Shown here: positions 1 to 64,000 of the stretch, piece after piece
How positions within the stretch are numbered: the stretch's first letter is position 1
How the letters are laid out: the number at the start of each line of letters is the position of its first letter
Assembly (NCBI GenBank): GCA_021201755.1
Contig: JAJQEI010000050.1
Span: forward strand, 56,110-120,109
DNA: 64,000 bases
Origin: Ruminococcus sp.
Lineage (GTDB): Bacteria > Bacillota > Clostridia > Oscillospirales > Ruminococcaceae
Direction of reading: 5' to 3'
Program-made: the position numbers and the translations under genes
The notes under the pieces: generated by a model
Seen by the model: the letters and a program-made list of their open reading frames with translations, nothing else
Databases searched by the model: none
Told to the model about the DNA's origin: nothing

Positions 1-645
1 GAACGATTTTCAGCATTTCGAAATGGCGAATATGATATTATGCTAGGAACACAAATGATTGGAAAAGGCTTAGATTTTCCCCGTGTGACATTAGTCGGAG
101 TTTTGTCTGTTGATAAAGCGTTATATGCCGGCGATTTCCGTAGCTATGAGCGGACATTTTCTTTAGTAACGCAAGTTGTTGGAAGAAGCGGAAGAGGCAC
201 TCTGAAAGGGCGTGCAATTCTGCAAACGTCAATGCCAGATCATTATGTCATACGACTGGCAGCACAACAAGCGTACGAAGCATTTTACAAGCAGGAAATC
301 ATATTGCGTCGGCAATTGATTTTTCCACCAATTTGTGATATTTGTGTAATTGGTTTTACAGGTATGGAAGAGCAGAGTGTTCAGACAGCTTCTAAAATTG
401 CTACACAAATTTTAAAACAAGAAATTCAAAATCAGCATTTTTTCTATCCAATATGGGTACTGGAACCAGTACCCTGTGTATATGGAAAAATCAATGGAAA
501 ATATCGATATCAGTTGATTTTAAAATGTAAAAATACGAAGCCATATCGAGATTTGATTCGGACTGTTCTGACAAAATCCAATGCAGATAAACGTTGCACG
601 AGGGTGTATATTTACGCAGATATGAATGGCGATATTGGCGTATAA
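1..645 (+). CDS. priA: Primosomal protein N' (C-terminal part; gene begins before the window)
   Basis: Frame is open from base 1. Contains PriA motifs GTQMIGKGLDFPRVTLVGV, TQVVGRSGRG and KYRYQLILK; lies directly upstream of def-fmt. Confidence 0.95.
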   Translation, partial: ERFSAFRNGEYDIMLGTQMIGKGLDFPRVTLVGVLSVDKALYAGDFRSYERTFSLVTQVVGRSGRGTLKGRAILQTSMPDHYVIRLAAQQAYEAFYKQEIILRRQLIFPPICDICVIGFTGMEEQSVQTASKIATQILKQEIQNQHFFYPIWVLEPVPCVYGKINGKYRYQLILKCKNTKPYRDLIRTVLTKSNADKRCTRVYIYADMNGDIGV

Positions 646-671
646 TCATATAAAACAACGGAGGGAAAAGC

Positions 672-1142
672 ATGGCCATAAGAAAAATTATAAAAGAAGG
701 AGACCCGATTTTGCGGATGAAATGCCGACAAGTAGTACAATTTGATGAAAAACTCCATCAGTTGCTGGATGATATGCATGAAACACTGACCAAAGCTGAG
801 GGAGTTGGTTTGGCTGGTCCTCAAGTAGGTTATTGTCGTCAACTTTTTATCATGCATTTAGATGATGTACAATTAGAAGTGATCAATCCGATAATTCTTA
901 AAAAAAGTGGGAAACAGCGTGTGCTGGAAGGATGTCTCTCCGTACCGAATAAATGGGGCTATGTGATTCGACCAAAAAAATGTAAATTCCGTGCGCAAAA
1001 CAGAAATGGAAAATGGTATGAAATGACACTGACTGAATTGGGAGCACAGTGTATATGTCACGAATATGCGCATTTAGAGGGACAATTATTCGTGGACGTG
1101 GTGGAAGAATTTGTTGATCCAAAAGACTTGGAGGAAAAATGA
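672..1142 (+). CDS. def: Peptide deformylase
   Basis: Motifs GVGLAGPQVG, EGCLS and HEYAH; RBS gaggg. Confidence 0.97.
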   Translation: MAIRKIIKEGDPILRMKCRQVVQFDEKLHQLLDDMHETLTKAEGVGLAGPQVGYCRQLFIMHLDDVQLEVINPIILKKSGKQRVLEGCLSVPNKWGYVIRPKKCKFRAQNRNGKWYEMTLTELGAQCICHEYAHLEGQLFVDVVEEFVDPKDLEEK

Positions 1143-2068
1143 ATATTGTTTATATGGGAACTCCGGAAATTGCAGTTCCATGCTTGCAGTTTCTAGAAAA
1201 TCAAACAAAGCATACCGTAATGGCTGTTTTTACGCAACCAGATAAGCCAAAAGGACGTGGACAACATTTTGTTCCTACGCCGGTTAAAGCAGCTGCTTTG
1301 GAATATAATATTCCGGTATATCAGCCGTTGTCTCTGCGAAAAGGTGACAATGCAGAAAAAAGTTTACAAATTTTACAGCAATTGAATCCAGATTTGATTG
1401 TCGTTCTGGCATATGGGCAAATTTTGCCGAAAGATATTTTGAACTTGCCAAAATATGGGTGTATCAATTTGCACGCATCTCTTTTGCCGGCATATCGAGG
1501 AGCCGCACCAATTCAGTGGTGTATTTTAAATGGTGAAAAAGAGACTGGTATTACGGCAATGCAAATGACAGAAGGACTGGATACTGGCGATATGCTGTTG
1601 AAAAAATCTATTTCAATTGGAGCAGAAGAATCCGCAGACGAATTATCTGGTCGATTGGCTGATTTAGCAGCAGAAACTTTGTCAGAAACGCTTTATGCAT
1701 TAGAAGCTGGGAAACTACAACCGGAAAAACAAGATGACGATAAATCCTGTTATGCAGAGCGAATTACAAAACAAATGTCCGCATTAGATTTTACAAAACC
1801 GGCACAGACGCTGCATGACATCATTCGAGGTATTACTGGATTTACTACATTCGATGGCAAGCGATTGAAAATATATGCCTCACGGGTTGTTCCCAATATT
1901 TCAGCTGCACCTGGAACCATTACGGATGCAAAGGAATTTGTTGTGGCTTGTGGGGACGGAAATGGTTTGAAATTAATTGAAGTCCAGCCTGAGGGAAAGC
2001 GCCGCATGACTGCTAAAGAATTTTTGAGAGGAAAAAATTTAGAGATTGGTACACAATTTACTTTATAG
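1139..2068 (+). CDS. fmt: Methionyl-tRNA formyltransferase
   Basis: YMGTPEIA, TQPDKPKGRG, NLHASLLPAYRGAAPIQ; ATGA overlap with def. Confidence 0.97.
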   Translation: MNIVYMGTPEIAVPCLQFLENQTKHTVMAVFTQPDKPKGRGQHFVPTPVKAAALEYNIPVYQPLSLRKGDNAEKSLQILQQLNPDLIVVLAYGQILPKDILNLPKYGCINLHASLLPAYRGAAPIQWCILNGEKETGITAMQMTEGLDTGDMLLKKSISIGAEESADELSGRLADLAAETLSETLYALEAGKLQPEKQDDDKSCYAERITKQMSALDFTKPAQTLHDIIRGITGFTTFDGKRLKIYASRVVPNISAAPGTITDAKEFVVACGDGNGLKLIEVQPEGKRRMTAKEFLRGKNLEIGTQFTL

Positions 2069-2087
2069 TGATAAGGAGGAATAGCAT

Positions 2088-2771
2088 ATGTATATTTTTT
2101 ATGGTGGATATGGCTTATTGATTTTAGGACTAATTATTAGTTTGCTGGCATCTTGGAATGTCAAGGCAACATTCAATCGCTATAAAGATAAGTACAATAG
2201 TCGTGGTATAACGACGGTACAAGTAGCTAGACAGATCTTAGATGATAATGGACTATATCATATCACCATAGAACGTGTTTCAGGAAATCTGACTGATCAC
2301 TTTGACTCTAAAGCCAACGTGTTACGCTTATCTGATTCTACTTATGATTCTGCATCTGTTGCTGCGATTGGTGTTGCAGCGCATGAATGTGGTCATGCAG
2401 TACAGTATGCGCAAGCATATGGACCTATTAAGTTGCGCAGTATCATTATTCCAGTTTCTCAGTTTGGTTCTAAATCATGGTATATTGTATTTTTAATTGG
2501 GCTACTTCTCAGTGGATCTTACATTGGAGAAGTACTCCAGCTAGTAGGGATTTTCTTGTTTTGTTTGATTATCCTGTTTCAATTGATAACACTTCCGGTA
2601 GAGTTCAATGCCAGTCACAGAGCAATGCAAACATTGGAATCTCGATATATTTTAGTTGATGAAGAATTGGTTAGTGCAAAAAAGGTTTTGACTGCAGCAG
2701 CACTGACTTATGTTGCCGCCTTGGTAAATAGTATATTGCAGCTGATACGGTTGCTAAATCGCCGAAGATGA
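2088..2771 (+). CDS. YugP-like membrane zinc metallopeptidase
   Basis: AAHECGHAVQ (HExxH), LTDHFD, TLPVEFNASHRA, AAALTYVAA, plus hydrophobic segments. Confidence 0.9.
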   Translation: MYIFYGGYGLLILGLIISLLASWNVKATFNRYKDKYNSRGITTVQVARQILDDNGLYHITIERVSGNLTDHFDSKANVLRLSDSTYDSASVAAIGVAAHECGHAVQYAQAYGPIKLRSIIIPVSQFGSKSWYIVFLIGLLLSGSYIGEVLQLVGIFLFCLIILFQLITLPVEFNASHRAMQTLESRYILVDEELVSAKKVLTAAALTYVAALVNSILQLIRLLNRRR

Positions 2772-3440
2772 ACGGCAAAAAATTATCCATACAGCTTTTG
2801 AACCAAACGGAACAGGAACAATGTTATTCAAATCTGCTGCTTGATCATGCACTGTTTCATTCCGATTTGGATGAACATGAAAAACGCCTTTGCGCATTGC
2901 TGTATTATGGCGTCATAGAAAGACGAATTACGTTAGATACTGTAATTATGCATTATAGCAATAAGCCAATTTCTAAAATAGATCGAACAGTTCGAAACGT
3001 TTTACGTTTAGGGATCTATCAACTTTTATATTGTGAACAGATTCCGGCAAGAGCTGCCGTAAATGAGTGCGTTTCGCTGACTAGATCATTTCATAAAGCA
3101 AGTGCTTCTGGTTTTGTCAATGCAATTTTACGAAGTTTTCTTCGGGACGATTGTAAAATTCCTTATCCAAAAGAAAAAGATGCTGCAATGGCAGTGGAAT
3201 ATGTCGTCCCCATATGGCTGCGGTATTTTACAATATTCTACTTGTACAATTTTACCGGAAGAAAACGAAAAAGTAGTACAATGTTTTTTGGAAAAGCATC
3301 CGGAATTTCAGTTGGAACCAATTGCACCGAGATTTGGCAACTTATTTTGCAGTACGATGTTGACACTTTTGCCAGAGCAATTTTACAGCGATGGATTCTT
3401 TTTATCTAAATTTCGTCGAAAAAACATGATGAAAACATAA
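2768..3440 (+). pseudogene. rsmB: 16S rRNA m5C967 methyltransferase RsmB/Sun with a large internal deletion and frameshift
   Basis: The NusB-like N-domain (LYYGVIERRITLD, VLRLGIYQL, FVNAILR) is joined at about 3215-3224 directly to the C-terminal GILQYSTCTILPEENE...DGFFLSKF in another frame. The SAM-binding core is absent. Confidence 0.9.
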
Positions 3441-3488
3441 AGTATGTAAGTAAGAAATGCTCTTTCGCACTTTTGATGGAGGACATTT

Positions 3489-4532
3489 ATGGAAAAAAAA
3501 GATATTCTTTCTATGCCATATAACCAATTAGAAGAAGAAATATATTTGCTTGGAGAGCCGAAATTCCGAACAAAACAGATTTATACTTGGCTACATCAAA
3601 AACAAACGACTGATTTTTCAAAAATGTCTTCACTTTCTCTCCAATTGCGAGAACGTTTAGATAGAATTTTTTGTATAAATAGACTAAAAATCACAAGAAA
3701 GCTTGCATCTTCTATTGATCATACGGTAAAATACTTATATGAACTTCCAGACGGCAATTATGTAGAAACCGTTTTGATGGAATACCATTACGGAAAAAGC
3801 CTTTGCATATCGACACAAGTAGGCTGTAAAATGAGGTGTCAATTTTGTGCGTCTACAGTTGCCGGATTCATTCGCAATTTGACACCTTCAGAAATGCTGC
3901 TACAGATATACGAAACACAGCGAGATATTGGTACCAGAATTGATCATCTTGTGTTAATGGGAATTGGTGAGCCATTAGATAATTTAGAAAATGTTTTGAC
4001 GTTTTTTCAACTGCTATCGGATCCCAAAGGATTCGGTATGAGTTTGCGTCACGTAACACTTTCTACGTGTGGCTTGGTACCACAAATCAAACAACTTGCC
4101 GATTTGCATCTTGGCTTGACACTATCACTTTCGTTACACAGCCCTGAGAATCTCCGCCGTAGTGAAATTATGCCAGTCAATCGACGCTATCCAATTGAAG
4201 CGACTATGGAGGCTTGTCGCTATTATTTCCAAGTGACTGGTAGACGAGTAACGATAGAATATGCAGTGATAGATCATGTAAATTGTTCCAAATTAGATGC
4301 AAAAAAATTGGCAGCTTTACTTAAGGATATGTATTGTCATGTAAATTTAATCCCTGTCAATCCAATTGCAGAGAAAAATTTTCAAACGATGCGTCAAAAT
4401 GTAGAGCTATTTCAAAAAGAATTGGAGACACTCGGCGTAAACGCAACTATACGCAGAACGTTGGGCAGCGATATTCAAGCTGCTTGTGGGCAATTGCGAC
4501 GAGATGCGTATCAAAATATCAAAGAAATATAG
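3489..4532 (+). CDS. rlmN: Dual-specificity rRNA/tRNA methyltransferase RlmN (radical SAM)
   Basis: CISTQVGCKMRCQFCAS, MGIGEPLDN, DIQAACGQL. Confidence 0.96.
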   Translation: MEKKDILSMPYNQLEEEIYLLGEPKFRTKQIYTWLHQKQTTDFSKMSSLSLQLRERLDRIFCINRLKITRKLASSIDHTVKYLYELPDGNYVETVLMEYHYGKSLCISTQVGCKMRCQFCASTVAGFIRNLTPSEMLLQIYETQRDIGTRIDHLVLMGIGEPLDNLENVLTFFQLLSDPKGFGMSLRHVTLSTCGLVPQIKQLADLHLGLTLSLSLHSPENLRRSEIMPVNRRYPIEATMEACRYYFQVTGRRVTIEYAVIDHVNCSKLDAKKLAALLKDMYCHVNLIPVNPIAEKNFQTMRQNVELFQKELETLGVNATIRRTLGSDIQAACGQLRRDAYQNIKEI

Positions 4533-4557
4533 ACTTATTCCATGGAGGTGGTAGAGA

Positions 4558-5295
4558 TTGGTGAGTGCATCGCAAACACATATTGGGTACGTACGAGATG
4601 AAAATCAAGATTGTGTGGACACAAGGCAATTTGGAAAAAATCAATTGCTGTTGGTTTGCGACGGTATGGGTGGGGAGCGATCCGGCAAAAAAGCGAGTAC
4701 AATGGCATCAAAAATTTTTTTCGAGCATTTTATAGAAGGATATTCTGAAGATATGGATGCTTACAGCGTGCGCTCTTTGTTGCTATCGTCTATTTCCGCT
4801 GCAAATTCTGTTGTGTATATAACCGCTCGAATGGATTATCAAAATTTTGGTATGGGTACAACATGCGTAACAGCTTTTGTAACAGAGTCCTATATCGCTG
4901 TCGCTAATGTAGGAGACAGTCGGGCGTATCTGATGGAAAATGGAAAATTGCGACAGATTACAAAAGATCACACTGTTGTAAATATGCTGCTGGAGCGTGG
5001 TCGAATTACAGAAAAAGAAGTGCGAACGCATCCACAACGTCATATGCTGATAAAAGCGGTAGGCGTAGAGAGAACTGTTTGTCCGGATTTCTTTCGAATT
5101 GATCTGGAGGAGCATCAACCGTTTCGATTACTTCTTTGCTCTGATGGATTGTCTGGTTTTTGTACGGATGCCGAAATAGCCACAATCCTGAGCGGTACGT
5201 TTTCTGCAGAAGAATTGACGGAACAACTAATTCAGGCGGCATTACAAAAAGGTGGAAACGATAACATTTCTGTTGCAGTAGTAACAGCATCATAA
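4558..5295 (+). CDS. stp: PP2C Ser/Thr phosphatase (Stp1/PrpC)
   Basis: ENQD, VCDGMGG, NVGDSRAY, LLCSDGL, GGNDNISV; upstream of the kinase. Confidence 0.94.
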   Translation: MVSASQTHIGYVRDENQDCVDTRQFGKNQLLLVCDGMGGERSGKKASTMASKIFFEHFIEGYSEDMDAYSVRSLLLSSISAANSVVYITARMDYQNFGMGTTCVTAFVTESYIAVANVGDSRAYLMENGKLRQITKDHTVVNMLLERGRITEKEVRTHPQRHMLIKAVGVERTVCPDFFRIDLEEHQPFRLLLCSDGLSGFCTDAEIATILSGTFSAEELTEQLIQAALQKGGNDNISVAVVTAS

Positions 5296-5312
5296 TTGGA
5301 GGAACTGTAGGA

Positions 5313-7406
5313 ATGGATAAGAATCAATTCATTGGAACAAGGTTGGATGGTCGGTATGAATTAACGGAGCTTGTCGGTGAAGGCGGAATGGCAAATGTAT
5401 ATCGTGCCATCGATGTTTTGGATAACCGAATGGTTGCTGTAAAAATTTTAAAAAAAGAATATTCAGAAAGTGAAGAATTTCAGCGTCGCTTTCGAAATGA
5501 ATCCAAGGCAATTGCCGTTATGTCACACCCAAATATTGTAAAAATTTACGATATGGGCTTTTCAGAACGTGTACAATATATTGTTATGGAATTTATCGAT
5601 GGAATCACGTTAAAGGACTATATTGACAGTGAAAAAGTCTTAAACTGGAAGGATGCTGTACACTTCGTTATTCAAATTTTGAGAGCATTACAGCATGCAC
5701 ATAATCGAGGCATTGTACACCGTGATATTAAACCGCAAAATATTATGTTGCTGACAGATGGCACTATTAAAGTGATGGACTTTGGCATTGCCAAATTTGC
5801 ACGAGAAGAGAGCAGAACAGCAACAGATCAGGCAATTGGTACAGTACATTATATCAGTCCTGAGCAAGCCCGAGGTGACGTGATAGATGCTAAAAGCGAT
5901 ATCTATTCTATTGGCATCATGTTCTATGAGATGCTCACAGGCTGTAAGCCATTTGATACAGATAATCCAGTGTCAATTGCTGTGATGCATATGCAGAATG
6001 TGGCAGAGCGACCTAGAAATATTAATCCTAATATTCCGTCTGGTTTGGAAGAAATTATTATGCATGCTATGGAAAAAGATGCATCAAAGCGGTATCAATC
6101 TGCTTCCGAGATGATTCGTGATATTGAGGCATTTAAGGCAAACAACCAAATTATCTTTGGTTATTACAACACGGCACCACTGCAAGGGCAAATACAATAT
6201 TTTACAACACCACCGAGTGATCGTACAAAACGTGAAGATTCTATATATCAAGATGATGATACAAATTATTATTCGGATGATGATGACGAGGGAGAATATC
6301 AGGAACAAAGTAAGTCACTTGTTGTCCCAATACTGACAGCAGTCACAATTGTTGTTGTAATTGTTGCAGTGATCGTCATTTTTCTCATTGTCAGCAATGG
6401 AACCGGGAGTTCTAGCAGCACGACCGCAGAAGTTCCTAATGTAGTTGGTATGGATTATGATGAAGCTGTTTTGAATTATCCGAATGTAGAATTTCAAATT
6501 GAGGAAACTGACTATACAGATCAATATGATGAAAATGTTATCTATAAACAAAAATATGATGCTGGTGAATACATCAAGAAAAATGATGATGGAAAAATTG
6601 AACTACCGATTGCAGTTAGCCTTGGTGTACAAAAAGTGACTATTCCAGACTTGACGAATTATACGTATGAGCAAGCAGAAGAGGCACTATCATCCCTTGG
6701 TTTAGAGATTGAACAGAAAAAGATAGAAAGCACCTCAGAAGAAAATATTGAAGCGGGACACGTCATTAAGACGGATCCTGAAGCAGAGACAGAAGTTGTA
6801 GTTGGCGATACAATTGTTGTTTATGTCAGTCAAGGAATTGCTGTAGATGAAACCGACGTACCGAATTTTGTTGGTATGACGTTGGAAGAAGCACAGGAGG
6901 AGTGTGAGGCAAGAGGTCTTGTCATAGAGACAGTCGAAGAAGATTCAGAAGAAGAGAAAGATGTTGTGATTGCACAGGATGTGGAAAGTGGCTCTGTTGT
7001 AATATCGGGAACAACGATTACTTTAACAATCAGTTCCGGTGTAGAACCAGAGGGAACAGTTTCCTATGGAATCTTAAACTTGCCGGATACAATGAGTGGC
7101 GCATATACGTTGAATTTTTCTACAGATGAAGGCGTAATTCAAAGTTATCAATTCGTACGAGAAAGTTTGGACGATGGCTCCGTCACAGTTCCAATTACAG
7201 GAACAGGTTCTAAAACGGTGTCCGTATCGATTTCAAGCTCTCAAAGTGGAAAAACGGCGTTGATTGGAACTTATACGTTTGACTTTACAAATGAAACATT
7301 TTCAGCGATTAGTGAAGATTTGGATACTGCATTGAATTCTGTCATTTTGGTTACAACGACGACAGTCACAACAGCGGAATCAGTGGAAGAGTCTGAAGGA
7401 GAATAA
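5313..7406 (+). CDS. prkC: PASTA-domain Ser/Thr protein kinase (PrkC/PknB)
   Basis: GEGGMA, VAVK, HRDIKPQN, DFG, GTVHYISPEQ; a TM helix, three PASTA-like repeats (VPNVVG, IPDLTN, VPNFVG) and an extra C-terminal domain. Confidence 0.95.
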   Translation: MDKNQFIGTRLDGRYELTELVGEGGMANVYRAIDVLDNRMVAVKILKKEYSESEEFQRRFRNESKAIAVMSHPNIVKIYDMGFSERVQYIVMEFIDGITLKDYIDSEKVLNWKDAVHFVIQILRALQHAHNRGIVHRDIKPQNIMLLTDGTIKVMDFGIAKFAREESRTATDQAIGTVHYISPEQARGDVIDAKSDIYSIGIMFYEMLTGCKPFDTDNPVSIAVMHMQNVAERPRNINPNIPSGLEEIIMHAMEKDASKRYQSASEMIRDIEAFKANNQIIFGYYNTAPLQGQIQYFTTPPSDRTKREDSIYQDDDTNYYSDDDDEGEYQEQSKSLVVPILTAVTIVVVIVAVIVIFLIVSNGTGSSSSTTAEVPNVVGMDYDEAVLNYPNVEFQIEETDYTDQYDENVIYKQKYDAGEYIKKNDDGKIELPIAVSLGVQKVTIPDLTNYTYEQAEEALSSLGLEIEQKKIESTSEENIEAGHVIKTDPEAETEVVVGDTIVVYVSQGIAVDETDVPNFVGMTLEEAQEECEARGLVIETVEEDSEEEKDVVIAQDVESGSVVISGTTITLTISSGVEPEGTVSYGILNLPDTMSGAYTLNFSTDEGVIQSYQFVRESLDDGSVTVPITGTGSKTVSVSISSSQSGKTALIGTYTFDFTNETFSAISEDLDTALNSVILVTTTTVTTAESVEESEGE

Positions 7407-7410
7407 AAAT

Positions 7411-8304
7411 ATGAGCTGTGCTGAAACAGAAAATCCTGCAGCAGCACGGGGCAGAATTATTGCATCTGTGGGAGGTCTCTATACGGTAGAGACCTCTTGC
7501 AATATCTGTACCTGTAAAGCGAGAGGTATATTTCGAAAAAAAGGAATCATTCCGTATGTGGGAGATTATGTCAACTTATCAGAAGATCAGGTTATCTATG
7601 AGATTTTACCACGACGTAATGCAATTCTACGTCCACCTGTCGCAAATTTAGATCAAATTTTCTTTGTGGTATCTTCTTGTAAACCTAGTCCGAATTTACA
7701 ACTTCTGGACTCTTTTTTGACAGTGACAATTTACTTGAAAATCCAGCCAATTTTGATTCTAACGAAGGTGGATTTAGACGATGCACATGAGCTATACGAA
7801 TTATATGACCACGCTGGAATACCTGTGTATATAGTGGATTATGAAAAACCGAAATCAATTGCAGCAATTGGGGCACTTATGAAAAATCGTACCGGTATGA
7901 TGACTGGAAATTCCGGTGTAGGAAAGACAACACTCCTCAATGCAATTGAACCGTCACTAAAACTTCCAGTAAATGCAATTAGCGAGAAACTGGGGCGTGG
8001 AAAACATACAACACGAGAAGTGAGACTGTTTTCTTGCGCTGGCGGATATTTGGCCGATACACCTGGATTTTCGACATTTGAAGTAGAACAGTATGTGAAA
8101 ATGGAGAAGGAGCGAATCGCAGTGTGTTTTCCGGAATTTCGTCCCTATTTAGGAAGGTGTCGTTTCTTGGATTGTGCACATATATGTGAAAAAGGATGTG
8201 CAGTCGTAGAAGCAGTAATGGCAGGGAAGATAGCACAAAGTCGTCACACTGCCTATTGTAATCTTTATCAGATTGCAAAACAGAGAAAGGCATGGGAGAA
8301 ATGA
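7411..8304 (+). CDS. rsgA: Ribosome small subunit-dependent GTPase
   Basis: TKVD, GNSGVGKT, GRGKHTT, DTPGF, Zn finger CRFLDCAHICEKGC. Confidence 0.96.
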   Translation: MSCAETENPAAARGRIIASVGGLYTVETSCNICTCKARGIFRKKGIIPYVGDYVNLSEDQVIYEILPRRNAILRPPVANLDQIFFVVSSCKPSPNLQLLDSFLTVTIYLKIQPILILTKVDLDDAHELYELYDHAGIPVYIVDYEKPKSIAAIGALMKNRTGMMTGNSGVGKTTLLNAIEPSLKLPVNAISEKLGRGKHTTREVRLFSCAGGYLADTPGFSTFEVEQYVKMEKERIAVCFPEFRPYLGRCRFLDCAHICEKGCAVVEAVMAGKIAQSRHTAYCNLYQIAKQRKAWEK

Positions 8305-8924
8305 ATCGTGCGGTAATATTTGCCGGAGCACCAGTACAACCGAAATTACAACCACCGGTACCGAAAGCATCATATTATATCTGTGCAGATGCAGGTTTAA
8401 GGCTCGCAGATGCATTGCAAATACAACCAGATTATATTATTGGCGATTTTGATTCGCTGCAGTATGTGCCGACATCAATAGACTATGAAAAAATAAAAAA
8501 AGTTCCTGTACAAAAGGACGAAACAGATACTATCCTTGCTGCACAATACGCAATATCTCAAGGATGTACAGAGTTGGTTTTTTATGGAGCATTGGGTGGC
8601 AGAATAGATCATATGATTGCCAATATACAAATGCTGCAAATGCTTGCAAATGATGGCGTGCAAGGAATTCTGATAGATGAAAATCATTGGATTACTATAC
8701 AACGAAATTGTATTCAACATTACATGAAACGTGATGGCTATTTTTCACTATTTGCTTTGACGGAACAGTGCAAAGGCGTAACAATGACAGGTGTAGCGTA
8801 TCCGCTGCAAAACAGTACTTTACGCTCGAATTTTCCGATAGGAGTTAGTAATCAAATCATTGAACCTGAAGCAACAGTCAAGGTAGATGATGGAGACTTG
8901 TTGATCATTTTCTCAAAAGATTAA
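8301..8924 (+). CDS. thiN: Thiamine pyrophosphokinase
   Basis: CADAG, GDFDS, KDETDT, GALGGRIDH; ATGA overlap with the rsgA stop. Confidence 0.93.
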   Translation: MNRAVIFAGAPVQPKLQPPVPKASYYICADAGLRLADALQIQPDYIIGDFDSLQYVPTSIDYEKIKKVPVQKDETDTILAAQYAISQGCTELVFYGALGGRIDHMIANIQMLQMLANDGVQGILIDENHWITIQRNCIQHYMKRDGYFSLFALTEQCKGVTMTGVAYPLQNSTLRSNFPIGVSNQIIEPEATVKVDDGDLLIIFSKD

Positions 8925-8996
8925 AAATCATGAATAACATTAAGCCACCTCTAAAACGCCCCAAAATCAATTTTCATTCATCAAAGACAAATAGCT

Positions 8997-9464
8997 TCAC
9001 ATTTTCAGGATACATGGAAATATCATGGTTACTGTTTTAACTTCGTTTGCATCCAACGTCATGGAAGCTGATGCGTTCCCGTTAAAATAGGAAAATAGAT
9101 ATGGATTCAATCCACCGCCGGAAACAGAATCATATTGTATACAAGTGGAAGATAAATCCAAAGTCTGCACTTCTTCTGTTGTATTTTTTATTTCTAAATT
9201 GAATAATAGATCTTGTTCATCCACATAATCCTTTATCTCATCATCGTACATCGTGGACAGTTCCTCACCGGAATAAATGCCATACGCCGATGATATGATC
9301 TGTAAATTATGAAAGGAAAAAGTTTCCTGTGGTTGATATACCACTCGTTCTGTGATCTGATACTTGACCGTATTGATGTAAATGACACGTATTACAAAAA
9401 GTGCAGCGAGAATAGCGGCAAGTAAGATGCCAATTCCCAAACGCAGCTTACGACTTCTGCTCAT
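8997..9464 (-). CDS. Membrane-anchored hypothetical protein (DUF5028-like), last recognisable gene of a decayed ABC-exporter cluster
   Basis: Basic N-terminus plus one TM helix, then a beta-rich domain (LLFNLEIKNTT); overlaps the ABC ATPase stop. The DUF assignment is recalled resemblance only. Confidence 0.45.
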   Translation of the reverse strand: MSRSRKLRLGIGILLAAILAALFVIRVIYINTVKYQITERVVYQPQETFSFHNLQIISSAYGIYSGEELSTMYDDEIKDYVDEQDLLFNLEIKNTTEEVQTLDLSSTCIQYDSVSGGGLNPYLFSYFNGNASASMTLDANEVKTVTMIFPCILKM

Positions 9465-9980
9465 GTAAGAATCCTCCCCGCTTCCATCTTGAATATCTGG
9501 TCAGACAATTGCTCTAGTTCCTCTCTGTCATGACAGGCAATCAGAATGACCGATCCTTTTTCTTTCAAATCATGTAAAATGGCACGAACATTCTGCATGC
9601 CGCTTTCATCAATCGCATTGATTGGTTCATCCAGAATGACAAGCTTCGGATCTCCCATTACCGCTGCCGCAATGCCAAGCTTTTGCTTCATGCCAAGCGA
9701 ATATTTTCGGTAGACTCTCTTGTCCATTGGATCTAATCCGACACGGGACAGGATCGCACAAATCTGTTCATAAGCATTTTTAGATTCTGAAATCCTGTAT
9801 ATCCATGTATTTCATCATTCAGCAAAATCGTTCCGGAGGTGGGGCGAATGAGTCCGCATATGGTTCGCATCAGCATGGTTTTTCCACAGCCGTTTTTCCC
9901 TTGCACGCCGTAGACATTACCGCCTTCTAATTCCAATGAGATATGATCCAGAACGGATACGCCTTTGATGGTTTTGCAGA
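9461..9980 (-). pseudogene. ABC transporter ATP-binding protein, multiply deleted and frameshifted
   Basis: Walker A GKNGCGKT is in one frame; signature YSLGMKQKLG, Walker B ILDEP and the H-loop are in another. The Q-loop region between LLNDE and IHGYTGFQNL is missing, and no native start is seen. Confidence 0.88.
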
Positions 9981-10083
9981 CCTCTACAGGCGGTTCTGCT
10001 CGGGAATTTTCTTCGGATGTACGACGGCTCTTAAAAATAAATGGTCGAATTTCTGAAACATAGTTGCAATGAAGAAAAAAGCG

Positions 10084-10092
10084 TGGTATAAT
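10084..10092 (+). promoter_or_regulatory. Extended -10 promoter (TGgTATAAT) for the recombinase
   Basis: tggtataat at 10084-10092, about 155 nt upstream of the ATG. Confidence 0.6.
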
Positions 10093-10189
10093 AGAATTGT
10101 GGAAAGAATCAGCGACTAGAAAAAAATAGAAACTTTTTTGCGGTTGTTTGCTAGTTGTTGATATTCCTAGTAAATCAGGTTTCAAAACT

Positions 10190-10229
10190 TTTCTAATTGC
10201 ACCAAATTTGTATTTGGTGCAATTAGAAA
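10190..10229. repeat. Perfect 18-bp inverted repeat with a 4-nt centre, just upstream of the recombinase RBS
   Basis: tttctaattgcaccaaat-ttgt-atttggtgcaattagaaa. Confidence 0.95.
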
Positions 10230-10247
10230 TAAGAATGAGGTGTTTCC

Positions 10248-11240
10248 ATGGAAATTAATCGTAAGGAATGTCCGGATTTTTTTCTGGATTATATTTTGTA
10301 CATCACTGTTACAAAGTCTCTTTCTGCACGTACTGTGCAAGAATACTATCTCGATATTCGATTATTTTTAAAATATCTTAGAATGATGCATGAATCACAA
10401 TTTGCAGATGTCAATGATTTGCGACAGATTCCAATTAAGGATATGTCTGTTGAAATGTTAGAAAATGTACAATTACAAGATCTGTATAATTATTTATACT
10501 ATGTTACGGAAGAACGGGAAAATCATGATCGTGCTAGAGGAAGAAAAGTATCGGCATTACGTAGCTTTTTTCGGTATTTGTGCTATCACCAGAATGTAAT
10601 TTCACATGATCCAACAGAACGACTAGAACTTCCATCGCCTAAAAAATCGCTTCCTAAATATTTAACTCTGGAGGAAAGTAAAAAATTACTGCAATCTGTT
10701 AATAGTACTTACCCAGAACGAGATTACTGTATACTTACGCTTTTTTTAAATTGTGGTATTCGTCTAAGCGAATTGGTAGGTCTGAATATGCGAGATATCA
10801 ATTTTCAAGAATCAAAAATACGTGTTTTGGGCAAAGGCAACAAAGAACGAATGGTATACTTGAACGAGGCTTGTATGAAAGCACTACAAGCATATTTAGA
10901 AGTACGAGAATCGCCCGATAATTCGGATGAAAAGGCTGTATTTTTAAGTAAACATCATACCCGAATCAGTAAACGACGTGTGCAGCAGATTGTGGAAAAT
11001 GCACTCGTACAAGCTGAATTAGATGGGCAAGGCTATTCCACACACAAGCTGCGTCATACAGCAGCAACACTAATGTATCAATATGGCGATGTAGACGCCT
11101 TGACATTAAAAGAAGTGCTGGGACACGCCAGCACTTCTACAACGGAAATATATACGCATTTGTCAAATCAAATTTTAAAAGACGCCACGGACAGTTCTCC
11201 CCTTGCACATTTTGAAAAACGTGACCCAAAAAAGAAATGA
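10248..11240 (+). CDS. xerC: XerC/XerD-family tyrosine recombinase
   Basis: RDYCILTLFLNCGIRLSEL, VLGKGNKER, HKLRHTAATLMY, LGHASTSTTEIYTH; all catalytic residues are present. Confidence 0.9.
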   Translation: MEINRKECPDFFLDYILYITVTKSLSARTVQEYYLDIRLFLKYLRMMHESQFADVNDLRQIPIKDMSVEMLENVQLQDLYNYLYYVTEERENHDRARGRKVSALRSFFRYLCYHQNVISHDPTERLELPSPKKSLPKYLTLEESKKLLQSVNSTYPERDYCILTLFLNCGIRLSELVGLNMRDINFQESKIRVLGKGNKERMVYLNEACMKALQAYLEVRESPDNSDEKAVFLSKHHTRISKRRVQQIVENALVQAELDGQGYSTHKLRHTAATLMYQYGDVDALTLKEVLGHASTSTTEIYTHLSNQILKDATDSSPLAHFEKRDPKKK

Positions 11241-11242
11241 TA

Positions 11243-12488
11243 TTAACAAATATTTTGAATAGTATGCCATGCACATTGTCCTGCGTATTGTCCTAAACGC
11301 CATGCACATTCCAGATTATAGCCACCGCATTCTCCGTGAAGATCTAGTATTTCTCCAGCAAAAAACAATCTAGGGATATACTGAGATTGTAGAGTTGCAT
11401 CTATTTCAGTGATTGGAATGCCACCTGCTGTTACTTGTGCTTCTTGCCATGTACCTCTAGATAGTATTGGAAATCTCCAGTTGTGGCAAAGCTTTGCTAA
11501 GTTTTCTAGTTCCGAAGCGGTCAACTGATAAGTCTGTGTATCCATCCATCGACACTGTAACACCGCTTTGTCGTAAAAGAGATATACCAATTTTCTTAGG
11601 AAATAATCCTGTCAGAAAATTTTCCAATTTCCACATAGAGCGAATACTATAAATGTTCCCCAAATTTGTTAATGTCTGTTTAATTGATTCGTTTGGCAAC
11701 AAATCAACAGAAAGATAAGATGGATTCTTTCCTTCACTACATTTTGCTAATAAATTCATTATACAAATACCAGAAAGACTATGATCTGTAAATTGAATTT
11801 CACCGTATTCTTCTAATAAGCACTTTCCTTCTGCTGTATATGCAGAAACATTTCCTTATATGCGAACGCCCTTTAAACCACGCAATTGTTGTGGCTGCGT
11901 GTAAAAAGGCACTAGTGCTGGTTTTACAACAGAATGAGAATGACCTAATTTTTCTAATACAGAAAACATCTTGCCATCCGAACCGGTTTTGGGTGCTGCG
12001 AATCCACCTGTTGTAATAATAACTGCTTTCGCTTGAAAAGTATCCAGATTTGTTTGAACAAGAATATTGTCTTTTCGTGGGGATAAATTATAAACTATAC
12101 AATCGCAATACGTTTCTGTACCGATTTGTTCTACAGTAAAACGTAACGCATCTAGAACAGATGCAGCCTGATTACTTTGAGGATATTGATGTCCTTCTTG
12201 ATCCTGACGGCAAAAAACACCCATTTCAGCAAAAAAATCTTGCGCATTTAAAGTTTGTTTCATAACTTGAGGCAACAATACAACGAGCGAGCCACGATAT
12301 GTATCAAGGCGTTGATTTGCGTTTCCCAAATTACAGCGACCATTTCCAGTAACCAATATTTTTTTCCCTATGCAAGAATTTTTTTCACAAATACAGACGT
12401 TACATTCTGGCGAAATTCATTTGATTGCAATAGCAGCGGCGAGACCAGATGCACTGCCGCCACTGATTAAAATATCTGTCTGTTTCAT
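11243..12488 (-). pseudogene. HI0933/YhiN (BaiN-like) flavoprotein pseudogene
   Basis: GGSASGLAAA, GKKILVTGNGRCN, TTGGFAAPKTGSDG, AQVTAGG, FAGEILDLHGECGGYNL. Lesions: in-frame TGA (12417-12419), in-frame TAA (11856-11858) and a 4-bp GATG duplication near 11541-11550 causing a frameshift. Confidence 0.92.
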
Positions 12489-13858
12489 TAGTTTTTGATG
12501 CTATGCATGGGTGCAGGAATTCTACCGCCACGTGAAATAAACTTTTCTGAGGATTTCCGATTAATTGGCATAACCGGTGCGCTTCCAAAAAGTCCGCCAT
12601 ATTCCAACATATCTCCCTCTTTCGAACCTACCGCCGGAATAAGACGTACTGCAGTGGTTTTATTGTTTATCATGCCAATCGCCATTTCATCTGCAATAAT
12701 GGCGGAGATAGTAGACGGTGAAACATCACCTGGAATTGCAATCATATCTAATCCAACTGAGCAAACTGCCGTCATTGTTTCAAGCTTTGTTATTGTCAAT
12801 GTTCCATCAACAGCAGCTTCAATCATACCTGCATCCTCCGATACCGGAATAAATGCACCGGATAATCCACCTACGTTTGATGAAGCCATAACACCGCCTT
12901 TTTTGACTGCATCATTTAGCAGTGCAAGAGCTGCTGTGGTACCGTGTGTCCCACAGGTTTCCAACCCCATGGTTTCCAGAATATGTGCAACACTGTCCCC
13001 TATCGCTGGTGTAGGTGCTAAAGACAAGTCCACAATGCCAAATGGGATATTCAGCATTTGTGATGCCTTTGTCCCGACAAGCTGTCCCATACGAGTAATT
13101 TTAAAGGCGGTTTTCTTAATAATATCCGCCAATTCATCAATAGAAGCATCTGGATATTTCGCAATTGTAGATCGAACAACACCAGGACCGGATACGCCAA
13201 CATGAATGACACAGTCTGGCTCTCCTACTCCGTGAAATGCACCAGCCATAAATGGGTTATCTTCCGGTGCATTGCAGAATACCACAAGCTTTGACGGTCC
13301 AACACACTGTCGATCAGCAGTACGCTTAGAGGATTCTAAAATGACTTCACCCATGATGCGAACAGCATCCATATTGATACCACTTTTAGTAGAACCAACA
13401 TTGACAGAAGAGCATAGGCGTGTAGTAATATCCAGTGCCTCTGGAATGGATTGGATCAATGCCATATCGCCGGCACTGAATCCTTTATGTACCAGTGCGG
13501 AATAACCGCCAACAAAATTGACATCACAAGTTTCTGCTGCACGCTGCAATGCCTTAGCAAATTTCACAGGACTATCTTTCGGACACACAGCAGCTAGCAT
13601 TGCAATTGGTGTAACGGAAATTCGCTTATTAATAATTGGAATGCCATATTCCTTTTCAATTTTTTCTCCGGTTTCCACAAGCTTTTCTGCCTTGGTTGTG
13701 ATTTTATCATAGACCTTATTGCAAGCCTTTTGAATGTCTGGATCAATGCAATCTAACAGAGATACTCCCATTGTGATGGTTCGAATATCCAAGCACTCGT
13801 CCTGTATCATTTGAATGGTTTCAAGAATATCTCCCGCATTAAACATCATATTATTCAT
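12488..13858 (-). CDS. UPF0210/DUF711 (PFL-like) family protein
   Basis: [53 protein letters not shown]; follows an ACT gene as is usual for this family. Confidence 0.92.
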
Positions 13859-13889
13859 TTGGTTTTTTCCTGCTTTCTTTTATCACAAT

Positions 13890-14159
13890 TTATATGCGAT
13901 GCATTGCATTGAAAATATCTTCATGCATCGTATGAATGGAAAGTCCTTGCGATTCTCCAAGTGTAGTTAGCTCATTGCAGAGCTGCGTGAAGTCAGCATT
14001 GATATTAGAAATATCTACCATCATAATCATTGCGAACATCTCTTGTAGTACATTTTGTGTAACCTCCAACACGTTCGCATGATATTGGGTACAAACACCA
14101 CTAACTTTGTGTAGAATTCCAACGTTATCTTTTCCGATTACGGTAATGACAGCTCGCAT
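13890..14159 (-). CDS. UPF0237 ACT-domain protein
   Basis: MRAVITVIGKDNVGI...HEDIFNAMHRI. Confidence 0.92.
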   Translation of the reverse strand: MRAVITVIGKDNVGILHKVSGVCTQYHANVLEVTQNVLQEMFAMIMMVDISNINADFTQLCNELTTLGESQGLSIHTMHEDIFNAMHRI

Positions 14160-14177
14160 TATTTTCTCCTCCAATTT

Positions 14178-15383
14178 TTATTTTAAAAGCAGTTTTTTCA
14201 TACGCTGCATTGCTTCAATTGTTTGACTCCAATCGCCAAATGCAGTCAAACGAAACCATCCCTCGCCGTTCTTGCCAAAACCTTCTCCCGGTGTGCCAAC
14301 GACAGCAATTTCATGCAGCAGATAGTCAAAAAATTCCCAACTCGACATTCCCATCGGGCATTTTAACCAAATATATGGCGAATTCTTACCACCTGTGTAC
14401 TGAATATCAAGCTCCTCCATCGTCTTGGCAATGATTGCAGCATTTTCCTGATAATAGGCAATATTTTCGTGAATTTGTTTTTGACCTTCTTCTGTAAACA
14501 CTGCTGAAGCTGCATACTGTACAGGGTAAGAAACACCATTAAACTTACTCCCCTGCCGTCTTCCCCAAAGTTGTGCAATGCTGATGTCTGTACCGTCAGA
14601 GCTTGTTACATGAAGTGCGGTTGGTATAACGGTATAACCGCAGCGCATACCGGTGAATCCTGCCGTTTTTGAGAGAGAACACATCTCAATGGCACATTCT
14701 TTTGCACCTTCTATTTCGTAGATGCTGTGTGGAACATCTGGATCTGTAATAAATGCTTCATAAGCCGCATCATAGATAATGATAGCTTTATTTTTTTTGG
14801 CATAGTCTATCCATTCTTTCAGTTGTACTCTCGTATATGCAGAACCTGTTGGATTATTCGGAGAACAAAGATAGATTAAATCAGCGTGTACAGATTTATC
14901 AGGCATTGCTGCAAATCCATTTTCTTCGTTGGAATCTGCATAGATGACTGTTCTGCCACTCATTTTATTGGAATCCACATAAACTGGATAGGCTGGATCC
15001 GTAATCAAAACAATATTGTCATCGCCAAAAATATCCACGATATTACCACAATCGCTCTTTGCTCCATCGTTAATGCGAATTTCGTCTAGTTCTAGAGATA
15101 CATCAAACTTCTGGTAATATCCAACGATTGCTTCTTTTAAGAAGTCATAACCTGCTCCGCTGTCTTCGTAACCTTTAAAAGTTTCTTTAACGCCCATTTC
15201 ATCTGCGCCTTTTTTCATAGCTTCTATACAAATAGGTGCAATCGGCAAGGTTACATCACCAATTCCCATTCGAATTAGCGATACATCTGGATTTTCAGCC
15301 AAAAAAGCATTTACCTTTTTGGCAATATTGATGAACAAGTAATTTTTTTCCAGTTTCAAAAAGTTTTCATTGATACTTGGCAT
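14178..15383 (-). CDS. dapL: LL-diaminopimelate aminotransferase
   Basis: MGIGDVTLP, DGAKSD, CSPNNPTG, SLSKTAGFTGMRCG. Confidence 0.96.
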   Translation of the reverse strand: MPSINENFLKLEKNYLFINIAKKVNAFLAENPDVSLIRMGIGDVTLPIAPICIEAMKKGADEMGVKETFKGYEDSGAGYDFLKEAIVGYYQKFDVSLELDEIRINDGAKSDCGNIVDIFGDDNIVLITDPAYPVYVDSNKMSGRTVIYADSNEENGFAAMPDKSVHADLIYLCSPNNPTGSAYTRVQLKEWIDYAKKNKAIIIYDAAYEAFITDPDVPHSIYEIEGAKECAIEMCSLSKTAGFTGMRCGYTVIPTALHVTSSDGTDISIAQLWGRRQGSKFNGVSYPVQYAASAVFTEEGQKQIHENIAYYQENAAIIAKTMEELDIQYTGGKNSPYIWLKCPMGMSSWEFFDYLLHEIAVVGTPGEGFGKNGEGWFRLTAFGDWSQTIEAMQRMKKLLLK

Positions 15384-15421
15384 TTTCTTTCTTCCTTTCA
15401 AAATTTTTAAAATATAGTGAT

Positions 15422-16273
15422 TTAAAACTCAGGAACTTCCATTTTACCTTCAAACACAAATGTTGCGGGACCGATCATGGTTACATTTTCATCTTCGTGG
15501 TAAATGATACGTAAATCTCCACCACGCAAGTGTACTAGAATTTCATCTTCCTTCCTGCAGTATCCATTCAAAATAGCTGCAACTACAGATGCACACGTAC
15601 CAGTTCCACATGCAAATGTTTCACCACTCCCCCGCTCCCAAACTCGCATTTGCAGCGTGTGGTCATCGATAATACGAACAAATTCGGTATTTACACGGTT
15701 TGGAAACAGCGGGTAATACTCAAAAGATGGTCCGATTTTTTCTAAATTTAACGTATCAATTTCTGGTAAGAACACAATTGCATGAGGATTTCCTATGGAA
15801 ACGCAGGTCATGCAGTACTGCATACCATCAATGGTTATCGGCTGCGCAACAAATCGATCCAAATTTGAGTTCATCGGGATCTCTCTTGGAATCAAAATTG
15901 CTTTTCCCATATCAACTTTAACACTTTCGATTTTTCCATCTACGCCGGGATATAACGTTAAATACTTGATACCTGCATTTGTTTCAAGTGATACATTTGT
16001 TTTGTCAGTCAATCCCATGTCATATACATATTTTCCAACGCATCGTGTTCCGTTCCCACACATCATCGCTTCAGAGCCATCAGCATTAAAAATTCGCATT
16101 CGAAAATCGGCAATTTCAGATGGCATAATTAAAATCAGACCATCTGAGCCAATACCAAAGCGAATATCACTGACAAAAATAGCCAGCTTCTCAGGGTTGG
16201 GAACAGTTTCTTGAAAGCAATTGATGTAAATGTAACTATTCCCAATGCCATGCATTTTTGAAAAGGTTAGCAT
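15422..16273 (-). CDS. dapF: Diaminopimelate epimerase
   Basis: KMHGIGN, IFNADGSEAMMCGNG, GNPH, ERGSGETFACGTG. Confidence 0.97.
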   Translation of the reverse strand: MLTFSKMHGIGNSYIYINCFQETVPNPEKLAIFVSDIRFGIGSDGLILIMPSEIADFRMRIFNADGSEAMMCGNGTRCVGKYVYDMGLTDKTNVSLETNAGIKYLTLYPGVDGKIESVKVDMGKAILIPREIPMNSNLDRFVAQPITIDGMQYCMTCVSIGNPHAIVFLPEIDTLNLEKIGPSFEYYPLFPNRVNTEFVRIIDDHTLQMRVWERGSGETFACGTGTCASVVAAILNGYCRKEDEILVHLRGGDLRIIYHEDENVTMIGPATFVFEGKMEVPEF

Positions 16274-16311
16274 AAAACAATCCTCCTGATAAAATTCATA
16301 AGTACAAGTTT

Positions 16312-16340
16312 AGTATACAAAAAAAATAAAAAAAAATCAA
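16312..16340 (-). promoter_or_regulatory. SigA promoter of dapF-dapL
   Basis: TTGATT-17-TATACT on the minus strand. Confidence 0.6.
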
Positions 16341-16380
16341 GGCAATTTTGAAACTTTTTTCAAAACAAATCTTCTCAAAA

Positions 16381-16407
16381 AAATGCTCCGGCATTTCCGG
16401 AGCATTT
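16381..16407. terminator. Intrinsic terminator after abrB
   Basis: aaatgctccgg-cattt-ccggagcattt. Confidence 0.8.
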
Positions 16408-16458
16408 ATTCTGGCTATCCTCTAGCGAGAATACGCAGACCCTTTACCTTAATCATAA

Positions 16459-16704
16459 TTAAAGATAGTCTTTAATCAAACTTATGCAAGATTTGCAAAT
16501 TTTTTTGTCATTAAAATCAATCAAATCTTTGGTACGAGAACAAAGTGCACAACTTACTTGAGCCTTTTGAATAATGACCTTTTCGCCTTCTGTATAGATT
16601 TGTAAGTAATCATTACACTCAATTTGAAGCTGACGACGAAGCTCTTTTGGAAGCACAAAACGACCAAGACCGTCTACACGACGCATAATTCCAGAGTCTT
16701 TCAT
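16459..16704 (-). CDS. abrB: AbrB/SpoVT-family transition-state regulator
   Basis: GIMRRVDGLGRFVLPKELRR plus the clostridial C-terminal CxxC...CxxC. Confidence 0.88.
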   Translation of the reverse strand: MKDSGIMRRVDGLGRFVLPKELRRQLQIECNDYLQIYTEGEKVIIQKAQVSCALCSRTKDLIDFNDKKICKSCISLIKDYL

Positions 16705-16883
16705 ATACAAGCCATCCTTTCTTTTCTTTTTTTGACATCTTAACAACCTCGCAGAAAACATCTGTCCCCATGTTAGCTGCGATGAAAACATACGAGATAT
16801 AAGGTTTAGAAAGCGATGCGATATAGCTTTTTTAAAGATACCAAAAATAGAAAACAAATACACATTTTATGTTTTCAATTACC

Positions 16884-16912
16884 ATTATAAACCACTTGAC
16901 GAAAATTGTCAA
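16884..16912 (-). promoter_or_regulatory. Consensus SigA promoter of abrB with a 0A box (TGACGAA, 16897-16903) in the spacer
   Basis: TTGACA-17-TATAAT on the minus strand; a TGNCGAA match lies between -35 and -10. Confidence 0.7.
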
Positions 16913-16995
16913 CCTATATCATCCTTAATTTTACCAAATCGATTTAATTTATGTATTTATAAATTTTCTTTATTGAAAAAACCAAAAAAAAAAGC

Positions 16996-17024
16996 TTGAC
17001 AAGTTCTCGATTCTATGTTAAAAT
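16996..17024 (+). promoter_or_regulatory. SigA promoter of tRNA-Lys
   Basis: TTGACA-17-TAAAAT with extended TG. Confidence 0.8.
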
Positions 17025-17057
17025 AATATTTGTTGATTGGTCAATGTGAAAACACAT

Positions 17058-17133
17058 GAGATATTAGCTCAGTTGGCAGAGCATACGCCTTTTAAGCGTA
17101 GGGTCGAGGGTTCAAATCCCTCATATCTCACCA
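17058..17133 (+). tRNA. trnK: tRNA-Lys(UUU)
   Basis: 76-nt cloverleaf: acceptor GAGATAT/ATATCTC, D arm GCTC/GAGC, anticodon arm TACGC-CTTTTAA-GCGTA, T arm GAGGG-TTCAAAT-CCCTC, encoded CCA. Confidence 0.97.
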
Positions 17134-17445
17134 ATATCAAAAAAAGCACGCAATTTTGGAAAATATCTGAGACTGCGTATTTTTTTTATTTCCGCAATTT
17201 GTTTTTCTTGCTTAAATTTGCTAAAAAACCGTATTTGGCACTGTTTTACATATTGAGTTGAAATACTGTCACTTCCGCTTTTGGGAAATACAATTTCAAT
17301 CCCAGAGCAATCTGATTTTGTCAATAATAGTTGGCAACTTTTTTATACATTTTACATAAATTTATATCAAACAGCTTGTACAATATCGTAATACTACTGT
17401 TGCTTTACAGCAGTCGGCACATTATAGCCATCGGTTTTCCAATTC

Positions 17446-19059
17446 TCATGAATGATTTTTTGTAAATTTTTTTACAATCTGTTCCGCACAGCGTAAACTG
17501 TCTACTGCTGCTGATGTTATTCCTCCCGCATAACCTGCACCTTCACCACAAGGATACAGACCAGCTAATGATATTGATTCACAAAACTCGTTTCGCAGAA
17601 TTCGAATTGGAGATGAACTACGACTTTCGATACCAGTCAGAATAGCATCTGGCGAATCAAATCCTTGTATTTTTCGTGCCATTGCCGGTATACCCAGACA
17701 TAACGTATCTACGACAAAATTTGGCAAATATGATTCTGGCGCAGCTATTGTCACACCTGGGCGATAGGTTGGTTCCACGTCACCAAGTGATTTTGACATT
17801 CGATGATTTAAAAAATCTCCGACAGTACAAACTGGTGCAAAATAATTCGAATTACCAGCATGAAACGCTGCCTCTTCTAATTTCTGTTGAAAGTACATTC
17901 CAGCTAAAGGGTGTGTATCGTGCAATTCATTCGATGTAATACCAACCAAAAGTGCACTGTTAGCATTTACGCCATTTCTTGCATAACGGCTCATACCATT
18001 TATTGCTAATCGATTGGGTTCGGAAGATGCCGCAATCACTTCCCCACCTGGACACATACAAAATGTGTATAAACTATGTCTATTTGGAAGATGTACCGCC
18101 AATTTATAATCTGCTACCGGCAAATCTGGAGGTGCTGCATCTCTGTCGTACATAGCTTGATTGATTGTTGCTTGTTTATGTTCAATCCGGATACCTATAG
18201 AGAAGTTCTTCTGTTCTAATAAAATCTTATCCTGATATAGCATCGAAAACACATCTCTTGCACTATGACCAATGGCAAGAATGCATTGCTCTGTTTCAAT
18301 GTGATACGATTGTCTATCTTGTTCATAAATCACACCAATAAGTTTTCTATTTTCCTGCTGTAACCTTTTCATACAAGCTTGAAAATGAATTTCACCGCCA
18401 AACGCTTGTATTTTTTCACGCATGGTTTTTACCACTTGTACCAATCGATCTGTCCCGATATGTGGTTTTGCCAGATATAAAATTTCTTTTGGTGCACCGC
18501 ATGAAATAAATGTTTCTAATATAAATTGAATACGAAAATCCTTAATTCCAGTCGTTAGCTTCCCATCAGAAAAGGTCCCTGCACCACCCTCACCAAATTG
18601 TACATTACTAGACGGATTTAGTTGTCCAGTTTTCCAAAAGAATGCCACATCTTTCTGTCGCTGCTCAACGCATTTACCGCGCTCCAATACAATCGGGCGT
18701 AATCCAACCTTTACTAAAAGATAAGCTGCAAACATTTCAGCCGGTCCAAACCCTATTACAACCGGACGACTACCGAATTCTTTCAACGATAGCTTTGGTA
18801 TATTGTAGAAATGTGGTTTATATCGTTCGACATCATGGTCATTTTTATATCGTTTATATATTACTTCTTCTTGCTTTAACTTCAAAAGAAATGTCCAAAC
18901 AACAAAAATATTTGGTTTCTTTCTTGCATCAATCGATTTTTTAATTGGCTGTATATGGATAATATCAGTTTTAGAAATTTTCAATCGTTTTGCAATTGCT
19001 TGAAGCAGCTACGATTCAGTACAGCCGATTGGTGTAGATAGATTCATCAATTTAATCAT
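17446..19059 (-). pseudogene. Uncharacterised FAD-dependent oxidoreductase with a nonsense mutation at codon 17
   Basis: The RBS and ATG at 19059 are in frame with the long ORF, but TAG interrupts at 19009-19011. Motifs QFGEGGAGTFSDGKL, HIGTD, FCMCPGG, CGEGAGYAGGI. The dinucleotide-binding motif reads GFGPAE instead of GxGPAG. Confidence 0.85.
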
Positions 19060-19077
19060 AATTTTCTCCATAATTTA

Positions 19078-19116
19078 CAAAAAGCCTTTTGAAATGATAC
19101 ATTCAAAGGCTTTTTG
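19078..19116. terminator. Intrinsic terminator after sufU
   Basis: caaaaagcctttt...tcaaaggctttttg inverted repeat. Confidence 0.75.
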
Positions 19117-19121
19117 CATAT

Positions 19122-19589
19122 TTAATCACAATGTTGTAAGTGTTCTTCTCGAATATTTTCAGAATTTTTTAACATTTCCTCTAATGTATGCCATCCGAGT
19201 ACTGCACATTTAACTCGAGCTGGCATATGAGAAATATCCTGTAGCGCACCGGCTTCTTCCAATTCTTCCAAATCTTCTTCGGTTGCTTTTCCTTGAATCA
19301 TATTTAAAAAGAGATCTGCCAAATGCAATGCTTCTTCCTTCGGACGTCCAATCACTAAATCTAGCATGATATCAGCTGATGCTTGTGAAATTGCACAGCC
19401 ACTTCCTGTAAAGCTGCCATCTGTGATAACATCATTTTCATTCAATTTCAATTGCAGAATAATATCATCCCCACAGCTCGGATTGATTCCTTCGTGTTCC
19501 AAGTGTGCATCATCCAGTGCATACTTGTGATATGGATGTAGATTATGCTCGATTAAAATTTCATTATAAAAACTTCGCTCATTCGCCAT
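19122..19589 (-). CDS. sufU: SUF system scaffold / sulfur-transfer protein
   Basis: NPSCGDD, GSGCAISQASA, ARVKCAVLGWH. Confidence 0.95.
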   Translation of the reverse strand: MANERSFYNEILIEHNLHPYHKYALDDAHLEHEGINPSCGDDIILQLKLNENDVITDGSFTGSGCAISQASADIMLDLVIGRPKEEALHLADLFLNMIQGKATEEDLEELEEAGALQDISHMPARVKCAVLGWHTLEEMLKNSENIREEHLQHCD

Positions 19590-20805
19590 AACCCATTCTC
19601 CTCCTGATTGTTTTGACACTTTCCAAAAAACGATCTATATCTGCTTTAGTATTATAAAAAGCAATGCTTGCTCTTGTAGTGGATGAAACGCCCAAATGCT
19701 GCAAGAGTGGCTGTGCACAATGATGCCCCGAACGCACTGCTACGCCATCGGCATCTAAAATGCTGCTAACATCATGTGAGTGTACACCATCAACCAAAAA
19801 GCTAATAATACCACAATGTTCCTCCGGATTTGGCGACCCTTGTATCTGAATAAATGGCAGCTTTTGTAGACCTTCCATCGCTCTCGCTGTTAATATTTTT
19901 TCCCTTTTTTCTATGGTACGATATCCAATTTTTTGCATAAATGAGATTGCAGCCTGCAATCCCCAAGCCCCGGCTGCATTTACCGTACCTGCCTCAAATT
20001 TATGTGGCAATTCAGCATATACTGCACCCTCTCGTGTAACCGATTGAATCATTTCTCCACCGGACAAAAACGGCGGCATTTCTTCCAATAATGCTTCTCT
20101 ACCATAGAGAACGCCTAATCCCATAGGTCCGTACATTTTATGAGCAGAAAATACTAGGAAATCAACTCCTAGTTTTTGTACATCAATGGGTGTATGCGGT
20201 ATACTTTGTGCTGCGTCTAACACTACAATTGCGCCACTCTGTTTTGACCTTATGACAATTTCTTTAATTGGATTTTGTCGACCTAGCACATTAGAAATAT
20301 GCGTAATTGCAACAAGTTTTGTTTTGGAAGAAAAGGCGGCTTCAAACTGTTCTTCTGAAAATGTGCCATCTGGTTCACATTCTAAGAAACGTAGTGTTGC
20401 ATCGATTTTTTTCACTACCATTTGCCATGGCAACAAATTACTATGATGTTCCATAATGCTAACAACAATTTCATCGCCCGCATGTAAATGTGACAATCCA
20501 TAACTATATGCTACCAAGTTAATCGATTCTGATGCATTTTTTGTAAAAATAATTTCCCTAGAGGATGCTGCATGGATAAATTTTTGCACACACTCTCTTG
20601 ATTCTTCATAATGAGCGGTTGCTTCTATTCCCAATTGATACAAGCCTCGCAGTGGATTTGCATTATATTTGGTATAAAATTCATTTTCTGCTTGCATCAC
20701 ACAATCTGGTCTTTGCGATGTAGCGGCATTATCTAAATAAGCAATGTCATTTTCCAAAAGAAGTGGAAAATATTTTTTATAATTTAATTCAATTGGATTT
20801 TCCAA
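19579..20805 (-). CDS. sufS: Cysteine desulfurase
   Basis: YLDNAATSQRP, SAHKMYGP, RSGHHCAQP. Confidence 0.96.
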   Translation of the reverse strand: MENPIELNYKKYFPLLLENDIAYLDNAATSQRPDCVMQAENEFYTKYNANPLRGLYQLGIEATAHYEESRECVQKFIHAASSREIIFTKNASESINLVAYSYGLSHLHAGDEIVVSIMEHHSNLLPWQMVVKKIDATLRFLECEPDGTFSEEQFEAAFSSKTKLVAITHISNVLGRQNPIKEIVIRSKQSGAIVVLDAAQSIPHTPIDVQKLGVDFLVFSAHKMYGPMGLGVLYGREALLEEMPPFLSGGEMIQSVTREGAVYAELPHKFEAGTVNAAGAWGLQAAISFMQKIGYRTIEKREKILTARAMEGLQKLPFIQIQGSPNPEEHCGIISFLVDGVHSHDVSSILDADGVAVRSGHHCAQPLLQHLGVSSTTRASIAFYNTKADIDRFLESVKTIRRRMGYGE

Positions 20806-21847
20806 ATCTCATCACCTCTGTAAGATATTTTTCAACACGACATCGAATACTTTCGTCGCCAATTCGACGACAGACCGCATCAATTTTAGAACGTGCCAAT
20901 AGGCAACAGGCTTCAGTTTCGCTAATTCCACGAGTCCCCATATAATACAATACATCTTCATCTGGTTGACCAATACTTGCACCGTGACTTCCCTGTACAT
21001 CTTCTTCAGCACAAAGAATCAATGGAACTGTACGATTAATTGCTTTTTCTCCTAAAATTAAAATATTTTCGGTTTCTGCACCAACAGATCCAGAAGAACC
21101 ATTTTTGAAATCAATTGTACCTCGAAAAATTTTTTGTGATGTATCATCTAGTACACCATTGGCACGAATCTGACTTTCTGTTTTTGGACTAAGATGATCC
21201 GCAATATAGTTCATATCAATTTTTCGATTTCCTTTTGCATAATAACCAATATCGGCGGAAAATTGACTTTTTTTTCCATTCAATACTGTATAACATCCAG
21301 TATAAGTGTCAGCATCTCCCAAAAATAACTGTATCAATTCAAATTGCGCATTTTTTTCGCAAGAAACACCAATATCATTCAAAAATCGAAACGGCTTTTC
21401 TAGCAACTGTATCTGCACCAATTTTACATGAGAATATTCCTCCAATTTCATTTTTGTTTGCAATGCACAGACGCCTTCTGTTGCTTTTGTACCGGAAATA
21501 AATTGAAAAATGGTAGTATCACTTTGTGGCATCGCTCTGATTTCCGATGCAAAATAGCCTTCGTTATTCTCATCACACAAAATTTCCCATGTCTTTTGTA
21601 CTTTTGTATTTTCCTTAATACAAATAGAAATCTTTTTTGGCATTTGCAGCTGTCGCATAGATTCTCCCATGCCAGTTGCTATTTTTTCTAAGGAAAAAGT
21701 TGTGCCTGCAGCCACTTCTTCCCCAATTACACGAAGCTCTGGTGGATAAGCAGACAATGCAATCTTTGTATTGTTCATGCTTAATTGATTCCACGTAGGC
21801 ACCGGAAGTGTATTGATTTCTAAATTTACGAATTGTTCCATTTCCAA
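20789..21847 (-). CDS. sufD: Fe-S assembly protein SufD
   Basis: KIFRGTIDF, VPLILCAEEDVQGSHGASIG, YMGTRGI; lies between sufB and sufS. Confidence 0.9.
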   Translation of the reverse strand: MEMEQFVNLEINTLPVPTWNQLSMNNTKIALSAYPPELRVIGEEVAAGTTFSLEKIATGMGESMRQLQMPKKISICIKENTKVQKTWEILCDENNEGYFASEIRAMPQSDTTIFQFISGTKATEGVCALQTKMKLEEYSHVKLVQIQLLEKPFRFLNDIGVSCEKNAQFELIQLFLGDADTYTGCYTVLNGKKSQFSADIGYYAKGNRKIDMNYIADHLSPKTESQIRANGVLDDTSQKIFRGTIDFKNGSSGSVGAETENILILGEKAINRTVPLILCAEEDVQGSHGASIGQPDEDVLYYMGTRGISETEACCLLARSKIDAVCRRIGDESIRCRVEKYLTEVMRFGKSN

Positions 21848-21853
21848 TCCTCC

Positions 21854-23260
21854 TTATCCGATACTGCCTTTCATTTCTAATTGAATCAAATTGTTCATTT
21901 CCACGGCATATTCTAATGGAAGTTCTTTTGAGACATTATCTGCAAAGCCACTTACAATCATAGCTCTAGCATCTTCTTCACTAATGCCACGGGACATCAA
22001 ATAGAAAACGGCATCGTCGCTAATTCGACCGATTTTCGCTTCATGTCCTACATCGGCGTAGCATGTCCGAATATCCATTGCTGGAATCGTGTCAGAACGT
22101 GATTTTTCATCCAGCATCAAAGATTCACAGGAAACGGAAGATTTGGTGTTTTTGGCATTTGGACCAACCACAACAGAACTTCGGAATGTACCAATGCCAC
22201 CATCCTTTGAGATAGATTTCGTGTTAATATACGAAGATGTCCTTTTCCCACCGTGTACCACCTTTGCACCAGTGTCTAAATTTTGTCCTTTACCAGCAAA
22301 TGTAATACCGGTAAATTCCATTTGCGATTTATTCCCCTTCAGAATGGTCATAGGGTATAAATAAGATACATGAGATCCAAAAGAACCAGAAATCCATTCC
22401 ATAATGCCGCCTTCTTCTACGATAGCACGTTTTGTATTTAGGTTATACATATTTTTCGACCAATTTTCAATTGTAGAGTAACGAAGCCGTGCATTTTTTC
22501 CAACAAATAATTCCACACATCCGGCGTGTAAATTTGCAACATTATATTTTGGTGCAGAGCATCCTTCAATGAAGTGAAGATCTGCTCCTTCATCAACAAT
22601 AATCAAAGTGTGTTCAAATTGTCCAGCACCTGGTGCGTTTAATCGAAAATAAGACTGCAATGGAATTTCTACACGAATTCCTGGTGGAACATAGACAAAT
22701 GATCCGCCAGACCACACTGCACCATGTAGGGCAGCGAATTTATGATCCGTTGGCTTTACGAGCTTCATAAAATGCGATTTCACCATATCGGCGTATTTTC
22801 CTTTTAATGCACTCTCAAAATCTGTATAGACCACGCCTTGTGCAGTAACTTCCTCTCGCACATTGTGATAAACCAATTCAGAATCATACTGTGCCCCTAC
22901 GCCAGCCAATGATTCTCTCTCCGCTTGTGGAATACCCAATCGTTCAAACGTATCTTTGATGTCCTTCGGAACATCTAACCATTTCGCAGACATTTTCGTA
23001 TTAGGTCGAACATAAGTAGCAATATCATCCATATTCAATTCGCTAATGTCCGGTCCCCAATTCGGAATATCCATTTCATTGTAAATTTTTAATGCTTCTA
23101 GTCGAAATTGCTGCATCCAAACAGGGTCATTCTTTTCCTTGGAAATTTGCTCTACAATTGATGCATCTAATCCCGTTTGAATCCGATAAGCGTCACTTTC
23201 CTCATCTTTGATATCATATACACTTCTGTCTACATCACTGACATAAGTCTTTTCCTTCAT
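21854..23260 (-). CDS. sufB: Fe-S assembly protein SufB
   Basis: GVGAQYDSE, GQFEHTLII, YSTIENWS, HEAKIGRI, ELPLEYAVE. Confidence 0.97.
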   Translation of the reverse strand: MKEKTYVSDVDRSVYDIKDEESDAYRIQTGLDASIVEQISKEKNDPVWMQQFRLEALKIYNEMDIPNWGPDISELNMDDIATYVRPNTKMSAKWLDVPKDIKDTFERLGIPQAERESLAGVGAQYDSELVYHNVREEVTAQGVVYTDFESALKGKYADMVKSHFMKLVKPTDHKFAALHGAVWSGGSFVYVPPGIRVEIPLQSYFRLNAPGAGQFEHTLIIVDEGADLHFIEGCSAPKYNVANLHAGCVELFVGKNARLRYSTIENWSKNMYNLNTKRAIVEEGGIMEWISGSFGSHVSYLYPMTILKGNKSQMEFTGITFAGKGQNLDTGAKVVHGGKRTSSYINTKSISKDGGIGTFRSSVVVGPNAKNTKSSVSCESLMLDEKSRSDTIPAMDIRTCYADVGHEAKIGRISDDAVFYLMSRGISEEDARAMIVSGFADNVSKELPLEYAVEMNNLIQLEMKGSIG

Positions 23261-23287
23261 GATTCCAGCACCCTCCTGTTTGACATT

Positions 23288-24046
23288 TTATTTTTGCTGC
23301 ATTTGATCCAAAAATGATTCAAATCCATTTTGATTAATTTCATCAATCAATGCAGCAGATCCAGTACAAACGATTTTGCCGTCTACCATAACGTGCGTAT
23401 AATCTACTCGTAGAGATTCTAGAATACGTGTACTATGAGTAATAATCAGTAGCGAACCCTGTTGATTTTTTTGGTATTCCTCAATTCCCTTCGATACCGT
23501 CCGTACTGCATCTACATCTAAGCCAGAATCCGTTTCGTCCAAAATTGCAAGCTTCGGTTTTAACATCAACATCTGAAGAATTTCTGCTTTCTTTTTTTCG
23601 CCACCAGAAAAACCTACATTCAAATCACGATCTGCATAGAACTTGTCCATGGACAAAAGCTCCATGGCTTGTTCCATTTCTTTTTTAAATGCAAATACTC
23701 GAATCCGTTCACCACGACGTTGTTGAATAGAAGTTCTCAAAAAAGAGCTTAGTGTAATGCCGGGAACTTCCAATGGATTTTGAAAAGATAAAAAAATCCC
23801 CTCTTTAGCACGCTTGTCTGGTGTTTCATTTTGAATTGGCTTGTTTTCAAATAGAATTTCGCCATCATCTACATGATAACTTAGATTTCCCATCAGTGCA
23901 TACCCCAAGGTAGACTTTCCAGCACCATTTGGTCCCATTAAAACATGGGTTTCTCCAACGCCTATGGATAAATTTACGCTGTGAAGAATGGACTTATCTT
24001 TTACACTGACAGACAGCTCATTGATTTTTAATAATTGGTCTGACAT
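23288..24046 (-). CDS. sufC: Fe-S assembly ATPase SufC
   Basis: GPNGAGKST, GFSGGEKKK, ILDETDSGLDVDA. Confidence 0.97.
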   Translation of the reverse strand: MSDQLLKINELSVSVKDKSILHSVNLSIGVGETHVLMGPNGAGKSTLGYALMGNLSYHVDDGEILFENKPIQNETPDKRAKEGIFLSFQNPLEVPGITLSSFLRTSIQQRRGERIRVFAFKKEMEQAMELLSMDKFYADRDLNVGFSGGEKKKAEILQMLMLKPKLAILDETDSGLDVDAVRTVSKGIEEYQKNQQGSLLIITHSTRILESLRVDYTHVMVDGKIVCTGSAALIDEINQNGFESFLDQMQQK

Positions 24047-24124
24047 ACACGAAACCACACCTTTCCCATAATGTTTATGCTTCTTGCAATGGAATTTATC
24101 TAATTATCATTGAATTTCTTGTAT

Positions 24125-24153
24125 ATTATACCACACTTTTCTTGTAAAGTCAA
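24125..24153 (-). promoter_or_regulatory. SigA promoter of the suf operon
   Basis: TTGACT-17-TATAAT with extended TG on the minus strand. Confidence 0.75.
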
Positions 24154-24346
24154 TGGTTAATTCATTCATCTTTGTTATATAAAATCATTTGATTTTGCAG
24201 ATGGTATATGTTTTTATCGGTGAATTTATGCATTTTAGAATGCTTTCTAATTTCATTGCCGAAAGTATAAAAATGTTGTAAAATAGTGAAAAAGCTATCC
24301 ATACAATAAGAACTACAAATCTGTTAGCAGATTATGCGGTTCCTGA

Positions 24347-24601
24347 CTATTTCGTTTTAATTTTATCTTCTAACACCTGCAAAATTTCCCATAAGCTATT
24401 TTCTTCAAAGGGAAAATGTAAAGTTTCTTCAATTTCCGCCTTATCTGAACATAAATTTCCATGCCAAAGTTGTAGTAAAAGTTCATCACCCGGTGTAATT
24501 TTATAACGCAAGGAACAATAACTTCCAGTATATACATTTTTAAATTCAAAATAAGAGAGCGGTGGCAGATAAAAATGTGCAGATTTGATTTTTTCTTCCA
24601 T
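24347..24601 (-). CDS. Small hypothetical protein (84 aa)
   Basis: RBS aggag, coupled behind the HAD gene; FxNVYTGS...LRYKI...W pattern; no recognised family. Confidence 0.7.
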   Translation of the reverse strand: MEEKIKSAHFYLPPLSYFEFKNVYTGSYCSLRYKITPGDELLLQLWHGNLCSDKAEIEETLHFPFEENSLWEILQVLEDKIKTK

Positions 24602-24604
24602 TGT

Positions 24605-25264
24605 TTAAAGCTCCTTATTTTCAAGTAGTAATGGAATAATTTTCTCCAAATTAGAAGCAACGCCCCATAGGAGTGGATGAAAACACGTTTCTGGCGGTGT
24701 CATATCTGGTACCATGATGACCGAACAGCCAGCAGAAAACGCAGAGATAATTCCGTTTGGTGAATCTTCTACTGCTGCACATTCCTTTGGTTCGAGTCCC
24801 AGCTCCGACACTGCTTTTTGGTATATATCTGGTGCGGGTTTACCACAAGTCACATCATCGCCACCAATGATTTTTGAAAAAACTCCACCCAATCCTGCCA
24901 TTTGTAACCGTATTTCTGCCAATTCATGGGAAGTAGCTGTTGCAACTGCAACCTGAATGTTTTGCTCTTGACAAAAGCGTATCAGTGGGAAAATACCCAC
25001 TTTTTGCTGTACACCATTTTTTTCGATATACTGTGTCACCAACTCCCGACGTCGTTCTCGAACGTCATAATAGCAAAAATCCTCTCCAAATAACCGCTTG
25101 AAATATGGCTCCGCATATTTAGAACAGCAGCTGCGTACAGCAAAAATCGTTTCATCCTGCATTTCAAATCCAAATTCTTTTGCGCTTTGCTTCCAGCACT
25201 GAAAATAAATTTTTTCCGAATCCAGAAGAACGCCATCCATGTCAAAAATCAATCCATGAATCAT
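24605..25264 (-). CDS. HAD-superfamily phosphatase (beta-PGM-like)
   Basis: FDMDGVLLD, VATAT, GKPAPDIY, VEDSPNG. Confidence 0.92.
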   Translation of the reverse strand: MIHGLIFDMDGVLLDSEKIYFQCWKQSAKEFGFEMQDETIFAVRSCCSKYAEPYFKRLFGEDFCYYDVRERRRELVTQYIEKNGVQQKVGIFPLIRFCQEQNIQVAVATATSHELAEIRLQMAGLGGVFSKIIGGDDVTCGKPAPDIYQKAVSELGLEPKECAAVEDSPNGIISAFSAGCSVIMVPDMTPPETCFHPLLWGVASNLEKIIPLLLENKEL

Positions 25265-25265
25265 T

Positions 25266-26696
25266 TCAATTCGCCTGTAATAAAACATTCTGCCGCAACA
25301 GTACTAAATCAAAACCATTTACCCGAGAATCTTTCGTCAAATCAGCGCACAAGTATGCCTGTGAACTCAAGGAACGATTTCTAATCAAGTAACACTGTAG
25401 TGCAATCACATCTGCTAAACCGACGTTGTCATCTAAATTCACATCGCCTATCAGAATATCATCCGCTTCTTTCGTAGAAGAAGTAGTAGTTGTTGTTTCT
25501 GTCGCTGATGTTTCTGTTGTTGTCGTTTCCGTTATGATGTCTGTATCGGATGATACGGTTGTCTCTGTTTCACTTGTTTCTGTCTCGCTTGTAGTTGATG
25601 TGATTTCTGTTGTTTCTGTTTGGGAATCTGTCGATATTTCTGTAGATGAAGTTGTTGATTCCATGGTTGATTCTGTCGTCAACCCTGTAATAGATTCCGT
25701 TGTTGAATTTGTTGTGTCAGTTGTAGTGATTATAGACGTGGTAGTAGTTGTTGTTGTATTTGTTGTCGTTGTAACCGGATTGTCAGTGTTGCCATTGACA
25801 TATGACAAAATCAATTCAGACCAATACTCGCCCATGCAAGCATAACCCCCATCATTTGGATGTACACCATCATCTAAGCCTGTTTCCATATCTACCACGC
25901 TGTTGATATCTGAAAAATAAATGTTGTACCCTTCTGCTTGTTTCTCCTCTACCAATGCTTCAACCGATTCGTTATAAGCGTCTACATAACTTTCTACTAA
26001 AGCAATGAAGCCTTCTGGATCATCTGAATAGTACGTTCCATAAGTATAGCCATAAGCCGTCAACCAGTCATTGCGTACTTCCGCATCAATATCCGGAACA
26101 GATGCAACAAAAAGTACTGCACCATCATCCAAATAAAGCTCAATCTCATCAATCAATTCTTCCAAACGATCCGTGATTCCATCGTTATGAGCGTCCAAAA
26201 GATCATTCGTACCGATTTGCAGTAAAATCATATCTGGTTCATATGCTTCAATCATATTACCTGCTTCATTCCAGTCAGAATCGTAGTACATCGTATCAAA
26301 AATGGTTTCGTATATACCAGTTCTTTCAGAGTAGCTTTGGATGGAAAAACCACTATAACCAGCGTGTGCCGGATCATAAGTAATCGTGGTGCCAGCAGCT
26401 ATGCCATTTGCACTGGTAGACAACGTATAGGTTGTGGAGTCTGTCCAATTGCTATTAGGACCTACCATGTCAAAATCGGTAAATCCAGCATTTTGCAAAT
26501 AATAGCAAAGATACTTTCGATAGCCATCCGTACTGCTATTATAGCCGTGTGTGATAGAATCACCTACTGCCAAAATTTTCAGCGTATCGCTGTAATCAGC
26601 AGTAACTCTACTACTAACAGTAGAAGCATATCCCATGCCTACGCAGCCAATAGCAGCAGCTGCTGCTGTCAAGATAGAGAGAAAACGATGTTTCAT
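25266..26696 (-). CDS. Secreted SGNH/GDSL esterase (CE3-like) with Thr/Ser/Glu linker and C-terminal dockerin
   Basis: Signal peptide; blocks GDSITHG, HAGYSG, IGTND, DGVHP; linker; dockerin GDVNLDDNV...ADLTKDSRVNGFDL. Confidence 0.88.
   Translation of the reverse strand: MKHRFLSILTAAAAAIGCVGMGYASTVSSRVTADYSDTLKILAVGDSITHGYNSSTDGYRKYLCYYLQNAGFTDFDMVGPNSNWTDSTTYTLSTSANGIAAGTTITYDPAHAGYSGFSIQSYSERTGIYETIFDTMYYDSDWNEAGNMIEAYEPDMILLQIGTNDLLDAHNDGITDRLEELIDEIELYLDDGAVLFVASVPDIDAEVRNDWLTAYGYTYGTYYSDDPEGFIALVESYVDAYNESVEALVEEKQAEGYNIYFSDINSVVDMETGLDDGVHPNDGGYACMGEYWSELILSYVNGNTDNPVTTTTNTTTTTTTSIITTTDTTNSTTESITGLTTESTMESTTSSTEISTDSQTETTEITSTTSETETSETETTVSSDTDIITETTTTETSATETTTTTSSTKEADDILIGDVNLDDNVGLADVIALQCYLIRNRSLSSQAYLCADLTKDSRVNGFDLVLLRQNVLLQAN
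25480..25790 (-). repeat. Low-complexity Thr/Ser/Glu-rich linker-coding tract
   Basis: Runs such as TTTTNTTTTTT, ETSETET and TTTETSATETTTTT. Confidence 0.8.
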
Positions 26697-26734
26697 AAAA
26701 TCAACCTCTTTTCAATATTAAAACGATTTCCCGT

Positions 26735-27997
26735 TTACAATTTCATTAAGCTTTGAATAACCGGGGTTAATGCATTTACAATTACTGTACCACCTTCGCC
26801 ATCAGGATGTTGTCCGTATACTGTTTTTGATGCATTAGATTCATCCGCAAGCAGAGATGCAACATCAAAGTAAACAGCACCATAATCTTCTGCAATTGTT
26901 TCTACCCTTGCATTATATTCTGTTCGAATTGCATCCAACTCTTCTGTTAAGTCAAATGGCGGAGAATTCCATAAAATCGTCTGAATACCTGCACTCGTAC
27001 AAGCATTTGTAATCGTACGAACTGCCGTTTCAATTTCCTCCGCAGAGGAAGAACCACCCTCGCCGTATGCACCACTGATAATGTCATTTGTTCCAAATGC
27101 AATGGTGACAATATCTGCACCGGCAATCGCTCGTTCCAGCCAATCGCCATCAGTTGCGCAGTCTGTTGCACGAGAATAACCAAGTCCCAGATTCCATAAA
27201 CTATAACTATCTGTTCCTAATTGTTCCAATGTCTGTGCAGCCCAAAAGTCTTGTTCAAATTCAGTCGTCTGACAACCTTGCGTAACAGAATCACCCAATG
27301 TGACGATACGTGCTTCTACTTTTCGATCCACGCCAATAAGTTGCGGCAATGGAATTTCGTTGGTATATAGAAATCCTTTGTCGTCACCTTTATCTTTGTA
27401 AGAATATGCCAAATTCGACATACAAATTGCTGGAATATTTTCACCGGAAATTGTCCATTCCCACAATAGGTAATGCCCTTCCGGTACATCAAAGCTTACA
27501 GGATCACTCCAAAACGTTTCATCCGGTAAAACCTCTTTTGAAGTTTCGCCTAAAAAAGTGATAGATACTGTTGTTTCTGGATCGATATTCGCATCGAATT
27601 CCGTACCACCATCAGAAATAGAGGCACTTTCAATGGTATAGCTTCCTCCCGACATACCAACATAAGAAACAGAACCATCATCATATGTAGAATCTACCGT
27701 ATTGGAAAAATAAAAGCAGTAATCAAACTCCCCTGATACCTCCACCGGTAACCAAGCACGATATGTCACACTATCGGCACTCTTAATAATCGTATTATTT
27801 CCTGTGGCAATCACTGTATTGGAAACATAAGTATCAAACAATGTTGGCTCTGCAACCATCTCGGTTTCTTCTACTATAGTTTGGCTTGACTCAGGTTTGC
27901 TATCAGAACTGCAAGCAACGAATCCAGAAACCGTAACACCAGTCAACAAAAATGCAGCTGCACGTTTCCAAAAAGACAGCCGAATTTTCTGATGCAT
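26735..27997 (-). CDS. SGNH/GDSL hydrolase lipoprotein
   Basis: Lipobox FVAC; N-terminal beta domain; GDSVTQG, FGTND, GQHPD. Confidence 0.85.
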   Translation of the reverse strand: MHQKIRLSFWKRAAAFLLTGVTVSGFVACSSDSKPESSQTIVEETEMVAEPTLFDTYVSNTVIATGNNTIIKSADSVTYRAWLPVEVSGEFDYCFYFSNTVDSTYDDGSVSYVGMSGGSYTIESASISDGGTEFDANIDPETTVSITFLGETSKEVLPDETFWSDPVSFDVPEGHYLLWEWTISGENIPAICMSNLAYSYKDKGDDKGFLYTNEIPLPQLIGVDRKVEARIVTLGDSVTQGCQTTEFEQDFWAAQTLEQLGTDSYSLWNLGLGYSRATDCATDGDWLERAIAGADIVTIAFGTNDIISGAYGEGGSSSAEEIETAVRTITNACTSAGIQTILWNSPPFDLTEELDAIRTEYNARVETIAEDYGAVYFDVASLLADESNASKTVYGQHPDGEGGTVIVNALTPVIQSLMKL

Positions 27998-28095
27998 GGG
28001 AAAAACCTCCTTTAACGAAATTTATTCCTTTTTTATTTTATCATATTTTATGCGCATTTGTCAAGAAAAATTAGAACATTTTTTATATGATTATA

Positions 28096-28135
28096 AAAAG
28101 AATGCAGTGTATCTCAAATAACACTGCATTCTTTT
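28096..28135. terminator. Intrinsic terminator after spo0A
   Basis: aaaagaatgcagtgt-10-acactgcattctttt. Confidence 0.85.
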
Positions 28136-28166
28136 AAACGGCATACATTTTCTTAACAATAAAAGA

Positions 28167-28940
28167 TTATGTGAAATCCTTTTCTAGTCGTATACGCAAA
28201 TTATCTGCAACCAATGCGATAAATTCAGAATTAGAAGGCTTTCTATTTTGAATATACGGTATCTGTCCAAAGATATTGTGAATTATATCAAAATCTCCTT
28301 CTCGCCATGCGAACTCGATAGCATGACGAATGCTTCGTTCAACTTGTTCTACGGATGAATTGGATGCTTACGCAATTTCCGGATAAAGCTGATGCATAAT
28401 ATGCGAAAGGTATTCCGGATGTTTAATTGCAAGCAAAATGCCAATTCGAAGATTCTTATGCCCTCTCAGATGTGCAGGAATTCCAATATTTTGAAGAATA
28501 CTTGTCACTTGAAATTGCAAACTTTCTCCTGCATATGGAAAACTATCCCGTTCCATTTTCATCAATCGGAAAATTTGATTTTTCAGCATATTCCCATCAT
28601 AGGGACTTCGGATAAAATATGCCCGTTTTGTCGTCATAACTTCATATTCAACTACATCATTAACGTAGGGAGAAATTACAATATATGCTGGTCGATTGGG
28701 CAGATTTCTTGTTTCCTGGATAACACCTAATGCATCGAAATGTGGCATGGTGACACCCATGATTACAACATCAGGATATTCTTTTTAGATGGTATCCAAG
28801 ATAATTTTTCCATCTCTTTTCCTTGTGTAAGCATAAATTTCAGGACATCGTAACGTAGAAGCACATTTCAGTCCACTTTCCACAGCGTCTGAGCCGATAA
28901 GAACCTTGATTTTCTCCTTTTGTACGCAATTATTATTCAT
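28167..28940 (-). pseudogene. spo0A: Sporulation master regulator Spo0A pseudogene
   Basis: One frame carries the receiver domain and the Spo0A C-domain (IGIPAHLRG, LYPEIA, VERSIRHAIEFAW, RKPSNSEFIALVAD). In-frame TAA stops occur at 28785-28787 and 28368-28370, and the phosphoacceptor position reads VVIMG rather than D. Confidence 0.9.
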
Positions 28941-29074
28941 GCATAAGCCTCCTGTTTTTACAATATTCGTTGTTAATAGCAATTCATCTTGAATTATCAT
29001 AGCAACATAATATTATTTTACCACATATGCAATAAAATTGTAAAGCACAAAATTTATCAAATTTCCACAAATCA

Positions 29075-29149
29075 TGTCGAATCCTGTCTATACGGACGGA
29101 ATTTATATGCATTTTGTACTATTTTGCAAATCATTTACTAAAATCGACA
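29075..29149. promoter_or_regulatory. 0A box TGTCGAA (29075-29081) and near-match TGTCGAT (29143-29149, minus strand) upstream of spo0A
   Basis: Matches to TGNCGAA in the spo0A upstream region, consistent with autoregulation. Confidence 0.5.
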
Positions 29150-29172
29150 TTATGTTCATTGTATTGAAATGC

Positions 29173-29201
29173 TTGACAATCCTTGAAAAATGTATTATAA
29201 T
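29173..29201 (+). promoter_or_regulatory. Perfect SigA promoter of the TerB-like gene
   Basis: TTGACA-17-TATAAT. Confidence 0.85.
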
Positions 29202-29247
29202 AATTTTATAGAACAACATACTAATTTTATAATGGAGGATATTTGTC

Positions 29248-29661
29248 ATGTTGGAAAATTATTTTGAGAATTTGAACGTTACACAAAAAAATATGTTCGT
29301 TGCATTAAGCAAATATGCGGCAATGTCAAATCATCGTTTAGATCAGGCAGAAAAAGACGCAATTGATGCATGGTGTGAGATGATGTCCATTAAAACGGAA
29401 TCTTACCAGGTGGAAATACCACTGGATAAAGTTCTGTCAGAGCTTAACGCATCTTGCGATGACATTATCAAGAAAGTGATTTTTTCTGAAATTTTAAGCA
29501 TTCTTGCTGTAGATGGTGAAATTGATGATGATGAACTGGCATTTGCGGAAAATGTTTCAAAATCTCTCGAAATTAGCAAAACTGATGCAGACGAAATGAT
29601 TACAATCTGTATTCGTATTATGAACGACTATAATGCATTGAATGTGGTAATTTATCGGTAA
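29248..29661 (+). CDS. TerB-like domain protein
   Basis: All-helical acidic protein with AVDGEIDDDELAF and an N-terminal L..AE..AI repeat, typical of the TerB fold. Confidence 0.65.
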   Translation: MLENYFENLNVTQKNMFVALSKYAAMSNHRLDQAEKDAIDAWCEMMSIKTESYQVEIPLDKVLSELNASCDDIIKKVIFSEILSILAVDGEIDDDELAFAENVSKSLEISKTDADEMITICIRIMNDYNALNVVIYR

Positions 29662-29692
29662 GTGGAGAAGTATACTGTCCTTGCTACAATGT

Positions 29693-29742
29693 AAAAAGTG
29701 CATACTAAAGATCATTAAATCAACCTTTAGTATGCACTTTTT
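29693..29742. terminator. Bidirectional terminator between the TerB-like gene and glgA
   Basis: aaaaagtgcatactaaag-14-ctttagtatgcacttttt. Confidence 0.88.
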
Positions 29743-29776
29743 ATCAAATCAAGTTTGTTACCATGTCAACATAATC

Positions 29777-31207
29777 TTAGTTTATATCGCTAATTAACGA
29801 TTGATACAATGTTATATAAGATCTTGCTGAAACATCCCAACTAAAATCACACTGCATTGCATGTCGTACCAATATATTCCAACTTCGCTTGTTCTCGAAC
29901 AGCTTATAAGCACGCTTGACTGCATCAAGCATATCATAGGCTTCATACATTTTGAATGTAAAGCCGTTGCCGTTATCACCCCCTGCGTCGTTTACAGTAT
30001 CTTTCAAGCCACCAGTTTCTCGTACAATTGGAATCGTACCGTAACGCATAGCAATCATCTGCGCCAATCCACAAGGCTCGTTCTGCGATGGCATGAGAAA
30101 GAAATCGGCACCTGCGTATATTCGACGAGACATTGCAGGACGAAATCCCAATATAACGTGTACTTGATCTGGATAAGTTGCTTGCATCTCTTGGAAAAAA
30201 TCTTCGTAGAGTTTTTCACCACTTCCAAGTATAACAAAACGAAAGCCAATTTGAATCAATTCTTGGAATGATTGTTGGATTAACTGAATACCTTTATGTG
30301 CTACAAATCGAGTAACAATGCCGATTATCGGCATTTCTGTATCCGGTAAGCCACATTCCTGTAAAAATGCTTTGCGACAGTCTTTTTTTCCTTGTAATTT
30401 AGAAGATGTGTAATTTTTAGCGATTTCCGGATCTGTCTCTGGATTATAACTTTGTGTATCAATTCCATTTAGAATACCCACAATACCGTCTTGACGTCGC
30501 ACAAGTTCTCGATCCATGCCGTAGGCGTACCATGGGTCAAGAATTTCTTTTGCATACGTTGTACTGACAGTAGTCACTTTATCGGCTGTTTCAATGGCAC
30601 CTTTCATCAAGTTCACCATGCCATCATATTCCAACAGATTTGTGTAGTAGGTAGGAATACCCATCAGTTCTGTAATAATTTCTTTGCCATAAACACCTTG
30701 ATATTGGATATTATGAATGGTATAAACAATCTTGATATTCTCAAATTCTTGGTGATATTTGTATAAAACTTGGTAGAACACAGGTATCATCGCCGTCTGC
30801 CAGTCGTTACAATGGATAATATCCGGTTTCCAATTTAGTATCGGTAGAATTTCCAATACTGCACGACTAAAAAAAATAAACCGTTCGGCATCATCATAAA
30901 ATCCATACATTCCATCTCGCATGAAATAGTTGGGATTATCCAGTAAATAATATGTTACGTTGTTTTCTTGAATGGTATAAACACCGCAGTATTGTTTTCG
31001 CCACCCTACTTCCACGATGATATTTTTTAAATAAGTCATTTTGTTTCGCATATCTGGTGTTACCGATTGGTATAGTGGCATAACAATACGACAGTCTATA
31101 TCCTTATCTTGTCGTATAATTGTAGCCGGCAATGAACCACACACATCTGCTAGTCCACCGGATGCTGCAAACGGTCGTGCTTCGCTGGAAGCAAATAAAA
31201 TTCGCAT
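29777..31207 (-). CDS. glgA: Glycogen synthase
   Basis: EARPFAASGGLADV, HCNDWQT, TIHNIQYQG, EPCGLAQM. Confidence 0.96.
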   Translation of the reverse strand: MRILFASSEARPFAASGGLADVCGSLPATIIRQDKDIDCRIVMPLYQSVTPDMRNKMTYLKNIIVEVGWRKQYCGVYTIQENNVTYYLLDNPNYFMRDGMYGFYDDAERFIFFSRAVLEILPILNWKPDIIHCNDWQTAMIPVFYQVLYKYHQEFENIKIVYTIHNIQYQGVYGKEIITELMGIPTYYTNLLEYDGMVNLMKGAIETADKVTTVSTTYAKEILDPWYAYGMDRELVRRQDGIVGILNGIDTQSYNPETDPEIAKNYTSSKLQGKKDCRKAFLQECGLPDTEMPIIGIVTRFVAHKGIQLIQQSFQELIQIGFRFVILGSGEKLYEDFFQEMQATYPDQVHVILGFRPAMSRRIYAGADFFLMPSQNEPCGLAQMIAMRYGTIPIVRETGGLKDTVNDAGGDNGNGFTFKMYEAYDMLDAVKRAYKLFENKRSWNILVRHAMQCDFSWDVSARSYITLYQSLISDIN

Positions 31208-31354
31208 CTCTTTTTTTCCTTTCCATAACAAACAAGTTTCGCTTATTGCGATATCTTTTTCGTAAAAAACTGCCACAAGAACCGCTAACAGAATGCGGAT
31301 CACATTTCTGTAAAATGGCAGCTCGTTGCAGCAGTCTAAAATTTTATTATACGT

Positions 31355-32479
31355 TTAAATTTTTGCCCATTTTCCCAGATACAGCGGATAATCCGATGAA
31401 CCGGTCAAAACACGATTTTCTGAAATAGTAACATTTTTATCGGCAATGATGGCATCTAGTGAACAGCCATCTCCAATGACCGTTCCTTGCATAATAACAC
31501 TATTGCGAACAACCGCACCTTTTCCGACTTTTACACCCCTAAACAAAATACAATTTTCCACTATTCCCTCTATCATACAGCCGTCTGCGACAAGCGAATG
31601 CTTTACGTTGGACTCTAAACCATATTTTACCGGAGCATTATCGCCAACCTTGGTGTAAATCGGTGCATTTTTGGTAAAAATGTTATTTCGAATATCCGAA
31701 TTTAGTAAAGCTAAATTAGCTTTATAATAAGCTTCTAGACTGTCAATTTTGAAGAAATGTCCTTTGTGTTCATAGGCCTTAAAGACAAATTCATCTTTTC
31801 TCGCTTGCAAAATATCTCGGATCAAGCTTTTTTGGCTTTTGCTCAATGCTTCTGCTACAACCTGTTTCAAAAATTTTGTACTCATAATAAACATATCCAG
31901 TTCGATATTACATTCGCCAGAAAGCTGTGGATTTATCAAAACTTCTTTCACAGTATTCTCTTCATCAAGTTGCAAGATACAGCCGTTGATATTCTTATCC
32001 TGATTGTATAAACCCTTTGCGTAAATCACAGTAATATCTGCACCAGATGTTTGATGTTGTTTCAACGCATCTGTAAAATCAATCATCGTAATAACATCAC
32101 AGTTTGCCAAAATGACATATTCTGCTCTTGTATTTTCAACAAAACTCCAAATATTACCCAATGCATCCAAGCGTCCTTGGTATGTTCCACCACCTACTTG
32201 GCTGAATGGCGGCAGTAGATGCAAGCCACCATTTTTTCGTGCTAAATCCCATTCACGACCTGATCCTAAATGATCTAATAAAGAACCATAATTAGACTTT
32301 GTGATAACGCCAACCTCTGAAATGCCAGAGTTTACCATATTGGATAATGGGAAATCCATAGTCCGATAACGACCACCGTAAGGAATGGATCCCATGGTAC
32401 GAAGCTTTGTTAAATCAATGACTGCAGAATCATTGATGCTTGCAAAAATTAACCCTAGTACTTTTTGATTAATGCTCAT
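31355..32479 (-). CDS. glgD: ADP-glucose pyrophosphorylase subunit GlgD
   Basis: GSIPYGGRYR, SLLDHLGSGREWDL, left-handed beta-helix tail. Confidence 0.94.
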   Translation of the reverse strand: MSINQKVLGLIFASINDSAVIDLTKLRTMGSIPYGGRYRTMDFPLSNMVNSGISEVGVITKSNYGSLLDHLGSGREWDLARKNGGLHLLPPFSQVGGGTYQGRLDALGNIWSFVENTRAEYVILANCDVITMIDFTDALKQHQTSGADITVIYAKGLYNQDKNINGCILQLDEENTVKEVLINPQLSGECNIELDMFIMSTKFLKQVVAEALSKSQKSLIRDILQARKDEFVFKAYEHKGHFFKIDSLEAYYKANLALLNSDIRNNIFTKNAPIYTKVGDNAPVKYGLESNVKHSLVADGCMIEGIVENCILFRGVKVGKGAVVRNSVIMQGTVIGDGCSLDAIIADKNVTISENRVLTGSSDYPLYLGKWAKI

Positions 32480-32493
32480 ATTTTTCACCACCC

Positions 32494-33696
32494 TTATAAA
32501 TTTTCAGAAATGATTTCTTTCGGGAGTACACGCTTTCCGGAAGAAACTGTAATGTTGTGTCCCAAAACGGCAATGCCCCAATTTTCTCGATCCGGAACCA
32601 TTTCCGGACTCATGCCAATCATAGCATCTGATTCTACAATGCAATCTTCTCCAATAATGGCGTATTCCACCACCGCACCTTTTTTGATTGTGCTGCCAGG
32701 CATCACAATGCTATATTTCACCGATGCACCCTCTTCAATTGTAACACCAGCGGAAATAATCGAAAAGTCCACTGTGCCATCAACAACACTGCCTTCCGTA
32801 ATCATAGAATTTTCCACATGAGCATTTTCACCAATATACTGCGGTGCCATATTTTCATTACGAGAATAAATTTTCCAACTTGGATCATACAAATCTAACG
32901 GTACATTAGGACTGAGCAAGTCCATATTTGCTTCCCATAAACTGTCCAATGTGCCGACATCTTTCCAATACCCCTCGAATTCATAGGCAAAAAGACGCTC
33001 ATTATTTTCCAACATTGCAGGAATAATATCTTTACCGAAGTCCTTAGAACCGGTATTAGCATTTTCGTTTTCAACCAAATACTTTCGTAGCTTATTCCAT
33101 GTAAATACATAAATTCCCATGGAAGCCAGCGTGGATTTTGGTTCCTTTGGCTTTTCTGTAAAGTCAACCACTCTGCCCTTTTCATCGCAAGTCATGATAC
33201 CGAAACGTGATGCTTCGGAACGTGGAACATCGATAACTGCAATCGTACTGTCTGCTTCATTGTTGATATGATAATCCAGCATTTTAGAATAATCCATTTT
33301 GTAAATATGATCGCCTCCTAAGACGATAACATATTCCGAATCATATCGTTCGATAAACGGTATGTTTTGATAAATTGCATTTGCTGTACCTTCATACCAA
33401 GATGCACCAGCAGCTGTTTGGTAAGGCGGCAAAACGTGAATACCACCATGCATTTTATCGAGATCCCAAGGCTGCCCGTTCCCGATATACTCATTCAACA
33501 CCATTGGCTGATACTGCGTCAGCACACCAACTGTATCGATGCCAGAATTGATGCAGTTAGAGAGTGGAAAATCGATAAAACGATTTTTTCCACCATAGGG
33601 GATTGCTGGTTTTGCGACCTTTTGTGTTAATGCGTAGAGTCGACTGCCTTGACCACCGGCTAACAGCATAGCCACACATTTCTTCTTGATCTTCAT
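32494..33696 (-). CDS. glgC: Glucose-1-phosphate adenylyltransferase
   Basis: [39 protein letters not shown]. Confidence 0.96.
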
Positions 33697-33736
33697 GAAC
33701 TTTCCTCCTGTCCATATACCTTAAATTCTATATTGT

Positions 33737-35746
33737 TTAATTGATTGATTTTGACTCTATTTCTGTTGCATGAACAGTTGTTATTACCGACGTCGCTTTT
33801 TTCGGTTTTACCGATGCTTTTGTAGTAGTTGATTTGCGTGGCAGACGTTTTTTCTTCGGAACATATTGTAGATAAATTACAGAAAGTGGAGCTAATGTCA
33901 AAGAAATACACTGCGGTAAATTATGCATTTCAAAAGGTAACGTTTCTACTTTTTCTTCAGTAACTCCACTCCCACCATAGGCAGGATCATCTGTGTTAAA
34001 AATCAACTTGTAAGTGCCCTCAAAAGGAACACCAATTTTATAATCATTACGCTGTACCGGACAGAAATTGCATACTGCGATGATTTCATTTTCATCGTCG
34101 TCAATTCGACGGAATGCAATGACGCTTTGTTGATAGTCATCATGAGAAATCCAACTGAATCCCTGCCAAGAATCGTCGTTTTGCCAAAGTGGTGAATGAC
34201 TCAAATAAAAACGATTTAAATTTTGCGAGAACAATTCCATTTGCTTGTGCAACGGTTGTTCCAATAAATTCCAATCAAGTTCTGATTCGAAATTCCACTC
34301 TTTTTTCTGTGCGAATTCTTGTCCCATAAATAATAATTTTTTTCCGGGATGTGCCATCATATACCCTAAGAATGCACGATAAGATGCAAATTTTTCTTTT
34401 TCTGTACGACCACTCATTTTTTGCAGCATAGAACATTTTCCATAGACAATTTCGTCGTGAGAAATAGGAAGAATATAATTTTCTGAAAAACAGTAGAAAA
34501 ATGAAAACGTTAACTTATCGTGATTATATGCCCGATAAATTGGATCCAATGAAATATAACTGAGCATATCATTCATCCAACCCATATTCCATTTAAAATT
34601 AAATCCAAGACCACCAATGTCTGTAGGCTTCGTCACCAGTGGCCAAGCAGTTGATTCCTCTGCAATCATGAGAATATTTGGATTTTGTGCAAATACTGCC
34701 TCATTTAATCGGCGTAAAAAGTCAACCGCCTCCAAATTTTCGTGACCACCGTATACGTTTGGACGCCATTGTCCATCTTGTCTGTCGTAGTCCAGATAGA
34801 GCATAGAAGCGACTGCGTCTACTCGTAAACCATCTACGTGAAAGTCATTCAGCCAACAGCAGGCACTAGAAATCAAAAAAGAGCAAACTTCTCCTTTTTC
34901 ATAATCAAAAACTCTCGTACCCCAACCTTTGTGTTCCATTTTCAGTGGATCTGCATATTCGTAACAATAAGAACCATCAAATTCACAAAGTCCCATAGGA
35001 TCTTTAGGAAAATGTGCAGGAACCCAGTCCAGAATCACACCAATATTTGCCTGATGAAACATATCTACCATCTTACGAAAATCATCCGGTGTGCCATGTC
35101 GAGAGGTAGGTGCGAAATATCCAGTCACTTGGTATCCCCATGAACCATCAAAAGGATATTCTGTCAGTGGCATAAATTCAATATGCGTATAAGACATCTT
35201 CTGTAGGTAAGGGATAATTTCTTGTGCAAAACCAATATAGCTCGGGAATTTCTCCTCTTTATGCCGTTTCCAAGAAAAAATATTTACCTCATAAATATTG
35301 ATTGGACTTTTATAGGGTGTAATTTTTTTCTTATTCGCAATCCATGCAGTATCCTCCCAAGTGTAGGAACTTTCAAACACCTTCGATGCCGTACCTGGAC
35401 GTCGCTCATAGTGCGTACCGTAAGGATCTGCTTTGTCAAGAATTCGTTCATCTTTGGATTCGATGCTGTATTTATAGCTGTCGAATTGTTTCAAGCTAGG
35501 GATTTTTGCTTCCCAAATACCATCTGCAATTCTCGTCATTGGATTTTCCTTCCGATCCCAATGGTTAAAATCACCAATAACAGAAACACTCTTGGCTGTT
35601 GGTGCCCACACACGGAAACGATAATATAAAGTGTCTCCTTGTTGAAAAGAATGTGCGCCAAAGAATTGATGCGCTTGATAATTCTTCCCTTGATGAAATA
35701 GGTAAAGTGGAAAATCGTTCTCATTGGATTGTTGCGTTGAAAGCAT
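33737..35746 (-). CDS. glgB: 1,4-alpha-glucan branching enzyme
   Basis: WGYQVTGYFAP, LDWVPAHFP, GLRVDAVASM, AEESTAWP. Confidence 0.97.
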   Translation of the reverse strand: MLSTQQSNENDFPLYLFHQGKNYQAHQFFGAHSFQQGDTLYYRFRVWAPTAKSVSVIGDFNHWDRKENPMTRIADGIWEAKIPSLKQFDSYKYSIESKDERILDKADPYGTHYERRPGTASKVFESSYTWEDTAWIANKKKITPYKSPINIYEVNIFSWKRHKEEKFPSYIGFAQEIIPYLQKMSYTHIEFMPLTEYPFDGSWGYQVTGYFAPTSRHGTPDDFRKMVDMFHQANIGVILDWVPAHFPKDPMGLCEFDGSYCYEYADPLKMEHKGWGTRVFDYEKGEVCSFLISSACCWLNDFHVDGLRVDAVASMLYLDYDRQDGQWRPNVYGGHENLEAVDFLRRLNEAVFAQNPNILMIAEESTAWPLVTKPTDIGGLGFNFKWNMGWMNDMLSYISLDPIYRAYNHDKLTFSFFYCFSENYILPISHDEIVYGKCSMLQKMSGRTEKEKFASYRAFLGYMMAHPGKKLLFMGQEFAQKKEWNFESELDWNLLEQPLHKQMELFSQNLNRFYLSHSPLWQNDDSWQGFSWISHDDYQQSVIAFRRIDDDENEIIAVCNFCPVQRNDYKIGVPFEGTYKLIFNTDDPAYGGSGVTEEKVETLPFEMHNLPQCISLTLAPLSVIYLQYVPKKKRLPRKSTTTKASVKPKKATSVITTVHATEIESKSIN

Positions 35747-36118
35747 AAGTATTTCCTCCTTTGGCAGGGTAGAACTTGACTAAATACAGATCATATAAAC
35801 GTTAGACCGTGAAACAAGCTTGATGAAAATTTGCTTTCTTCATCGAATGATATAAAAATCTAATTAAAATCATCAAGATTTTTTTCACTTATTTCAAAAA
35901 ACATCATATCTCGCATTTTTGGCTTTTTGAGACAAGTCAAAATTTATATGAATTTGACAAAATATCAAAAATAATTCAACCTTACCATTTTTTATCCTTT
36001 TTTATTTTAGCATAAAAAGGCACACTTTACAAGTCTAATTTATGGATATTGATAAAATTTATATGAATGTATAGTTTTACTCATGAAAATTTGTATAATT
36101 TGAACAACAGATAAAAAA

Positions 36119-38362
36119 TTAAGCTGGAAGTAGTTTTGCAGCGCAAACTGTAACATCGTCTCGTCTTGTACCGCCAGCAAAGATAGCGGACTTGTCACAA
36201 ATTTCTGTGACAATTTGTTCTAAGCTGCCGTTTTGTTCCAGAAGCTGGCGAATGAAAGGATAAGTGTCCTCACTGACACCATCAGACAGCATCAATATTA
36301 TATCGTTTGGGCACAATGCGACACGTCGAACGGATGCTTCTCCCTCTGGTTCTAATCCCAGGGGAAAGATTTGAGCACTGATACGGGAAACTTTATCGGC
36401 ATGAAGAATCAGCGTTGCTGCTGCACCAGATTTCATAATTGTAAGTTCTCCGGCGTCTAGATCGAATTGTGCCACATCTAGTGTAGCGAATGTTTCCTGT
36501 GGTGATTTGGTCAAGAGCAGTCCATTCATCATGCGTACTGCTGCCATACCAGTAATGCCACCGTTTACAAATTTTCGAAACATTTCAGTTGTCATACGTG
36601 ATTTAACTGCTGCATTTTTCCCAGTTCCCATTCCGTCAGACAAAACCAAATACGGGTTACCGGAGCAGTCGGTAAAGAGAATTGATGTATCACCGGAGAT
36701 GGTTTCTTGACCTGCGTGTAGGGCGGAGGAATAATGTTCCAGTCGATACTTCGGACGTTGGCATAGTCGATAGCGTACGGTTTCGCCAGAATAGAATGGT
36801 TCAAGTTCTTCCAGTGTCATATTCAGCGTTTCAGATAGGATATGACGGATGGTGGGCATACATCCATTTAATTTCTTTCCAATACAAGTTAATTCAATCA
36901 TCATGCGATCTGCAACTGTATAATATACAGCTGCTGTATCACATGGATAACCATAGTGCATCATCCGACGACGAACGCTTTCTGAAAGCTCGGCACTATA
37001 GCGAATATGTATTTGCGTTCCGGCAGCTTGTAGCAATTCTTCCGCAGCTGTGAGCTGTTCAAAGAGTACGGTGCGACTTTCAGCAGTATGCGCAGCGAGA
37101 AATTGTGCTTTCCGTTGTTCCGAAGCCAATTGTGCAAAGAGACTTTGCAATCGTTCTATACGAGTACAGTAAGAGAGTTCTTTTGGCACCGGTGGAAGTG
37201 AAGCAGCATGATGCGACTGCATTTTATAAAATCCAGATAGCGTTCGTTCATATTCCGACTCCCAGCAGCGTAATTTATTGCAACAACTGCCACAGACAAT
37301 CTCACAGACTTCCTTTGTTATATCACGGGGATATTCTTTTTGTGGGAGCAGATGTACAATGGCATCAGTATCCTCTCGCACATTGTGGATAGCGTCTGCC
37401 ATATGCCGTAGCTGCGTAGAAAGAGATTGTTCCGACGGCATTCTATTTGCAATATCAGTGATTATCCACTTATCGAGACAAGCAGCATCTAAAAATAAAA
37501 ATGCAATGCTGCCCAAGAATAAATCTACGACAGTAGAAAAAGTGAAGTATTCTGTTCCAAATGTAATCAGTGCCATAAGAGAAAACAGAAAGAATGTAAC
37601 TGTAATGACATAACGATTTTGAGAGGCTATATAACCTGCCAAAAGTCCACTAATAGGTAAAATCAACATAGGTAAACCATCAGCAGAGGAGCCGAGTATA
37701 ACACCACAAGCAGTAAGTGCACCACAGATGACACCACCGGATATACGAAATTTTCTAGCGACAATCAATGTAACAGCAACACCAATCAAGCATCCGGCAT
37801 TCATTGCCGGAATACGGTAACAGGACAGTGTGGCTGTCGTTAAAATTAACACCACAGCCGCTGCACATCCATCGGTTGAGTGCAGTGGAATTTTTCCATT
37901 CTTTCGAATACCAGTAAAAACGGCATACATGAAATAAGATGCACAACCGGTTAATCCAGCAGTCATGGTATAGCCAATCACTTGTGTACCACTTGCATGA
38001 ACCATGAGTGAAACGACGATTCCTGAAAAGAAAACACATAAACCGGTACTCCACATGATACTGACTGCTGATTTGGGCGGTCGTTTCAGAACCCGAAAGC
38101 AGACGATTATAACAAGTGCAAAGAGCAACGGCAGATTGTCTAAGATGGTGTGAAAGCATAAGTAAGAGAGCAAACTTCCTACCAAAACCGCCGTAGCACC
38201 AATAGAACTGAGATTAGCGGCAAGGGCAATGGGCAATGGAGAAGTCATTGACCCTACAGAAGTGCCAGCGAGAAGTAAACCAGCAAGGAATCCTCCTCCT
38301 GCCTCCAAAACGGTGTGCGGAATACGAGAGCTGCGCAGAAGATTGGTGTTTATACTTTGCAT
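36119..38362 (-). CDS. spoIIE: Stage II sporulation protein E (multi-TM plus PP2C)
   Basis: About 10 TM helices, the VC..C..K..CW Cys cluster, and PP2C motifs SGD, LSDGMGTG, ATLD, LSDG, DDVTV; the ORF is uninterrupted. Confidence 0.85.
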   Translation of the reverse strand: MQSINTNLLRSSRIPHTVLEAGGGFLAGLLLAGTSVGSMTSPLPIALAANLSSIGATAVLVGSLLSYLCFHTILDNLPLLFALVIIVCFRVLKRPPKSAVSIMWSTGLCVFFSGIVVSLMVHASGTQVIGYTMTAGLTGCASYFMYAVFTGIRKNGKIPLHSTDGCAAAVVLILTTATLSCYRIPAMNAGCLIGVAVTLIVARKFRISGGVICGALTACGVILGSSADGLPMLILPISGLLAGYIASQNRYVITVTFFLFSLMALITFGTEYFTFSTVVDLFLGSIAFLFLDAACLDKWIITDIANRMPSEQSLSTQLRHMADAIHNVREDTDAIVHLLPQKEYPRDITKEVCEIVCGSCCNKLRCWESEYERTLSGFYKMQSHHAASLPPVPKELSYCTRIERLQSLFAQLASEQRKAQFLAAHTAESRTVLFEQLTAAEELLQAAGTQIHIRYSAELSESVRRRMMHYGYPCDTAAVYYTVADRMMIELTCIGKKLNGCMPTIRHILSETLNMTLEELEPFYSGETVRYRLCQRPKYRLEHYSSALHAGQETISGDTSILFTDCSGNPYLVLSDGMGTGKNAAVKSRMTTEMFRKFVNGGITGMAAVRMMNGLLLTKSPQETFATLDVAQFDLDAGELTIMKSGAAATLILHADKVSRISAQIFPLGLEPEGEASVRRVALCPNDIILMLSDGVSEDTYPFIRQLLEQNGSLEQIVTEICDKSAIFAGGTRRDDVTVCAAKLLPA

Positions 38363-38541
38363 GACAGAAACATCCTTTCAAGATAAATATTAGGCATAGA
38401 AATGCCTTAAATATTATTATATAGGACAAGTTCAAAAATATCTGTCAGAATTGCTTGGAGTTTTTTTGAATATCACGATGGAGAATCGGTTACCAATTCT
38501 ACTTTCTGCTTTTCCAGTCTAATAAAAGAAATTCCCGATAT

Positions 38542-39642
38542 TTATATATCCGCAACTACATAATCTGCGCAGTTTCCTCCGTCGTGTGCATGACCAGTGA
38601 CAAGTACATAACCATTGAATGAATTTTTCCATTGTCGAATTTGTTCATCCGTGTAAGGCGTGACAAGCAAACATAATTCCTGTCTGTCACGATAACAACA
38701 GTTTTGTAATAAGTGAGAAATCACAGTGGGACAATCAAGTGTCAGTGCAGCTAAAAATTCCATCATATAGTGATAACCGCTGCTGCCACTGTTGTACGGT
38801 GTTTTCAGAATCATATTTTGCGAATCGTTTTCCCCGGCTATAAGTCGAATTGTCCAGCCTCCTTTGCATAACTCCCATAGACACTGGGCGCATACTCGAA
38901 TGCTATGCTCTAAAAGTAATTTATCCTGCGTCATTTTTCCAGAATCAGAGGATTGTGTCTGTAATGCTAATATTACTGTAATTGTTTGTTGTGCTGTTGG
39001 TTCTTCTTGTCGTACGAGAAGCCGTCCAGCGTGAGCAGAATCTTTCCAATGGATTTGGTGAATAGGATCTCCAAAAGCGTAATCTCTTATGCCAACTGGC
39101 AGACAGGGATCTGTAGACAGAGAAAAACAAACGGAATCCGTTCCAAAAGGCTGGCGCATTAGTTTCGGCAGCAGCAAACCAGCTTTAGTAAATCGCTTTG
39201 GAAAAATTTTAATAGTATTACCAGTATCCGATGCAGGTAAACTCAAGTGTACTGTGCCTAATAAATCAGTTGTGACAAGTACTACGTGTTCGACTTGATA
39301 AATCCCACGCTTTTGACATGATACTTTCCAGATACGGCGGATTCGTGCGAATCCTTTTACGGAGAAAAAGCCAGTGACAAAACGAAATTCTCCTGTGACG
39401 GCACAGTGGGTTTCTGGAAATTCTAGCCATTTTGGCACAGTCAACTCTGCTTTCAGCCACGGGACAGGAAGTATTTTAGCATTTTCCACCGTTTCGAAAA
39501 ATTCCAGTGTATCCCCCTCCGTTGCTTCTTGATCAGAAAATGCACAACGATAGGATAAGCCGTCTAATCCGTGTTTCCGATACAAGCGAATTTCTCCAAA
39601 CAAAATCAATAACAGAAGAACTGCACCGGCAACTAGTTCCAT
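38542..39642 (-). CDS. DUF58 family protein
   Basis: GIRDYAFGDPIHQIHWKDSAHAGRLLVRQEE; coupled to moxR. Confidence 0.88.
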   Translation of the reverse strand: MELVAGAVLLLLILFGEIRLYRKHGLDGLSYRCAFSDQEATEGDTLEFFETVENAKILPVPWLKAELTVPKWLEFPETHCAVTGEFRFVTGFFSVKGFARIRRIWKVSCQKRGIYQVEHVVLVTTDLLGTVHLSLPASDTGNTIKIFPKRFTKAGLLLPKLMRQPFGTDSVCFSLSTDPCLPVGIRDYAFGDPIHQIHWKDSAHAGRLLVRQEEPTAQQTITVILALQTQSSDSGKMTQDKLLLEHSIRVCAQCLWELCKGGWTIRLIAGENDSQNMILKTPYNSGSSGYHYMMEFLAALTLDCPTVISHLLQNCCYRDRQELCLLVTPYTDEQIRQWKNSFNGYVLVTGHAHDGGNCADYVVADI

Positions 39643-40580
39643 GTCGACTCCCTTGGCACAGGAACACGCTCTAGAATTTGTTGAACAATTTCTCTTGATT
39701 CCTTTCCACTGTCATCCCACTCACTTCCATGAATCACAAGACGATGTGCAATGCAGTCTACCGCAATCCACTTGATGTCATCCGGCGTAACAAAATTTCG
39801 TCCACGAATGGCAGCAGTTGCTTTGGAAATTTTTAAAAGTGCCAGCATACCGCGTGTACTAAGTCCCAATGAAATGTTATTACTACTTCGTGTAGCTTCT
39901 GCTAAATCCACAACATATTCACAAATCGCATCGCTTGCTTTGATATTGTCCAGTTCTTTTTGAGCAGCAAGAAGTTGCGAAATAGATATCACTGACTCTG
40001 ATTTTTTTAGTACTTCTCTTGATGATGTGAGGATCGCCATTTCTTGTGTGCGATTCGGATAACCGAGCGTTAAGCAGAGCATAAAGCGGTCAAGCTGCGC
40101 TTCGGGGAGTGGAAATGTCCCTTGCATTTCCACTGGATTCTGCGTGGCAATGACAAAAAAAGGTTCCTCCAAAGGATAGGTAGTACCATCAACAGAAACC
40201 TGATGTTCTTCCATACATTCTAATAGCGCAGATTGGGTACGTGGTGTAGCACGATTGATTTCATCGGCAAGAAGAATATTTGAAAAAACTGGACCCTTTT
40301 GAAATAAAAAAGTATTCGTTTTCGGATCAAAGATACTAACGCCGGTAATATCACCTGGGAGGAGATCAGGGGTAAATTGAATTCGGTGAAACTTGCCACC
40401 AAAGGAGATGGCAAGTTGACGAGCAAGGAGTGTTTTACCGGTACCGGGAACATCATTTAGCAGAACATGACCGCCAGAAATTATAGTGGCAAGTACTTTT
40501 TCGATGACATCATCTTTGCCAAAAAGATGTTTCGCAATAGAAGCCTTACAAGTAGAAGTGAGAGATTGTATTTGCGACAT
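39633..40580 (-). CDS. moxR: MoxR-family AAA+ ATPase
   Basis: DVPGTGKT, RIQFTPDLLPGD, LADEINRATPRTQSALLE, ATQNP, LPEAQLDRF. Confidence 0.95.
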   Translation of the reverse strand: MSQIQSLTSTCKASIAKHLFGKDDVIEKVLATIISGGHVLLNDVPGTGKTLLARQLAISFGGKFHRIQFTPDLLPGDITGVSIFDPKTNTFLFQKGPVFSNILLADEINRATPRTQSALLECMEEHQVSVDGTTYPLEEPFFVIATQNPVEMQGTFPLPEAQLDRFMLCLTLGYPNRTQEMAILTSSREVLKKSESVISISQLLAAQKELDNIKASDAICEYVVDLAEATRSSNNISLGLSTRGMLALLKISKATAAIRGRNFVTPDDIKWIAVDCIAHRLVIHGSEWDDSGKESREIVQQILERVPVPRESTWN

Positions 40581-40726
40581 AAAAAATCCTTTCACAATAA
40601 AATAATTGTTTTTATTATAACACGACGTATTGTATTCGTCAAGTATAATTTTATTTTAGTTCACGGAAAAATTTATAACAATTTATGGACTTTCATCGAT
40701 TAGATTACGCTCATGCTGAACGAATC

Positions 40727-40773
40727 AATAAAAACACCTGTTTTCACATTCTTGAAAAAAAGGTGTTTTTATT
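40727..40773. terminator. Terminator after the beta-helix lipoprotein gene
   Basis: aataaaaacacct...aggtgtttttatt. Confidence 0.75.
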
Positions 40774-40826
40774 TCCAGAGGTAAAAAAGAACATACAGTG
40801 CTCAGCACTGAAATCTACGCATTAAT

Positions 40827-50166: not shown

Positions 50167-51684
50167 TTATACGAACAGACTCTTTCCTGTCATTTCCTTC
50201 GGCTGTGGCAATTCCATTGCTTCGAGCATAGTCGGCGCAATGTCCGCCAAAATGCCGCCTTCCCGCAACGACTTATCCATTCCAACTACGATAAAAGGTA
50301 CAGGATTGGTCGTATGTGCTGTAAATGGTGATCCATCTGATTCATACATTTTATCTGCATTCCCATGATCTGCTGTAATAAACGCTACACCGCCTTTTTC
50401 CTGAATGGCATTTACCATTCTGCCGACACAAGCATCCACAGCTTCTACTGCAGCCTTTGCCGCATCAAAAATACCGGTATGTCCTACCATATCACAATTT
50501 GCATAATTCAAAATAATTGCATCATATTTATCACTTTCAATTGCCTCTACTACCCGATCTGTAACTTCATAAGCACTCATTTCTGGTTTCAAGTCAAACG
50601 TTGGAACGTCCGGACTCTGCACTAAAATACGATCTTCGCCTTCGAATGTTTTTTCCTCACCACCATTAAAAAAGAATGTGACATGCGCATACTTCTGGGT
50701 TTCTGCAATACGAAGCTGTGTTTTCCCACACTGACTTACATATTCTCCAAATGTCATGTGCAATTCTTCCGGCGGATAAGCAACAGAAACATTCGGCATT
50801 TCTGCATCATACTGTGCCATGCAAACAAATTGCACCGGAAAATAACCATTACGACGTTCAAATCCATTAAAATCCGGATCTACAAAGCAACGTGTCAACT
50901 GTCTTGCACGATCAGGGCGGAAGTTGAAGAAAATCATGCTGTCACCCGGATTTACTGTGCCAGCTTTATCTAAGACAGTCGGCAGCATAAATTCATCTGT
51001 AACCTCATTGGTATAGCTATCCTTAATTGCTTTCACCGGATCTGCGCTAGATTGTACACCTTCGCCGTAGACCATGGCAGCATATGCTTTTTCCACACGG
51101 TCCCAAGCATTGTCACGATCCATAGCATAATATCTGCCAGAAATTGTTGCAATAGTTCCCACACCAATTTCATGCGTTTTTGCCATCGCTTCTTGCATAA
51201 ATCCTGCCGCAGATGCCGGTGGCTCGTCACGACCGTCTAAAAAAGCATGGATATACACCTTTTCCAAGCCTTTACGCTTTGCCATTTCTAATAAGCCGTA
51301 CAGGTGCGATATGTGACTATGTACACCGCCGGGTGACAGCAGTCCCATCAAATGCAATGCCGTTCCATTTTTCTTGCAAGCATCCATCGCAGCAGCAATT
51401 GCAGGATTTTCAAAAAATGTGCCATCCTCGATGTCTTTTGTAATTTTGACGAGCATTTGATAAACAATTCTACCTGCACCAATATTGGTATGCCCTACTT
51501 CAGAATTACCCATCTGTCCATCAGGCAAACCAACGTCCAAACCACTTGCACCAATTAGCGTGTGTGGTCCTTTGAGATATTCCTCTAAATGTGGTTTTTT
51601 CGCTGCTCGAATAGCATTACCATAATCCTCTGGATTGTAACCAAATCCGTCCATAATAATCAACGCAACTGGTTTTTTGCTCAT
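50167..51684 (-). CDS. gpmI: 2,3-BPG-independent phosphoglycerate mutase
   Basis: IIMDGFG, GQMGNSEVGH, NFRPDRARQ, AETQKYAHVT, TADHGN. Confidence 0.98.
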   Translation of the reverse strand: MSKKPVALIIMDGFGYNPEDYGNAIRAAKKPHLEEYLKGPHTLIGASGLDVGLPDGQMGNSEVGHTNIGAGRIVYQMLVKITKDIEDGTFFENPAIAAAMDACKKNGTALHLMGLLSPGGVHSHISHLYGLLEMAKRKGLEKVYIHAFLDGRDEPPASAAGFMQEAMAKTHEIGVGTIATISGRYYAMDRDNAWDRVEKAYAAMVYGEGVQSSADPVKAIKDSYTNEVTDEFMLPTVLDKAGTVNPGDSMIFFNFRPDRARQLTRCFVDPDFNGFERRNGYFPVQFVCMAQYDAEMPNVSVAYPPEELHMTFGEYVSQCGKTQLRIAETQKYAHVTFFFNGGEEKTFEGEDRILVQSPDVPTFDLKPEMSAYEVTDRVVEAIESDKYDAIILNYANCDMVGHTGIFDAAKAAVEAVDACVGRMVNAIQEKGGVAFITADHGNADKMYESDGSPFTAHTTNPVPFIVVGMDKSLREGGILADIAPTMLEAMELPQPKEMTGKSLFV

Positions 51685-51795
51685 AGTATATACCTCCTAC
51701 TTATGGAAGAAAGCATCGACAAAAATCAAAAAAAAACGATTTCACCGATACTTTCTCCTTTCAGGTGATGTCATAGGATTTACTCTAATTTTTGT

Positions 51796-52563
51796 TTACT
51801 TTGAAGCCTCTTCCAACAATACACCGAACTTCTCAGCTACCAGCGATGCACCACCAATTAAGCCACCGTCGATATTTTCCTTCGCCAAAAGTTCTGCACA
51901 ATTCTTCTCATTCATTGAACCACCATACTGAATGGTCATGCCATTTGCAATTGCTTTGTCAAACAAATTTGCAACCGTCGCACGAATGAATGCGCAAACT
52001 TCCTCTGCTTGTTCTGCTATAGCGGTCTTACCGGTACCGATTGCCCAAACCGGTTCATAGGCAATTATGACATTCTGTACCTGCTTATCGGATAAACCAT
52101 GCAATGCAATCTTAACCTGCTTTGCAACGACTTCTTCTGTAATTCCCAATTCTCTTTCCGTCAGTGTTTCACCTACACACAGAATTACGGTCATACCAGC
52201 TTCAATGGCAGCAGTCGTGCGTTTATTGACCGTTTCGTCTGTTTCACCGAAATACTGTCTACGTTCCGAGTGACCAACGATAACATACTTCACGCCCATT
52301 TCCGTCAACATATTTGCAGAAATTTCGCCAGTGAATGCACCACTCTTTTCAAAGTGTACATTCTCTGCACCTACCTCGATATTTGTACCTTCTGTCAAGG
52401 TCAATGCCGTTTCTAGGTTGGTAAACGGTACACAAATAATCACACCACAAGTTTTATCAGCAGCGATCGGCTTCAATGCCTCAATGAGTTCTTTGGCCTC
52501 TTTCCGGTTCTTATTCATCTTCCAGTTCCCGGCAATAATAGCCTTTCTTAGTTCTTTATTCAT
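51796..52563 (-). CDS. tpiA: Triosephosphate isomerase
   Basis: AGNWKMN, GHSERR, AYEPVWAIGTG, GGASL. Confidence 0.98.
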   Translation of the reverse strand: MNKELRKAIIAGNWKMNKNRKEAKELIEALKPIAADKTCGVIICVPFTNLETALTLTEGTNIEVGAENVHFEKSGAFTGEISANMLTEMGVKYVIVGHSERRQYFGETDETVNKRTTAAIEAGMTVILCVGETLTERELGITEEVVAKQVKIALHGLSDKQVQNVIIAYEPVWAIGTGKTAIAEQAEEVCAFIRATVANLFDKAIANGMTIQYGGSMNEKNCAELLAKENIDGGLIGGASLVAEKFGVLLEEASK

Positions 52564-52583
52564 AGGATTTCCTCATTTCTTTC

Positions 52584-53798
52584 TCAATCTTTATTTGCAA
52601 TAGCTGCTACGCCCGGCAATACCTTACCCTCTAGATATTCGAGTGAAGCACCACCACCGGTAGAAATATGACTCATCTTGTCTGCAAAGCCTAACTGCAT
52701 AACGGCTGCTGCAGAATCACCACCACCGATAATTGTCGTAGCATCTGTATCTGCCAAAGCCTGTGCCACAGCAACTGTACCATTCTTCAAAATCGGGTTT
52801 TCAAATACACCCATTGGACCATTCCAGACAACTGTTTTTGCAGATTGTACAGCTTCTGCGAAAATCTTCTGTGTCTTCTCTCCAATATCTAAACCTATCT
52901 TGTCTGCTGGAATTTCACTGGAGGTATATGTTTCTACTGAAATTTCTGCATCAATCGGGTTTGGAAAGCTATCTGCTACAACGGTATCTATCGGTAACAA
53001 CAGTGTTTTTCCATTTGACTTTGCTTTTTCCAACATTTCTCTGCAATAATCCAGTTTTGTGTCATCGACTAGGGAAGTTCCAACCTCATAACCTTCTGCT
53101 TTCAGAAATGTATATGCCATACCACCGCCAATAATCAAAGTATCACATTTTTCTAGCAGATTAGAGATAACATTCAGTTTATCCGCTACTTTTGCACCAC
53201 CCAAAATAGCGACAAACGGACGAACCGGATTTTCTACCGCATTGCCCAAGAACCGAATTTCCTTTTGCATCAGATAACCAACGGCTGTCTCTTTGACATA
53301 TTCTGCTACACCGACGGTGGAACAGTGCGCTCGATGTGCGCTGCCAAAAGCATCCATGACAAATACGTCTGCAATGCTTGCTAAATCCTTACTAAACGAC
53401 TCAATGTTTTTGGTTTCCTCTTTTCGGAAACGGGTGTTTTCCAAAACGATAATTTCACCGTTTTGCATCGCTTCTACTGCAATCTTTACGGAATCGTCAA
53501 CAACCATATCGGATGGAACAAACGTCACTTTTGCAGAAACCAGCTCATCCAACCGTTCAGCTGCTGCCTTTAGAGAAAACTTTTCTTCTGGACCATTCTT
53601 CGGTTTTCCCAAGTGAGAACAAAGAATCACTCTGCCGCCGTCAGCAATCAGCTTATTAATGGTCGGCAATGCAGCTTGAATTCGGTTATCATTGGTAATG
53701 ATGCCATCTTTCATGGGAACATTGAAATCCACACGAACCAGCACACGTTTACCTTTTACTTGTAAATCATCTACAGAAACCTTGTTTAACTCTGCCAT
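52584..53798 (-). CDS. pgk: Phosphoglycerate kinase
   Basis: [41 protein letters not shown]. Confidence 0.98.
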
Positions 53799-53892
53799 TT
53801 TATTTGACATCCTTTCGAATAATGATGATACAGACCTCGCACAAGAGCGTAGTCTTCTACTTGATGTAACGTGTTTTTTCACGTACTTTTTT

Positions 53893-53921
53893 ATTATACA
53901 CTACTTTTCAAAATTTTGCAA
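53893..53921 (-). promoter_or_regulatory. SigA promoter of pgk-tpiA-gpmI
   Basis: TTGCAA-17-TATAAT on the minus strand. Confidence 0.7.
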
Positions 53922-53992
53922 GGGGTTTTGAAGGATTTTCTGAAATTATTCCATCTCATTGTTCCTATTACATACAAATCAATTGTTTTCAT

Positions 53993-56839
53993 CTATTCAT
54001 ACGCCTTTTCTTTTAGATTTAGATATGGTTTCAGATACTTCCCTGTATAGGATTCCAAACAAACTGCCACTTGCTCTGGTGTTCCACTGATTACAACCAT
54101 ACCTCCTGTATCGCCCCCTTCTGGACCTAAATCCACAATCCAATCTGCTACCTTGATCACATTGAGATTATGTTCTATAACAACAACTGTGTTGCCATGA
54201 TCGGTTAATTTTTGTAACACTTCAATCAGCCGATGAACATCTGCTGTATGTAGACCGGTTGTTGGCTCGTCTAAAATATAAATGGTCTTTCCTGTAGGAC
54301 GTTTTGATAACTCTGTTGCCAACTTTACTCGTTGTGCTTCACCGCCGGAGAGTGTAGTTGCCGGCTGCCCGATTTTCAAATAACCGAGTCCCACCTCTTG
54401 AAGCATTTCTAGTCTATGATAAATTTTCGGATGATTTTCAAAAAAAATGACGCCTTCGTCCACAGTCATTTCTAACACATCATAAATAGACTTTCCACGA
54501 TATTTCACATTTAACGTTTCCCGATTATAACGTTTCCCTTTACATATTTCACAAGGAACATATACATCCGGTAAAAAGTGCATCTCAATTCGCAAAATTC
54601 CATCGCCCTGGCAGGATTCACAGCGTCCGCCCTTGATATTGAACGAAAAGCATCCGGCAGTATAGCCCTTTGCTTTGGCATCGTTTGTTTTAGCAAAAAG
54701 CTCCCGAATATCCGTAAACATTCCAGTATATGTGGCTGGATTCGATCGTGGTGTTCTACCAATAGGAGATTGGTCAATATTAATAACTTTGTCAAGATAC
54801 TCCATACCATCCATACTATCAAATGCACCGTAACGTATGCGTGCCCGATTCAACTTTGCCGCCAAGTATTTATAAATAATTTCATTCACGAGTGATGATT
54901 TCCCAGAACCCGATACGCCTGTTACACACGTAAAAGCTCCTAACGGAATCTGTACATTGATATTCTTGAGATTATGTTCTCTCGCCCCATAAATAGACAA
55001 AAATTTACCATTTCCTGCACGTCGCTTTTCTGGCAGTGGAATACACCGCACTCCACTTAGATACTGTCCTGTAATAGATTGTTCACAGGCAAGAAGTCCT
55101 TTTACATCACCGGCGTAGACGATATTTCCACCATTCACACCAGCACCCGGACCAATGTCCACCACATAGTCCGCCGCTAGAATCGTATCGTCATCATGTT
55201 CTACGACAATCAAAGTGTTGTCCAAATCCCGAAGCTGCTGTAGCGTGGAAATCAATTTGTCGTTATCTCGCTGGTGTAGTCCAATACTCGGCTCATCCAA
55301 AATATACAGTACACCCATCAAGTATGATCCGATTTGGGTTGCAAGACGAATTCGTTGACTTTCTCCACCGGAAAGTGTTCCGGCATTACGAGATAGATTC
55401 AAATATTCTAGTCCAACATTTTTTAAAAAACCTAACCGCTTTCGAATTTCCCTGATAATACGTGCTGCTATAAACTGCTCTCGCTGTGTCAGCTCTAGCT
55501 GATCCAAAAAATTCAATGCACCAACTACAGAAAGTTCTGTCAGTTCGATGATATTTTTTCCACCAACTGTTACGGAAAGAATTTCCGGCTTTAATCGCTT
55601 TCCATGACAAATCGGACAAGGTACACTGGACATATATCCCTGTACATCTGCTTTTACACGCTCTGATCCTTCTCGAAATCGTCGCTCTAAATTGGGAATC
55701 ACGCCTTCAAACGGGCCTCGATAACCTTGACTTCTTCCAAACGATGTGATACGATGCAAAAATAAAACATCATTCCCTGTTCCATAAAGGAATAGATTTA
55801 GCTGATTTTCAGTCAAATCTTTCACTGGTACGTCTAGTGAAACGTCATACTTCTTCGATATTTCCGTATAATACATATAAGCAATCGAATTTTCATCACT
55901 GATATTGCTCCAACCACTTGCTTTAATTGCACCTTGTCGAATAGATAAATCTCGATTGGGTATAACAAGATCCGGATCGATTTTCTGAAGCACGCCTAAT
56001 CCTGTACAGTTGGGACACGCTCCAAAAGGATTATTAAACGAAAACATTCGTGGTTCCAATTCTTCGATAGAAACACCATGTTCCGGACAGGCATAACTTT
56101 GAGAAAAGGAAAGTTCTTCACCACCAATCACGTCCACCATTATAAGTCCGCCGGTGAGTCCTAGTGCTGTTTCCAGACTATCTGTTAATCGTGTGCGAAT
56201 AGTAGGTTTTACCACTAAACGGTCAACAATAACTTCAATTGTATGTTTGCGATTTTTGTCTAACGTAATTTGTTCTGACAAATCATATTGATTACCATCC
56301 ACACGTACTCGCACAAAACCAGTTTTCTTTGCATTCTCCAGTATTTTTACGTGCTGCCCTTTTTTCCCACGCACAATTGGTGCCAAAAGCTGAAAACGTG
56401 TTCCTTCTTTCAATGCAAGAATCCGATCTACAATTTCATCTACCGACTGCTGTTTAATTTCCTTACCGCAAATCGGACAATGTGGTATACCAATTCTGGC
56501 ATAGAGTAATCGCAAATAGTCATAAATTTCCGTCACAGTTCCTACTGTAGAGCGTGGATTTTTAGACGTTGTTTTTTGATCAATAGAAATCGCTGGAGAT
56601 AATCCCTCGATGCTGTCCACATCTGGTTTTTCCATCTGTCCTAAAAATTGTCTAGAATAAGAAGATAAGCTTTCCATATAGCGTCGCTGTCCATCCGCAA
56701 AAATCGTATCAAACGCCAAAGAAGATTTCCCTGAGCCTGAAAGCCCTGTCATCACAATCAGTTTATCCCTCGGTAGCTCAACACTGACGTTTTTCAGATT
56801 ATTCATTCGAGCGCCACGTACGACAATTTTGTCCAACAT
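53993..56839 (-). CDS. uvrA: Excinuclease ABC subunit A
   Basis: Two [10 protein letters not shown] Walker A motifs, LSGGE x2, Zn fingers. Confidence 0.98.
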
Positions 56840-56842
56840 CGT

Positions 56843-58804
56843 CTATTTTTCCTCCTCCAAAGCTTTGATTTTATCTCGCAAATAAGCTGCATGTTCAAAT
56901 TCCAATAGCTTTGCCGCTTCCTTTATCTGTGCCTTTAATTGTTCGATTAGTGCTTGTTTTTCCTTGCCTTTTAGCTTTTTATTCATCTTTTTCTCTACTT
57001 CCGATTTAGAAGTAATTTCGATGACATCTCGCACATCCTTCTTTATCGTCTGTGGTATAATGCCATGTGCCTCATTATACGCCATCTGTTTTTCACGCCG
57101 TCGCTGCGTTTTGGTAATTGCTCGTTCCATCGAGCCAGTCACTTTGTCCGCATACATAACAACTTGCCCATTTGCATTCCTTGCTGCCCTTCCAATGGTC
57201 TGAATCAAAGAAGTATCACTGCGCAAAAAGCCCTCTTTATCCGCATCAAGAATTGCCACAAGCGATACTTCAGGTATATCCAGTCCTTCTCGCAGTAGAT
57301 TGATACCAATTAGTGCATCAAACTCCCCTAGGCGCAAATCCCTGATGATTTTCATACGTTCCACCGTTTTAATGTCATGGTGCATATAACGTACTCGAAC
57401 ACCCATACGTTCTAGATATGCCGTCAGATCCTCTGCCATTTTCTTCGTAAGCGTTGTCACTAGTACTCGCTCGTTTTTTTCGGCACGAGTTTGAATTTGA
57501 GATAATAAGTCCTCAATTTGTCCTTCTACTGGCTTAACGATCACCTCCGGATCAAGCAAGCCAGTTGGTCGAATCACCTGTTCCGCTTGATGAAGGGTAT
57601 GTTCTTTTTCAAAAGGGCCTGGTGTAGCACTGACATAAATCGCCTGATGCACATGGCTATAGAATTCCTCAAAATTCAGTGGTCGATTATCAAAAGCACT
57701 TGGTAGTCGAAATCCATATTCTACCAATGTTTCTTTTCTAGCACGATCGCCGGCGTACATTGCACGCACCTGTGGCAACGTCACATGACTTTCGTCTACC
57801 ACTAACAAAAAATCTTCTGGAAAATGATCCAGCAGCGTATACGGTACACTTCCTGGCGGTCGCCCTGCCAGAACACGAGAATAATTTTCTATTCCACTAC
57901 AAAAGCCGATTTCCTCCAACATTTCCATGTCATATTCCGTGCGCTGTTGGATACGCTGTGCTTCAATCAGCTTATGATTTGCTGTAAACCACGCCACACG
58001 ATCGCACATTTCCTTCCGGATTTTTTGAATTGCTATCGATCTCTTCTCGCTGCCCACTACATAATGAGATGCCGGCATAATCGCAGCATATTGCATGGTT
58101 GCTGTTACCTCACCAGTGACCACATTAATCTCACAAATGCGATCGATTTCATCGCCAAAATATTCAACACGTATTGCTTTTTCTGAAGAAGATGCCGGAA
58201 AGATTTCTACCACATCACCTCGAACTCGAAACTTGTTTCGCACGAAGTTGATGTCATTGCGCTCATATTGAATCGCTACCAGTTCTTTCGTCAACTGTTC
58301 ACGTGATTTTTCCATACCTGGTCGAATGGAAACGATATTTGCTCGATATTCCTCTGGACTGCCTAAAGAGTAAATGCAAGAAACACTTGCCACGACAATT
58401 ACATCTCGTCGCTCCGCAAGAGATGCCGTTGCACTGTGGCGCATTTTGTCGATTTCATCATTAATCGAAGAATCCTTTTCAATATAGCTGTCTGTACTGG
58501 GAATATATGCCTCTGGTTGGTAATAATCATAATACGATACAAAATATTCGACCGCATTTTCTGGAAAAAATTCCCGAAACTCCGAACAAAGCTGCGCCGC
58601 TAAAATTTTATTATGCGCCAAAACCAAAGTTGGTTTATTCACCTGTGCAATGACATTTGCAATCGTAAACGTCTTGCCGGAACCGGTTACACCGAGCAAC
58701 GTCTGTTCCTTTTCACCTGCTTGCACGCCTTGCACGAGCTGTGCAATTGCTTCCGGCTGATCTCCAGTCGGTGCAAAAGGAGAATGTAGGACAAAATGAT
58801 CCAT
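56843..58804 (-). CDS. uvrB: Excinuclease ABC subunit B
   Basis: [37 protein letters not shown]. Confidence 0.98.
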
Positions 58805-58925
58805 CACTATGCCTCCCATATCTGAAGATACATAAGTTGTTTCTTTTGAATTTTCTATTTCATCTCCATCAATCCTTTCGAATTTTAGATTTTGAAAGGA
58901 TTGTCCCAAAAATACATTTTATTTT

Positions 58926-58954
58926 TTGCATTTTTCAAGAAAATGTGTTATACT
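58926..58954 (+). promoter_or_regulatory. SigA promoter of the RluA-family gene
   Basis: TTGCAT-17-TATACT with extended TG. Confidence 0.6.
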
Positions 58955-59099
58955 TAAGAAATTAAGAAGCCAGAAACTACGGAACACAAAAGAATAGAAT
59001 GGCTTGTTAATAATTACTAACTCTAATCTTTACTTTTCGTTTTTTAACTTCTACTCATGGAAAGGAATACTGCTTATCTTTGGCAGCATATAGAAACAT

Positions 59100-60110
59100 A
59101 TGAAAGAATATCAAATTCAAGAAAACGACAGTGGGCAGCGTCTAGATCGTTTTCTACAAAAAGTTCTGCCGCAACTTCCGAAAAACCTTTTCTACAAATG
59201 GATTCGCACCAAGCACATCAAAGTCAATCGCAAACGCTGTAAACCAGATCAGCACCTATTTAGTGGCGACAGAGTTGTGCTTTATGTCAGCGATTCTTAT
59301 TTCGATTCCGATGTACAGCAAACAACAGAAGACAAATTCAAATCATACGAATTTTTACAAGCACCAAATGAGCTAACAATTCTTTTTGAAAACACGCAGA
59401 TTCTCATCGTCTGCAAGCCTGTAGGTCTCGTGGTACACTGTGACAATCGGCAGGTACCAGACACCTTGATTCATCGTATTTTGTACTATCTCTATGATAC
59501 TGGTGCATACAATCCAGCGCAAGAACTGAGTTTTACACCTGCCTTATGCAATCGACTCGATCGGAACACTGGTGGTATTGTCATTGTGGCAAAAACAGCC
59601 GCTGCACTACGAGAGGTCAATCGCCTTATCCGAGAAAATCGTATTCAAAAAACCTATCTCTGTACCGTGGTAGGCACTCCACCGAAATTAGCGGATACGC
59701 TTTATGCTTGGCATAAAAAATCTGACACACACAACACAGTTACCATCTGTGATGAAAAATCCCCAGGATTCCAAGAAATCATCACAGGCTACCATGTCCT
59801 AGCAAAAAATGCAATACATAGTCTTTTATCAGTGCATCTCATCACCGGACGCACGCACCAAATACGTGCCCATCTCGCACATATCGGCGTACCGATTCTA
59901 GGTGATAATAAATATGGAAATGGCAAAGAAAATTGTCGAAGCCACTGTAAATACCAACAACTTTGGGCATATCAGCTTACACTAGAAACTAATGCAGGCA
60001 CTTGTCTTGCTGACCTAAATGGCTTGACAATCCGCACTGCACTGCCTACCTTTGTACAAAAAGAATTTCCACAATTTCAACTAGCTGCAAATGAATTAGA
60101 TTTAGATTAA
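59100..60110 (+). CDS. RluA/RluC-family pseudouridine synthase with an S4 domain
   Basis: GQRLDRFL, KPVGL, NRLDRNTGG, TGRTHQIRAH, PILGDNKYG. Confidence 0.94.
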   Translation: MKEYQIQENDSGQRLDRFLQKVLPQLPKNLFYKWIRTKHIKVNRKRCKPDQHLFSGDRVVLYVSDSYFDSDVQQTTEDKFKSYEFLQAPNELTILFENTQILIVCKPVGLVVHCDNRQVPDTLIHRILYYLYDTGAYNPAQELSFTPALCNRLDRNTGGIVIVAKTAAALREVNRLIRENRIQKTYLCTVVGTPPKLADTLYAWHKKSDTHNTVTICDEKSPGFQEIITGYHVLAKNAIHSLLSVHLITGRTHQIRAHLAHIGVPILGDNKYGNGKENCRSHCKYQQLWAYQLTLETNAGTCLADLNGLTIRTALPTFVQKEFPQFQLAANELDLD

Positions 60111-61546
60111 CCTTCGTTTAGCATACGAGTGACAATTTCTTTTACAATACCAGGATTTACCTTTCCCTTCGATGCTTTCATGCACTGCCCCACTAAATAG
60201 CCGAGTGCATTAGTTTTACCACCACGATAATCGCTAACGGACTTTTCATTTTGTGCTAATACATCCTTTGCCAGCTGTTCCAAAAATTCCATATCAGAAT
60301 TCTGTTTCATGCCCTTTTCCTCGATGACAACAAGTGGATCCTGATCCTTCTCAATAATTATCTGAAAGACTTTTTTTGCAGAAGCATTTGAAATAACACC
60401 TTTTTCTACTTGTTCCACTAGTGCCGTTAGATGTTCTGGCGTCAAGGCTGTTTCCGGTATACTTTTTCCTGTTTCGTTGGAATATTTTGCAATATCGGAT
60501 AGAATCCAGTTACTAATGCTTTTCGGCTTACAAGTGCCTATTGCTACGCAAGCATCAAAAAAGCTAGAACGAGAAATATCTTCAGAGATCAGCGTAGCAT
60601 CCATCTGCGATAAGCCAAAATCAAATACATAACGTTGTAGCTTCACATTCGGCAGCTCCGGAAGGCTTTCTTTGATGGCTTGGATTTTTTCGTCCGATAC
60701 AACAATCGTCATCAAATCTGGTTCAGGAAAATAACGATAATCCTGCGCATCTTCTTTTGAACGCATGACAATGCTTATACCCTTACTATTATCCCAACGA
60801 CGTGTTTCCTGTTCCACCGTACCACCGGCTTCTAGCAGTTCTATTTGCCGTTTTGCTTCGTATTCGATTCCACGCACCGCAGCACTAAAGCTATTGACAT
60901 TTTTCATCTCGCAGCGTGTACCAAATTCAGTCGCACCTTTTTCACGGACAGAAACATTGACATCACACCGAATTGATCCTTCTTGCATTTTACAATCGGA
61001 AATGTTCAGATATTGTAGGATAGACTTGATAGTTTCTAGATATGCCTTTGCCTCTGCGCTGCTGCGCATATCAGGCTCAGAAACAATTTCAATTAGCGGC
61101 ACACCGCAACGATTCAAGTCCAACAGCGAACCGGCAAACGATTCGTCATGGAGCAATTTGCCTGCATCCTCTTCAATATGAATCCGTGTCACACCGATGC
61201 GACGCATCTCGCCAGCCACCATGACATCAAGATAACCCTTCCCACAAAGCGGAACCTCCGCTTGTGAAATCTGATAAGCTTTCGGCAAATCTGGATAAAA
61301 ATAATTCTTTCGATCCTGCTTGCATACACCATTTATTTTACAATGCATTGCATGTCCCATGCGAATGGCATATTCTACCACTTTTTCGTTCAGCGTTGGC
61401 AATGTCCCTGGCATACCCATACAAACTGGGCAGACTTGTGAATTGACCTCTAAACCAAATGCATTGCGGCAATTACAATAAATTTTCGATTGAGTGTTCA
61501 GTTCTGCGTGAACCTCCAAACCTATGACAGTCTCATAGTCTTTCAT
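60107..61546 (-). CDS. gatB: Asp/Glu-tRNA amidotransferase subunit B
   Basis: VIGLEVHAEL, DRKNYFYPD, HIEEDAGK, NRCGVPLIEIVSEP, YRYFPEPD. Confidence 0.98.
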   Translation of the reverse strand: MKDYETVIGLEVHAELNTQSKIYCNCRNAFGLEVNSQVCPVCMGMPGTLPTLNEKVVEYAIRMGHAMHCKINGVCKQDRKNYFYPDLPKAYQISQAEVPLCGKGYLDVMVAGEMRRIGVTRIHIEEDAGKLLHDESFAGSLLDLNRCGVPLIEIVSEPDMRSSAEAKAYLETIKSILQYLNISDCKMQEGSIRCDVNVSVREKGATEFGTRCEMKNVNSFSAAVRGIEYEAKRQIELLEAGGTVEQETRRWDNSKGISIVMRSKEDAQDYRYFPEPDLMTIVVSDEKIQAIKESLPELPNVKLQRYVFDFGLSQMDATLISEDISRSSFFDACVAIGTCKPKSISNWILSDIAKYSNETGKSIPETALTPEHLTALVEQVEKGVISNASAKKVFQIIIEKDQDPLVVIEEKGMKQNSDMEFLEQLAKDVLAQNEKSVSDYRGGKTNALGYLVGQCMKASKGKVNPGIVKEIVTRMLNEG

Positions 61547-63024
61547 GCGTTTTTCCCTCCTGCACAAATCGATTCCGGCATGACGGAAAAACCGCCGACC
61601 AGTCGTTCATATCCATATGCTGCGTTTAATATTGTCTGTTCCGCAAAAGCATTGCCAACAAACTGCATTCCCAGTGGTAAGCCCATTTCTGACTTTCCAC
61701 AGGGCACACTGATTGCCGGTAAACCGGCGATATTCACCGTCACTGTGCAGACATCACTGTAATACATTTTCAGCGGATCACCAATATTCTCACCAATACG
61801 GAATGCTGCAGAAGGTGCCGTTGGTGTGACGATCACATCACAGTCCTGAAAAGCAACTGTAAACTCTTGCCCAATGCGCCTTTGTACTAGCTTTGCTTTT
61901 TTATAATAAGCATCATAGAAACCAGAACTTAGCACAAATGTACCAAGCATAATCCGGCGTTTCACTTCGTCTCCGAAACCTTCACTTCGTGTCTTTTCAT
62001 ACATATCGGTCAAGTCTGTATACGACTGTGCCCGATAACCATACCGCACGCCGTCAAACCGTGCCAGATTCGAAGAGGCTTCCGCAGATGCAATAATGTA
62101 ATAGGTATTGATGGCATATTCTGTACTAGGAAGTGAAATTTCTTTCACGCTTGCTCCATTTTGTTCAAGCAGACGAATACCCTTCCAGACCGCATCTTTC
62201 ACTTGTGCATCGACACCAGCACCGAAATATTCTTTTGGCACACCAATACGAAGCCCCTTTACATCACCATTTAAATTCTCATATAAGTTCGTATAAGTGC
62301 GATAACTCGATGTTGCATCCATCTTATCATGTCCTTGAATTAAACTTTGCAGCATAGCTGCGTCCTTTACGGACTTCCCCAATAGTCCAATCTGATCCAG
62401 CGAGGAAGCAAACGCCACTAATCCATAGCGTGAGACGCTGCCGTAAGTTGGCTTTAATCCGACCACACCACAAAGCGATGCTGGCTGACGAATCGAACCA
62501 CCAGTATCAGAACCAAGTGTCAAAATCGCTTCTCCTGCGGCAATCGCTGCGGCACTGCCACCAGATGAACCACCAGGGACACAATCCAAGTTATGTGGAT
62601 TATGCGTAGGATGAAAATAAGAAGTTTCCGTAGAAGAACCCATTGCAAATTCATCCATGTTCATTTTTCCTAGAATCACCATCTTCGCATCCCGAATTGG
62701 CTTCATGACGGTCGCATCAAACGGCGGCACATAATTTTCTAGTATACGTGACGAACAGGACGTGCGGATGCCTCTTGTCGAGATATTGTCTTTGATTCCA
62801 ATCGGAATCCCCGCAAGTGGATGCAGTTTTTCACCGGCTACACGGGCATTATCCACTTGTTTTGCCTGCTCAAGTGCGTCTTCACAACGTGTGACATATG
62901 CGCCTACTTGTGACTCGACTGCATCCATTTGTGTCAAAACCTCTTGTGTCAATTCAACTGCACTACACTGTTTTGCCTGAAGCATTTCGGATAATTCCGC
63001 TGCGTTTTTATTTATCAGCTTCAT
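61543..63024 (-). CDS. gatA: Glu-tRNA amidotransferase subunit A
   Basis: IKDNI, GGSSGGS, GSDTGGSIRQPAS, SSNLARFDGVRYG. Confidence 0.98.
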   Translation of the reverse strand: MKLINKNAAELSEMLQAKQCSAVELTQEVLTQMDAVESQVGAYVTRCEDALEQAKQVDNARVAGEKLHPLAGIPIGIKDNISTRGIRTSCSSRILENYVPPFDATVMKPIRDAKMVILGKMNMDEFAMGSSTETSYFHPTHNPHNLDCVPGGSSGGSAAAIAAGEAILTLGSDTGGSIRQPASLCGVVGLKPTYGSVSRYGLVAFASSLDQIGLLGKSVKDAAMLQSLIQGHDKMDATSSYRTYTNLYENLNGDVKGLRIGVPKEYFGAGVDAQVKDAVWKGIRLLEQNGASVKEISLPSTEYAINTYYIIASAEASSNLARFDGVRYGYRAQSYTDLTDMYEKTRSEGFGDEVKRRIMLGTFVLSSGFYDAYYKKAKLVQRRIGQEFTVAFQDCDVIVTPTAPSAAFRIGENIGDPLKMYYSDVCTVTVNIAGLPAISVPCGKSEMGLPLGMQFVGNAFAEQTILNAAYGYERLVGGFSVMPESICAGGKNA

Positions 63025-63041
63025 GAGTTTTAATTTCCTCC

Positions 63042-64000
<959 letters not shown>

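Follow-up and report, generated by a model that had tools for sequence, protein, structure and literature searches.

Resolution of chromosome dimers is close to universal. The two-recombinase systems, XerC/XerD-dif of E. coli and CodV/RipX-dif of B. subtilis, have a terminal, single-copy site with an 11-6-11 layout, and the arms bound by XerC and XerD are distinct. Reviews and surveys of single-recombinase systems describe XerS, XerH, XerA and XerL. XerS/difSL of streptococci and lactococci (PMC1914069, PMC2965235) joins one recombinase to a 31-bp site that lies immediately upstream of its gene at the terminus, in genomes that carry FtsK, and the arms of difSL are imperfect and unequal. XerH/difH of Helicobacter and Campylobacter (PMC3325230, PMC5241119) also pairs a single recombinase with a gene-linked site, and the inequality of its arms sets the order of cleavage. 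XerL/dif of the Legionellales (PMC9765430) and XerA/dif of archaea (PMC2958812) combine a single recombinase with an AT-rich palindrome, about 30 bp long and located at the skew maximum, and XerA is reported to act without FtsK. A gene-linked, fully symmetric dif system was not found in the openly searchable literature, in which the reviews and surveys of single-recombinase systems make no mention of Clostridia. A genome-wide prediction of dif sites in 2011 failed for C. perfringens and C. beijerinckii, and its C. botulinum sites fell 137-175 degrees away from the skew shift point. For true Clostridia, the openly searchable literature yielded no dif site that is assigned with confidence.

The locus described here belongs to a Ruminococcus draft genome (2.37 Mb, 53 contigs, 98% complete) and lies in a window of 64,000 nucleotides, the whole stretch of DNA that was analysed. 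A perfect 18-4-18 palindrome (10190..10229) is followed, 18 bp after its end, by the gene of a Xer-type tyrosine recombinase that begins at 10248. The palindrome is very likely the dif-type site of the chromosome, and the downstream gene its Xer recombinase, as judged from sequence, copy number, conservation and position at the terminus. The locus has in common with XerS/difSL the lone recombinase, the site immediately upstream, the terminal position and the presence of FtsK in the genome, and with XerH/difH the single recombinase and gene-linked site. The single recombinase and the short, AT-rich palindrome at the skew maximum are also those of XerL/dif and XerA/dif, which belong to other lineages. 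For XerL and XerA, the gene is in general not known to lie beside the site on the chromosome. XerC/XerD and CodV/RipX offer the closest protein profiles, but they are two-recombinase systems with distinct arms, whereas the genome and family studied here have one recombinase, identical arms and a gene-linked site. In architecture alone the site resembles those of Cre/loxP and Flp/FRT, with perfectly inverted identical arms, an asymmetric spacer that sets direction and an implied homotetramer; in those systems, which belong to plasmids or phages, the arms are 13 bp and the spacer 8 bp long, and no homology is claimed beyond the tyrosine-recombinase superfamily. By analogy, the module would work like XerS/difSL or XerH/difH, yet it belongs to neither family.

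The palindrome and the dif-like 28-mer

The preliminary description of this DNA had reported two adjoining elements upstream of the recombinase gene, a dif-like 28-mer and the palindrome, and re-reading of the sequence found both at their reported coordinates. The palindrome reads TTTCTAATTGCACCAAAT TTGT ATTTGGTGCAATTAGAAA, with arms at 10190-10207 and 10212-10229 around a 4-nt spacer. It is unique in its genome even when 6 mismatches are allowed, and its folding as single-stranded DNA is much more stable than that of shuffled controls (z = -8.1). A covariance model built from curated palindrome sites (R1) matches 34 nt of it (10193..10226, that is, G000:C38:66302-66335) with 49.3 bits, and the next match in the genome scores 19 bits. 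Two inverted arms, each about 11 bp long, flank a centre of 6-8 bp, and the sequence is AT-rich and non-coding. Read in the usual format of tyrosine-recombinase sites, the putative 11-6-11 core is ATTGCACCAAA / TTTGTA / TTTGGTGCAAT (10196..10223), in which TTTGTA (10207..10212) would be the asymmetric region of strand exchange, presumably 6 but perhaps 8 bp in extent. The cleavage positions that this core implies are predicted from the usual layout, the invariance of AAAT..ATTT and the covariation of the arms. The palindrome has all the features by which dif is recognised in PMC9765430, namely a length of about 30 bp, AT-richness, palindromic and non-coding sequence, variable flanks and a position at the skew maximum.

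The arms are identical over 18 bp, in contrast to the unequal arms of difSL, and they show none of the asymmetry on which cleavage order at difH depends. Both the left arm of difH, AGTTATGAAAA (PMC5357621), and the order-wide consensus, AATTATACAAAA, end in a run of A beside the centre. An exact 13-nt copy of the half-site AATTGCACCAAAT occurs at 44043-44055 of the window, 34 kb from the palindrome, with no adjoining partner arm; by our own estimate about 0.07 such matches are expected by chance genome-wide. By our own count, the order-wide consensus arm TTTTGTATAAT agrees at 8 of 11 positions, and the window arm TTTGGTGCAAT at 7 of 11, with what we take to be the XerD arm of E. coli dif, TTATGTTAAAT.

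The 28-mer TATTCCTAGTAAATCAGGTTTCAAAACT (10162..10189), the headline element of the preliminary description, turned out to be a chance resemblance outside the system. It agrees at 15 of 22 arm positions with the B. subtilis-type dif ACTTCCTAGAATATATATTATGTAAACT, a reference that the supplement of PMC3025954 confirms for B. amyloliquefaciens. In the 2.37-Mb genome, 190 positions reach at least 15/22 against the same reference, and a search of all orthologous upstream regions found the 28-mer in none; it was therefore rejected as dif on both its score and its lack of conservation. A genome-wide search for a canonical dif, of the 28-bp Firmicutes consensus with distinct arms, gave a best match of 17/22, and the genome therefore holds no canonical dif.

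Conservation of the site

In all 15 same-genus orthologs with a site visible upstream, the core of the palindrome is kept while the flanks have diverged. The shared core, AATTGCACCAAAT-N4-ATTTGGTGCAATT, lies just upstream of the recombinase gene, and in most of these orthologs its 26 bp end 25-45 bp before the start codon. Thus, the comparison of orthologous upstream regions that had been suggested separates the two elements: the palindrome is conserved (15/15) and the 28-mer is not. More distant relatives (those compared carry the labels Oscillospiraceae, Ruminococcaceae, Acutalibacteraceae, Faecalibacterium and Gemmiger) have sites of the same architecture with other arms, among them TTATACAAAAT, TTTCGCTAAAT, TTGAACAAAAT, CTCAACAAAAT, CGCAACAAAAT and AGTCACAAAAT. 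Each change on one arm is mirrored on the other, which gives sites of the GCACC, ATACA, TCGCT, GAACA and CAACA types. Across 58 distinct sites, 11 of the 15 arm positions have changed on both sides, and doubly changed cells number 158 as against 47 in shuffles. Paired cells make up 90.6%, compared with 35-45% after sliding of the partner columns, although the paired percentage is partly built in because the sites were chosen as near-palindromes. The inner AAAT..ATTT columns are nearly invariant. A palindrome match lies near the gene in 69 of 110 fetched loci (67 of 110 after curation), where about 0.002 per locus would be expected by our own estimate. These patterns indicate that the symmetry of the palindrome is maintained by selection.

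The R1 model matches 213 of 251 genomes of the host order, mostly as the two strands of one site, and among 201 genomes drawn from the whole class it gives a single strong match in 102. Several individual genomes deserve mention. One locus (L011, on G001:C11) has an extra sequence resembling a half-site, AATTACACCAAA, about 12 nt upstream of its palindrome, which could be an accessory binding site or a remnant. G002 has a weak second match (G002:C1:1395342-1395378, 28.8 bits) where a 40-kb block of positive skew (1387-1427 kb) borders on the negative-skew replichore around it, and this block may be an inverted or inserted segment. G026 (97% complete) has two strong sites, at G026:C42:5104-5137 and G026:C24:58501-58534, whose spacers are TTGC and GAAT as printed. 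One of them lies by the recombinase gene; the other is in an ordinary chromosomal setting (aspartokinase, SpoU methylase and a group II intron), not in a phage. Both a strain mixture and a true second site are possible. Additional R1 matches in G240 were considered as dif copies and discarded, being GC-rich, terminator-like hairpins. G011, a 98% complete genome of the same genus, is without a recombinase ortholog and without an R1 site; gene and site may have been lost together or may be hidden together in an assembly gap.

The central region TTTGTA is flipped relative to most same-genus sites, which have TACAAA, and the same flip is found in G010 and G007. Among eight genomes the orientation of the centre relative to the replichores is mixed, which does not support a fixed orientation and suggests that it is free. 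The flips could plausibly arise by template switching at a hairpin. A one-step inversion was rejected as the source of the flip in the host genome: synteny with G002 shows several rearrangements around the terminus that cannot be reduced to one event. G007:C92 is listed with a length of 176457, the same as that of the host contig C38, but a default (megablast) blastn comparison of the two contigs returned zero matches at E<=1e-20, and the equal length is probably an oddity of reporting. Public reads yielded matches to short contig fragments of relatives, among which no joints and no spacer heterogeneity were seen.

Sites of the ATACA type are carried by eight viral contigs, and the genus-specific site was sought in viral contigs and found in none. 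In two small viral contigs (L202 and L203) a single visible copy of the site has a recombinase ortholog on one side and, on the other, Rep and Zot/pI genes of the filamentous-phage type. An IMEX, which lacks an integrase and integrates by means of the host Xer, would be flanked by two copies. The ortholog of L203 is full length and 46% identical to the protein studied here, and that of L202 (268 aa, 42% identical) is apparently truncated. This arrangement suggests that phages may integrate at the palindromic site, which would make it a likely docking site for phages that lack an integrase.

Position at the replication terminus

Between 8 and 12 kb of the window the GC skew passes from about +0.15 to about -0.17, and genes converge in the same interval (8000..12000). 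The orientation switch that the preliminary description had placed at the module is thereby borne out as a signature of the replication terminus. The cumulative G-C maximum of the contig falls at window position 8903, 1.3 kb from the palindrome.

The distance between site and cumulative G-C maximum was measured in 11 genomes, the maximum being local to ±20-40 kb around the site except in G000 (the host genome), G002 and G032. Besides the 1.3 kb of the host, it is 13.5 kb in G002, 2.4 kb in G032, 7.8 kb in G060, 5.9 kb in G093, 0.25 kb in G234, 0.02 kb in G260 and 0.12 kb (121 bp) in G007, a member of the same genus. In three genomes from other families of the class it is 0.04 kb (G306), 0.30 kb (G301) and 0.02 kb (G425). 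The site is thus within about 300 bp of the skew switch in 6 of the 11 genomes and within 8 kb in at least 9. Two genomes separate site and gene. In G032 they are 8 kb apart, the site being the closer of the two to the skew maximum; in G007 the gene is on a separate contig of uniformly positive skew, and the site is 121 bp from the switch. The palindrome follows the terminus, not the gene, and this argues against its being purely an operator.

The immediate surroundings of the module are decayed. To the left, an ABC transporter ATPase gene (9461-10041, minus strand) is broken into frames that span profile positions 5-66, which include Walker A, and 118-202, with about 50 residues gone and a stop between them. 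To the right, an HI0933-like flavoprotein gene (11243-12356, minus strand) is split into two frames, about 265 nt apart, that cover profile positions 41-186 and 190-243. Both direct neighbours of the module look like pseudogenes. Upstream, a promoter-like TTGCAA-17-TATAAT with a TG extension (10064..10092, plus strand) was recognised by consensus match alone (1 found, 0.9 expected from shuffles); if it is used, the palindrome falls in the 5' leader of the recombinase transcript. A GAGG ribosome-binding site (10237..10240, plus strand), read from the sequence, is located 7 nt ahead of the ATG. A search for polar 8-mers that orient FtsK gave no clear motif, the most skewed words resembling coding-strand bias.

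The recombinase and the search for a partner

The gene at 10248..11240 (plus strand) encodes a 330-aa tyrosine recombinase with a SAM-like N-terminal domain and a catalytic domain (Pfam PF02899 and PF00589, the latter at 135 bits). The catalytic residues R172, K199, H266, R269, H293 and Y302 are invariant in an alignment of 12 ortholog sequences (A1). All four NCBIfam Xer models score the protein below their equivalog cut-offs: XerC, the best, gives 214 bits (cut-off 335), XerD 202 (330), XerA 187 (220) and XerS (NF003462) 163 (267). Thus, the protein is not XerS, which is also longer (356 aa), and it falls short of XerA even though XerA is among its best matches. Solved structures give the same picture, with 110 bits to XerD, 108 to XerA (5hxy) and a weak 59 to XerH (5jjv). 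The recombinase is the sole member of its 90% cluster. It is a Xer-clade enzyme outside every named Xer family.

No second Xer was found among the PF00589 matches of the 98% complete genome, of which this is the sole Xer-type gene. The remaining matches comprise a 409-aa integrase, a fragment, a broken integrase whose N-terminus is of the phage type, and an invertase flanked by hsdS genes. This invertase (L004, G000:C18:3745-6704) is a 270-aa tyrosine recombinase between two opposed hsdS genes with shared repeated ends, arranged as in phase-variable type I restriction systems. The genome check that had been proposed for a second Xer and a canonical dif therefore came back empty on both counts, with no XerCD pair and no canonical dif found. 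FtsK with a gamma domain is present (PF09397, 99 bits, in an 856-aa frame on contig C16; presence alone is recorded), which sets the genome apart from the FtsK-independent action reported for XerA.

A XerD above cut-off was found in none of 41 genomes of the host family, which represent 40 genera, and a XerD-like match besides the ortholog occurs in G491 and G485 alone. In G491, the sole such member of the family, a near-cut-off XerD-like gene (328.9 bits) adjoins the recombinase ortholog (G491:C27:1-3368), and this neighbouring pair is possibly an ancestral arrangement. The single-recombinase state is real for the host lineage. Among the genomes sampled across the class, 65 have the site and a XerD-like gene, 37 the site alone, 47 a XerD-like gene alone and 51 neither, and these numbers refute a mutual exclusion of site and XerD. 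Twelve genomes that represent eight other families carry an ortholog of the recombinase (43-48% identity), which lies no more than 1.5 kb from the site in 7 of them and no more than 6 kb in 10 (distances of 1-14 kb occur in other families); several of the 12 have a separate XerD-like gene tens of kb away. In the XerD-bearing genomes G306 and G425 the site remains a perfect palindrome and lies at the skew switch. The single-recombinase state looks derived, unless XerD is needed nowhere for the palindromic site.

Alternative explanations

Four other readings of the locus were weighed. The gene might be the XerC-like half of an ordinary XerC/XerD-type pair, its partner missing from the draft. XerC is indeed the best NCBIfam match, the assembly is 98% complete and not closed, so that a partner could sit in the missing 2% of a 53-contig draft, and 65 of the 102 site-bearing genomes of the class have a XerD-like protein, with which the recombinase may ancestrally work; the gene pair of G491, a member of the same family, points in this direction too. 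However, none of the 41 family genomes reaches the XerD cut-off (one comes near), XerD-like matches beyond the ortholog are confined to G491 and G485 in that sample, and the arms are identical over 13-18 bp, perfectly so even in genomes that carry XerD. Perfectly identical arms would leave two different proteins with no cue to tell them apart, and we consider a missing partner unlikely. A palindrome serving as an operator alone, bound by a repressor or by the recombinase as a DNA-binding protein and taking no part in recombination, would account for its place between a promoter-like element and the start codon, for its overlap with a TTGACA -35 box in L025 and L036, and for its single copy, as an autoregulatory operator would be. 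But nothing about an operator would tie it to the replication terminus in 11 genomes, or keep it at the skew switch where the gene is 8 kb off (G032), on another contig (G007) or 1-14 kb away (other families), and in L053 and L116 the palindrome lies downstream of the gene; this explanation is very unlikely.

Protein-binding sites that trap replication forks or organise the terminus, like the Ter/RTP system of B. subtilis, would explain the precise position at the skew switch in many genomes, with the link to the recombinase being incidental, and the B. subtilis Ter sites are themselves inverted repeats beside the rtp gene. Yet what is conserved beside the site throughout the class is a tyrosine recombinase with an intact catalytic set, and recombinase core sites have just this layout of identical arms that flank a short asymmetric centre. 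Fork traps need polar arrest, which a perfect palindrome cannot produce, and filamentous-phage-type genes adjoin the site in two contigs. A fork trap is accordingly given very little weight, and slightly less still goes to the view that the gene encodes the integrase of a degenerate mobile element and that the palindrome is its attachment site. The gene-linked site does resemble integration modules, as was noted for XerS (PMC1914069), and the flanking genes are decayed, but the module has a single copy per genome with no flanking repeat pair, it is apparently vertically conserved across the class at the terminus, and its profile matches are of the Xer type rather than the phage-integrase type.

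Proposed mechanism and implications

The reading of the palindrome as dif-type site and of its neighbour as the cognate Xer is thus the preferred one. The idea of a self-contained, XerS/difSL-like module of recombinase and site at the terminus, advanced in the preliminary description, gains support from the palindrome, the skew switch and the lone Xer. The evidence supports its fallback suggestion, in which a homomeric recombinase would use the palindrome as its symmetric core site. Among the observations that run counter to the dif reading are the 13.5 kb between site and skew maximum in G002 and the two strong sites of G026.

Dimer resolution by this module, its FtsK dependence, stoichiometry and autoregulation can be outlined as follows. 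Identical recombinase monomers would bind the two identical arms (ATTGCACCAAA in the 11-6-11 reading), and two sister sites on a chromosome dimer would synapse as a homotetramer at the closing septum. Strand exchange would then proceed across the centre TTTGTA, the sole asymmetric part of the site, which would force parallel alignment as in loxP and FRT. FtsK would probably deliver the terminus to the septum and license the reaction, although the mixed orientation of the centre is unexpected if an oriented contact with FtsK matters. Since the palindrome separates the likely promoter from the start codon, its occupancy may also dampen expression of the recombinase, as a side effect rather than a main function.

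Each new single-recombinase version of the system (XerS, XerH, XerA, XerL) has been informative on how the reaction is controlled. A symmetric dif raises the question of how the order of strand exchange and control by FtsK are set without asymmetry of the arms. In practical terms, a symmetric, gene-linked dif would mark the terminus exactly in drafts and metagenome-assembled genomes of the dominant anaerobes of the gut, and the module suggests a compact recombination tool, of one protein and 30-40 bp, for genetically difficult Clostridia.

A broader proposal, which we advance tentatively and hold to be somewhat less probable than its opposite, is that much of the class Clostridia, with such major gut genera as those labelled Faecalibacterium, Ruminococcus, Gemmiger and Acutalibacter, resolves chromosome dimers by an undescribed Xer, a site-linked homotetramer acting on a lox-like symmetric dif whose centre is the sole, freely oriented directional element and for which XerD is dispensable. 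With the orientation of the centre free, it could make no difference to activation which of the arms is turned towards FtsK. The canonical-looking XerD that some two thirds of the site-bearing genomes retain would then be a leftover partner or have another job, and its dispensability would explain the clean loss of XerD from the host family. The patchy occurrence of XerD beside the same site offers a natural experiment on the transition from two recombinases to one.
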